Source: Cyanophora paradoxa CCMP329 (taxonomy: Eukaryota; Plantae; Glaucophyta). From it: a DNA stretch of 64,000 bases. The notes below the pieces were generated by a model. The model was not told the DNA's origin. It saw only the letters and a list, made by a program, of their open reading frames with translations, and did not search any database. A program made the translations under genes and the position numbers. Shown piece after piece: positions 1 to 64,000 of the stretch. The stretch lies in assembly GCA_004431415.1 (NCBI GenBank), contig QPMI01000496.1, forward strand, positions 124,001-188,000. Reading direction: 5' to 3'. Position 1 is the first letter of the stretch. Each line of letters begins with the position of its first letter.

Positions 1-2786
1 CGCGCCTGGTTCGCCTTGCTGGAGGTGAAGACGTACGCTGCCGGGGGGTACGGGGTACGGTCGGCGGCGCGGCGCGGGCGGGGCGGCGGGGGCGCCGGGG
101 CACCGGCGAGGGGCTTGGGCCGGTCGTTGATGAAGTCGATGGCCTCCTGCGCGAAGGGGCCAGCCGGCGTCAGGCGGGGCGGGGCGTCAGGCCGGGCCGC
201 AGGGGGCCCGGGGGCCCGGGGACTCGCACGTCGAGGGTCTGGTAGGGGATGACGGGGAGCGCGGGCCCGAAGATCTCCTCCTGCATGCACTTCGCCCCCG
301 CCGCCGCCCCTGCCCGCCCCGCCCCGCCCCGCCGCCTCGGGCCGGGCAGCGAGTGCGCGGGGCGGGCCGGGGCGGGCACGTGTGTCGGGGAGGGCGAGGA
401 TGGTGGGGGCGAGGTAGCGCGCCGCCTCGTCGTGCTGGCCCCCGTGCTCCACCTGCGGGGACGCCCCAGCCGCAGCCCGCGTCGGCATCGGCTTCCCGCG
501 GCATCCGAAGGGGCCCGCGGGCCACGCGCCTTGGCGGCGGGGTCGTCGATGAGGCCCCGGAGCCGCGCGAGGTGCCGCCCCGTCACGATCCGCCCGTAGT
601 CCTGCCGGAGGGCTCGAGGGGTTAGGGGGGAAGGGGGCGGGGGGGGGGGTACGCGCACGTTCGAGGCCTTCGGGTCCTCCCCGAACATCGCGACGACCGC
701 CGCCTGCGGGCGGGGGATACGGAATCGGCCAAGAGGCGCCGGGGGTACGGGGATGGTCTGGGATGGAGGGGGGTACCTTGATTCCCTCGACGAGGGCGTC
801 CCGCCGGGAAGCGTGCACCAAGACCTGCGCGAAGCGGAGTACGGCGGTTAGGACGGGGGTACAGGTAAGAAAGGGAGGCGGCGCCGCGCACGTAGTCCGG
901 GGCGATGCAGATCTGGCCCGTGTTCATCGCGAAGCGCCCTGCCGGGAGGGGCTCGGTCGGCTCGGGCCCGGCCAGAGAGGACCCAAGAACAGAACGAGCG
1001 GAGTGAAGCTAGCAGTCGCTAGCTTCAATCCCAGGGGCCAGGCAGCGCGCCCCCACTAGCTGGCCCCCCGCCCCGCCCCCGCCCGGGCTCTGCGCACCCC
1101 AGGCGATGCGGCGGCAGGCGACCCGCAGGTCCGCCGTCTCGTCCACCAGCGCCGGACTCTGCGGCGGCGGCGGCGGCCGGAGCTCAGAGCGAGGAACGGG
1201 GATGGAGGCGGGGGGCAGGGTGCGGGGCGGGCCTTGCCGCCGAGCTCGAGGGTCACGGGTACGAGGTTCTCCGCCGCCGCCTTGTACACCTGCGGGGCCG
1301 AGGCCGGCCGGGCTCTCGTCATCAGCGGGGGCGGGGGCGGGGCCCCTCGGTTTAGAGACCCGCCGCAGTCCCCGCACCTCGCGCCCGATGGCGGTGCCGC
1401 CCGTCTGCGGCGGTGCGTAAGCAAGGCGCAGGGGCGAGCGAAGACAAGGGCGGGGGCGGGGCCGGGGCCGGCGCGCGAAGAAGATGTGGTCGAAGGGGAG
1501 GGAGCAGAGGGCGCGGGACGCGGCGGGGCCGCCCGAGACCACGCGGAAGCACTCCGCGTCCATGTACCTGCGCATGCCGCGTGGATGGCCGAGGCGGAGG
1601 CGAGGAGCTCGAGGGAAGCTTTGCTCAAGCAGCTTTTAGCTAGGGTCAGAGCCGCGCGCACTTGGGGACGAGCTCGGCGATGAGCGCGGCGCACGTCTCC
1701 ACAACCTGCGCGGAGGGAGGGAGGCGAGGGGGGAAAGGGGGGTACGTCTCAGCTTCCAGGGGGCGGCGGGGAGGGCCCGGGCCGGGCCGGGCCGGCGCGG
1801 GTGCGGCGGCGTGGGCGCCTCGGAAGGCTTGAGGACGACGCAGTTGCCGGCGGCGATCGCCGACGCGAACGGCTGCATCAGGAGGAGGAAGGGGTAGTTC
1901 CTTCCCGAGGGGGCGCGGGGCCCGGTCAGGGTCAGTCGGTCGGTCGGTGGGGGCAGGGGAGGGCGAGGGCGAGGGGGGTACGACACCAGGGCCCGATGAT
2001 GAGGACGACACCGAGGGGCTCCCGCCGCACGAAGCTCGAGGTGGGGAAGAACGCCGCCGGCGTGCTCACCTGCCCCCTCGCGGTGAGCCGAGGCGCGCCG
2101 AGGCCCGCGGCCTGGCCCCGACTTCCTGATATAGAAGACAACCTAGGGCTTGAATTCGGGTCGAGACTCGAGACGCACGGACTCGTCCTTGGCGAGGGAG
2201 GCGAGGTTGTCGATGAACCAGTCCGCCTCTTCCTTGACCTGCCGCGGCGCGCCCCGCCGGATCAAATGTGGGCGCAGATCAATTGTGACCGGAGCGCTTG
2301 ACCGGTTTAGGGCGCGGCCGCGGCCGCTCTCAGGGGCGTGTACGGCGCACCTGCCATACGTCGGCCCCTTGCGTCGAGAGCTCGCTGCGGCGCGGATCCG
2401 GATCAGCCTAGGCCTTGGCAACTCGGAGGCGCCGGCCGCGGATCAATTTGAAACAGGTCGAGGGGCTGCGGGCGCGCACGCGCGTCCTAGATCTTTCTTG
2501 ACGGCCGCGCAAATCGCGTCCCGATTCTCCGACATCTGATTCCGGTTGTTTGAAAGTGAAGGCCTGAAGGGCGCGGCGCGCGCGTTAACGTGCTCTCCCC
2601 CGACGTTGAACGTGCTCTATGCGGCGCGGTACGCGCTGAAGGCGGGCCACAGAATGCGCGCACGAGCTTCTTGAGCGCCTGGAGCTGCGCTTTGCGCCAC
2701 GCCAGGGGCCGGGTCTTGCCCGAGCGGAACACCTTCCGGAGCTCCGCGAGCGTCTCCGGCGGGCCTGCTGTCATTGATGCAGACAT
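1..2786 (-). CDS. Aldehyde dehydrogenase, ALDH3-like; multi-exon, 3' end runs off window
   Basis: Spliced exons give FRSGKTRPLAWRKAQLQAL, REPLGVVLIIGPW/NYPF, AGNCVVLKPSE, PVTLELGGK, NTGQICIAPDY (catalytic Cys), MQEEIFGPALP. ATG at 2786. Confidence 0.95.
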
Positions 2787-3039
2787 ATTCAGCGTTCTTC
2801 TCGTGCCTGCGACCGCGCCGGTCAGTGAGACGAGGCGGCGCGCTGTTTGCTCAACGAAGGGAGCGCCGGGGGCGCTAGATGCGGCAGGGTTTAAGCCGCA
2901 TACCTGCCGGCCCTCGTTCGGAACCGGTGGCGCGCGGGGATCGGAAACGGACGGGTTGGCGACGTTCAAGCCACGTACCCGGCAGTCTTCTGATTCACCA
3001 CTGTTTGCTTGAACTTTAGCCTCCTAGCAGACGCACAAG

Positions 3040-4896
3040 ATGGCCAACAGCATGGATCCCGAGTGCCTGCCGAAGTCGTCGCGTATGGTGCGAAGCCCCA
3101 GCTCGGCTCGCTAGCGATAACGGCGCCAAGTGCCGGCTGCCCGTCTTGACCGTTGTCTGCGGTGGTACGCACGTACTAAGCGGTAACCGGGTTCGCAGAC
3201 GCTCATTATCGCTGTGCGTTCTCGTTTGGGCCTCCCGCGGCCGTCGGCCTCGGGTAGCCAATCCGCGCCTGAACTGACTTCCGTATCGCATCCTCGCTGA
3301 TGAATAGAACATTCTCAACATCATCGGGTACGTCTGCACGGCCAGCTATTGACCAGCTGCCCCGTGTCCGTCGCGGCTGCTGCTGACTCCTGTTGCGTCC
3401 GCAGCGGCATCGTCATCATCGCCGGCGGGGTGCGTACTCGAAAATGCAGTTCGAAACAGCGACCCCTGAGCGGCCCCAAACCCCCGCAGATCTGGCTCAA
3501 GACCGGCGCGGCCGGAGCGACCAACTCGTTCGTGCAGACCACCGCCACCGCCGGCTCCATTCGTGCGCTACTTCAGCCCGTTCGCTCCTATTTTATCTTA
3601 CGGATCGCTTCGGCTCGGCAGCCATCGTCGTCATCGTCGCCGGCGCCATCCTCCTCCTGACCGGCATCATCGGCTTCGCCGGTGCTTTTCCCAACTCGCT
3701 CCCGCTCGCGTCCCGTACCGCTCGTCTGCTTACTCGGCCGGGTTGGCCTGCATGCAGCCGCCAAGTATGAGAAGTACGTGCCCGCTCAAGAATGAGATCA
3801 ATTCTTCCATTGTTTCGAACCCGGCAGCGCAGCAAGTTCCTGCTCGGCTGCTTCGGCACCATCCTCTTTGTCGTACGCCGCCCTCATCCTTTGCACCCCT
3901 CGGCGGATCTGGGCGCTGACGCCGCCCTCGCCCTCCCCGCCCCTCGACCTCCGCCCCCTAGACCCTCGGTGCGTCTTCGTCGAATCCCTCTCCTCCCCGC
4001 CTGCGCTGAGCTCAACGTACCCCTCCCTCGCCCTCCCAGTCATCGTCCTCGTCGTCGGCGTGTACGCCCTCATCATCGGCAACTCGATCGACAAGCCCGA
4101 GGTTCGAATCCGCAGCGTTCCCCCTTTCCTGAAGCTGAAGCCGGCGCGCGCTTTCTCTCTCTCTCTCTCTCTCCAGTTCGGGAGTGCGCTCGACAAGAAG
4201 ATTCAGAGCCAGATGGCCACCAACCCCGACGTGCGTACCCCTCCCACCCGCTCGGGCCGGCTCCGAGCGCTTACGCGTTCCCCTCGCAGGGCGTCTGCCT
4301 CGCGTGCGTTCGAATCCGGAGCGCGCTCGAGGCTACCTTACCTCTCGGCTGAGCCGCGTACCCCCCGCAGCTACCAGCTCCTCCAGTGCTCCGGCGGCTC
4401 CCAGTCCTGCTTCGAGGTACCCCCTCTTCCCGGGGTACACGCGCTTCCCCCGTCAGGCGTCTGATTTTGTGCCGCCAGTTCGGCTTCGCGGCGAACATGT
4501 GCCCGGCCAACTGCCCGGCCGCCACGGACCCCTGGGCCACCGTCCGCCCCCGTACCCCCCCCCCGTCCCACCCTGTACCCCGTCTGATCCCCCCCCCCGC
4601 ACCGCCTCAGGTCTCCTGCCAGTCCCGCGTGCGTCTGCTGTACCCCAAACCCGTCTCCTCCCCCCTCTTTTCTCACATGTACCCCCCAGATCTCGGGCCC
4701 TATCCGCTCCTGGTTCCTGGCCATCGGCATCGTCTGCATCGTGTGGGCCCTCGTGCGACCGCACCCCGCTGTCCCCGGGTACCCTGATTGTAACTCCGCA
4801 CTTCGTTCGCAGGTCCTGGTTTCGGGCCTGGTCATGGTCTGCTGCGTCTGCGCGCGCAAGAAGACCGCCAGCGGCCCCTACACCACCACCGTCTAA
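3040..4896 (+). CDS. Tetraspanin-like four-TM protein built from many micro-exons
   Basis: Exons 3040-3087, 3199-3213, 3308-3327, 3405-3429 etc. join in frame to RMTLIIANILNIIGGIVIIAGGIWLK (TM1), IVVIVAGAILLLTGIIGF (TM2), KFLLGCFGTILF (TM3), a Cys-rich loop, then FLAIGIVCI..VLVSGLVMVCCVCARKK..YTTTV*. Confidence 0.8.
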
Positions 4897-5242
4897 GCGC
4901 GCTGCTCGACCCCATGTCCCTTTCCCCTCCGCCCTCGGAGGGCTCGAGCCCCGGATCCGGCCCAGGTGCTGGCCTGGATTAGTTACCGATCGTTTGTTTT
5001 ACATCCGAACTCGAGAAAGCTGGGTGGGGCGCGAGCACTGGATGGCCCAGTGGGAGGAAAACTTAAAATACTCGCGCGCCGTCAGACGGGCGGCGCGCGT
5101 CCCCTCCCCGTCGCTCTCGTAGAAAGGGCGGAGCGCGTAGGAAGGACGGGGCGGGGAGGCGTGGCGGGGCAGGAGGAGGAGAGAACGATCTGGCTGGGGA
5201 GGTGGCGTGGGTGCCGGTGGAGAGCGGGTAATTATAACACGA

Positions 5243-7165
5243 TCAGGCAGAGCCGTTCAGGTCGTCGGGCTTGCCGTTGTACGTGATCTCCGTGAGGGGC
5301 AGCGCGGAGCGGAGGAAGCGGCGGGCCTCGGCGTCCAGGGACGAGGCGGCCGCCTGGGAGAGCCCCAGCTGCGGGAGGCGGCGCAGGGAGGAGAGGGCGG
5401 CGAGGGCGGCGGGGAAGGGGAGCGAGAAGTCGCCGATGCGCAGCCTCTCCAGGCTCGGCACATCGGAGGCCAGTCGCTGCGGGAGGGCAGTTAGAGGCGC
5501 GAGACGCCGGTCCGAGGATTGCAGATTGGGAGGGGTGCACGCCTTCAACAGAGGGACTGGGAAGGCGGTCTTTCGCGGCGACCTCGCCGCGCACTCGAAG
5601 GCCACGTCGCGGAGGAGCTTGAGACCCGCGAGGGATTTGTGGGCGAGCTCGGACTGCTCGAGCACGGCGTCCGCGCAGACGAATGCGAGCTTCTGCACGG
5701 AGGGGAGTGAGTCGAGCGCCGAAGGGACGAACGAGCGCACAGAGACCGCTACGGACCTCGAGGCGCACGAGGCGCGGGACGATGTCGACGGCGGACGAGT
5801 CAAGGTTCGGGACGCTCCCCCTCACATCCAGCCGCAGGACCTGCAGGGAGCCCTCCGACGCGAGCAGCGGCGAGAAGTCGCACGCTTGCCCGCCACTCCA
5901 GGTTGTCACCGAGAGCTCTGCGAGGGACGCCAGAGGCCGCATGAACTCCAGCGACTCCACAAAGTTAGGCGTGTGAAGATCTGCCCATCCACAAAAGAAT
6001 CAGCCCGCAGCGCACGAAGCGGAGAAACAGAACGCAGACGCACTTCTCAAGCGAGTCAACGCGCTGAGTGGCTTCAGCGCATCTTCCGCTATGCAGATGT
6101 CCGAAATCACGAAATGCGGCTTGAAGAACTCGAGGTGCAGAGTGCTCAGAAGCGTGAGCGAGCCGACGGCAGCGAGCGCAGCCGCCGGGCTCTCCCCGTC
6201 GCCGAGGAGCACGCCGGTCTTGAGGGAGGTCAGGGTCCCTGCGGAAATCGAATCAAGGTGAGGCGGGGCGAGAGAGGAAAGCGAGAGGCGCTCGCCCTTC
6301 GATGGGCCCGCTGCGATGGCCTGCAGCGCGCTCGTAGAGACGGGGAACTCCATCAGGTTGAGCTTCTGCAGCGACAAGGAGCCCGCCAGAGCCAGCGACG
6401 TCTGTACTACGGGCGAGCCGAACTTATGGGCAGAGCCCCTGAGCTGCTCATCTTTGGCGAACAGCTCAAGCGTACGCAAGCGGCTGAAGTGCTGGAGGAG
6501 AGGCAGGGCTGAGAACGGGAATCCCACATCCTGGTTGAAGCTGACGTACAGCTCCTGAAGCTGACTCCCGACTGCGCGAAACAGGCTGTGGAAGCCGTCG
6601 TCCGCGAGCTTGCTGCCGCGGAGAGCAATGCTGCGGATGCCGGCTCGCGTCTTCGCTGGCAGCTCCGCGAGGCCTTCGGCAGTCGAGTCGCTGGGATAAT
6701 CAAGGATCACTCGCTCCCACACGCCGGGATCCTTTGCGAGCTGGCGGAAGCGGCGGCTGACCCGCGCCAGCCGCGCGAGCAGGCGAGGCTTGATCATGAC
6801 ATCCAGCTGCAGCTCGCCGTCCAGATCTGTCCGGAATTTCGCCGAGAGAGCCGACCTCGCAGACATCTTGAAGATCCGAACGAGCACATCGTCTGGCAAA
6901 GACTCCAGCGCCGGGCGCCCCGCAGCAGCTGCAGCTGCGAGGCGCTATTGAGCGGAGAAAGCACGCGCTCCAGGTTCGCGCGAGCTCACCGCTCTTGCTG
7001 CCCCCAGCCGTCCTCGCACGCTTCTCCGGTGCTGCACCTGGTGCTGCACCTGGAGCTGCGCGGCGCATCTGAGCGGAGAAAGCACGCCTGCGCGCTTCGG
7101 GGTTGCGCACCGCTGCTAGCGCCGCAAGCCGTCCTCGCCCGCTTCGCCGCAGGCTCGCGCGCCAT
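5243..7165 (-). CDS. F-box / leucine-rich-repeat protein
   Basis: LESLPDDVLVRIF...LARLARVSRRFRQLAKDPGVW (F-box) followed by LxxLxL repeats. ATG 7165 (MAREPAAKRART), stop 5243. Confidence 0.85.
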
Positions 7166-8559
7166 GCTGCTCGCCCCCGCGCGACGCTCCCGTTCGTTGC
7201 ACGCTCCCGCTCGTTGCACGCTTCCGCCGCTTCAGGCGCTTCGAAGTCAGCGCTTCAGACGCTTCTTCCTGCGCGGGTGCAGCTCAGCAGCTCAGGCAGC
7301 TCGCAGCAGCTCAGCTGCAGCTGTCAGCAGCAGCTCAGCAGCAGCTGTCCAGCACGGGTACAGGCGTCCGGTTGCGTTGATCAGACCCGAACTCGTCCAG
7401 CGGGGCCCGGTTGAACGCCGGAGGCGGCGGTACGTTCGCCATGGCCTGCGAGAACTGTCTGCCGCGGACAACCCGCCTGGTACGCACCCCCTTCGACCCG
7501 ACAACCATTGCTTTAATTTGTGGTCGTCTGGCTGACTGGTTCCCCTCGCCTCTCGCTTCTCCATGTAGATTCTTCTCATCGCGATGAGATCCATCCGCGC
7601 CGATCCGCGCCGCCACCCGCGGTGATGGCAGACCTCGCTATTGCTATAGCTAGCGCGCGCGCGACGACCGCCCGCCGTCTCCGCCCCGGCCCCATTCCAG
7701 ATCGCTCTGCGCAAGCGTGCGTTCGCGCCACAGACCTTTGCGGCAGAGCTAGCCTTTACGGCAGAGCCGCAAGCAATTGCCGCTGTGCGCTCAAGCGGCT
7801 GGGCGCCTTGCTGGCGCCGTCGGCCCCCGCCGCGCCCCGCGCGCCGGGGCCCCGCGAGGCCCTCCCGCGGGCCGAGGTCGGGCACAGCAACCCGCTCCCC
7901 GTCCTCAGCCGCGTCTCCACGTTCGACGTGCGCCGCCCCGCCCCGCCCCGCGCCGCCCGAGCCGCGCCCGGGCCGAGCGGGCGCGGGCGCAGCTCTGCAT
8001 GTGCCTCTCGCAGTGCGGGGACGCGGTGGCGATGGTCGGCGCCCACGTCGGCCCCGCCGCCCCCGCCCGCCCCGACCCCCGCGCCCCGCCCCGCCCCGCG
8101 CCAGCACGCGTGCTCGTGTAGATCCGCAGGCCCAGCCGCAAGCAAGTGCCGTTGTGAGCTCAAGCGGCTGGGCGCCTTGCAGGAGGCGCTTCGGGCGGCG
8201 GCGCCCCCCGAGGAGGCGCCGGCGCCGGCGGCGGAGGCGGCGGGAGCGGCGGGGCTGGCGGGGCCCCGGCGGACCGGGCGTCGGCGGACGGGGACTGGGG
8301 CCGCCCCGGGGAGGGCGCCCGCCAGCGCCTCCTCTTCGCCACGGGCCTCCGCGGCCTCGCGCGCGCCCGCGGCGGCGCCGAGCGAGAGCCGCGCACGGGG
8401 CGGGGGGGCACGGGCCCGCGCGACATCAAGTTCCTGCTCTGCCGGCCCCCCATCCCCGCCGCCTCTGCCGTCCGCGCCCTCTGCTTCGCCGACAGCAGCA
8501 ACCGCAGGCGCGCCGCGTACCCCCCGCCCCAGTCATGGAGCCGGCGCTGACGGTACCCC

Positions 8560-9850
8560 CAGGGTCGGCCTCCTCTGCACGGATGGGTACGTGCGCGTCT
8601 TCGACGTCCTTGCCCGCCTCTCGAACGTCTTCGGGTGCCCACGCACCCCGCTGCCGTTTCGTGTACCCCCGCTGACTCTCGGGGGGCGCAGAGAGGTCGT
8701 GGAGGGGGAGCCCTCGCTCGTGTTCCAGGCCTGCATCGTACCCCGGCCGGCCGCGCCCCCCGCCCTACCGCCCTCGGCGTCGCCCCCCTCGCCCCCCTCG
8801 CCCCCCTCGGGCCCCTCGGGTCCCTCGGGGAGCGAGGCGCGGGGCCCGTCCCCCCCGCCGCCGTCCTCCTCGTCGGCCCCGGCTGCGGCGCGGCGTCCTC
8901 CGCAGAGCCCGCCGCCGCCGCCTCCTCCTCCGCGCCGGGCCCCGCCCCGCCGGGCTCGCCGCCGGGTCGCCGGCCGCCTCGCCGCCCCCGACGGCGACCG
9001 CCGCCGCGACCGCGTGCGCGGCGCGCCGGCCGAGTCCGACCGCCGCCGCCTCCGCCGCCGCTTCGGCCCCGCCGCGGCGGCCGCGGCCGCTGCGGCGGCC
9101 GCGGCGGAGGCGGCGGGGGAGGGCGCGCCGCTCGGACAACGCGCGCGCCCTCGCCCTCTTCCTCGCCTGCGTCTGGTACGGCCCCGCCCCCACCCCCCCG
9201 CCCCGCGGCCCCACGGCCGCCCGGCGCGGCTGAGATCTAGACCCCGCGGGCGCAGCTTCATCCTGCTGCACGGGCTGGCGAGCCCGCACCGGCAGCCGCT
9301 GGACAACGCCATCGAGGCGCTCTTCCTCCTCGTGCTCACCCTCACCTCCTGCATGGAGATGGCCACCTCCGCCGCCCTCGCCCGCCCCGACTGTCCGCCC
9401 GCCCGCCCCCGCCCCGCCCCGCCCCGCCCCTCATGATCACACACGCGGCGCGGGGCAGACGACGTGCGGGCGGTGCAGTACGCGTTCCACGGGGCGGGGC
9501 TGCTGGTCGGGGGCGGCCTCATCGCCGCCTACTACACCCGCTTCTTCCGCCTCCGCGGCCTCGGCCTCCGCGCCCTCAACTCCGTTCCCGTCGCGCCCCA
9601 GCCGCCCGCCCCGGCCCCAGCCCCCGAGCCCTCCGGTCTGCAGCCCGCCTCGGCCTTGGCCGGCCGTGGATGGGGCGAAAGCGGCTCGGCCCGCTGGCGG
9701 GCCCGCTCTCTCTCCCTCCAGGGCGCCCCCGGCCCCTCTGTTCTCCTCCTCGACGCGGGCAGCGAGCCGGGCACCCCCCGGGCCCGCTCCGGTGCGCGCC
9801 CGCTCGCGCCTGAACCGCGCTTCTGGCCCAGGAGCCGCGCCTCTCGCTGA
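8560..9850 (+). pseudogene. Gene fragments: WD40-like beta strands followed by terminal TM helices of a multi-pass membrane domain; no coherent full gene found
   Basis: Exon-like pieces VGLLCTDGYVRVFDV, FILLHGLASPHRQPLDNAIEALFLLVLTLT and VQYAFHGAGLLVGGGLIAAYY follow cag acceptors; no convincing start codon. Confidence 0.3.
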
Positions 9851-10434
9851 GGGTGCGCCTCCAGGCTCTCAGGCGGGGCTCCTCGCCCCCGCGGACCGCG
9901 AGCGCGAGGGGGCGCACGGGGCGGGCGCGGGCGGGGCCCTCCCCATCCTCCGCACCCTCTGGCGGGTACGCTCTCGCCGCCGCCGCCCGCCCCCCTCCCG
10001 GCCGGCGCGCGCGGCCCACGCTGCGCCGCTCGCGTCAGTTCACGGAGCCTCCGTCGGCGCCGGCGTCGGGCGCCGCGCTGGCATCGGGGCCCCCTCCCAA
10101 CTCGAGCTCGAGGCGGCCCCGCGCGGCCGCGCGCCTCCTCGCTCGCCTGCGCCGGCCCCGGCCCCGGCCCCGGCCGCCCCGGCCTTAAGCTTGCCCCCGA
10201 GCCGGGGCCCGGGCCCGGGCCCGGGCCCGGCGCCCCTCTCGCCCCCTTCGGGGCGGAGGCGACGCTCCTCCCCCCGGAAACCGATCGCGGCCCCGAGCCC
10301 GAGCCCGACCCGAGCCCGCGGACCTCGGACGAGGTCCGGCCCCTCACGCCCCCCGCGGCACCGGAGGGGCCCCGACCCCCGTCCCGCGGTTGACTCTCGG
10401 CGATAATAACATGATAAGCCTCGGAGCTCTCCAC

Positions 10435-10555
10435 TACCGTAATACGTTTACGTATAAGCATATATATTGCGAAGTTAGATTCAATTGAGCTCGTTCATGT
10501 ATCTGTCCTGGCGCCCCTTATGATCAGGTCTAAAACAGAACTATTCGATACGGTA
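10435..10555. mobile_element. Small TA-flanked MITE (Tc1/mariner-pogo type ends)
   Basis: TA-CCGTA ... TACGG-TA ends, AT-rich interior; same termini as elements at 22123 and 51623. Confidence 0.45.
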
Positions 10556-11416
10556 TAATAGTTCTTCAATTCGTGGCAAAAAGATATCTTGTAATTAAGC
10601 GACCACGTGCATGCGCAAGCGCTAGCCCTCGGGGCAAGAAATCACGCATTTGCCAAGTTGTGACTCTCGAGCTCAGTGAATCTCGAATCCGATGACTCGA
10701 TGATTATCCTGATCATGCATGCGATCATGATCGAGCCCGCGGCCCGCGGGCCCCCGCGTGGGCCACTCAAAATAATCCACGTCGGAAGTTGTCACTCAGG
10801 CGACTCGGCGACTCATGATCCGATGATCAGTGAATATAGCCAATTTGCTTCATTTTGCAACGATCCGATGCCATGATGCATTTGGTCAATTGCACATGTC
10901 GATGTCGGCGTTTGATGTTGTCTCATGACCCGGTGACCGGCTGTAGTCAAGAGACAACATCAAACGCCGACATCGACATGCCATCATGGCATGATGATCA
11001 TGATGATGTAGATCTCAGGAGTAGCGATATATATAGATTTTGTAGATGCCATGATGTTTAGATTGCGGCATGCATATGCAGCAGTGCTTCTGATCAATGG
11101 CCGAATTTGTCTCCGTCGATCATCAGCAACTTCAAAAGGCTTGGGCTATTGATATCAATGATATCGATATCGATCCGAGTTGAATTTTGCTGCGCGGGGG
11201 CAATAGTATTCCCGAAGCTCGCCAAACTTTGAAACTTCGAGCAGCCGCCGGGCCGAGGAAATCAAACGACATGATCACATGCACCGAGTCACACCTGATC
11301 CCAAAGTTACCTTTGGCAACTCGAGCTCTCTGCAGTCCCCCCGGCCCTCGCTTCCCTCGAGCTCCCCGGTCCCGGCCAGGCCCTGACTCAAAACTGACAA
11401 ACCGACAGACTCTGTC

Positions 11417-13705
11417 CTAGTCCTTCCGCTCGAGGGTCGGATCGGGGGTGTCCCGTGCAATGGCGTACCGCTCCTCCTCCTGCGCTGAAAGGGTTCGAAG
11501 GGGGAGGGGGGGGGGGGGGGGGGGCAAGGCTGGAAGGGGGTACGCCGCGCCTTCCAGTACTCGGGGAAGCCGACGACCCTCTGCACGTCCGCGAACGGGA
11601 GGAGCTCGACGTGCTGCGGGGGGTACGGGTGAGGCTCGAGAGGGGGCGGGGGCGGGGCGGGAAGCTGGTTAGAGGGGCGGGGCGCTGGGCGGGCGGGCGT
11701 GCCTGCTCGGCGCGGTGGGCGTCGCTCTCGGGGAGGGCGCGGAGGGGGATCGCCTCGCCCCGCTTGAGGCGCGCCAGCGCGACCTGCATCGCCCGCGCCG
11801 CCACGCTGCCCCCGGCCCGGCCCCCCGCCCCCGTCAGAGGGGCGAGCTCGAGCGCAGAGGTGCGAGGCTCGCAGACGGCGAGCCTCGCGGCTTCAAGGGC
11901 GTTATCTTCACTTCAGCGAGTCGAGACGTTTGACGCCGCAGAGCAGGCGAGGGCGTCGCTTCCTTCTAGAAGCCAGCGGCCAGCACTAGAAAGAGGGGCC
12001 GGCGCCCCGGGCGGACCTGACGAGGGTGAGGGGGTACGCAGCAATCTTGTACCCCATCGACTCGAGCTCCTGCGGGCTGAGGATGGGCGTGGCCCTGGGA
12101 GGAGGAGGCGGAGGAAGTACAGCCGGTGAGAATGGGAGGGGAACGGCGCCACAGTTCAGAGGCAGGGGGTACAGCGTACCCCTCCTCCAGCATGTTAGCA
12201 AGGTGGTACACCCCCTCGTCCGCCCCCCCGCACTCTCTGATCACGCGCTCCATCTGGGGTACGCGCGGATCAGGGGCCGTACCCCTGAGCAACCCGGTAC
12301 CCCCGCGCGCCTCCTGCACGGAGGTAGGTGCCTCCACGAAGAGAATGTCGGCGCCGATCTCCCTGAATTTCTGCGGGGGGAGGGGTACAGTTTAAGAGCA
12401 AGGAGGGCACGGGGCGGGTGCAAAGGAGGGGAAGGGGGGTACCTTGGCGCGGTAGATGGCCTCGTCGAGGCCCAGCGGCCCCCGCGCGTCCGTGCGCGCC
12501 AGGATCCTGCGTTCGAATCGGCTCGGGACTATTTCCTCGGACTATCCTGCGTTCGAATCGGGGGTACGGCGCACAGAATGTCCGCGCCCTCGTTGCGCGC
12601 GTCGACGGCGGCCTGCAGGGAAATTCAGTACCCCCGAACCAGAGGGACCGAAGCGGGGCCGGGGTACGCGCCTGGAGGCGAGTGAACGCCTCGTTCCGGT
12701 CGACGACCGCCTTCCCCCGCGTGTGCCCGCAGCGCTTCGGCGAAACCTGGTCTGCGGGGGTATCAGGGGCGGTGCGGGGTACGCACAGACTGAGGGGGGT
12801 ACAGACCCTCAATCATGGCGGCGGCGAAGCCGGCCTGCCGGTAGCTCCGGATCGTCCTCTTGACGCTGGGAGAGGGGGTACGGGGATCGCCTGGAGGGGA
12901 GGGGGGGGAAGATGAGGGGGTAGAGGGAGACGCACTTAATGGGGTTGCCGAAGCCGGTGTCCGCTGCGGAGAAAGGGTGAGGGGCGGGCAAAATATTCGA
13001 GAGCGGAGGGGAGTCGCGCTGCACTCGCGCACCGTCGCCGATGCACGGGATGTCGATCACGTCATTGATCGCCTGCAGCCGCGCGCGGGGACCCACTCGG
13101 CGCGGGGGTACGCGATACGGGACTCAGCGTACCCGCCCAACGGTGAGCATCTCCTCCACCGAGATGAGGCCCTGAGAGACGAGCGAGCTTCGAATTCAGC
13201 GGATTTCGCGGGGGGCAGGGCGCGGCAGGCGCCCGCACGGTGTCGGGGCGGCCGAGGTGCCCCGCTGCGACGCTGAAACCGCTCATGAACGTCATATCGA
13301 AGCCAGAGGACTCGATGAGCTTCGCCGTGAGTCCGTCGTAGCAGCACCTGCCAGTCGACGGCGCCGCCGTCAGCGCCGCGCGCTCGGACGGCCACGATAA
13401 CGCGCTCCAAGCGGGGCGATCGCAGCAAGCGTATCGCGTATGCGGCCGGACGCGGCGGGACGGCGCTCGGCCGGGACGCACGGCATGATGCGGATTCCGG
13501 GCGCGGCCAGCACGTCGCGCAGCTTGTCCGCCGGTGACGGCTTCGATGCGGCCTCGACCGCAAAGCGCTTTCCAGCGTTGTGATCGGAGCGCACCGTCCT
13601 GGCCGGCGGCGCAATGCCGCGCCGGGCGCTGACTGGCAGGCCGAGGAAGTAGCTATTGAGGCTGGCCGTGCGGCCGGCGGGCGGCAGGGGCGGCAGGACG
13701 AACAT
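11417..13705 (-). CDS. Isocitrate lyase / PEP mutase family enzyme (CPEP phosphonomutase / dimethylmalate lyase-like), plastid-targeted
   Basis: CYDGLTAKLIE..GF..FMSGFSVAA, IPCIGDADTGFGN, AMIEDQVSPKRCGHTRGK, ARTDAR, GADILFVEAP, ANMLE, YPLTL. N-terminal MFV... Ser/Arg/Ala-rich transit peptide. Confidence 0.93.
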
Positions 13706-13978
13706 TTTCGCCGGACTCACGGGTATCGACCCTGAATGTGTAGAACTGTACCCCCGATTCGACAGCGGCCAAGCCAGGCGCGCTAGCTAGACAGCAACAG
13801 AAGCACCCGGAAGCTGGTCACAGACTCCTTAAGTAGAGATCGGCCTCTGCAGACGATCCACTAGTTACCAAAACAGGACGGGCGCCCCCGCAGGGGTGAG
13901 GCCGCCTACACTCTAGGGTCCTCTCTGTTAACGTCAGCTAATGCTTTAATCTCGTGCGCAGGGCCCGCCGCAGCACGG

Positions 13979-14371
13979 ATGCGGTACATTGAGCCTGAAG
14001 AGGTCTCGCTGACCCCGGACGCCAGCGGTCTGCTACCAGTAGCTAAGGATGCATCCTTTCATTCTCCGCCGCGCCCGGGCTCCCGGGGCCTCGGGGCGGG
14101 GCTCGCCAGCGACTACCGCAGCGTCGCACTTTCAGCCCAGCAGCGGCCGCGGACGAGCGGCGCGCAGGGCTTCTGGAGGAGCGCCTTGTCGACCTCCGTG
14201 GAGATCGGCGTGCCAAGGGAGTACCTAGCCATCACCAGCTCGCTGAGCCCGCTGAAGGCAGCCAGCGCCAGCCCGCCAGTGCCGCACCACCTGCGGAACC
14301 CGCTTCTCGCCTCGCCGCCCTCGTTCCCCAACGGGCTGAGGTTCTTGGACGGCCAGCGCACGGGCACGCCC

Positions 14372-14423
<52 letters not shown>

Positions 14424-17400
14424 CGCCGCGCCCGGAGCCGCAGCCCCTGCCGCAGATCCCCGTCAAGCAGATCATTGGGACGCGGGACCCCGTGCACTCC
14501 GCGCCGCCTCACGGGGCGCAGTCCGCGCCGCTGAGCCAGCGCGCGCTGGCCAAGCGTCACCTCCAGCGCACCGGCTCGACCCTCCGCGTCCTCCGGCGGC
14601 CCGCCCCCGCGTTCGACCCGGGCGCCATGGCCGTCGCCGGCCGCCGCGTGACCGCCGACGGGGAGAGGCCGGCCCCGCCGCCCCCGCCCCGGAGGCCCCC
14701 ACGCCCCCCGACATGATGCACTTCGACCCGCCCCCGCAGGCCCTCTCCGGCGGGGAAGAGGAATCCTTCCTTTTCGCCTCTCCCCCGCGTGACCGCCCCG
14801 CACCGGCGTCGCCGCTCCGCCAGTCCACGCCCTCGGGGGGCCTCCCCAAAAGGAGGGCGGCGGCCTGGAGCGCGAACGGGCGGCCCGTGACGCGGGGCGT
14901 GCACACCGTGCACGCCCCGCGGCACCCCTACATGCACGCCTCGCTCCTCGCCCAGATGGCGCCCACGGGACCCGCCCCGGCGCCCCTGCCCGGCGTCGGG
15001 CGGCCGGGCGCCCGCGGCGCCGTGGCGGCCTACCAGCTGGAGGGCGAGCTGCAGGCGGAGCGCGCCGCCCTCCGCAGCAGCAGCAGCGGCCTCGCCGGCG
15101 GCGGCGGAGGAGGAGGAGGAGGGTCCTTCGCCTCGCCCACCGGGCCCTCCTGGGCGCCCCCGGCGGCGCCGGCGGCGCCGGTGCCGGCGGCCTGAGGCCG
15201 CAGACCGCCCCTCCGCCACCAGCTCTACATCCTCTCTCCACGATGAGGGACCGAAGCGGTACCCCCTCCGAAGAGACCCCCACCGCCGCCCCGCCCCGCC
15301 GCGCCCGCCGCCGCGCCGGCGCCCCCTCGCTGCCCCGCTCGTCCCCGGCCCCTTCGTCTCTCCGCGGGCCCCCGGGCGCCCGCCCCGCCCCTGCCGCCTC
15401 GACGCCCCCGCCCGCCCTCCTCCTTCTCCTCCACGCCCTTCCGCCCCGGGGCGCTGCCCCTCCGGCGGCCTCGCAGCCGCCCATCGTCCTCCCAACGGCG
15501 CTCCCCGACACTTCCGCCACCCCCCGCGCCTCCCGCCCCTCCTCCGCCGCCTCCGTACCCCCCTCCGCGGAGGAGGCGCAGCCGGGGCCGCCCCCGTCCG
15601 AACCGGAGGCGTCCGGGGCCGAACCGGCGCCGGAGTCCGACGCCGCCGCCCCCGCGCCCGAAGCCGCCCCCGAGACAGGGCAGCAGCCGGAGCCGGCGCC
15701 CGCACCGGAGCTGAGCGCGCCGGCCGCCGCCCCGCCCGAGCCGGCGCCCGGCCGAGGCCCGGGCCCGAGCTCTCGGAGGCCGAAGCGGCGACGCCGGGCG
15801 AGCCCGAGGCGCCCCCGGCGGGGGAGGTGGAGGCTCCGGAGGGGGCCCCCGAGCCGGAGGCGCCGTCGCCGCCCCCCGCGCCCCCCCCGGCGCGGGTCGA
15901 GTCGCGCCGCTCGTCGCAGCACGCGGACGGCTCCCGGCGCTCCTCCCTCCACGCCTCCGAGTCCCGACGCTCCTCGACGCACTCGGTGGTACCCCCCCTG
16001 CAGCTCCCCGCCATCTCCTTCTCGGAGCCGGCGAACTCGAACCCCTTCGCCTTCCTGGACGCGCTGCCCCCGCCCGGGGAGCTGCCCCTCCCGACCCTCG
16101 ACATGGGCACCGGCCTCGGCATCGGCATCGCCTTCCCCGGCCTCGCCACGCCGACCCTCTCCCCGAGCCCCTCCGCCAACCTCAACATGGACATCGCCGG
16201 TCCGCCCCGCCCCGCCCCGCCCCGCCCCGCTCCGCCCCCCGGCACCGGGCCGAGCCGGCTCCGCTCGCAGGGCTGACGGTGGTGACGACGCCGGCGGTGG
16301 CGCCCACCTCCTTCCGGTGCGCCCGTACCCCCCTCCCAAGCCCGGGCCCGGGCCCCGGCCCCGGCCCGGCAGCCGACGCCGGCCGGCCCTCCTACCGCAG
16401 GTTCGACCTCAACTTCAACCCCGGGGAGCTGACGGTGGCCGTGAGGGAGCCCGGGCCCCTCCCCAGTGCGCCCCGCCCGCCCCCCCGCCGCCCGCCCCTC
16501 TCCTCGGGCCCCTGGATCGGCTGAGGGCCCGCGCGCGCGCGCGCCCCCCGCAGGCATGGCGCCGACCCCGATCGCCCTCTCCCCCCACATCTCCATCATC
16601 TCCGGCCGCTCCGGCCGCTCCCGCGCCGCCCGCCGCGAGTCCCGTGCGTAGACGCAGGGGCCGATGGGCGGCTCAGGGGCGGCTCGCCCACGCCCCCTCA
16701 CGCCGTCTCACGCCCTCGCCCCCCGCAGTGCGTGTGACGGAGCGGGAGCGGGAGGAGGCGTCGCAGACGGAGGCGAACCTCACCATCGCCGCCATGAACG
16801 CCCTCCAGCTCGTCCGCCCCCGGCCGCCCCGCCCCCCCGCCCCCCCTCCCCTCGCCCCTCACTCCCCCTTCCTCAGACGGGCGAGCTCCACAAGTTCCTG
16901 GAGGGCGAGGGCGACTACGAGATCGACGACGCCATCGCCGCCCAGGCGCCCGCCCCCACGCCCCCGCCCCCGCCCCCGCCCCCCACTAGCACGCCCTCGC
17001 GTCGAGAGGAGGGGAGGCGAGGCCGGGGCGGTTCTGACGCGGGGCGGGGCGGCCCCCGCGCAGACCGCCAGGAACCTCGAGCAGGCGCAGGCCGCCGGCG
17101 CGCAGGCCGGCGCCGCCGCCGCTGCTGCCACCGGCCCGGCCCCGGCGCCGGTGCCAAGGGCCCCGCGGCGCCGCAGGGCGCCGACGAGGCCCGCAAGAGC
17201 CGCCGCAGGTTCGCCCCCCCCCCCCCCTCCCCCCCCCCCCCACCCCACCCCACCCCTCCGTCCCTTCCTCCGCTTCCTCGCTGGGCAGCCGCCGTGTCCC
17301 GCGCGCTACTGCGAGATGCGCATGCGCATCCGATTACTTTCCCTGGCGTTCGGATCCTACCGTGGTCCAAAGCCAGTCTTCCCCTAACTCGTGCAGCTTC

Positions 17401-20400
17401 GACAGCCGAGAGGCTCGGAGGAGGCTCCCCTCCCCCCTCCTGACCCCCGGCCGCCCCGCAGCGTGCGGATCCTGAACATGGCGGACGGGGAGACGGACGG
17501 GGAAGGGGAAGGGGAGAGGGCGGCCGCCGCGCCGGCGCCCGAGGAGGACGGGGCGGAGGCGGACGAGGAGGGCGGGGAGAAAGGCGGGGACGAGAGGCCG
17601 AGCCGCCCGCCCAGCCTCGGCCGCGCCCGCACCGTCGGGCCCGGCATCGGGTGCGCGCCTTCCCCCGCCCGCCCCCACCCGCGCCCCCGCCGACTCCGTC
17701 CCCGGCGCAGGCTGGCGGCCTCGGGGGCCGGGGACGCGCCGACGCCGCCCAAGGGCGACAAGGCGATCTCCTCCAAGAGCACCGGCTGGCTCACCGCGCC
17801 CCAGGTGCCCGAAACTCCGCCCCGGGGCTTTGCCCGCCGTGTGCCTCCCCTGAGCCGCGCGGGGCGCAGCAGACGCAGCGGCCGCCCTCGATGGACCAGC
17901 TGGGCGGGGCCATGCGCCAGGCGAGCGAGCGAGGCCCACCCGCCGCCCCGCCCCCGCCTTCCTTCCTCCCACGCGCTGACGCCCGCCCCCTCGCCCGCCC
18001 CGCGCAGTCCGTCGTGATGCGAGCTCTCGAGCGACAGGCCACGAAGCAGCAGGCGCGGCCCCCCCGCCCCTCCCTCCGCCCCTCCCTCCTCCCTCCCCCG
18101 CCGGCTCTCCGTCCGTCTGAGGGGGGGGCGCAGGAGCGGCGGCGGGTAACGAAGAACGTCTCGTTCGGGCGCAAGGGCTCCCAGGTCGAGTACGAGGACG
18201 ACACGTGCGCCCCTCCTCCCCCCTCGCCAGGGAGCCGCCCCCCCGAGCCTAGCGCGAGCCGCCACGCGCAGGATGGGCGCCGGGGCCGGCAGCGGCCGCT
18301 GGTGGGGCTCCAACGCCTCCTCCGCCGACGGGTGCGCCCCCGCCGCCCCACTCTTTCCACCCCTCCCGGGGTCGGGCCGAGGGCGGGGGCGGCAGGGAGG
18401 AGGGGACGGGGAGCGAGACGGAGCACGTGGGGGACGCGGGGGCGCCCCCGCCCGACGCCCCGACCCCCGAGGAGGCCGCCGGGCGCGCCCTCGCCGGCGG
18501 CAGCGAGGACGGCGGCAACACCACCCGCCGCATGCGCAAGGTCCCGCCCCGCCCGCCCCGCCCCGCCCCGCCCGCCCGCCGCCTCGCGGCCTACCCCGTC
18601 GCAAGCTTCCCCGCCCACGCCCGAGCCCGAGGGGGCGCCTGAGCCTGCGTCCCCCCCTCGCCCCGCCTCCCGCCTCGCCGGCAGACGCACATCGCGTTCC
18701 GGGAGGAGGACGACGTCTTCGTCTTCAACAAGAGCGGCACGCAGTCCGGTCAGCGCGCCCGCCGCCCCGCCCCGCGGGCCCCTCCTCCGCGCCCCTGAGG
18801 CGGCCCGGCGCAGGCGTCTCGGCCTCCGCGCCCGTCTCCGCCGCCCCCAGCGAGTCAGAGGGCGAGGGCGGCGGCGAGTCCCGCCCCCGCAACCGCCGCA
18901 ACTCCGCCGAGGAGATCCAGGTACCCCCCTTGCTTCGCCCCCCCCCCCTGCGTGGACGAGGGCACCTGACGGCACCCGGCCCCCGCAGGAGAAGACGGAC
19001 CAGATGCGCCGCGTGCCCCTCCACAAGCAGCGCTCCTTCCGCTCGTCCTCGTTCAATGTGCTCTCGAACGTACGCGACCCTCCGCCCCGGGGGCCGCGCG
19101 CTGCTCAGTGGTGCCGGGGTACGCAGATCTCGTATGAGGAAATCGACGTGGACGACATGGAGGTGAAGGAGCGCATGGGCATCGGGTCCTTCGCGGAGGT
19201 CTTCCGCGTGCGCCCTGTACCCCCGCTCCCTCTTCCAGCCCTCTGCTTCCGTCTCTCGGGGGAGCCGAACCCGCGGGGGATCGCAGGCCCAGTGGCAGGG
19301 GCGCGAGGTGGCCGTCAAGCGGTACCTCTCCGAAGTGTGTTTACCCCCCTCGCTCAGCCCCCCCCCCCCCCCCCAATTAACCCCCCCCCCCCCCCCCCCC
19401 GCAGATCCACAAGGCGACGAAGGAGGAGGTGGCGACCTTCCGGCAGGAGGCCTCCATCATGAGGCGCGTACCCCCCACACCTCCCAACCACCCCCCCTCC
19501 CCAGAGCGCCCGAGCTGACCCGCGTCGGGGCGCAGCCGCCTGGAGCACGCAAACGTGATCCGCCTGCTTGGGGCCTGCACGAAGCCGCCCCACATGGCCC
19601 TCGTCATGGAGTTCTGCAAGGGCGGCTCCCTCGAGAAGCGCCTCAAGGCCCGCCCCCCTTTCCTTTCTTTCTGCTCCCCCGCCGTCCCCCCTGCTCCCGC
19701 CCCTGAGACGGGGCGCCCCCAGGAGCACTGGATGGACCGGCAGCTCCCGCGGCCGATCATGTACAAGGCGCGCCGCCTCCCCCTCCTCCACCTCCGCCTC
19801 CACCACCAATTCGACCCGCGTTTCTCACTCTTCCCCCGTACCCCCGCAGATCGCGCGGGACATCGCGAAGGGAATGGCGTACCTCCACGGCTTCGAGCCC
19901 CCCGTCGTGCACCGCGACCTGAAGGCAGCGAACATCCTGGTACCGCCCACCCCCTCCCGAGACGGCGGGCGTACCCCCGAGAGCCTCGGCCCGCAGCTCC
20001 GAGAGTCGTCTGTCGATTCGTGGGACGTGGCCATCGGGGATTTCGGTGCGTGCGGGGCGGGAGGGGGGGGGGGGGGGGGGGGGGGGGCCGGGCGCGCCTG
20101 GTTGGTCCCCGGCACCGCTCCCCTGCCTTGGCGCCCGCCGCCTTCCGGCAGCCCCCCTGCCTTGCCTTCCCTCCTATCTCGTCATAGAGAGAAAGCGGGG
20201 GGCGCCCGGGTGAGGCGGAGAGGCGGGCCTGTCCCCTGACCGCGCCCGGCGCGCGCCGGCAGGCCTCTCCATCGACTGCGACAAGTCCCGCTTCATGACC
20301 GAGTGCGGCACTCTCCAGTACATCGCCCCCGAGGTGCGATCCGGCCTCCCCCCGGGGGGTACGCCGTTTGCGCGGGCGTCGTTGGGCAAGCCCCTGTGCG

Positions 20401-21003
20401 CAGGTCCTGCGCTCCGACCCCTCGAACGAGAAGGTGGACGTGTATGGGTACGCGATGCTTCTCTACGAGGTCCGTGCCGCGGCCCGCGTGGCCTCCCAAT
20501 TCGGTTCGGGCCCCGCCGAGGTTCGAACCAGGTCATATTTCGTCGGGTGCCCTACGCGGACATGCCCGTTCCCCCGCTCATGGCGTGCATGCGGGCCGTG
20601 TATGAGGGGCTCAGGTTCGGACCCCGCCGGCGCCCTTCTTCCGCCAGATGGTTTCTCGATGTGCCTTGCCCGACGCAGGCCAACGACGGAGGGCTGCCCG
20701 TACCCAGAGCTTCTGCCCCTGCTGGACGCATGTTGGGCCGACGAGCCGAAGGTGCGAATTTAGACGGCGAAGAAGGGGGACAGGGGGCCGGGGAGAGGGG
20801 GAGGGGAGAGGGGGGGTAAGGCGGGGAGCGCGGCTGTCTCACCTGCGCCCCCTTTCATCTGCAGGACCGCCCGGAATTCCATCAGATTGTGGAGGCGCTG
20901 GACGAGCTCGAGGTAGGACGGGTACCGGGCTTGAGCTTGCTTGCCTGGGTACGGGGTGACGCCTGCTTCGCAGGCACAGGCGGCCGCGAGTGGGGCGCTC
21001 TGA
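13979..21003 (+). CDS. Raf-like/TKL protein kinase with long low-complexity N-terminus
   Basis: Kinase exons 19127-21003: MGIGSFAEVF, VAVK, LLGACTKPPHMALVMEF, VVHRDLKAANIL, IGDFG, CGTLQYIAPE, KVDVYGYAMLLYE, CWADEP..RPEF; stop TGA 21001-21003. N-terminal exon structure and start uncertain. Confidence 0.88.
14372..14422 (+). repeat. CAA(CAG)16 microsatellite encoding 17 Gln
   Basis: Directly visible; in frame in ORF 13979..14716. Confidence 0.97.
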
Positions 21004-22122
21004 TGGATGGCAGTTTACATTCGAACTAGCTCTATATTTTTGATCGTTGAACTCTCGTTTTATATTAACCGCGCTAGATATTTTGATCAAATTACCCAAT
21101 ACTAGTGCGTATACTTTAAGCCAGGAAATTAAATCATAGCATATAGTATTGGTACAAATATATATCTGACTTTATTTTGACTCTATATATATCACCGTGG
21201 CGCGTGGGCGGCCAGTGCCGGCCACTGCGGCCACGTGCACTGAGCCGCCGGGCCAGCAACTCGCAATGACGCGGCGCTCTATATATACATAGCTTGGCCT
21301 CTGGATCCGCCACGCGCGTCGACGTCCGCCCCGCGCCGCCCCAGGCCCGCCCCGGCCGCTTTGCCGGCGCAGAGCGCCGCGCCCACGCGGGTCGATCGAT
21401 ATCCATGATCCGGATCCATGCATACGTATGGCGCCCCCGCGGCCGGGCCCGGCCGCGGGGCCCCGCGCGCGCGCGGCCGTCCCGGGGCCCGGGCCGGCCG
21501 CGGCCGCGGCGGCGGGCACGTGCACGTGCACTGCACGCGCGCGCCGCCCATGGCCAGCGGGGGATCGGAGGGGGGGGGGGGGATCCCGGAGAGGAGCTCG
21601 AGGGGGAGCGGGCCGGGGCACTGCGGCAGGGAAGGGGAGGCCTAGGGGGTGGGGGAAGGGCGGGGGGGGGGGGGGGGGGGGGCTGGCCAAGGGGCCGGGC
21701 CGGGGGGCCGGGCCGGGCCGGGGACCCGCGGCCGGGAGCTAGCTATAGGCTATAGCGCTCGATCATCGGATATCGATGATCCCTCGCCGGGGGTATACGT
21801 AAACAGCAGATATCTAGAATATTAAAATTAATGGTCTGACTCCTTTTTGCAATTGGTCAAGTCGAAGACATGGTTTGGCTGGGCGGCGCGGCGCAAGGGT
21901 ACGTATACAAGCCTACAAGGTGGCGATGACGTGTGACGCGCTCTAATTCAGTTTTTCAATCGATTTTCGGGGCCGTGTTCACATTCAGAACTTCCTTTAA
22001 AGTTCCTTACCCCATTTAAAAATAAGCGCATGCATCGCGATCGTGGATCGGATTCGCGATCGTACGCGTGGCCCGGCGGCCATGTGGTTCTGCCGCATGA
22101 CCCGCAGTGCGCGCCGCGATGC

Positions 22123-22622
22123 TACCGTAAAACACTTACTGTAAAACATGCAATATCCAGCGTCACTTTATTTCGGCAAAACCCGAAAAATGCGCCGAAA
22201 TTGTAGTTCGTCGGCATCATATTTTCGGCAACACAGCCAGTCCGCCTAGGCGGCGGGTACATTGATCCCTCTTTTGCCATACACCTACACAATTCTGGCA
22301 GTTTCAAATATTCGGCGCCGTGAGCCTATGCCGAATAGCGCCGAATATTAAGTGCCGCCGGAGATTTCACGTTTTACAGTAATTAATGCGCCAGAAATTA
22401 TTGCTTTTTTGGGGTCCGGACCCGGACCCCTAGTACCGAATTAATGCCTATGTGTTTTGAAGGCTTTAAATTTTGAAGCTAGCCTAGCTATATATAGCTG
22501 TTCAATGCGGACCTATTTTATGCGGTACCGAATTAATGCGTTTTGCCATCGGAAAACGCATTAGTTTGGTGCCGCATTAAAAAATTAATGAAGTGAGCGC
22601 ATTAATAAAGTGCAGTACGGTA
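22123..22622. mobile_element. Outer TA-flanked MITE, interrupted by a nested MITE
   Basis: Removing the inner element gives left end TACCGTAAAACACTTAATTAATGCGC, matching the reverse complement of the right end, TACCGTACTGCACTTTATTAATGCGC. Confidence 0.8.
22137..22381. mobile_element. Inner TA-flanked MITE with about 40-bp imperfect TIRs
   Basis: TA-CTGTAAAACATGCAATATCCAGCGTCACTT versus reverse complement of right end TA-CTGTAAAACGTGAAATCTCCGGCGGCACTT; TA duplicated on both sides. Confidence 0.85.
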
Positions 22623-22714
22623 TATGATGCTGCCAGATCTAGAGCGCTAGCCTGCCATCATGGCGCCGGCATGGCCAGCTGCAGACAGTGCCAGTGGCTG
22701 CCACAGCCTGCCAC

Positions 22715-23243
22715 CAGTGATGGGATTACAGATTAGACCAAAATCCGCTCTTTTATTATAATATTACACTAACGTTATATAATATTATTATAACGATTAG
22801 CGTATTATAAATAACGCTCCATAGAGAGGGCACCCCCGCACCTCACAGAACAGCTCGAAAACGTTAGAAAAGGGATAAGAACATCGCCTAAGCTATTATA
22901 CTGTGGATTTCAGAATGCAGACATCTAAATTCCCGTGGTTTCACCAGAGGGAGGCGCCGTACCCACTGTACCCCCGTGGCTGGACGGGCGGGCGGGCGAC
23001 CTGCCGGAACGCCAAAGATGCTGTACGACTCTTATAGCTTGCTGTGCATCGATATCGTTTCTTTTTGACGTAGGCGTTGCTAAGCATGAATTACGCAGCG
23101 TTTAGAGTGTTTGTAGCCTGTATCCCCCCCGGTTATTTTATTGTTATCGATAACTGCCGCCCTGGGACTATTACAGTAATGTTTATTATAATAATTATAT
23201 AAATGAGTATTATTTTGTATTATAAATTAGAGACTCATCACTG
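22715..23243. mobile_element. Non-autonomous hAT-type element
   Basis: TIR CAGTGATG...CATCACTG; perfect 8-bp TSD CCTGCCAC (22707-22714, 23244-23251); ATTATAAT-rich subterminal repeats. Confidence 0.85.
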
Positions 23244-23488
23244 CCTGCCACTGGCCGGCCATGGCCTGCCAGCTGCCGTGCAAATTCTGTGATTGGTCAC
23301 TCGTGCGCATCGTCAATGATTCACCATTCATCGCCTCGACGCAGCAAATTGCAAAGCGATTTGTGTGGTCTGCCTTGGCCGGCGGCGGGCCGGCGCCCGG
23401 CGGGTTCGGGTACGGTACCGGTACCCCGTAAACGTATACGTACCAGGAGGCCGGCGGAGCTGCGCATGCGCAATGCGCATGCGCATAA

Positions 23489-23735
23489 CACAGCTCGTTT
23501 TTTTTCCTAATCGACCCAACACGGCCCGGATATGCGCAAGGGTAGCCGGCGATCGCGATAACTTTTCACCCGAAGCTAGGCGGCTAGCGCCCAAGCTACA
23601 GGTTGTAGCCGGCATGCTAGCGGGTAGATTGCACTAGCTTGCGCAAGCTCCGGGGAATTCCTAATACCCGAGGGGAATTTTACAAAACCGGATATTCGGC
23701 CGTGTTGGGTCGACCGGTAAAAAAAACGAGCTGTG
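23489..23735. mobile_element. MITE with CAC-initiated TIRs (CMC/EnSpm-like)
   Basis: CACAGCTCGTTTTTTTT..TCGACCCAACACGGCC mirrored by GGCCGTGTTGGGTCGA..AAAAAAAACGAGCTGTG; AA on both flanks (possible 2-bp TSD). Confidence 0.75.
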
Positions 23736-24374
23736 AAGTATATGAGGCCCTACGCGTACGGAGTACGGACCCGGTACCCCGGTACGGTAAATGCGCGCGC
23801 GTGGCCATATGCATATGCATGCATGCATATGTGGACGGCACTGGACGCCTAGCTTATAGTCGTCGGCGACTCGTCGCCTACTACTAGGGCTACTAGCTAT
23901 AGCGTTATAAAAATTACCGCGGCCGCCGGGCCGGAGCGTCCGCACCACGTTCGCATTTCGTCTAGGCCTAGCGCTACTAGGCTAGCTGGCCTACTAGGCT
24001 AGTAGGCTGCCGCAGTGTCCGACGGTCCTGCACAACTAGCTATATAGCCGCTGAGCTACCGCTATAGAAGCCTGCGCCGCGGCCGTACGTGCTACACGCG
24101 GCACAGATCTAGATCTAGGCAGCGGTCAGCGCTCAGCCTGCTGCAGCTGGCAGAGTCGCGGGAGCCCTCGAGCTCAGCCTGGCAGGCTGGAACGCGCCGC
24201 GGCGTAGCTACCGTGCAGGGAAGCTCGAACTTCGGAAGCTACCGGCCGTCTTCTCCCGGGCTGCGTGCTAGCATCGCTGCAGCCCAGGCGGCCAAATTTC
24301 CCGACCAGCCGCGGAGTGTGCTGAACGCGGCCCCTGTTGCATAGGCGTAGGATGAGCGGCTGCGCCCTCGGGCG

Positions 24375-26600
24375 ATGACAGAAACGGCAGTAGATTTGAG
24401 GTCAGCCGGCCGCACTGCGCTCCGTAACGCCCGCGCTGACCGCGTGTGCTCAAACCACGCGCAGCGGGCCCGACGCTATCGCGGACCACGTATCGGGACA
24501 TGGAGGTAGTGCGGAAAGCCGTTTCGAATCCCGCCTGCTGGGCCTGCTCCGCAAGGGGCTCCACTCGCTCTCGCTGGGACCGGACGATGTCTCGGCGGGC
24601 GCCAACCTTGACCGCCAGGTCCGGCCAGCGCACACCGCAGGCCCTCCCCCGCGCGGCGCTTACGCGTGCGCAGAATGTGTTTGTAAAGTATTTGCCATCG
24701 GAGCTCACAGATCAGGGCCTGTACCAGGTCCGATTCCCGCGCCCCCGCCTTGCGCGTGCAGTTGACCCCAGCGCGGCCTTCGTGTAGCTTTTTTCGCCTT
24801 TTGGTGGTATTGTGTCGGCGAAGGTGATGGTTGATCACCAGACCGGGAACAGCCTGGGTTACGGGTGCGCTTCGCAAGCTTCGGCGTCAACCCCGCTGGT
24901 CAGCAGGCCGAGCTGATCCCGCCCGCCCCGCAGCTTCGTCCGGTACCAGTCGCCGGAAGAAGCCCAGAACGCAATAGCGCAGGTCTGCCACACGCCCCGC
25001 CCCCGATCTTCCCCACGGCCTCTGATCATCGCGACCGCAGATGAATGGAATGCGTGCGCTCGGGCCCCGCGGTCGCCAGTCGCTCCCCCCGACGCCCTCG
25101 CAGGGATAGGAAACAAGACGCTCCTGTGCAAGCTCTCGAACTCGTCCCCAGCCTCCTCGAACACCCCCGGATCCCCCTCTGCGGAGCCCTCGAACAACCT
25201 GTACATCAAGCCGCTGCAGACGTCCACTACGGAAGGTGCCCCCGAATCGCATCCCGTTCTTGAACACGGGCCGCACGCACCGTAACGCCCCCCCTTCTGC
25301 GCTCCGCAGCCGACCTCCGGAAAATGTTCCAAGCATTCGGGGAGATCGTCGACGTCAAGGTTATGGTGCGCGCCAGCGTTCGAAATCCGAACGAACCGCG
25401 GATTTAATTTTCGCCCGGTCCAGGTCGATCGCCAGACGGGCGTCTCCCGCCAGATCGGATTCGTGCGCTTCGAGCGGGTGGAGGACGCCACGAAGGCGGC
25501 GCTCCAGATGAACGGCCTGAAGCTCGACAACAACGCGCCCCCCCTCGTGGGTTCGTTCGCTCGCTCGCTCGCTCGCCGGATTCCCGCCGCTGAGCGCGCT
25601 GCGCGCGGCAGTCAAGTACGCGGAGTCGGACGACCAGAAGCGCATGCGCCGCGCCAAGCAGCAGCAGCGCCAGGAGCTCGTCGCCTCCCGCAAGTCCGGG
25701 CTCTCGACGGGCAGCAGCCCCACGCCCTTCGCCTACGTCCCCCCCGCCGTGCGGCCCGCGCCCGCCGTCCCTCTCTGCCCCCCAGCCCCTCGCTCCTTAC
25801 CTGGGGCCGCGCAGCCGCCCGGCGTTCCTCCGCTGTACATGGATGGGGGCGCGGTGCGCCCCCTTTCCTTTCCTTTCCTTCTTTTCGCTGCCATCGCCGC
25901 CGACGACGGAACCGAGCGTGCCGCCTCGCAGGCGATCATGCCGAGCCCGCTGTACCCCTCCCTCCTCTCCTCCGTGCCGTACATGGGGTCGAGCGATCTC
26001 TTCGGAAACGCGCTGTACGCCACGGGCGCCTCCAACGCCTCTGCTTTCTCGTCCAACATCTCCGCCGTGCGCCGCTTTCAAATCCCCGCTCCGCCCCGCC
26101 CTGGATCTGATCGTGCCCCCCGCCCCGCCCCGGCCCGCAGGACGCCAGCAATCTTTTTGTCTTCCACCTTCCCAGCGAGGTCGACGACGCCCGCCTCGCC
26201 GCGCTTTTCGCGCCGTTCGGCCACATAGACTCGGTCAAGGTGCCCCCGATGTGTTCCCCCCGGTTGCTACAGCCCTGCTGACGAGTGCTTCCCCCCCCCC
26301 CCCCCCCCCCCCCCCGCAGGTTATTACAGACAAGGTCACAGGTGAATCGAAGGGATATGGATTTGTGAAGTTCTCTCGCCTAGAGGGTACGCTTTTGTGC
26401 AACACCTCGCCTTGATCCACCCTTTGTGACGCATGCCATGCAGATGCCATGCGCTCTGTTGCTTCTATGAATGGGTTTAAACTAGGTAACAAGCATCTTA
26501 AAGGTCAGCGTTACCTTCCTTTTACACCTTTGCTTCAACTGATAATCAGTCTCGCCGCGCCGCAGTATCTTTTAAGACAGCGGGCCCCGGCCTTCGGTAA
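24375..26600 (+). CDS. ELAV/CELF-like RNA-binding protein with three RRMs
   Basis: RRM1 NVFVKYLP..SLGYGFVRY, RRM2 NLYIKPL..SRQIGFVRF, RRM3 NLFVFHLP..ESKGYGFVKF..MNGFKLGNKHLKVSFK; stop TAA 26598-26600. Confidence 0.92.
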
Positions 26601-26728
26601 TCTCTACCCTAGTGTATTCCCTTCAATGTATGTGACTCTGTGTGTGGCGGAAGCCAACTGCGAGTTTAATTAAATGAACCTTAAACCGCGCGAAGACCCG
26701 AGGGCTCCGAGAGGTGACGTGTACTGAG

Positions 26729-26957
26729 TCATGCCCCTGCGGCACCTCACCCTCTCGGGCTCCCACTGCAGCTGGTCCCGCCCTATACTGCCCTGATATT
26801 CCGACGCGCACGCGCCCCGGCCCCGGGGGCTTTCCAGGCGCCCGCGCTGCAATATTAATTTGCAACAGCTTCGAAGTCCCCGACAGTCGACCTCACCCCA
26901 CGCCGCACGCCCAGCTCGCCGACGTCCGAAAGGCTTTATCGGCCTACCTTGCAAACT
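26729..26957 (+). pseudogene. Degenerate, deleted duplicate of part of the gene at 27961-28404
   Basis: Collinear matches TCATGCCCCTGCGGCA, TATACTG.CCTGAT, GCGCACGCGCCCCGGCC, TTTCCAGGCGCCCGCGCTGCAA, CACGCCGCACGC.CAGCT.GCCGACG.CCGAAAGGCT...CTTGCAAAC. Confidence 0.8.
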
Positions 26958-28158
26958 TAGTACTAGTACTAGTCACTGAGTCCGATCTATCAAACAGGGG
27001 CCTGCATGGCGCGCGGCCGGCTGGGCCTGCTTCTCGGGGCTAGGCCTGACGGCTGGAGAAGGGGCGGGACGAGGGAGCAGAGGCAAGGAGAGGGGGTGGG
27101 GGAGGAGGGAGGGCGGGAGGAAAAGGGGAGGGGGGGGATCGGCTGCCGCAGTGCGGGGGTACCGGTGAGAAGGGAGCCGCCGACCTGAGCTCGATCGCGA
27201 GGGTCCAACCCGAGCCCGCTCAGAGTACCATACTTTCGTAGGGTGCGTGCCGACGAGCGCCCTACAGATACGTGTATACGGAGCCGGCGAGGATGAGGGC
27301 GAGGGCGCGGGCGAGGGCGAGGGCGGCGCGCACGCACCCTCGATTCAGTCGCTCGAGCCCAAGCGAAAGACGCCGTGTCACGGAGGTAGCCTTCCTGCGC
27401 GGGCGCTGATCGATGTAGCGGAACGGCACCGTGCGGGCGCGCGGCCGCGCCGCAGAGCGGAGAGGCGGCGGGGCGGCGAAGCCGCCTGCAAACGAGGCTC
27501 GCTGCGCGTGCAAAGGAGGGCGGGCGGGAGGGCGGCCGCGGCGAGCCAGGTCTATATCTAGGCGGGCGACTCGGCGACGTCGACGTCGACCGCGCTCCGC
27601 CAGCCTTGCGATCGGAGCCTCCCCGACCCTGCGCCAGTTACCTGCGCATGCGGCGGCCTGAAGGAGTCACTGCTTGGGCGGCGGGAAGTTGGGCCGCGCG
27701 CCGCTTACATACTGCAGCTTGGCATGCCGGCGGCCGCACTAGTACTTATACCAGCTGCGCTTGCAGCCGCTGCTTCCAACACTGCACTGCGGCAGCCTCG
27801 CCCAGCCACGGCACCAGGCTTAAGCGCGACAGCTGGCGCATGCAGCAGCATTGCACTGCAGCTGCTAGGACTGCGGCGCCTTTGGCTTCGAGAATTCGAT
27901 CGCCGTGCCGGCGCCGGCCTCGCCATCAACGCCTTCCCCGATTCCGTTCCCCCCGTCTAGTCATGCCCCTGCGGCATCTCAACACCCCCCCCTCCCCCTC
28001 CCCCCCCCACCACTGTCCCGCCTTTTATACTGTCCTGATCGACCGCCCGATCTTCTGTAGCCCCTTCGAGGCTTCCGGCAAGATCTGCGCCGTGAGCAGT
28101 CTGCTGCAGCTGAGAGACTTGGGCGCGCTCGACCTCCAGCCCTGCAGCGAGTCGAGCC

Positions 28159-28899
28159 ATGCTGCTCGCCAAGATCAGGCAGCTCGAGCAGAGCCCCGAT
28201 GCGCGGTGCGGAGGCTACGACGACGATTTCCTCGCGTACGAGCACCAGCACTGGGCGATGGGCCCCTGCAGCACGACCGAGGCGCACGCGCCCCGGCCGT
28301 CGATTTCCAGGCGCCCGCGCTGCAACAGCTTTCCCGACAGTCACTCCACGCCGCACGCTCAGCTTGCCGACGCCCGAAAGGCTCTCTCAGCTCATCTTGC
28401 AAACGTAGTGCGATCTGTCGTGCAAGTAGTTGACAGAGCGTCCGCGCACGGCGATCGGTCGGTCCTTCTTCACGCAGGTTCGCTGCTCCGCGATTTTATG
28501 CCAAGATTGCGAACTTATCTCGATCCGCGCGCAGTAAGCCAGCATTTGGAACAGTACAGTAAGAGCTACCTCGCTCTCCGCGCGCTCGACGTGTCGATCG
28601 CACAGCGCGTTTTCTGCAAAGCCTACCAGGTTTGGACGATTGCGTGCTCGTCCACACGTGGATCTGACAGGGGTCAGCAGGATTACCAAGAAGAGGCTCG
28701 GAGGCTCGCGCACGCAAAGAACCGGCTTGCCCGCCGCTGGAAGCCGGCGTGCGGCGCGCTGGAGGAGGAGTCGGACGAGGATTCGTCGGACAGCGAGGAC
28801 GACAGTCTCCGGCGCGCGTCCTCGGACTGGATCAGCGAGCGCTCCTTGTCGATCGGCAGCTGCGACTCCAGCGACAGCTCGCCCGCCTCCTCCCCGTGA
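28159..28899 (+). CDS. Hypothetical helical protein with acidic/Ser-rich C-terminus (may extend upstream; probably contains two in-frame introns)
   Basis: 246-aa ORF with non-repetitive, protein-like composition; GC/GT donor and cag acceptor pairs inside; no family recognised. Confidence 0.55.
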   Translation: MLLAKIRQLEQSPDARCGGYDDDFLAYEHQHWAMGPCSTTEAHAPRPSISRRPRCNSFPDSHSTPHAQLADARKALSAHLANVVRSVVQVVDRASAHGDRSVLLHAGSLLRDFMPRLRTYLDPRAVSQHLEQYSKSYLALRALDVSIAQRVFCKAYQVWTIACSSTRGSDRGQQDYQEEARRLAHAKNRLARRWKPACGALEEESDEDSSDSEDDSLRRASSDWISERSLSIGSCDSSDSSPASSP

Positions 28900-30152
28900 G
28901 ATTGCGAGACCGCCAGCGGCCAGCAAAGCCCTGGCGGCCAGCTATACAGCAGCCGTTCGACGCATTAGGGTCAGGCTGTACATTGCGGCGCGGCGCGGCC
29001 CTGGCGACGCCGACCCGCCGCGCCGCCTATGGATATTCCTCCTGGGGGTTCCGCGATCTCGGCCGGCCCGCCACCGTCCCGAGGCCCCCTTCGGCGATGT
29101 ATTTTATTCGATTCGGAGTAGTCCGCAGTGGTTATTAGGTCGACGTCCCCACATCCGGACTTTCTTCCTTCCGCTCGTGTCACTTAGTTTTCCCTTTTTG
29201 CAATTCGTTCGCTTTACTTCCTTTTTCGCTTCTTCGCATTCCTCTTCCTCCCCATTGGTGAGCTGAGCTTGCCTACAGTTTTGAATGTCGCGACGCGGCT
29301 CACAGATGGTTTTTCAAGGTTCCTCCAGCCAGAATTACGTAGCGTAGTATAGGAACTTGCGTTCTCGCTTCTTGTAACAGTAACTAACGCCCTTACGATC
29401 CGATTGACACTCATACGTAGACAGGCTGTACACGCATCTTATAACACGGTTAGCTCGTCCTGTAGAGCTCGGATACGTACTCGTGGCCTCATAATTTCCC
29501 GTGTAGTTGTCGAAAGTGCCTGTCAAGTTTGTATTTCTTCGTAGCCTGGGGTAGCTCAAGGGTTAGATGTAGGCTCGCGCTCTTGCATATTTCCGCTGTC
29601 TATTTCAATCAACTGAACTCTTTACACTCCATATGCATGCCACCGGCGGCGAGTCGGGCACTGCCTATCTGAGCCTATCCTATCTGCCTATAGCTATCGA
29701 CTCTCATGAGCCTCGGACTCGGGAGTCGACGTCTCGTGCATATATCATGATCATATGCATATGCATGATCATGATAACGCCGCCTTTAATTCGCTCGAAA
29801 TAGCGCGGCTCGAGTCGCCGCGGCGCTGTCGCAGCACTACTACTGCGCCAGTGCGATTGAGCGCGCGCTCAATCGATATCGCAAGCCATTCAAGATGTGT
29901 TAAAAAATATTTCGAGTGCAGTTGCGGTTTCGATATGTCAAACTTAGCGTGATTCGAAATTCAAGACTCTGTAATCTGTCCTGCATACACTCTAACTGCC
30001 TTATTCGTGTACATCAACGAAGGCCTCTGTCGCTCTTCGATGAAAGCTGCTTAGATTCGACGGTGAATAGCTGCCTGAAACTGATTCTGCTTTCGCGAAA
30101 TTCTGACTGATGAAAAACTGAATGTGACTAAATGCGCTGCGGCATCTCAAGA

Positions 30153-31361
30153 TCAGAGCTTGAGCTCACAGCTGCGGGAAGCATGTGAGGGCAGGACGGA
30201 TTGAAGGTGGCGAAGCGCGTACCCGTCCTTGCCGCACTTCGGGCGGCCCGTGATGGTGAGGCGGTTCGCGGCCCAGACATCGTAGACGCGGTCAAAGACC
30301 GGGCTGGCGGCGCTTGGAGTGAGAAATCCCAGCAAGCCTAAGGCTGGGTGTGTCGAAACCGTACCGGAGGCCGGGCCAGGCGGTCGGGGCGTATATCCAG
30401 CCGAGGCCGATGGCTTTGTAAGTGCGCCGGAAGACTTCCATGCCGACGACACTGCTGCCATCGGGAAGCACAGCGTGGATCTTGTCCATCGCCTCGTCCC
30501 ACGAAACGCCGCCGTTCATCGCGGGGTCGTAGTTGGGGTCGGCGATGTCCTGCAGCGCCATCAGCGGTGGTCAGCTTCGTCGGCGGTGCTTAGCACCGTA
30601 GCGGTGGTCAAACCTCGAAAATTATCTTGCCTGCCTTGTCCTTCGACTTCAGGAAATCAACCTCCTTGACGCAGATCTGTTGAACACGGTAAGCAACTGT
30701 CCTGCCATACGCGCAAGGGGAACCCGCCGGGAGGGCGGGGAGGCAGGCTAAGGTAACTGCGAACTGAAACGGTTCGAGCGCCGGTTCGAAAACAGGCTGA
30801 ACAATGTGCTGGGCGGGGCTCGCTAGAGCACAAGATACATATCAAATGCTGCTCATCCCGCTTCCTGCTGCGGGCTAGCTGCAGGTTTGGGTGTACGTAT
30901 AGAACGAAAGGCCGCGAGTTGATTCTGCCTCGCTCCAGGATGCCGAAACCCGCGACTAATTGCGTTTCCGGGAACAATAAACGCACCGGGCACTCGCCGT
31001 CATACAAGAGCTTGATCTCCGCGCCCTCGGGCCATTCGTACTTTTTGGTCATGGCACGCTCCTCGAGCGGGGCGGCGTCGAACGCCTGAGCGGCGTCAAA
31101 AGAAGCTTTGCACAAATCCCAGCAAAAACGGCAGACCGCAACGGGCGGAGTGGGAAAACTAGGAAGGGCCTGCGGCCTGCTGGCGGCCGAAAACGTGCGG
31201 ACCGGCCGAACGCTGGGAACGAAAGCTGTGCTAAGGATGACGCGCTGAGGCCGCCTGGCTGACTGGACGCCGCACGCCTGGGCGCAGGCGTTCGCGCGCG
31301 TGACCGGAGCGGAACGGCTGACCGCCGCGGAGACGGCGGTGAACGTTGAAAACGCGCTCAT
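30153..31361 (-). CDS. DCC-family (DUF393) thiol-disulfide oxidoreductase, plastid-targeted
   Basis: KLLYDGECP|ICVKEVDFL (DxxCxxC), DIADPNYDP..IHAVLPDG..VGMEVFRRTYKAIGLGWIY..YDVWAANRLTITGR; MSAF- transit peptide; ends KCGKDGCELKL*. Confidence 0.92.
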
Positions 31362-31789
31362 GTTTCGCTTTGTAAGGTTGCCCGCGCCGGTGCGAGACCT
31401 AGGACCAAGTGCCGCAAATCAGTGTCACAGTGTAGTGCCGGGGTACCTGTTGCGAAGGTTGAACGTCATCCCCACCCTGGATGTGCAGCTACGCACGTGC
31501 ACGCATGCGCAGCGCCGGCGCTCGGCGGCCGGCGCCGGCCGCGCCGCGCACCGCGGCCGTTTCGGATGGCGTGCTTTTGATCCGATGATCAGGGTCATGA
31601 TCATGACTTATGAGTCGCATACTATGATAGCAACGCTGATTGCTAGGACCGGAGCGCCGCGCATGAGCAGCGCTAGCGCGCGAGCTAGCGCTGGGCTCTC
31701 GAAGCACGTGGCCGCGGCCCGCGGCCGCCGCGGCCTGCAGCGCTAGCTGATCTGACTCATGAGCGCCGGCGCCGGCGCTGCTGGCCGAA

Positions 31790-34700
31790 TACCTACACGG
31801 GCGAAGTGTGTGCTGGCCACCAGCCCCCTTGGCCTCCGGTGCTGCCGCGGCCGCGGCCGCGGCCGCGGGGCGGGCCTGCACCCGGTCCTCCGCGCCCCGC
31901 GCCCCGACTGCCGCGGCCGCCAGGCCCGCCGGCGCCCCGCGCGACGCCGGCGCCCCGGCCGCGGGGCACGAAGCCCCGCCCCGCGGCTGGGCCTCGCTCT
32001 GGGGTCCCCTGCGTGGGGTACCAGCCGCGAGGGGGCGTGGCCATGACCCGGCCCCGGCCGGAGGGGTACCGGGGCCGGAGGAGGGTCGCCGGCGGCGGGG
32101 CCGAGTGCTGCGCGCGGAAGCGGAGCCTGCGGGAGCTGCGGGGCGGACGAACAGTGAGCGCCCTCCCCGTCGCTCGCGACGGGGCGACGCCGACGAGGCG
32201 GGCGGGCGGGCGGGCGGGCGGGCGGGCGGACCGGAGGAGCTCGTCCCAGCGGCCCCGGGCGGCCTCCATGCGCCCGAGGAGCGCCCCCGCCGCCGGCGCC
32301 TGCGCCAGCGCCGCGCGGGCGGCGTCTGCGTCGCCCGCGGCGGCGGCCTCCTGGGCGGCGGCGAGGGCCCGCAGCGCCGCCTCGGCCTCGGCCGCCAGCT
32401 GCCCCGCCGCCTCCAGCTCCTCGTACGCCGAGGCCTGGGCCCCGCCCCCGCAGCCGCCGCCGGTGAGCGAGGGGCGCGCCGGCCCGGCTCCAGAGGGGGG
32501 GGGGGAGGCAAGAGGGCGATGAGAGTCTCTCTTGGAGAGCCTTTCCGACATTCTCGCCGCTTTTGCATGGGAGGCGGACCTGCAGGGCGCGCTGGGAGCT
32601 CGCCGAGTCCGCCGCCGCCGACGGGAGGCACGCCCGCAGCGCCGAGGCCGTCCACGGCGCCCCTGCGCTATTTTTAGACGCGGGGCGGGGCGGTGCGGGG
32701 GTACGCGGGTGGCGGGGGTGGGGCGGGGGGTACCGGAGTAGAGGGAGCGGAGGTTGGCGTCGAGCTCGGACCAGGAGGCGGCGGGGACGCCGGCCTGCCC
32801 CGCCCCTGAGAAGAAGGGAAGGCGGGGGGGGGGGGGGGGAGGGGGGGGGGGGAGGGGCGGGCCTCGCGGGCGCGCTGGCAGCAGATGGCGTCCCCGGAGA
32901 GCAGGACCAGGTTCACCGGCCCCGCCCCCGCCCCCGCCCCCGCCTCGCCCTGTCCCCGATCGAGTTCAGCCGGCCGGGCCGGGGGAATCGGGGCCCGGCG
33001 GGGGGTACACGAGGGCGCACGTTCCCGGGGGAAGAAGAAGTCTGCCCGGCGGCCTGCATGCGTCCCCGCAGTTGATCAGGGGGCGATGGGTCGGCTGGGT
33101 TTCATAGCAGCTGAGAGAGGAGTGGGGGAGGAGGGGGGGTACGCGCCTGGAGCTCCCGCGCCGCGTCGCGCATTACGAGGAGCGCCACATCAATGATGAG
33201 GCCTGGGGGGTACGGGGTGGGCGGCGGGAGGGGGAGGGGGGAGAAGAGGGGCTGGCGCACCGTCCTTGTCCTTCCGCGGGGCGGAGCCGACGATGGGCGA
33301 GCGACCAGGGGTACTGCGCACCCCAGATTCAAAAGAGGTCGAAGGAGAGCGGAGACTACGTACCTCGAGACGACGCGGAGGTCGTCGTAGCGTACCCGGT
33401 CCTCGCCCTCCACCCGATCCAGGACCTGAGGGGTACGGGATAACATCCAACCGTGTGCGGGTTGCGAATATGGGGTACGGCGCGCCTCGAGAAACCCGAG
33501 GGCCTTGCAGGCGTTCACGTATCTGTCGGAAAGGAGTGTTGGAAGTACAGTTTCCTTCCGGAACGCGGGGAGGGGTACGGATGCTCGCCCGTCGTCGCGG
33601 AAGAGGGAGGAGACGCGACGCCTGCAGTCCTGCGGGCGACGGGGGCGGGGCGGAGCTAAGAGCTGCGGGCGGGCGGGCGGGCGGGCGCCGCGGGCGCGGG
33701 GCGGACCGGGCGGTGCTTAAGGCCGTCCAGCTCGCCTCGCACCGTGTCTGATCGAATCCCAGGATGTCAGGCGGCGAACTTGGGCAGCCCCAAAGCTTGG
33801 TACGCGCAGCAGCAGCCTAGGCGCCGGCTGGGGAGGCGGCTGGGAGCCGCGGGGCTCCTTCCCAAGCCGCCGCCGGCGGCCGCGGGGCGCGGGGCGCGGG
33901 ACGCACCGGTGATGAGGAAGACGACGGCCTCGGACTCGTCGCCCCCCGCCGCCCCCGCCCCGAACGCCCCCCGCCGCGCCTGCCCCCGCCCGCCCCTCAG
34001 CTCCACGCCGGCCCGCCCTTCTCCTCTCCCCGAGGGGGGTACGCGCGCGCCCGCTCGAGGAGGGCAAAGAAGGTGAAGCCGTCCCCCCCGTGGCGCTCGT
34101 CCGCCATCTCCAGGACCACCTGCGGGTACGCCGTTTTCGGAGGGGGGGGGGGGGGGGTGGGGGTCGCGGGCGCCGGGGGCGCCTCTAACGTGTCCAGATT
34201 CCGCAGCGGGCGGGGCGGGGCGGGGGGGGGGGGGGGGCTGGGGGCGCACGTTCGTGTCGAGGAGGAGGAGCATGGGGAGGGCGGGGGCCCCCGCGGGCCG
34301 CGGCCCGGCCCCCTGCGGCGTCGCCTCCGCCCCAGGCCCCTGCAGCCCCTCCGCCTCCTCCTCCTCTTCCTCCTCCTGCTTCTCCGGCTCGGCCCCCGCT
34401 GCTTCTTCCTCACTCTCGTCCCCGCCCTCTTCCTCCCGGGCTTCGGCTCCGGCTCCTGCCGCCTCGGCCGCCGGGGGCGCCGCCTGTACCTGTACCCCCG
34501 CTTCGGCCTCCGGGGCCGGCCCGGCCGCCCCTCCCTCCTCCTCTTCGGTGTCCTGCTGCGCCTGAGGCGGGGGGTACGGGCCGGGCACGAGCGCCGGCTC
34601 GGGCGCACGGATGCGACGTAGATGGGCGTACCCCGGCCCAGGCCGCGCCCGCGTCCCCGCGGGGTGCCTCGCGCCAGGCCGCCCCGGGGGCCCGGCGCCA

Positions 34701-36400
34701 GCGGCGAGCTGTGATCGGTTTGAGAAGGGCGGTCGGCCGAGGAGAGCAGCGAGGGCGGCTGGGCGCACCCGCGGGCGTTTCCGCGGCCGGCCCGGCCCCG
34801 AGGGGGCGGCGTGCCCCCCCGATCGTACCCGCTGTACCCCAGAGCCTCCGCGTCGGGGTACCGGTGCGCCGGCCGCGCGGGGGCGCCCCCGATGTGCATC
34901 CTGCGGGCGGCGCCGCGGTACCGGCTCAGTCAGCGGCCCCGCTCTCGATCTCCTCCCCGGACGATCCCCGGCGCCCCCGGCTCGGCTCGGCGCGGGCGGA
35001 GCGGGGCGAAGCGCGTGTACCCCGCGCACCGCTGGAACAGGAACTGGATGCTGACGCGCTGCGCCTGGAGCCAGGGCAGGTGCACCTGCTCGCGATCAGG
35101 TGAGAGGGGACGGGGCGGTGGTCGGGGGACGGTTTCGCGGCGCGCCATGGGCCCCGGGCGGAGGTGGCAGCGCCGGATGTCGCAGGCGCCGCCGCGCTCC
35201 TTCGCGAAGCAGTAGGAGACGCCCTCCCTGGGGGCGAGGCGTGGGGGGGGCCGTGAGGGGGACGCGGGGGGCCGGGGGCGAGCAGCTCGTTGCGTCGAGA
35301 GGGGCGGAGGAGAGGCGCCGGAGCCGACTCGGAGCTAGACAGACTACGCTAGCAGGTCCCAGGCGAGGAGGGGAGAGCACCGGGCCATGAAATCGAGGCA
35401 GGCTCCGTCGTCGATTTTGTTGTACTCGACGCGGAGCCAGAGGGGGCCCAGGTGCCCCGGCTTCCTCCCGTGCTGCGGGGGGATGAGGCGAGGAGCGGGC
35501 GGGGCGGGGCGGGGTGGGATAGACGGGGCGGGGAGGGCCCCTCGCCTGGTCGCGGATCGCGAGGAGGATCGGCTTGAGCCCCTCCAGCGTCAGGCGGCAG
35601 TGCGAGAGGTGGATCCTGCCCGCCGCGCCCGGAGACGCTCGGTCGGCGCGGCTCGGACTCGAATTTCAAATCGAGCCGCGCGCACTCCTGGATGGGGAGG
35701 AGGTTGGCCCGCACGATGGACGCGATGGCCGCGCCCGCCTCGTCGTCGACGCGGTTCTGCGCGCCGCCAAGAATCGAGTTCGAATTCGAATTCGAATTTG
35801 AATCGATCCGGGGCGGGGCACCTTGAAGAGGCGCAGGATGCGCACGGACGCGTACTCGGCCAGGGACGCGAGCGCCGCGCAGAGCGTACGCACGCCGGCG
35901 CTCCCGATGTCGTTGTTCTCCAGGCAGCTGTCGCGGGGCGCTCCGCGCTCGCACAGCGGGAACGAGTGAGAGCGGGGCTGGGGGCGCGCACATATCGAGG
36001 GCGACCAGGAAGCGCGGGGCGCGCCGCGGGCGGTCCGGAGAGCCGCCATCCTGGCTCTCCTGCTCCGCAGGCGGCGCCGGGGAGCCGGCGGCGCCCGGCT
36101 TGTTGAGCGCCAAGGAAGCCGCCATGACTTCCTCGCGCAGCTCGTCGCAGATGACGCGCAGCTCATCATCGCTCACACTAGCGTTCGGAAGGTCGATCTG
36201 CGGCGCGTACGCGCGGCGGGTGCGCTCATGATCAGGGGGCGTGGATGGGCGCGCGGCGCGCGCGTGCCCGCACAGGAGGATCGGGGGCTGGAGGGTCGGG
36301 CGTGCCCCGCGCTAGCAGTCACAACACGCACCCTGCGTTTCTTCTGGGGGTCCACGGGGTCCGCGCGAACGCCGCGGCGCAGCTCCGACTCGCGGTCCAT
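31790..36400 (-). CDS. RNI-type LRR protein with C-terminal PIN (SWT1/PIN_4-like) ribonuclease domain; 3' end approximate
   Basis: LRR exons CLENNDIGSAGVRTL, ILRLFKNRVDDEAGAAI, IHLSHCRLTLEG, PLWLRVEYNKID; PIN motifs LLLLDTN, VFLITDTVRGELDGLK, KDKDGLIIDVAL, VLLSGDAICCQRAREAGVP. Confidence 0.7.
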
Positions 36401-36567
36401 CGTTCGCGCGTTGCGCTATCTCCGGTGGCGCTTAATGATGCTCTGACGCAGCCGATGCAGGAGGGCTGGCGTTCTGAGAAATGTGACCTGACAGGGGTAC
36501 ACAGTCGACAGCCTGTCCCAGCAAAGTTGTTTCGCGCATTGTTGCCGATCAAGTAGCTTACGGCAGC

Positions 36568-39500
36568 ATGTCGCCGCTCATGCACGAGGTGCAGCGGGCC
36601 GTCGCCGACAAGAGCGTCCGCTGCTTCGTCTGCACGGCATTCGACGACGGACTGCTCCTCGAGCGCAAGTTTCTGCATCAGGCCATGGCCTCGGTGCGCA
36701 TTGCATACGGCCCCCAGCGCCACCGGGAGCCCGCCGCCAAGTATAGCGGGGCGCCCGAGGCTAGCTAACAGCCGTCGCGGGTTACGGGGCGGACGCCGCT
36801 CGCTCTTTTCGGGCCGTTCTATTGCGCGGCAACCCTATCGAAGCTTCAGAGAGCTGGCCCTGTCAGAGCAGCTCCGCTCCTGTGCTCATATTGGCCGCAT
36901 CGCCGCCCCGCGCAGATCGGGGACATGTGCGCGAATCAAGGCGTGTACTTCGTCCCTGTGGATCTCAGGGACGGTGTGAACCCCGAGGAGTACCGGGACC
37001 ACGAGGTGCGGGGCGTCGAGAAGCCGGGCCGCGCGCCGGCCCCGCCGCCCACGCGCGCCGGGCGCAGAACGTGCTCCGCTCGCTCCGAGAGGTGGACGCC
37101 AGCGGCCCCTACTTCGTATGCCTGCTGGGAGACGAGTACGGTACGAGCAGCCTCTGTTCTGCCTCGGATCTGCTTCTGACCCGCGCCGTGGCCCTTAAGG
37201 CTGGTGCCAGGGCGCGAACGGGAACCGCGACCAGGTGCTCCTGCAGCAGTTTGAGCGCGCAGAGGCGCGGTACCCGTTCCTCCGGGGGTACCGCGACCGC
37301 TCCGTGACCGAGATCGAGGTGCGGCACCCCCGCCCGCGCCCGCTCCCAGGCCACTCTTACCCCCTCTCCGGCAGCTCCTGCACGCGCTCCTCTCTCGCCC
37401 GTCGGCGGACTACAGGGGGCGAGTCTTCGTCTATATCAAGGTCCGTGCCCCCCGCCCCCTTCCTTCGGAGGCAGCGCGCGGCTTCGCGCAGCCCGCCTCG
37501 CTTGCTGCGGCCTCGCGCCCGCGCCGCCTGGCGTGGCTTGGCTTGGTCCCCTCCGGCTGACGGGTGGGCCTCGGGCGCAGGGCCGGCTGCGGGAGTCGGA
37601 GGGGGCGGCGGGGCGCGCCGACCACGCGGCGGCGCGGCTGCGGGAGCTGAAGCGGGCGGCGGGCGAGGCCGGCGCGGTCGTGCGGCCCTTCTACGAGCCC
37701 GGCGAGCTCTACGCTCTTGTGCGCCGAGTCTGCGCGAGAGTCTCCAAGGCCTCTGACGGGGCCGGCAGGTGCGGGCCGACGTGGGGAACGCGCTCTCCGG
37801 CGACCTGCGCGCCGCCGTCGGCGAGCCGCTGCTGAGCCCCGCGCGGGGCCCCCACCTCACGCGCCTCTCCCAGGTGGGCGCGGCGCTGGGCCCACTGCCG
37901 CCTCCCCTCTCACTCGCCCCCTCAGGAGAAGGCGGCGCTCGACTTCCACGTGGCCCAGCGGGCCGCGTACGCGCCCCTCCGCCCCGCCGCCGACGAGCTG
38001 CGGGGGTACGCATCGGGGCCGGCGGGTGCGGAGGGCCGCGCCGCGCTCCTCTCCGGGCCGCACGGCTCCGGGAAGACCGCTCTGCTCTCCAACTGGATCG
38101 CCGACCACCGCGAGGAGAACCCCCGGGTACGCTAATTCGTTTTTTGGGGTGCTCTTCGTCGTTTGAGCGGCTTTTTCTTAGGACTTCGTCTTCGCGAGCT
38201 TCGCGGGGCAGGGGGGGTACGAGAGCACGCTCGCGGCGGCGCTGCACCGCGCGGCCGTGGAGATCGCCGCCGCGCTCGGGTTCCGCGTCCAGGCGAGCGA
38301 TTTGATTCGATTGAATTCGAATTCGATCCGACCGAGTTTGAACTTTGGGCAGGCCCCGAGGGCTCTGGCCCCGGCGGGGCCGGGGGCCCAGGGCGGCGAG
38401 GCGGCCGAATTCCCGCCGCGGCCGATGAGCGCCGGCCCGGGCAGCGGCGGCCACGCGGGGCCCCTCCTCACCGTCCGAGACTGCGGCGAGGTACCCCCCT
38501 CCCCGCACCCCGTACCCCTCCTTCCGGAGAATCGCCTTACTCCCGCCCCCCTCCTCCCTCCTTCAGGTCTTCCTCGCGGCGGTCGTGAAGGCTTCCATCC
38601 GCATGCAGGCGGCGGCGCGGGGGGGTACCGAGTCGGCCCTGCCCCCGCGCCTCGTCGTCGTCTTCGACGCCTTGGACCAGTACGAGGACTCCCCGGCCGC
38701 GCAGGTTCGAATCCGGGCGGGCGCCCTTTCTCTGAGGTTCGGCGGACCTCACCGCGCCTTCCCCCGCCCCGCAGGAGCTGGCGGCGTGGGTTCCGGACAA
38801 GGTACCCCCCGGCCTGCGGCTCGTGATCTCGGCCACGGGCGAGTGGCTCGAGGCCGCCTCGGCGCTGGGGTCCCTGCCCTGCCCGGCCCGCGAGATCGCG
38901 GCGCCGGCGTGCCTGCCCGTCGCGGACCGCGCCGCGCTGCTCCGGAGGCACCTGGCCGCCGCGGGGGCCGACCCGGGCCCCGCCGCTGCCCTCGTGCGCG
39001 CCCTGTACCCCTCCGCCGCAGCCCGCCCCGCGACGGCGGCGCCGGCGGGGCAGCGGCCGGCCGCCCCGCCGCGCCCCGCCTCGGCCTTCGCGGGCCGGTC
39101 CCAGCCGCCCGGGTTCGCCTTCGGGTCGGGGGCTCTGGCCGCCGCCCTCCCTCAGGCGTCGGCGCCCGACCGCTCGCTCCTCGCCACGCCCGTCGGGGCC
39201 AGCAGCGCCGCCCCGCCTCCGCCTCCGCCTCCGGCGCCGCCTCGCACCGAATCGCCCCGCCTCTCTCCGCCCGCCCCGCCGTCCTCGCCCCCGCCCCCGC
39301 CCCGCCCCGCCCCCGGCCTGGCGCCTCCTCCGCCGCCGCCGCCGCCGCGGCCCCCGGGGAGGGGTCGGACGCGGACCGGGGCCTTCCCGGGTACGTGCGG
39401 CTCCTGGCCTGCGTCCCGGGCCTCCTGCGCCCGAAGGAGAGGCCGGAGGAGGCGGCGGGGGCGGCGGCGCGGGAGTGCGCGACGTGGCCCGCCCTCTTCG

Positions 39501-42500
39501 CGTGGCTCGAGGGGCGCTGGGCCGCCCGCCACGGCGCCGCCACCCTCGCCCGCGCCCTCGCCCTCCTGCTCCTCTCCCCCGGCGGCCTCTACGAGTCGGA
39601 GGGGCGGGCCTTCCTCGGCCTCTCCGCCTCGCGCTACTGCGCCCTGCTGGACGACCTCCGCCCCGTCCTCGCGGTCCGGGCCGGGGCCGCCGCCATCGCG
39701 CCGGCCCGCTCCGCGGGCTCGTCGCCTCGCGCCTCCGCGCCGACCCCGCCCTCCTCGACTCGGCCGTCGCCGCCATGCGCTCGGCCGCCGTCGCGCGCGT
39801 CGTCACCCCGGCCGCCGAGCGCGCCGCCGCCCTCCACGGTGCCCCCCCGCCCGCCCCCGCCCCCTCCGCGCCCGACCGGCTCTGACTCGGCGAGTCCGCA
39901 GACCCGCCGGCGCCGGCCTCGGCGCACCTCCTCCCGGAGCGGGTCGCCGCCCTCCACTCCGCCGCCGACCGCGTCGCAAAGGCGCGCCGCGCTTCCTCTC
40001 CCCGAGTCCCGAGTCCTCTCACCCGTGTACCCCCGCAGGCGCACTTCGACGTGCTGGTGGCGATCGGCGGCCGGCGGATGGTCCTCGCCCGCGAGCGCTC
40101 CGAGCGCATTGCCGAGATCAGGCGGTCCGCGGATTCGACCCCGAGTTCGACCCGCCCTCGAAATTTGATCCGGGCCGCGGCGGCAGGCTCGGGGCGCACA
40201 GCGATCCCACGGAGCTTTACGTGCGGGTCCTGGGAGCCGTTGAGCAGCTCACGGCCGCCACGGCCGCGTACGTGGGGGTACTGGAGCGCGACCCGGCGCT
40301 GGCCGGGGCGGGGCGCACCCTCCGGCGCCGCGTCGTCAAAGTTGAGGGGGCCGAAGGCGAGGGGGCGGCGGAGGCGGCGCCCGAGGAGGGCGGGGAGGAG
40401 GGGGAAGGGGAGGAGGGAGGCTCACCCGAGGACGAAGGTTCGCGCGCGGGTCGGCCGGGCCCCGCCGCTCCGCTCAGACCTGAACCAGGCGCAGGCGACC
40501 GCGAAGGGGGGGAAGAAGAGGGGAGGGAGGGCGTCGCGGGGGAGGGCGAGGAGGCCGCCTTCGACGGCGAGGCGGGCGCTGGGCCGGCCGCGGGGGGCTC
40601 GCAGGCCGGAGGGTACGAGGAGAGCGTCTACTCGATCGTCTCGGAGGACCACGCGGCGGGGTGGAAGGCGCGTCGGGCGGGCTCGAACCCGCCGCTCTCG
40701 ACTGATCCGACTGTGCGCCGGCAGTTCCACGCCGGCGCCCTGCGAGTGGCGGCGGCCACGGGCGGCATGTCGTACCTCGTGGGCCACGCGCTGCCGTACC
40801 CCGGGCCGGTCCCGACGGGACCCGGGGCGGAGGGCGTACCCCGGCTCAGGGCCTTCGAGGCGCTCCGGACGGGCCGCCCCGTCGCGGTGCCCGACGTGCT
40901 CTCGGACCCGGGTACGGTGTTCTTCCGGCAGCGGGCGGCCGGCGCGCTGGCGGCGGCGGCGGGGGCGGGCCCGGACGGGTACGCGCACGCCGTGGTCGTG
41001 GCGGACACGGTGCCCGGGGGCCCGCCCTTCGGCAAGGACGAGGTCGCCTTCCTGGCGGCGCTGGCGGCGGCCCTGGGCGAGGCCGAGGGGGAGCGGAGGC
41101 GCGCCGAGGCCGCCGCGGCCGCCCGCGCCGAGTCCGAGCGGCTCGTCAAGACCCGCCGCGAGGCCGCGCGCAAGGCCCGCGAGGCACGCCGGCGCCAGCG
41201 CGATCCAGCGCGCTCGATCCGGGAGGGTGACGCCCGCGCAGGAGGAGGAGGCGCGGCGGGCGGCCGACGAGGGCCGCCTGCGCTCCCTCGTCGACGCGCG
41301 CGCCGCCGCCTTCCGCTCCCGCGCCGGTCCGCCCTTTCTTCTCGAGCCTCCCGCGCCCCCTCGCGAAGACTTTTGTTTCCTTTCGGCGCAGCGCTCTCGG
41401 CGCAGGGGCGCCTCGACGCCCTCCGGCTGGTGCGGGAGGGGTACGGGGTGCCGGAAAGGGTCGCCGATCTGAACGGTGCCCTTCGTTTCGCCGCAGGAGC
41501 TCTCCGGGATCGACGCGCCGGCGGCCCTTGCCCAGCTCGCGGCCCCCGACACGGTGCGCCGCGCGTTGGGGGCTCTGCTTTGCCTTCTTTGCTCACCCTT
41601 CCTGCCGCAGGCCCCCTACGGAGCCGCGCAGGCCCTGCGAGCGGTCCTCGCCATCCTCAACCCGCAGGTTCGAACCCCCGCGGCGCCACTTCCTTCCTCC
41701 CTCTCGCCCCCCGCCGCCCTCAAGCCCGCCCGCCCGCCCGCCCGCCCGCCCGCCCGCCCGCCCGCCGCCCGCGCAGGACGTACCCGAGGACGGGGAGGGG
41801 GAGGAGGCCGACTGGAACTCCCTCCGATCCCCCGAGGTGACGACATGCCGTACCCCCCCGTCCGCCGGACCGGCGACGCGCCGAGAGCGCGCCGCGCCAC
41901 AGACGCTCAACGCCGACCTCGTGAGGCGGGCGGCCCGGTGGAACTGGACCGCCGACAAGGGCCCCGGGCCCGCCGCCCTCGCCGCCGCCCGCCGCGCCCT
42001 CCGCGGTGCCTTCCTTCCGGTACCCCGCGGAAGGCGGGGGTGCCCCCTGACGCCCCGGGGTGCAGGCGTCTCCGCGGAGGCGGCGATCGAGCGGGCGGCC
42101 CGCCAGCCCCTCTCCGCGCTCCTCCTCGAGTGGTACCCCCCGCTCCTCCCCCCCCATCCGCTTTCTTCACCCCTACCCCTCCCCAGGGCCCAGGCGGCTC
42201 TCGAGCACGGGTCGGAGCGGCTCCGCCGCTCTGACCTGATCTCGGCCATCCACGCCCGCGCCGGTGCGCGGGGCGGGCGCGGCTCGGACGAGCGCTCAGC
42301 TGACCAGGAGCTGCCGCTCAGGCGTGGCGGCGGGGGAGCGGCTGGAGGACCTGAGGGGGCTCCTCCTGGGGATGGACGCGCGCGCCGTCCTCGCCGCCCT
42401 CCGCTCCGAGCACGACCCGCCCTACGGCGCCCCGGAGGCCCGCCCGCCCGCCCGCGCCCCCAGCCCGAGCCCCAGCTCGGTCTCGCGCCTCTCCGCGCTC

Positions 42501-43180
42501 ACGCTCGCCGCGGCGCAGGCGCTGCGCGCGTGCTTCGCGCTGCACGACCTCAACGGCGAGTACGACCCCGCGGACCTCGCCGACTGGCGTACCCTCTCCA
42601 AGCCCGAGGCCCGCTCCCCACCGCCACCGCCCCCTCCTCCATCCGAATCTGGGCCCCGGTTCGAATCCGGTCCGGCAGGTTACGAACGAGGCGATCTTCG
42701 AGCGCGTGCGGAGCTTCGAGAACCCGCCCGCGCGCCTCCCGCACAGCGAGCTCCGCGACTTTGCACGGGCGGCCCTGCACGGTACCCCCCTCGTCCTCTC
42801 CCCTCTCCCTCTTCCTTTCGGATCTAATCCCCGTGCGGGGGCGCGCGCGGCGCAGAGGCGGAGGCGGAAGGGGCGGTGGAGCAGACGCCGGGGCACCCCG
42901 TGGTCGCCCTCCTGCTGGAGTGGGCCTCCACAGTCCTCCACCTCCTCGAGGCGCCCCCGCCGGGCGCCGTCACCCCCCGCAGGACCAGGTGCCCCCGCCC
43001 CCGTCCCCGCCCGCCCTGCCGCGCGCGCCCCTCTCGCGCACACCCGGCCCCTCCTGATGGCAGCCCCTGCCCTGGCACCCCGCGGCTGTCACGTCTTTCC
43101 GCAGCAACTCGCAGGCGGGCCACGCGCCGCCCACCAGCCCTCGCCCGCCTGCGTAGGCAGCTGCAGCTGCAGCCGCTTAT
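36568..43180 (+). CDS. DUF4062 + NACHT-like (STAND) NTPase with downstream GAF-like and helical domains (TEP1/NPHP3-type N-terminus)
   Basis: VRCFVCTAFDD..ERKFL, FVPVDLRDGV, LREVD..PYFVCLLGDEYG, DRSVTEIE (DUF4062); Walker A GPHGSGKT 38055-38078; Walker B LVVVFDALDQ; GAF-like AVVVADTVPGGPPFGKDEVAFL. End approximate. Confidence 0.8.
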
Positions 43181-43521
43181 AATGTGTACATGTTACCGAT
43201 GCTCCGGGATCCGAGCGCATTTCATGATCCGATATCCGATGATCGATCATCGGATGATCGTGATCACTGATTCCGATGCTCCGGAATCATGAATTATTAA
43301 ATCCGATGATCAGGAATCATGACCTCTAGATCTAGAGCACACTTAGTCATGACCATAGTATCATGATGCTCTGCGTGCCGCCCGGCGGCCCGCATATATA
43401 TGCATGCAGCTCGCGATCGATATCGGGCCGGACTTCGGGATGCGCATATCGTAGCTATAGTATGCATGCATGCCGGCGCCGGTCCCTGTGCATACTACGG
43501 TACCCCTGATTCGTCTGCAAA

Positions 43522-45135
43522 ATGGTGCAGAAGGTTTCGTTCGACGTGAGCATCGGCGGTGCGGACGCGGGGAAGATCGTCATCGAGGTGCGCATGCGCT
43601 CTGCCACGGTCAGGACCCGCGCGCTGGTTTTCGTAACTGACTTCTTCTCCCCCACAGCTCCGGGACGATGTCGGTGTGCTCTTTAGAAACGCTTATTGAG
43701 CTCTACATCGCTCACTCTCCTCCCGCCCAGCACCGAAGACCGTCCAAAACTTCGTTTCCCTGTGCGTTCTGCAGTCCGACCGCCCCGACCCCGTTGGTTT
43801 GGAATAGCAGGCGCTTTTCCCTATCTTTAGCGCGGCATAGGCTCTTCTAGCGCAGGTGCTGGTCAAATTTGATTTCAGTCGGACTAGCCGCCGCCCCGAA
43901 CATGAGCCCACGCGATGCGAGCCGCTGTTCTGAACTGCACTGCAGTTGCACCGGAGACCACGGCTTCGGCTACGAGGGCAGGTGCCTTTGCCGGCCGCGG
44001 CGTGCTGTGAACTACTTAGCTTGCGGGCTGACAGCTGGGCGCCGCAGCATCTTCCACCGCGTTATCGACGGCTTCAGTGCGCAGTGCTGTTTACAGCGCA
44101 CCCTTCTGCACCGCTCACGCTCGACAGTGATCCAGGGCGGTGACTTCACCAACTTCAACGGCACCGTGCGCCTCCCCGGCCTCTGCGGCCACTCTCCTGC
44201 GCCTTTCGGATGCCGTCGCCTCACGCGCTGCGCGCTCCGCAGGGCGGCAAGTCTATCTTCGGTGAAAAATTCGAGGACGAGTCGTTCGCGCTGCGGCACA
44301 CGAGCGCGGGTACCCTTTCGATGGCCAACGCCGGCCCCGACACGAACGGGAGCCAGTTCTTCGTGCGCCGCCCCCGCTTCTTCCTCGTCCGCACTGAAGC
44401 CGTCGATTCGCCGGCCGGCAGATCACTCTCGCCCCGACCCCCTGGCTCGACGGCAAGGCACGCCTGCCCGTTCCCCTCCCCGCCGCCTCAGGGCCCTAAT
44501 TCTCCACCGCCCGTCGCACCCCGCAGCACGTTGTCTTCGGCAAGGTCGTCGAGGCGAGTGTACCCAGCCGGCGGCGGCTTCCCTCCACCCCGCCCTAACC
44601 GGGCCTCCCGGCCCACAGGGCCTGGACCTCGTCGAGCGGATCGGCAAGCTCGAGACGAGCCGCGGCGACCGCCCGCTGCAGGAGGCGTGCCGCTCGCCCC
44701 CTGGGACGGGCCGGCGCTGCTCACGCCCCGTCGGCCGCGCGCGCAGGTCAAGATCGAGCACTGCTCGAAGCTCTCGCTGCTGGACGACGAGACCGCGACC
44801 GTCGACCAGGCCGAGCTCGTGCGAGGCCGCCCGCCCGCCCTCTCGCCCCCCGAGGCCGCCGCCCGCCCACGCGCCGCGCCGCGCCGCGCCGCCCCGCAGG
44901 ACGCCCTCGTGGCGTACACGTCCGGCGAGGAGCATGGCCTGAGCGGCGCCGAGGGCTCCCCTGCTGCCGACGGCGAGGCCGCCGCCGCCGCCGACTGGGA
45001 CGCCCACGAGGCGAGCCCCGCGCCACCCCGCCCCGCGCGCTCGCTCGGCCGCTGACACGGCCCCGCGCCCCGCCGCAGGCCCTCGCCGCCGAGGCGGCGC
45101 AGGCGGCCGACGACGAGCTCCTTCTCGACATGTAG
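43522..45135 (+). CDS. Cyclophilin-type peptidyl-prolyl isomerase with acidic C-terminal extension
   Basis: [75 protein letters not shown]; 12 introns; stop TAG 45133-45135. Confidence 0.97.
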
Positions 45136-45603
45136 ACGCCCAGGCCCGGCCCGCTAGGCCAGCCCGCCCGCCCCGAGCAGTCGCTAGATCTACCCCAGTG
45201 AGTGGAGGGCGCCTCGATGGCGGGCTGGCGCCGTGCCGGCGACTGGACATAACACTGGTAGTAGTACTGTGCTTCTTGCTGCTGCGTGCGACGTGCACGA
45301 TGCTTATATATGGCGCTGAAAAGAATGAAGTGCTCATGAAGATCTGGAATTCACATGCCGCCAGTGCGATTGGATAATGCATATGCGGGAAGGAATGTTC
45401 ATATGCATGAAGCCCGCAGTGCGCTTCGTGCATGCCAGTGTGTTAACCGACCCCTAGAAGGTCCAAGGCCCATTAGACAAACCGCCGCCCCGAAGTTTTT
45501 GAGAGATCCGGATCTGTACACTTAAATTGCCCAAATAACATCTGCTGCTGATTCGAGGGCTGCGAGCCAGCGGCGACAAGACTAGGCTAGGATGCGCGCG
45601 CGC

Positions 45604-48554
45604 CTACGCGGCGACAACCTCGGCGGCGGCCTGCGCCTCGACGGCGACGACGGCCTCCTCCGCGGAGGACGCGTCGAGCTCGTCGGCCGAGAACTCGCCC
45701 TCCGAGCCGAACGCCTCGTCGATCTCCTGAGTCTCGGCCTCCAGGCGCGCGTTGGCGGAGACAACGCCCGGCTTGGTCGACTTGCCGCAGTTAACGTACT
45801 CGCTGAGGTCGATCGCGCCGTCGCCATCACCGCTGGCGTAGATCGCCTTGCCGTCGACGGTCTGCTCGATGGTGCCTGCGGGGGAGGGGGTCAGACCCGG
45901 CTACAAAGGTCTTCCCACCGCGCGCGCTCACCGTCGTACAGGCCGACGATCTGGAGCGCGCTCGCCGCGTCGAAGCCGAGGCTCTCAACCATGGCCGGGG
46001 TGATCTCGCCCGAGCCGCTCTCGTCGAGCCAGCCGAGGACCTGGCCCTGGTGGTTGGGCGACGCGTTGCCCTTGTAGTTGTAAGTGTCGTCGAGCGACTT
46101 CTGGAACATGAACTTGAGGGCAGCCCTGGCAAAGGGTGTGAGGGGCGGGCGCGGGCGCGGTCGACCGGGCACGGGGGGCGCACTTGAAGTCGCCGTCCGC
46201 GATGTACTGCTTGTAGGTCGGGTCGTTCATGTACAGCACGCACTTGGTCCTGGTCGGCGCGGTCGAGGCGTCCTCAGTCTCCTCCTCCTCCTCGACGTTG
46301 GTCTCGTCGTCGAAGCCCTTGCCGTCGCAAGCGCCGGTGGCGGACGGGCAGTGGTTGTCGTTGTCGAACAGATGGCACGAGCTGTCGTAGCAGTGCTCCT
46401 TGCCGATCGCGACCTTGCCAGCGAGCTCCGCCTCCTTCTCCGGGCAGCCGAGGTCGACGTCGATCTTCATGATCGGGCACTTGTTCAGGGTGGTCTTGAA
46501 GCAGGCGTCGCTGCAGCGCGGGTCAGCACTCGGCCCGGGACCAAGCCGCGGTGCGGGCGCAGCTCACCCCTCGACGATCGCGTGCTCGACGTATTTGATG
46601 GGCTTGAAATCCTTGGACTCGCCAGCCTTCTCGTTGCCGTTCATCTTCCAGCTGCTAGTGACAAGCTTCCAGTCACTGGCCTCATGCCAGTCGCCGTCGC
46701 TGTCGAAGGTCTTCTCGCCGTAGTCCTTGGTGCTCGTCTCGGTCCAGGTCGTCCCCTTCTCAGCAGCCTCGCCGACCTGCTTGATGTACGCTGCCCGGGG
46801 CGTGTTTGCCGACGACTACACGATACGGCAAGAGGACCGACGCACTGTTGATCTTGCCGGTCTCCTGGCCCTTCTGGAAGAAGTAGGCCTTCCGGGTGGC
46901 GGTGGCGGCCTTGGTGTACTCGTCCTCCTTGGAGTAGGTGGCGGTCCTGAGGATCGAAGGTAAGAGCCGACGTAGGGCGAGGAGAGAGCGGCGGACTCAC
47001 TCGGTGTAGGTCTTGGTGCCCTTGAACCACTCGGTCTCCTCCCAGTCAGTCGTGACCTTCTCGGTCCACGTGAGCGTGTAGTCTTGCTCGGCGATCACGT
47101 TGACGGCGCAGTGGTCGTCGTGGGTGATGTTGACGACCTTGGCCGGCTTGTCGAACTTGCAGTCGGGGTCGAGCAGGTCGTCGAGGGTGTACTTGCCCTC
47201 GATGGCCTTGAGGAAGCCAGCAGCGAACGAGTCCTCCTCTGCGTTTTCCATCTCTTCCTTGCACTGCAGAGCGGGCGGGGTCAGCACAGACTCAATAAAG
47301 ACGGAGAGACGGGAAACAACGCGCACCATGGTCTTGAGCTGAGTATTGATCTGCTTGTCGTAGTGGATGCCGATCTTGTTGGCGGGGGCCTTGATCTGGA
47401 CATCGGACCAGGTCATCTTGCTCTCCACGATCGTGGTGTCCTCGCAGGTGGCGTCCGACTGCTTAGTGTCCGTCGTCTTCTCATAGGTGGACGGGTTCAC
47501 GGTGGGCTTCGAGCGGCCGGAGTACGTCCAGTCCTCCTCGTCGATGGTAGGCGCGTCGGGGAACACCGGCTTGATGTCCGACGGGTTGACAGTGGTCTCG
47601 GTCACGTCGATGACCGTGCGGTCGTCCAGGTACATCTTGTCGGCGATGACCTGCTGCTGCGTGATAAGCTTGCCTGCGGTTCGTGGACTGTCAGGTTCGC
47701 CGTGTGGACTGTTCGTTCGGGCGAGCGAGGCCAGGCACCCGTCTGGGTGTAGTCGGTGTACTTGTCCTCAGACCAGGTGTTGACGCGCTTCTCATAGTAA
47801 TCGCGGTCGTGGTCGCGCTTGGCCACGGCAGAGTACAGCGCATCACCCTTGTACGTGGCCTCGCCCTCCTCGACGACCTCACCGAGGATGGTGAACGGCT
47901 TCACGTACTCCACCGTCTTCACAAGCGTGCCGCGGTCACCGCCCTCCTCGCACTTGTCGTCAGTGCTGGAGAGGTCGCCATTCGTCGTGCGGGTGAAGGT
48001 CTGCCGCGAAACGAGATCAGCCAGGCAGATGAAGTAAACAAACGCGCGGGGCGGCTAGGTCGAACCAGGTCGAGGTCCTCCTCGAACGTGGCGAGCTCAT
48101 CTGGGGAAGCGCGAAGGGGAAGTCAGAGATTGAGGGCCGCGCACACCGTCATAAACCGCGCACTGCTCTTGGTCGTGTCGGGGTGGGAAACGCCCTGAAG
48201 ACCCGAAGTGTCGTCCTCGGACAGCTTGTTGAAGATAGACGTGTTCTCCTGCAGCTGGCGGTGAGAAGGGCGAGTACCGAGAGAGAAACCGCGCTAACCT
48301 GGATATCCTCGTCCGGCGTGGACGACGAGGTGGTGGTCTTCAGATCCGCATAGTTGTCGCTGACACCGTCCTGAGAGCGGGAGACGGTCAAGGGAAATGA
48401 ACGCGAGGTGAGTAGGCGGGCGTACCAGGTCAGAGTCGTAGTGCGTGGCGTCCTCGTCGAGCAGCACGTTCGGGTTATCCTCCGGCTTCGCGGTCTTATC
48501 GTAATTCTCATCGCCAGGCTTCGGGTACTCGGGATTCCACTCGATTTCCGACAT
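45604..48554 (-). CDS. Orphan acidic Thr/Asp/Glu/Lys-rich protein (about 750-800 aa) with Cys cluster and C-terminal EF-hand-like pair
   Basis: Clean GT-AG exons with strong C/G third-position bias; MSEIEWNPEYPKPGD... start after a 5'UTR intron; loops LDESGSGEIT and GDGDGAIDLSEY; stop at 45604. Confidence 0.8.
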
Positions 48555-49589
48555 GGTTGCTGCGGGCGGCCGGGAGAGAGCGGGCTCAGGCCCTCTCAAA
48601 AGCTAGGCACGACTTCGCGAAGACCTCAGCGCACCTGGCTAGTCGCGGTTGGAAGTGATCCGACCGCAGACGACGAACCGAGGGAGTGAGGAACAAAGGA
48701 GGCAGTTACAAAGACCCTGGCTCCTAGGCTCCTAGTCCAACGGGGTACACAGCCCTAAGACCTGAACTCTGGAGAGGGGGGTAAGCCTTTGTTCACCTAA
48801 GACCCCACCTGCGTCTGTGACCTCCGAATCGCCTCCGATACGTAATATCACGTAATATAACATCGATTCAAAGCTCTGCAGTCGAAATTGTACCGGACCG
48901 TCGAACTCCGATCGCGTGCCGGGTACCGGTATATATATATACGTGGGGCCGGCGCCCGGCGGCCGGCTCATGCTCAGCGGCTATATATATAGCTAGACGC
49001 CCATCGGCCCGTCTGCTCTGGGATCCCGCCGTCATCCCGGACGCCCTTGGCCCGGCCCCCTAGTGGAGCAATTCGAAAGCTTTAAACTGCATGAGGGAGC
49101 TGCAGCTGGGCACCCTCCTCGCGCTCGAGCTCGAACTTAAAAGCTTGCATATGCATGCCAGTGCACAGCTGCCGCAGTGCAGGCCTGAAGCCGCTGAGCA
49201 GCCATTGTGCAAATCCGATGATCTCTAAACAAGGGAACCAGGACAGGTCCATATATATATATACTGCATGCGTGAAAGCGCATAGCTAGCTAAAATTAAA
49301 TAGGCCCTTGCAATTGAGCTAGCGCTCATGATCATATTCATATATATAGATGCTGTATCATGGTATATATCGAGAACCGGGCTCCGTGATACCCTCGGGT
49401 GGCGCTGTTTGGAGGCAAGGTATAAGGGGACAGGGGTAGCAGCATTGGCCCGGAGTCAGGTGGAGCGCCGAACTTTCCCGGAGTCAGGCATGGGGAGCAG
49501 TAATAGTGGTGTGAGATCAAGATATGCGAGCATCGGATATGTGATAAATTGAACTAACTGATAATGCATAGCTAGCTCTATATGGCGCG

Positions 49590-50485
49590 CGCGCGGCGGG
49601 TCCCGCGGCCGCCCGATTGCGAAGCCCTGCGGCCGGCCGGCGAGCGAGCGCGACCTGCGCGCAGTTCGATCAGAGCTCGTCGGCACTAGACGCAGGGCCT
49701 GCCGCCGGCTCACGGCTCACCTGGAACAGAGAGCGAGAACTGGCGCGGCGGGTCCCGCCGCCCGAAGCCCTGCGGCCGGCGAGCGAGCGCGACCTGCGCG
49801 CAGTTCGATCAGAGCTCGTCGGCACTAGACGCAGGGCCTGCCGCCGGCTCAAGGCTCACCTGGAACAGAGAGCGAGAACTGGCGCGGCGGGTCCCGCCGC
49901 CCGAAGCCCTGCGGCCGGCGAGCGAGCGCGACATGCGCGCAGTTCGATCAGAGCTCGTCGGCACTAGACGCAGGGCCTGCCGCCGGCTCACGGCTAACCT
50001 GGAACAGAGAGCGAGAACTGGCGCGGCGGGTCCCGCCGCCCGATTGCGAAGCCCTGCGGCCAGCCGGCGAGCGAGCGCGACATGCGCGCAGTTCGATCAG
50101 AGCTCGTCGGCACTAGACGAAGGGCGTGCCGCCGGCTCCCGGCTCACCTGGAACAGAGAGCGAGAACTGGCGCGGCGGGTCCCGCCGCCCGAAGCCCTGC
50201 GGCCGGCGAGCGAGCGCGACCTGCGAGCAGTTCGATCAGAGCTCTTCGGCACTAGACGGAGGGCGTGCCGCCGGCTCACGGCTGACCTGGAACAGCGAGC
50301 GAGATCTGGCGCCGCGGGCCCCGCCGCCCGAAGCCCTGCGGCCAGCGCGACCGAGCGACCTGCGCGCAGTTCGATCAGAGCTCGTCGGCACTAGACGGAA
50401 GGCGTGCCGCCGGCTCACGGCTCACCTGGAACAGCGAGCGAGAAACTGGTGCCGCGGGTCCCGCCGCCCGAAGCCCTGCGGCCGA
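49590..50485. repeat. Tandem satellite, about 6.3 units of 139/149 bp
   Basis: Anchor CAGTTCGATCAGAGCTC recurs near 49662, 49801, 49940, 50089, 50228, 50367. Confidence 0.95.
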
Positions 50486-51089
50486 AAAGCGAAAGCGCTA
50501 GCGTGCAAAGAGCGAGCTGAAGCGTTCAGAAGCATCACTTCTGCATCTGCTGCAGCCGCTTGAGGGGGGTACGCTTGGCCCTTATTGGCCTTTTTTTGGC
50601 CGCGCAAACGGGCGAGGGCGATCTCAGCTGCTGCCGCTCGTTAAGGGCTGCCGCTCGAGAATGCACTTTGTATAGTGCTCATTGTCATTTTCGGCGCCCA
50701 GGCTGCGCTCCGCGCGCGCCCGGAAGCGAGTGTATGTCGATATGCAATCCCGAGGTCGCTTAGGACGCGTCTTTCAGCGGCGCTGGTCCGGGCTATGAGG
50801 CCCTTAGACTTGGGGCTATCCGGAAACTGGCGTCGTTACGCGGGCGTTGAAGTCGCCGTCTCAGGAAGTTGGGTTCCGTTAGAAAAAAAACCGAGAACCC
50901 AGCGAAAACTAGAAAAAGTTATCGGATCCGAGACTCTGAGACTATTACTATGTATATATGCGGACAAGACTCCCGAGGGGGCCGCCCAGATCGCGGCGGA
51001 CATCGCCGTCAAGTCCCGCAAGCGCGCGATTCAATATGATTGATCATGAGCGCTTCGGCCCCGACGCCGTCAAGAAGCGCAATAGCGGT

Positions 51090-51183
51090 GCCGCCGCCCC
51101 CCCCCGCCGCCGCCGCCGCTGCCGCCCCGCCGCCGCCGCCCCGCCGCCGCCGCCAACGCCGCCACCGCTGCCGCTGCCGCCGC

Positions 51184-51241
<58 letters not shown>

Positions 51242-51270
51242 GCTGCCGCCGCCCCGGCGCCGGCCGCCGC
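51090..51270. repeat. Imperfect (CCG)n microsatellite
   Basis: Directly visible. Confidence 0.9.
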
Positions 51271-51348
51271 CCCGCGCCCGCCCCGGGCCCGGCCCCCGCC
51301 CCCGGCCCCGGGCCGGCCACCATCTCGCTCACCAACAACCAGGCGGCC

Positions 51349-51480
51349 GGCACGGTAGAGCGCCGCACTCTCCACTCTTGTGGTAGAGGCACGGTAGAGC
51401 GCCGCACGCGTCCTTGGTGGAGCGGTAGAGCGCCGCTCTCTCCACTCTTGAGACTCTGGGTTCGAATCCAGGCCGACCGA
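51349..51480 (+). mobile_element. tRNA-derived SINE-like head (Pol III A and B boxes) with duplicated 5' segments
   Basis: A box TGGTGGAGCGG 51415-51425 followed by TAGAGCG; B box GGTTCGAATCC 51459-51469; no complete cloverleaf; GGTAGAGCGCCGC repeated three times. Confidence 0.55.
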
Positions 51481-51622
51481 GACGATCCCGCATCGAATCC
51501 CGGTGTGGTCGGTGGGGGGTTTGATGGTATCCCAACGCTGGGCGGACCCCATAGCCGCACTCACTGGACCCGAAAGGCCGAAGGTGGGGGCGGTCCTGTG
51601 CGTTCCCATAAGAACACGCGCA

Positions 51623-51749
51623 TACCGTAGAACACAATATTAGTCTGTACTTTATTATGTCGTCCCGAAATTATGTCGCCTCGGACGGGACAAAACGACA
51701 TAATTTGGAGACGTCATAATACGGGCTCGCTAAGCCGTTTCATACAGTA
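51623..51749. mobile_element. Fold-back TA-flanked MITE
   Basis: TA-CCGTAG...TATTATGTCGTCCCGAAATTATGTCG mirrored by CGACATAATTTGGAGACGTCATAATA...TACAG-TA. Confidence 0.65.
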
Positions 51750-52517
51750 CCCCCCAATTTTACCGCCCCATACAAGCCTGAAAATTTCATTCCGACATAA
51801 TTTGGGGGCGTCATATTTCGCATAGAGAGGGGGCCCTGTGACAAGCCCACCGCCATCCTCTCTGAGTTAGATAGCTTCATGAAGCAATGCCACCTCCCTA
51901 CCTCGCTTCTGCGTAACGCCTTGCCCACCTACGGGCCCGCCCCACCCCCCTAAGCATTTCCCCGGCCTGGCCACTAGCGCCAGACTAGCTATAGCTCCAC
52001 GGCCTATATCCCCTCCACGCCCCTTTTCTTTCCCACGACCACACCAGGGCGGCCACCCCGCCCATGGCCACAACCGCCCGCCCCCACGGCACCCCCGATA
52101 AAGCCTCTAACCAGGACCACAAACACCCCGCGCCCCACACGCAATAAAAATAAGGGGGCGCGCCTGCTACCCTAGCCCGCGCCGCCCCCACCCCTCCCCC
52201 CCCCCACCCCTCTTCCCCCGCCTGATAAGATTGGCCCCCTCGGCGCCACGACCTCCGCACCTACACTCACGACAACGACCCCCTACCACGCTTCCCCCTA
52301 CAAGAGAAACGCTCAGCTGTACTACAGTGGCGCCCCGGCCGCGGCGCCGGCAGGACGATTCTCGCCCGCCGGCGCCCGCGCCGGTTGCAGCCAGCCTGGC
52401 AGCGCGGCCGGGACCCGGTGACCGTCGGACGCGAGATATACATCATTGAGATGCCATGATGCATTTACAGCCTGGCAGCGTTCTGCATGCTGAACAGAGC
52501 GCTCGCTGTACATGTCC

Positions 52518-53515
52518 TATCAAAACCTTCCAGCACGTTGTATCTGCTTCCCCAGACAGCCGCAGTTTCTCTGTTTTTTGTCTAAGGCGCATCTGCCTCC
52601 GCGCCCTCCAGCAGCTTTGCGCAACTTCTCACGGTCGGTTCGTGTTCTCTGTGCTCTATTTCCCGTCGTCTGGCTGCGCTCTGTGTCCTGCCGGCGTTCG
52701 CGCCCATTCTCCTGGCCGTTGTGCCCGTTCTCTGCCCGTCGCGGCTGTATACTTCATCTTCGATGCAACACGTCTGAAATGCGCCCTCTGACATGCCTAC
52801 GTCACTCCGTCGCCTGGCGCCTTTTCCCGCTAACCGCTTCGTCGGTGTTAGACGTGGCTGCTCATTGATTGCTCTCCTTCAGTGCGCATTGCATTTCTGC
52901 ATCTTTATGTCGTCCGGTAGCCGATTGTATCGCTAACAAGCCGATCTTTCCATCACCGTTGCTAACTGCTGCCTGCGCTTCGGCATAGTATTGTGTGCTT
53001 GCTCCGCATTGCCGCCATCAGAGGCTGTTCTCCTTCCTCGACTCACCTCGCTTGCTCCGCATGCCGCTGTCGGACGCTGCCGCATACCTCCCTCGACTGA
53101 CCTCAGGCACAGGCCCAGGCCCAGTAAGCGTTTTCGTCTTTCTGATCCTAAGTCTAATTTTTCTTCTGTTGGTATGGCCGCTGCTGCTCTTAATGAGTAA
53201 TCCTGAGTGACACTTGAGCTTGTGTCCTTCCTTTGCCCGGGGCAAACCCTGATACCCTCGGGCCGCCCGACAGGGAGCGGGCCGTCACGGGGATTCAGGC
53301 TCTTCCTATGTGGCGCCGTCGGGTGTCCACATAGGTTGGCTTTCCATTCTGCTGGCGCCCTGGGGGTGGTGGCCCAGGGTCCTGTACGTGGCTTCCACTC
53401 ACTCCCCACGCTAGTGGGTCCCTGACGGGCCTTGCACGTCCCATTCGGGGCCTCTGCGGTTTTGTCATACCCAGTCTTGCTGGCGTGGATGTGTCTACTG
53501 CATTTCTCTCTCTCT
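52518..53515 (+). mobile_element. 5'-truncated non-LTR retrotransposon copy
   Basis: Perfect 16-bp TSD CTCGCTGTACATGTCC (52502-52517, 53516-53531), (TC)n tail, degenerate ORF with CALCPAGVRAHSPGRC (CCHC-like), hairpin-rich 3' region. Confidence 0.8.
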
Positions 53516-53951
53516 CTCGCTGTACATGTCCGAGACGGCGCAGCTCAGGCGGGCCACGATTCTCAATAATTATATAATCACGATCTCATTATATATAAAC
53601 TTTTGAAAGATCCGATGATCCGAGCTGCGCATGCAGGACGCTGGCGAGCTACTGGCGCTCTACCAACGGAGCGCTAAATTAAACAAAACAGAGAGAGAAG
53701 GTGGGGTGGAGAGGGCCGCAGCCCGGGAGGGCCCCAGAGGAGGAAAGGATGCAGCCCCGCTAATTATAAAGAGCCACTGACTTGCCGTGCGCGTCAGTTG
53801 GGTCCGGGGAAGGGAAATTAATCATGTGCATGGGTCTGCGGTGCTGTGGCACCTAGGAGGAAGCACCAAGAGCTCTTGGCATTGGCAGTGCGCACAAGAC
53901 TCGCACAAAAGGGGTGGCGGGGCGGCAGCCCCGGGCGGGACTGCCCAGTCA

Positions 53952-55542
53952 CTACATGGCCTTGGTGTTCTTCCCGGCCTTGGTGTTCTTCCCGCCCTTG
54001 GGCTTCCTGATGGACTTGGCGCCCTTGCTCTTGCCCTCGGAGACGCCGGCGCCCAGCAGGCGCATGGCCTTGGTTCCGGGGAGGCGGGCCCTGGCGAGGG
54101 CCAGGAGGCCCGTCATGCCCGTGGCCTTCTTGGGGGCGGTGGCCTTCTTCACGACGGGCGCCTCGGCGGCATCGAGCTCGAGCGCTGCCCCGGGCCCCCT
54201 CCTCGTCCGAGGAGACTTCGATGAGGTCGTCCCTGAGGGCAGAGCGGGTAAGGAGAGGGAGGAGGGGGGGGGAAGGGGGGGGCGGGGGGGCGGGGAAGGA
54301 GACGGAGGGGCGGACCTGGTGGCGGAGCCGTTGTCGGACTCGTCCGAGGAGACAACGACGGACTGCGCCGGTTCGGCGTCTCCCTGCGGGCTGGGATTGA
54401 GGAGCGATGGAGCATCCGGGAGCAAGAAGGAGGGAAGCACTCGTTGTCGTCCGTAGGCAGTTGCGGCGCAGGCGGGGCCGCAATCTGGGCAGGCGGGGCC
54501 GGCTGCGGCGCAGGCGGGGGCAGGACTCGCGGCTGGACTGCAAAGTGGCCGTGCCGTTCCTGCACGGACGGCGGTGGGCACTCGAAAGCGAACAGAAGCG
54601 GGAAAGGGGTAGAAAGTGCCCACCGGAACGCGGCGTAGAGGGCATCCAGCGCCTTGGTCTTCTCGTCCTCGTCCGTGATCACGTACGTCCTAGAGTACTG
54701 CTGGGGGATGAAGTGGACGTGGCCATCTGGGGGGAGAGCTCAGCAAGGGCAGGATGAGGCCGTTCACGGAGACAGCCACGAACCTGCAAGGTCCGCCTCG
54801 AAGCTGGTGCAGACCAGCTGAAGCTTCTCGCCGGGCTTGTAGTCGAGCGGGTAAACGAGGCTGCGTTCGCCAGGGGACTTCTTAAGCTTGTAGGGATGGA
54901 AGGTTGCAGTGCACCTGAGCAGGAGGGGTCAAGATCAGACTAGGAGAGTCGGAGCGACCAGCAGAGGGACGCGCCCATTGGCGGAAGCATCCCGGACGTT
55001 GTGGTACGTGTATCTGTTCGTGTGGATGTACTCGCCCGGCAGGCTCTCGAGGACGACGACCTCCGTGCCTGCGCGGAGGATGAGAGCCAGGGGGACGGCG
55101 CGGCGCCTGCAGAGGGCGCACTGGCAATCCCGCTGAAGGAAGCGCTTCTTCGTCGTCAGGTAGCGCTGAAGGATGCCGATGTGGGCGAAGAGCGCCGCCC
55201 CGGCGGCGTTGCAGAAGATGTAGAGGGAGTCGTCGAACCCATCCTCCCCCTGCCAGGGAGCGCGCTTAACGCGTGGGCGCCGCTGGTCGAGCTGCGGGTT
55301 CCTACAGGGCGACCTACGCTGGCTGCAGGCGCGGGGGCGCGACATCCTGGAACATGACTGTACAGCGCGTTCCTCGTGCAGAAATGCTGGCCGCAGTGCA
55401 GGCACTTGCCGCCGTACTTCTGCCTAGATCCGCCGCAGCCTGGCTGGCTGCAGGGCTTGCTGGCCGGCTCGATATCGACTCCGATAGCAATTTCCGCAGG
55501 GGGCGCTGCACCGCGCGGTCTGCCGGAGCGCGGGAGGGTCAT
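53952..55542 (-). CDS. Hypothetical protein with N-terminal Cys/His zinc finger and Lys-rich C-terminal tail
   Basis: CSQPGC..CLHCGQHFCTRNALYSHVPGC; spliced central exons (DDSLYIFCN.., FHPYKLKK..VYPLDYKPG); tail KKATAPKKAT..GKNTKAGKNTKAM*. Confidence 0.6.
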
Positions 55543-56136
55543 CGATATCGGTCGGCGGACGAGCGCGGGAGATCTATTGGGTACGTCAAAAAGACTTTCG
55601 CAGGGTAAGTTAACGCACTCTCCAATGCGATTGGCTAGCGCACGCGGCGTCCTCCTACACGACCGCGCTCGCGCCCGGCCTCGCTCCCGCTGTACAGAAT
55701 GTCGGGCATAATGCAAGCATTGACCACGAACTGGTCTGGCCCGTATATCTGCTCCCTGTGCCTCGCTGGACCCGTTTTTGTCCCGGGTGTTGGTGCCCGT
55801 TCCTGGATCACCCTTTCGTCGGACGGGACCGGGAGACATGGTTTCGGGATCCCCTTGGGATGCGCTTTCAGGATGTACCGCGCGGCCCGGGTTTTGCGGA
55901 GGTCGGGGAAATGGGATTTGGGGTAGGGTTGGGCCCGAGGGACAGGGACGTCGACAGGGGAAGTGATTTTCCCTTCCCCAATAATTTAGAGTATAGTTTT
56001 TCCACCCACGGGCCCGCCGGGGGGCAGTGTTGTATACGTATTTGTATTTGTAGAAACCCGCACCAGGTCATTCGTTGCTAGTAGGGCTGGGACGTACGAC
56101 GTCGACCTACCCAAACTGCCTTCTAACTAACGCCCT

Positions 56137-56763
56137 GGAGTCCGGGCCGGGAGTCCGTGGTACGCCCTGGGCCTCCCATCGGCTCTGTCGCCACTGGGCC
56201 AGCTGCTGAGACCCGCGCTAGCGGTAGGTCGGGCCTGGGCCCCCCGCACGATCCCTCGATCTCACAAGCAGCGGCGGCGCGACTGATTAAATTGCCCAAA
56301 ACGGCATCAGATCTAGGCTGGGAGGGAGGGGGGGGGGGGGGGGGGGGGGGGGCACGGTTACCAGCGCTAGCGCTATAGCTTGCGCTGTGCGCTATGCTAG
56401 CACTACGCATGCGTTGCCTCAGGCCACCCGGCCCCTCGCCCCGCGCCCGCCCCTGCATGCGCAAGCCGCGCCGCCAGCGCCGGCGCCGCGCGAGCTGCAC
56501 CGCCGCCCGCCGTGCCGGGCGCCTCCGGCGCGGCCCGCCCAGCGTGCATGGCCCGGAGTCCCAGGCTCCCGGGTCCCGGAGTCCGGGCCGGGAGTCCGTG
56601 GTACGCCCCGGGCCTCCGGATCCCATCGGCTCTGTCGCCACTGGGCCAGCTGCTGAGACCCGCGCTAGCGGTAGGTCGGGCCTGGGCCCCCCGCACGATC
56701 CCTCGAGCTCACAAGCAGCGGCGGCGCGTCTGATTAAATTGCCCAAAACGGCATCAGATCTAG
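56137..56763. repeat. Two near-identical direct repeats of about 180 bp (56137-56316, 56578-56763)
   Basis: GGAGTCCGGGCCGGGAGTCCGTGGTACGCCC...AAAACGGCATCAGATCTAG occurs twice, about 260 bp apart. Confidence 0.93.
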
Positions 56764-56963
56764 AAGGCGGTTGTGCTCGGGCGGCCGCACAGCGGCGCCG
56801 CCGAAGGCTAGCGACGCCGAGCCTCGGGCTTAGCTGCAAGCGCAGGCTAAGCCTGCGGCTACGCAGGTGCGGCTTCTATTGCTGCAAGCTTCTCTAGTGA
56901 AAGCTGTGTCCGAATGAGAGGCCAGCGACGAGCCAAGCCCCGGCTGGGCGCACGCACATTGCT

Positions 56964-57357
56964 TCACGCGCCGTAGAATTCGGATACGGCTGCGCCTTCG
57001 ATGGAGACGAACTCTACGCCGTCCTCCTCGCCGCCCGCCTCCAGCTCTTCCACGTGCACAGGGAACGCGACCTCGTCGATCTCCTGTGTGTCGGCGTCAA
57101 GCCGACCGACGTAGTTCGGGCTCTTCTCGTCGAGAAACGTGTTCGGGTTGGTCGCATCTGCACGACTGTGAGAGCGGCATGCGAGCGACGGCAGTAGACC
57201 TGCGGACCGTCGGCTTTGTAATCATCTGCACTTGCAAGATTGTTAGCGATGGCCGCGGCATCCGCGAGCGCCGGCGAACTGCGCTAGTCTGCGCACCGTC
57301 ACCGGGTTGCGGGAAGTTAGAGTCAAACTCCACAACCTCCTCGGGCGGGGCCGCCAT
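56964..57357 (-). CDS. Small acidic protein (about 90 aa), mini-paralog of the 45604-48554 protein
   Basis: Exons 57357-57297, 57225-57208, 57157-56964 with GT-AG introns give MAAPPEEVVEFDSNFPQPGDDDYKADDATNPNTFLDEKSPNYVGRLDADTQEIDEVAFPVHVEELEAGGEEDGVEFVSIEGAAVSEFYGA*. Confidence 0.8.
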
Positions 57358-57579
57358 ATGTACGCTGCTGATGCTGCTGCCTCGCCAAGGCGCCTGTGCG
57401 CTTAGCAAGAGACGCCGGTGGGTTCGGTGCTACTGGGAGGACGCGACTGGGTGGGGGACTGTACCCCCAGACAGAAACCACTCGCATACCCCAGCGGGAA
57501 AGCCCAGTGTTTAGCCCAGTCAGCCCACTGAGCCCAGTTAGCCCACAGAGAAGCGAGTTCCAAAGCGCAACCGGTGGGA

Positions 57580-58469
57580 ATGGTGCTCACAGATGAGCAG
57601 GTGACTCCGCTTCCTTGCTCCCGAGTGCGCGCGGTCTCGCTGACGTCCGCGACCGAGCGAAGGTCGCAGAGCTTCTCAAGCATGGCCCGGGGCCCCAGAC
57701 GGTCATGGGTTCGTGCGCGGGGGCAGGGAGCGGCGACTTCCATCAGTACAGGCAGATGAGGCGGCGAGAGATGGAGCGCGAGAACTTGATGAACAAGCTG
57801 TGGAAAGAGGTGCGCAGCGCCGTGAGGCGCAGCTAGCGCCGCTTGCTTCCGCACGGCGCTGCGGCGCGGTTTTCGGCAGGCCCCCGCCGACGCCCGCCGC
57901 ACAGAAGCAAGATAAGGAGGAATTCGAGGCGAGGAAGGAGAAGCGCACGCGCGAGATCGAAGAGAAAGCGGTCCGCCAGCGCGCCGCAGACGCTTCCCAC
58001 GGCCCGCGCGAATATGAGTGTGCCCCGCCCCGCGAACGCAGAACAAAAAGCGCGAGAAGCGTAAGAAGAAGGAGTCCAAGAAAGGCAAGGGGAAGGGCAA
58101 GGAGGAGGGCAAGAGTGGCGGCGAATCCTCAGGCCCCGGCGAGGCCTCGGTGCGCCCTACCCCTACCCCTTCAGCCAACCTGGCGCTCACGGTGCCCCCA
58201 TCAGGGAGGGGAGGAGGAGATCTCAGACTCGGAGATCGACAAGGTGGGCAGTGCCCGCTCCCCTGCCGCCGCGCACGCCGTGCCTGGTACCCGTTGCCAA
58301 GGGCGGCGGGCCCCAGGTGCTAGCGGAGGTGGGGGTACTGGAGCCATCCTCTTCGGAGAAAGAGGACGGCCAGGCGGACGGGAAGAAGGCGAAGAAGGGT
58401 GCGGAGGGCCCGTCCAAGCAGCCCAAGGCGCAGGAGGAGAAGGGGAAGGGGGCGGACAAGGAGAAGTAG
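57580..58469 (+). CDS. PRKRIP1: PRKR-interacting protein 1 homolog (DUF1168)
   Basis: VMGSCAGAGSGDFHQYRQMRRREMER..EEFEARKE..KKREKRKKK signature. Confidence 0.9.
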
Positions 58470-58789
58470 GGCAGCTGGCGAGATAGTGGTCGCATGTACA
58501 GTAGTCAGGCTTCAAGCTTGAACATCCCTCGATCTCCGTAGATGATCGATCCCCAATCGATCGATTCTTCACTCGATGCTCGCAGCGGGGTGACGTCCCC
58601 GGGCCCGAGGGGGGCTGCTTGCGCTCAGCGGCTGCTCTCAGTGACTGCCCCGCACTCAGCGGCTGCTGAGTGGGCTGTCCGATGATCCGATGATCGGTGG
58701 TGGGGACTCAGTGCACGTGACTGCCCGGGGCGCCGCCTCGCGCGATGCCGCGCGCGCACATGCTCAGTAGTAGATTGTCCCATGTTGCC

Positions 58790-59900
58790 CTTGGAAGAAA
58801 AAGCGCTTTAGTACTACGGCAGACTCAAACTGCCAGCATTTTAGGCACTGCGAACAGTCAAACTCACTGAGTGGAGTTCGATCCACTGGGCCATGGGTGG
58901 TCCAGCCTGGCTGCCAACAGTCGTGCCAGCATGTGCGGTAAGTGGGGAACTTGTGAATCGCAGGCCAATGGAAGATTTGGGCATCTCATTGATATACTCA
59001 ATTCGATATGCACTTGAATTCGAAGGCTGCCGGTGCACCCTTGACTCACTGTGGTCACTGAGACGGGTTCCACAGGACAAGGTAAAGTCACTGAGTGACA
59101 TGTGAATCTGTGACTTTTAAAAAAACCAGTGGCAGCCGCTGCTCTTGCCAGTGAGCTTGGAAGTACAAAGCAGCTAGTAGGATTTGCCACAGAGTGGAGT
59201 TTTCAGGCTCAAATTGTGTATCCGGCAGTCATTTCAATGGAAAGGTCCTTTTTCTTCCCTTTTTTTCTTTCTGAAGTGCTGTGGTGCTTGACTGTTCAGT
59301 GCCGGTTCAGTTTCTGCTCGATTCTCGGAATTTGCAAACAACAGACAAACAGACCAAGTGTTTCCTCTCAGCCAACACGGCCCAACAGCAAATTAAACAA
59401 CAATTGCAAGTACAAGTAAGTGTTTTTTGAAGATTGTCTTCTCCGAGTGTTATTGTGAATGAAAGAGTTCATTGGAATATCAATCTAGCGCTAGCTATAG
59501 AGATTAATCCCAAGCACGCCTTCCTTGCCTTATTTGCAATTGTTGCTTGTGTAATTATGATTCCGATTTCGATGATCGACTGATCATGATGTCCAGGTCA
59601 AGCTTGCCCATGATCATGAAGAAGTGTTTCCTCCCAGCCAACAGAAAATAAGAAGCACAACGAAGTCACTTGAAGTGCTTTCAAGTTTTCCAAATCAAAA
59701 CATCCGATGATCATAGCAAACCTAATATAAATGTTCACTTGTTCTTCTTTCTTCACTTGATAGTAGAATGTTATTCAGCCCTAGAGCTTCTAGATCTCCT
59801 TTCTTATGCAGATAGCTATTTATAATTATATGATTCAGGTCATTTTAAGTTTTCTGAAAAATTCTGGGGGGGTGCGGGGGGGCGGAGCCCCCCTGCTTGT
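58790..59900. mobile_element. AT-rich probable TE relic ending in a GC hairpin (Helitron-like 3' end)
   Basis: Sharp GC drop, no credible ORF; GCGGGGGGCGGAGCCCCCCTGC hairpin followed by TTGT. Confidence 0.3.
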
Positions 59901-60011
59901 GTACACAGGGTCCCGCCGGCGCCGGCGTCACTGGGTCGGCGTCCGTGAATCCCGGCGGAGTCTCGGCGATCGCGATCGCGAGGCCGGCTGCCGGGCCGAC
60001 GCCAGCGCGCC

Positions 60012-60472
60012 TAGGGCACTGGCCAGCGGCCCGGCCGAACAGCTGGCTGGCTGGTTTTGGACTTTTAGGCTGGCCCAGCCGCCGGATTTGTTGACCAGCC
60101 GGGCCAGCCTTTTTCGGCTTTATCGGGCGGCCAGCCGGTCGGCGACACTGGCTGGGGGGTCGGCTCCAGGCTAGGAGTGGGGCTTGAGGGGGTGGCTTCA
60201 TAAGATCAACTGCTTATATTCGTAACAGTGCACAATAAAACAGTTATAAGATCGTTTCCAAGACACCAATTTCATTTAACAACGGGGGCTCTGCGGCTGG
60301 TCGGCTGGCCAGCTGGCCTGGCCGAGTCTTCGGCTCCAAGCTGGAGGCTGGTTGCCAGCTGGCCGGCCAAGTTTTGGCTGGAAGCTGGCGGCCAGCCCTG
60401 GGCCGCTGGCAGGGCTTCGTCAGCTTGGGCTGGCCCGCTGGCCAGAGGGAGACCTGGCTGGCCAGTGCCCTA
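60012..60472. mobile_element. Non-autonomous hAT-type element
   Basis: Perfect 16-bp TIR TAGGGCACTGGCCAGC / GCTGGCCAGTGCCCTA; 8-bp TSD AGCGCGCC (60004-60011, 60473-60480); GCTGGC subterminal repeats. Confidence 0.92.
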
Positions 60473-60671
60473 AGCGCGCCACGTGCACGGCCGCGGCGAG
60501 CGCTTGCCAAGCTTAAGTTGGGCCCTTGCAATTGCGGGGTCTTTGCAATTGCAATTGCCCTCTTGAGGCTCTGACGTAGACCGTCGGACTCGGAAGCTCG
60601 AGAGTCCGGGGCCCGCCGCGGCGGAACTTCCCCCCCGCCGCGGAAGGCTCACTCGACAGCTCTGCGATCCG

Positions 60672-61307
60672 ATGATCGAGATCGTTGCCATCAATCCGAG
60701 TCGAGCCTCGGAGCTCGCCGATTCGCGTACCCCGACCTGGAGAGAAGGTAGGTAGCGGGCTCCTGCCCGCTGGGCGCCTCTCCGGCTGCCGCGAATCGCC
60801 TCGGCCGCACTTCAAGCCCACTTTTAGCTGATCAGCCGCGCGCCCGTTGGGAATCCGCTCCGCGCGGGTCGGTTCGGCGAGCCACTCCAGCGGCCACCAG
60901 CGGTGGCTTCAGCAACTGCTCTCTCGCTCAGCCCGATGTCTTCTCTGCGGCGCCGAGCGGCCGCTCGCGTCATGCCGACGGCTTGCGTGCGCCCCTGCAG
61001 GCAATCGTCGGTGGCGTGATTGCACGCCTACGCAGCGACCGCGGGCGTCGTCGCCGCACAGAAACTCGGACTCCTGGCGAGGCGATGTGCTTCTGAGCAC
61101 TCGGGCGGCCCGGGGCCTCCCAACCCCCGCCGCAGCGGACTTCGGGCAGGCGCGCGTGCCCAGCTGGAGGCGGTATCTTCCGGTGCCGAGGAGCACAGCT
61201 TGCTGGTTTCGGCTGGCGATGCTGTGCGCCCGCCGGTTTTCACCCAGGCCCTCACGGGCTCCGGTTTCCGGCCCTTCCCTGGAGTTTTGGAGTCTTCGCT
61301 TTTCTAG
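60672..61307 (+). CDS. Hypothetical small 3-exon protein
   Basis: ATG 60672; two GT-AG introns preserve an open frame to TAG 61305-61307; no recognisable motif. Confidence 0.4.
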
Positions 61308-62375
61308 GGCACTGCTCAGAGGAGGGCTATAGTTTAGGCTCGGCCGCTTCGTCTTCACCCTTGCTATACGTAGGCTCAGTTCCTGCGTCCTTAGGGAGGT
61401 TGTGGTAGCTTGGCCTTAGCTTCGGCTCTCTGTTTGCAGTGTTTATTAGGATTGTGTTGTCCCCTTTCTCCAGTACGTAGATTGTGAGCACAGCACACGA
61501 GAGTCCTCACTTTCTCTTCCTGGATAGTGCTTTCAGTGAGATTGTGGTCGACGTAGACAACTTCATTAGTTGTACGGATGTGCTAATGCAAATCGACTTT
61601 CGAGCCTCGGAGCTCGCGGCTGCAGCTGCGCCGTGCTGCGGCGATTTTAAGCTTCGCCGAGTCGATCTGCAATCTGCGAGACTGCGATCTGCACCTCTAC
61701 AGCGCTCGAGCTCGCGCCGCAGTGCCAGCGCTAGCTGCAAACTGAGCGCCGCGCGCTCCGGCTGCTACGCCGGCCGGCTGACGCCAGCCGCGCATGCGGT
61801 ATCATCATTGTATTTTTATCTGCGGTGCTGGCATCATGGCATATGCATGCGCAGCACAGGGGCGCACACAGCGCGTCGGCCGCGGCCGCAGGACCACGTA
61901 CGCGTGCACGTGCACCGGTACCGCGCGCGCGCAGCGGGACCGCCGCCGCTCGTCTTCGCGCGCTAGCGCTAGCTATAGCGCTGCTAGGCCGGTACCGGTG
62001 CCAGCGCCTTAATGCGCTGGCCATATGCATGCATATATGGCACCGGCGCGGGCCCGACGCGTACGTCGACAACGTCACTGAGAGTCAACGGGCCCGATAT
62101 CGATGGCGAAGCCGCGCGCCACGTCGCGTCGCGGGACTGCTGCGCGCCGCTTGAATGCAGCTGCGCGCCGCGCGGTGATGCCGCGCTGGCAACAGCCGCG
62201 GCTCACAACACCAGATTCCAGAGCGACCCCAGGTTTTGAGCGGCTTAGCGTGCCTCCAAGCAGCGCAGCCTGGCTGAGCGACTCTCCCGCGCCAAGTGGG
62301 ATCCCCGTGGTGGCCCTCGGAGTGGCCCGAGTGGCCCGGAGTGGGCGGTTCCGGGGTACAGTCAGCAGCAGCAAG

Positions 62376-64000
62376 ATGGCTGGTTTCCTCAGGCCAGCGC
62401 TCCTGGCGCTGTTGTTCGCGCAGGCTGTCTTTGCCGCGCAGCTTTACACGGGGCTCGTGAACGAGGACGTGTCGCGCGACCTGGACCTGTCGACCCAGGT
62501 TGCGACCGTCGGCGCCAAGGCGACGATCAAGAACACCGGCTCGCAGTCGGTCGATCACTTCTACGTCGCGGTGCGGGCTGCGCTGCACCCGCTTCTCGCG
62601 CACATCAAGGCGGAGGATGCGGCGGGCGCGCCGCTCACGGTGACCAAGGACACGGTGGAGTCGTCTGCTCCCGCGTGCGTAGTGCATCCCTCGTCGAACC
62701 GGCCGCGCGCTAGATGCGCCGGGGCCGCGCCCGAGCTTGAATGTGTCCGCGCACACTGACTTGGTCTCCCTCTTCCGCATATCCCGTGGCGCTCGTCGTC
62801 GTCCTCGCCTCCCTTCACATCCTCCACCCGTCTTCTATCGCACGTTCTCTGCTCGCCGCGAGTAGTGGCACCGTGTTCTACAAGGTCCAGCTCGCGTCGG
62901 CACTCGCCCCCGGCGCGTCGGTCACGACCTGGACTAGCTTCGTCTACACCAACGTCTTTACTGCGTTCCCGGCCGAGATCTCGATGACCGAGACGCAGCT
63001 GATGAAGTACGAGGGCAACTACTACTACTTCAGCCCGTACACCACGCAGAAGCAGAAGACGAAGGTCAAGCTCGCCAGCTCGAACATCCTCTCGAAGAGC
63101 GAGCTCAGCCCGACGTCGGTCTCCGGCGACACCGTCACCTACGGCCCGTACTCGGACGTCGCCGCGTTCTCGTACAGCGCCATGTCGCTGCACTTCGAGC
63201 ACACCCGCCCGTTCGCCGTCGCGACGCTCCTCCAGAAGGACCTGGAGGTGAGCCACTGGGGCAACCTTGCCGTTGAGGAGCACTACCTGCTGCGCCACGC
63301 CGGCGCGGCGCACAAGGGCTACTTCTCCCGCTACGACTATCAGCGCAACCCGATGGGCGCCGGCGTCGCCTCGATCCGCTCCATTGTCTCCGTCCTCCCC
63401 TCCTCCGCCTTCGAGATCTACTACCGCGACGAGGTCTCCGCGCACGCCCGCCGGCCCGCCCTTCCCCGTCCTCACACGCGTTCGCGCGCTCTCTTTCTTT
63501 TCCTTGCCAGATCGGCAACATCTCGACGTCGGCGATCAACCCGTCGGACAAGGGACTCGAGGTCGAGCTCGTGCCGCGCTTCCCGCTCTTCGGCGGCTGG
63601 AAGACGGACTTCCTCTTCGGCTACAACCTCCCGCTCTCCGAGTTCCTGCGCTCGCTCGGGGGCTCCCGCTACGCGCTCTCCTTCCCCTTCGGCTCCTCCG
63701 TCGAGGGCCTCGTCATCGACGAGCTCGCCGTGAAGATCATCCTCCCCGAGGGCGCCACGTGCGTTTCGAGACATTACTCCGGAGTATCGAATTCGACCGG
63801 CGTAATTTGATCCCGCCGCGCCGGGCCCGCGCAGCGACATCAAGTTCGAGGTTCCGTTCGGGATCGACGGCGAGGAGCGGGGCACGCACTTCGCGCACCT
63901 CGACTTCGCCGGGCGCCCGACGCTCACCATCCGCAAGAAGAACGTCGTCGGCGAGCACAACGTCAACTTCAAGGCGAGCCGATCCGTTTCTCCACTCCGC
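62376..64000 (+). CDS. RPN1: Ribophorin I (oligosaccharyltransferase subunit OST1/RPN1), partial
   Basis: Signal peptide MAGFLRPALLALLF; YGPY, EVSHWGNLAVEEHY, FSRYDYQ, IYYRDEIGNISTS, PRFPLFGGWKTDF. Confidence 0.96.

Follow-up and report, generated by a model that had tools for sequence, protein, structure and literature searches.

A modular orphan protein family of the glaucophyte Cyanophora paradoxa with an apparently portable acidic C-terminal tail

Genes at the Locus

The window, a 64,000-nt stretch of the genome of the glaucophyte Cyanophora paradoxa, contains two linked genes of the same orientation, both spliced and already annotated as g15182 (hereafter maxi) and g15185 (mini). No paper naming the contig was found. 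The maxi coding sequence (45604..48554, minus strand) comprises 12 coding exons and encodes 769 aa, arranged as a head (A), a linker, a payload (B), an EF-hand-like module (C), and an acidic tail (D). All its introns are of the GT-AG type with lengths of 50-65 nt, and the GC3 value is 0.91. The model matches database protein P0002 (g15182.t1) in length and, by side-by-side reading, in sequence. Splicing was assessed by word sampling, in which ten RNA-type runs contained 0.61-0.64 of the sampled maxi words, with 0.657 expected for the spliced mRNA. The first coding exon (48426..48554, minus strand) corresponds to module A (aa 1-43) and is closed by a phase-0 intron. A 5' UTR intron was predicted from sequence at 48560..48634 (minus strand), and an in-frame stop precedes the ATG with or without its splicing. 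Tail D (aa 723-769; 45604..45747, minus strand) contains 14 D/E residues and one Arg. Internal repeats were not found in maxi.

The mini coding sequence (56964..57357, minus strand; exons 57357-57297, 57225-57208, and 57157-56964) encodes a 90-aa protein in which A is joined to D, and it is identical to database protein P0001 (g15185.t1). The initial annotation had called this gene hidden, yet it is present as the model g15185 in the 2019 genome; the proposed three-exon structure with an 18-nt middle exon was confirmed, as RNA-type contigs from two runs, X5 and X11, joined both introns at exactly the predicted places. A contig of run X7 joined the first intron and ended within exon 3, and the contig of run X15 over mini was unspliced. 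The RNA type of the runs had itself only been guessed; the splicing of mini shows that they are RNA. Contig depth over mini was about 2900-3200 in X5 and X7, a value that is no measure for ranking expression. The X11 transcript contig spans 56723..57461 (minus strand), with a 3' UTR intron at 56904-56957 and a 5' UTR containing an in-frame stop but no ATG. The protein consists of a 44-aa peptide without Cys followed by a 46-aa tail D (56964..57104, minus strand) with 14 D/E, whose first Arg is its sole basic residue.

The two phase-1 introns flanking the 18-nt exon (57296-57226 and 57207-57158; span 57158..57296, minus strand) both lie in the context GACG/ATG, and their mutual likeness was matched in 1 of 1000 shuffles and was the highest among 91 intron pairs; thus, one probably arose as a duplicate of the other. 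The gene models agree with the earlier claim that their counterparts are absent from maxi. A 14-nt element, TTTGGGCAATTTAA, is located 69 nt past the maxi stop (45522..45535, minus strand) and again in the mini 3' UTR (56734..56747, minus strand), 11 nt short of where the RNA contig ends; publications on a poly(A) signal of Cyanophora were not found. The 5' regions of the two genes did not align. The possibility that mini is an alternative 5' part of maxi was ruled out by its own stop, its own spliced 3' UTR, and the 8.4 kb of repeats separating the genes.

The resemblance of the mini ends to the maxi termini was upheld. Mini 9-42 aligned with maxi 4-39 with a score of 77, and mini 45-90 with maxi 723-769 with a score of 68; neither score was reached in 5000 shuffles. 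Rough estimates over 45 codons gave a dN of 0.37 and a dS of 0.83. The resulting dN/dS of about 0.44, rather than near 1, indicates only moderate constraint and rests on few codons. Together with the A+D junction found in three minis (see below), these values agree with the view of mini as an old, conserved paralog; a fresh deletion, a pseudogene, and chance likeness were all rejected.

Family Members and Modular Organization

The family comprises five members: three minis (g15185, g14959, and g17762) with head A joined to tail D, maxi (A+B+C+D), and g21823, a 1074-aa paralog with the layout B+C+linker+C+D, which carries the maxi payload and a divergent tail D and lacks A. In g21823, g14959, and g17762, whose starts come from database predictions, an A exon or leader may have been overlooked. 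The A+D junction is the same in the three minis, which lie on three contigs, and the invariant residues of A and D are kept across three lineages that share about 40-50% identity. A second A-payload-D gene was not observed among the relatives retrieved from database proteins, and a second profile search with a mini-size query added no members.

Module A is a head of about 36 aa with the pattern P-x-P-G-D...Y...N-P-N...D...Y and probably forms a small domain rich in turns. Payload B (about aa 100-590; 46260..48100, minus strand, bounds approximate) is 490 aa long, rich in Thr, Asp, Glu, and Cys, and 55% identical to g21823; 10 of the 12 aligned Cys are kept, only a modest excess over the 56% background. 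Module C (about aa 595-710; 45780..46250, minus strand, bounds approximate) is a helical unit, present in two copies in g21823, with two degenerate EF-hand-like loops at aa 649-660 and 694-705. Like EF-hand proteins (PF00036, PF13202), the second loop of maxi keeps D3, D5, G6, I8, D9, and E12, of which both C copies of g21823 retain D3, D5, D9, and E12. Unlike them, its position 1 is not Asp, and the first loop is degenerate. Module C stayed below the Pfam EF-hand cut-off (E 0.06-0.3; 11-13 bits vs. about 25), and its low-confidence model (pLDDT 47), considered for a helix-loop-helix pair, gave no significant fold match.

Tail D is 42-56 aa long and opens with R-L-[DE]-[AE]-[DE]-[TA]-Q. All five tails begin at their sole basic residue, this Arg, after small residues and contain 14-17 D/E. 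The D-tail match of g21823 is weak alone (shuffle p 0.03-0.39), and the assignment rests on position and collinearity. In the core of D, maxi shares 8 of 10 residues with mini and 4 of 10 with g21823; this and the end of the first maxi coding exon at the boundary of A suggest that maxi is a chimera, in which a g21823-type B+C block would have been inserted between A and D of a mini-type gene. The separable-module anatomy of the family is considered very probable.

Homology, Domain, and Fold Searches

No homologs were found outside C. paradoxa. Pfam searches, exon by exon and at full length, gave no match (none for payload B at E 0.1), nor did those of PDB sequences (none for the B profile at E 10), in line with the initial annotation, which had placed neither terminal motif in a described domain. 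NCBIfam and PHROGs gave no match either, apart from one hit at E 0.04 to a phage family of no known function, which was ignored. Matches were also absent among ESM Atlas features and in prokaryote, viral, and metagenome DNA, and a horizontal origin from prokaryotes or phage was rejected. The AlphaFold models were of low confidence (pLDDT 35 for payload B and 47 for module C), and fold searches with them yielded nothing above background. Payload B was also considered as an aerolysin/ETX-MTX2 beta-pore-forming protein and matched neither the family profiles nor solved structures (B model pLDDT 35). In the literature, g21823 appears only as a transcript-table entry with 'hypothetical protein' as the top match. 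Judging from these searches, the family is so far undescribed and its relatives are known from C. paradoxa alone.

Ciliate Grl and trichocyst matrix proteins are acidic, processed extrusome cargo encoded by multigene families, usually described as Ca-binding, with signal peptides and coiled-coil. The C. paradoxa family resembles them in acidity and multigene nature but shows no signal peptide and no Pfam match. By a hydropathy proxy, no member has a signal peptide: the best 9-residue hydropathy was at most 0.5 in the members, 1.1 in the cyclophilin described below, and 2.4 in ribophorin I of the same window. With the upstream in-frame stops, this low hydropathy indicates that mini and maxi are leaderless, and by the same proxy the members lack the N-terminal signal peptide expected of a classical secretory or Grl-like extrusome cargo protein. 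Despite the leaderless starts, luminal-looking traits were noted, namely the kept Cys (10/12) and, in g21823, 16 glycosylation sequons and Thr/Pro repeats.

Tail D and the Neighboring Cyclophilin

A cyclophilin gene (43522..45135, plus strand; 13 exons, 234 aa) is arranged tail-to-tail with maxi, encodes a protein with no signal peptide, and was identified by Pro_isomerase (PF00160), a single exon scoring 33.8 bits vs. a cut-off of 21.7. At the end of the cyclophilin domain, within a 73-aa acidic extension, it has an 11-residue D-like core (start at 44777, plus strand), which ranked third among 105,109 six-frame positions, behind two true members. Composition-preserving shuffles gave p 0.0036 for a match anywhere and 0.0002 at the tail start, both post hoc, and hhalign gave P 0.0099. 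The core lacks the Arg, and its score is 22 vs. 25-39 for family members. Among the retrieved relatives and the neighboring gene, D is carried by bodies consisting of A alone, by B+C bodies, and, as a weak match, by a cyclophilin. Acidic tails of low complexity are a common feature and may be passed on by descent alone. The literature yielded no paper on an acidic C-terminal signal in Cyanophora.

The initial annotation had viewed A and D as one module bracketing variable payloads and had named further genes with the same ends and different middles as support for it. None turned up among the retrieved relatives, the A-payload-D gene is single, and the D-type tail without A in g21823 and the D-like tail of the cyclophilin point to D, not A, as the portable part of the family.

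Possible Function of the Tail

At a probability of roughly 0.4, we favor D as a portable C-terminal tag routing leaderless proteins to a shared compartment. The tag would be read post-translationally, perhaps being cut off at the single Arg, and would direct the leaderless proteins, along with a D-tagged cyclophilin that aids folding, to a common compartment or assembly. The destination would most plausibly be oxidizing, Ca-rich, and cortical, such as mucocysts or the alveolar lumen or plates, and mini would be a tagged micro-cargo or subunit instead of a fused pair of termini. Cyanophora possesses mucocysts, alveoli, and semicrystalline plates (PMC6212826); the literature searched yielded neither a protein inventory of glaucophyte mucocyst or alveolar contents nor proteomic or localization data for carriers of D.

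[quoted passage not shown] Tail D would work similarly, a likeness in logic with no sequence relation claimed. In contrast to uTP, D is short and strongly acidic, and its carriers are known here from sequence, whereas those of uTP were localized by proteomics.

A less probable explanation is a bipartite assembly module in which A and D fold or function together. Mini would then be the bare module (a cap, nucleator, or competitor) and maxi the module with a looped-out payload, both co-assembling in a cytosolic polymer, e.g., the epiplast plates. The A-D junction kept in three minis would fit this, as would the equal conservation of A and D in maxi despite their 680-aa separation, the linkage of mini and maxi in the same orientation with a common 14-nt 3' element, and the leaderless starts, which suit a cytosolic structure, the plates lying under the alveoli according to Goodenough et al. 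(PMC6212826). Epiplastins and articulins are likewise leaderless candidate structural proteins, of the cortex of the same organism. They are defined by a medial domain of acid-base dyads with about 33% V+I and near-exclusion of G, A, S, and T, and VPV motifs occur in all those of Cyanophora (PMC6212826). The composition of maxi does not agree with this definition: its best 80-aa window has 16% V+I and 19% T, and VPV is absent (count 0). D without A in g21823, perhaps also in the cyclophilin, and the single A-payload-D gene among the retrieved relatives likewise speak against a bipartite module.

Ordinary duplication and exon shuffling of largely disordered acidic cytosolic orphans, perhaps Ca-buffering, is unlikely; the shared ends would reflect descent only, and the cyclophilin tail would be a compositional look-alike. 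The confinement of the relatives to one species, the low-confidence structure models, the EF-hand matches under the cut-off, and the merely moderate constraint (dN/dS about 0.44, few codons) are in keeping with it, but the invariant A and D residues persist at about 40-50% identity in three lineages, and the cyclophilin match withstands composition-preserving shuffles.

The least likely explanation is that D serves not as an address but as an intramolecular pro-peptide, whose acidic sequence would confer solubility or inhibition until a cut at the single Arg frees the mature A peptide of mini or the mature payload of maxi. Plant thionins and class II defensins have such acidic C-terminal pro-peptides, together with signal peptides and basic Cys-rich bodies; mini shares with them the small body (44 aa), the acidic tail (46 aa), and a possible processing site, the invariant Arg after small residues at the tail boundary in 5/5 members. 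However, the mini body is acidic and Cys-free, the already acidic bodies (pI 4.0-4.3) offer no basic charge to neutralize, the sequence conservation is located past the Arg, a signal peptide is absent, and a tail on a cyclophilin would be left unexplained.

As it stands, the finding is of modest interest: a modular orphan family in which modules were clearly shuffled and an intron was probably duplicated. Should D prove to be an address tag, a glaucophyte would be shown to possess C-terminal, leader-independent targeting with a logic like that of the nitroplast uTP, and the contents of glaucophyte mucocysts or alveoli would become accessible at the molecular level for the first time; the idea can be tested directly on the 90-aa mini and the tailed cyclophilin. 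In a broader and doubtful generalization, Cyanophora might use short acidic C-terminal tags, with D as one class, as an address that needs no signal peptide. Structural cargo, micro-peptides, and the foldases that serve them (e.g., cyclophilin) would thereby reach a cortical secretory compartment, for instance the mucocyst or the alveolar lumen, in a folded or folding state. If true, an early-branching archaeplastid would have a protein-targeting route that is so far undescribed.

Modular Family and Its Members

The mini gene g15185 (90 aa; minus strand, 57357-56964) and the maxi gene g15182 (minus strand, 48554-45604) of Cyanophora paradoxa, the source of the window, belong to a real modular orphan family, not previously described, of five proteins with a shared terminal tail; literature searches turned up no paper that treats these genes. 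Their modules are a head of ~36 aa (A), a payload (B), an EF-hand-like unit (C), and an acidic C-terminal tail (D). The spliced models were queried exon by exon, and full-length searches were made with database proteins. A profile of the mini and the two maxi end exons, run against 1.84 billion representatives, matched just the mini, the maxi, and g14959 (87 aa), in whose cluster g17762 (96 aa) sits. The full-length maxi search retrieved one further protein, g21823 (1074 aa), which is 55% identical to maxi residues 101-591 and contains maxi 590-710 twice. No relatives beyond C. paradoxa were detected in protein searches or DNA collections; sensitivity was limited, as in so large a library the maxi would escape a search with the mini alone, and the word search picks up similar lengths only.

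In g14959 and g17762, located on other contigs and ~40% identical to the mini, A is fused directly to D; this short form is therefore old, as the initial annotation had proposed in calling the mini an old paralog, and has been maintained in three copies. The maxi is arranged as A+B+C+D and g21823 as B+C+linker+C+D. Module A had no match in g21823, and the last 58 residues of this protein, directly after the second C copy, were matched by all three D queries, each match being weak on its own. The tails of all five members comprise 42-56 aa with 14-17 acidic residues; each opens at its sole basic residue, an Arg that comes after small residues and leads into L-[DE]-[AE]-[DE]-[TA]-Q. The C-terminus of g17762 (P0004) extends ~12 residues past that of its near-identical sister g14959 and may be mis-predicted.

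No hydrophobic N-terminus was found in any family member, and in-frame stops precede the ATG in the maxi, the mini, and the neighboring cyclophilin gene. The control in the same window, a gene at 62376-64000 (plus strand) recognized by eye and taken to be ribophorin I (OST1), bears a signal peptide of the usual kind. In payload B, 10 of 12 Cys are conserved; g21823 carries Thr/Pro repeats and 16 N-glycosylation sequons. Judged by sequence, the members appear leaderless yet luminal-looking. The EF-hand-like loops of module C scored under the Pfam cut-off. The family does not fit the definition of epiplastins, and Pfam and PDB searches gave no match to aerolysin-type proteins. Structure prediction and fold searches on the family gave nothing informative.

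Gene Models and Transcripts

Mini exon 3 retrieved a single protein, EukProt tig00020904_g15185.t1, identical to the spliced model of three exons, the middle one of 18 nt. Splicing of both introns, previously proposed from the sequence alone, was verified exactly at the modelled sites in RNA-type contigs of sequencing runs X5 and X11, and an X7 contig backs both junctions; X15 is unspliced over the mini. The X11 contig (57461-56723) also shows a 3' UTR intron. A stop and a 3' UTR of its own rule the mini out as an alternative opening portion of the maxi. The maxi (g15182.t1, 769 aa) has 12 coding exons, short GT-AG introns, an open frame of 2310 nt, and a GC3 of 0.91. The fraction of its sampled words present in ten RNA-type runs (0.61-0.64; spliced mRNA expectation 0.657) is indirectly consistent with splicing. 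Maxi words were almost absent from X21 and X22, RNA-type runs under the same species label, and reached ~0.35 in four runs; the maxi may be condition-dependent, or these runs may come from another strain.

An identical 14-nt element lies close to the 3' end of both mini and maxi, and elsewhere in the window it is found only in one local duplicate; such an AT-rich 14-mer was common to random segment pairs in 0.04% of trials. The mini copy ends 11 nt ahead of the RNA contig end, so the element could serve as a poly(A) signal or as a control element common to both genes, or be left over from their shared ancestry. A 143-nt direct repeat (56174-56316 and 56621-56763) flanks a poly-C stretch, and a third element (56287-56300) lies inside the second copy of the mini 3' end. 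As the DNA run X15 skips 447 nt across 56174-56763, this second copy is a strain variant or an assembly artefact.

Divergent from the mini lies a spliced gene (about 57486-58470, plus strand) with an RNA-supported intron near 57599-57661, whose RNA contig begins ~25 nt from that of the mini. Its product presumably resembles PRKRIP1 (GSCAGAGSGDFH motif); a Pfam search with one of its exons gave no match. Several TGGGCT repeats occur at 57490-57545. Between mini and maxi lie a tandem array of ~six units of 139-149 nt (49591-50492), a (GCC)n tract (near 51100-51260), a small inverted-repeat element (51653-51815), and an orphan gene (about 53800-55990, minus strand), probably a transposon, that contains introns and encodes a Cys/His motif and a Lys-rich end. 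A very high-copy repeat end (55900-55990; DNA depth about 4900 vs. 36) adjoins this gene.

Origin of the Pair

The proposed likeness of the mini to both maxi ends is real: its first half aligned with maxi 4-39 (score 77) and its second half with maxi 723-769 (score 68), each score being equalled by 0 of 5000 shuffles. The same residue occupies 23 of 45 aligned codons, seven of them with different codons; dN was 0.37 and dS 0.83, rough values from a small sample (45 codons) in a GC3-biased genome. The gene models also confirmed that both mini introns occupy positions without an intron in the maxi. They share the flank GACG/ATG, and their mutual likeness is the highest among 91 intron pairs, suggesting that the mini lineage gained an intron through duplication.

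The first coding exon of the maxi is exactly module A, and its D core shares 8/10 residues with the D of the minis vs. 4/10 with that of g21823. In the simplest history, a B+C block would have entered a gene of the mini type, coming to lie between A and D and yielding the maxi; alternatively, the layouts may reflect deletion from a maxi-like ancestor, plus loss of A in g21823.

Cyclophilin Neighbor

The gene tail-to-tail with the maxi (43522-45135, plus strand; 13 exons, GC donors in four introns) encodes a leaderless cyclophilin (PF00160) with an acidic extension of 73 residues past the domain, ending in an acidic tri-leucine stretch. Among 105,109 positions in the window, only mini and maxi matched the D core better than the start of this extension, which had p values under tail shuffling of 0.0036 anywhere and 0.0002 at the tail start; hhalign of the extension to D gave P 0.0099. 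Since the match was first spotted by eye and then tested, has no Arg, and is weaker than in true members, a D-like tail on the cyclophilin is suggestive only.

Possible Role of the Tail

The analysis established that the genes are real and expressed, that their layouts are modular, that the tail is shared, and that a leader is absent. The preferred reading, at a probability of roughly 0.4, is that D would act as a tag recognized post-translationally, perhaps cleaved at its Arg, that gathers different bodies plus a foldase in one place. Cyanophora possesses mucocysts, alveolar cisternae, and semicrystalline plates (PMC6212826), which would be the obvious candidate destinations. In the initial annotation, A and D were read as one bipartite assembly module, as the direct A-D fusion in the minis would suit; g21823 carries D with no match to A. 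The initial reading was supported in part: the related pair and the old short form stood, and the bipartite module was placed below the tag reading as a possible, though doubtful, explanation. That the shared ends reflect plain descent is somewhat less likely again. Quite improbable is a cleaved pro-peptide with no address role, which the Arg opening each tail would fit.

Under the tag reading, a leader-independent C-terminal targeting route may be considered, albeit as a rather unlikely prospect. As a tag, D would parallel the nitroplast uTP in its mode of action, the latter being an import signal at the C-terminus that is conserved and probably cleaved (PMC12176269); the comparison concerns how D would work rather than membership.
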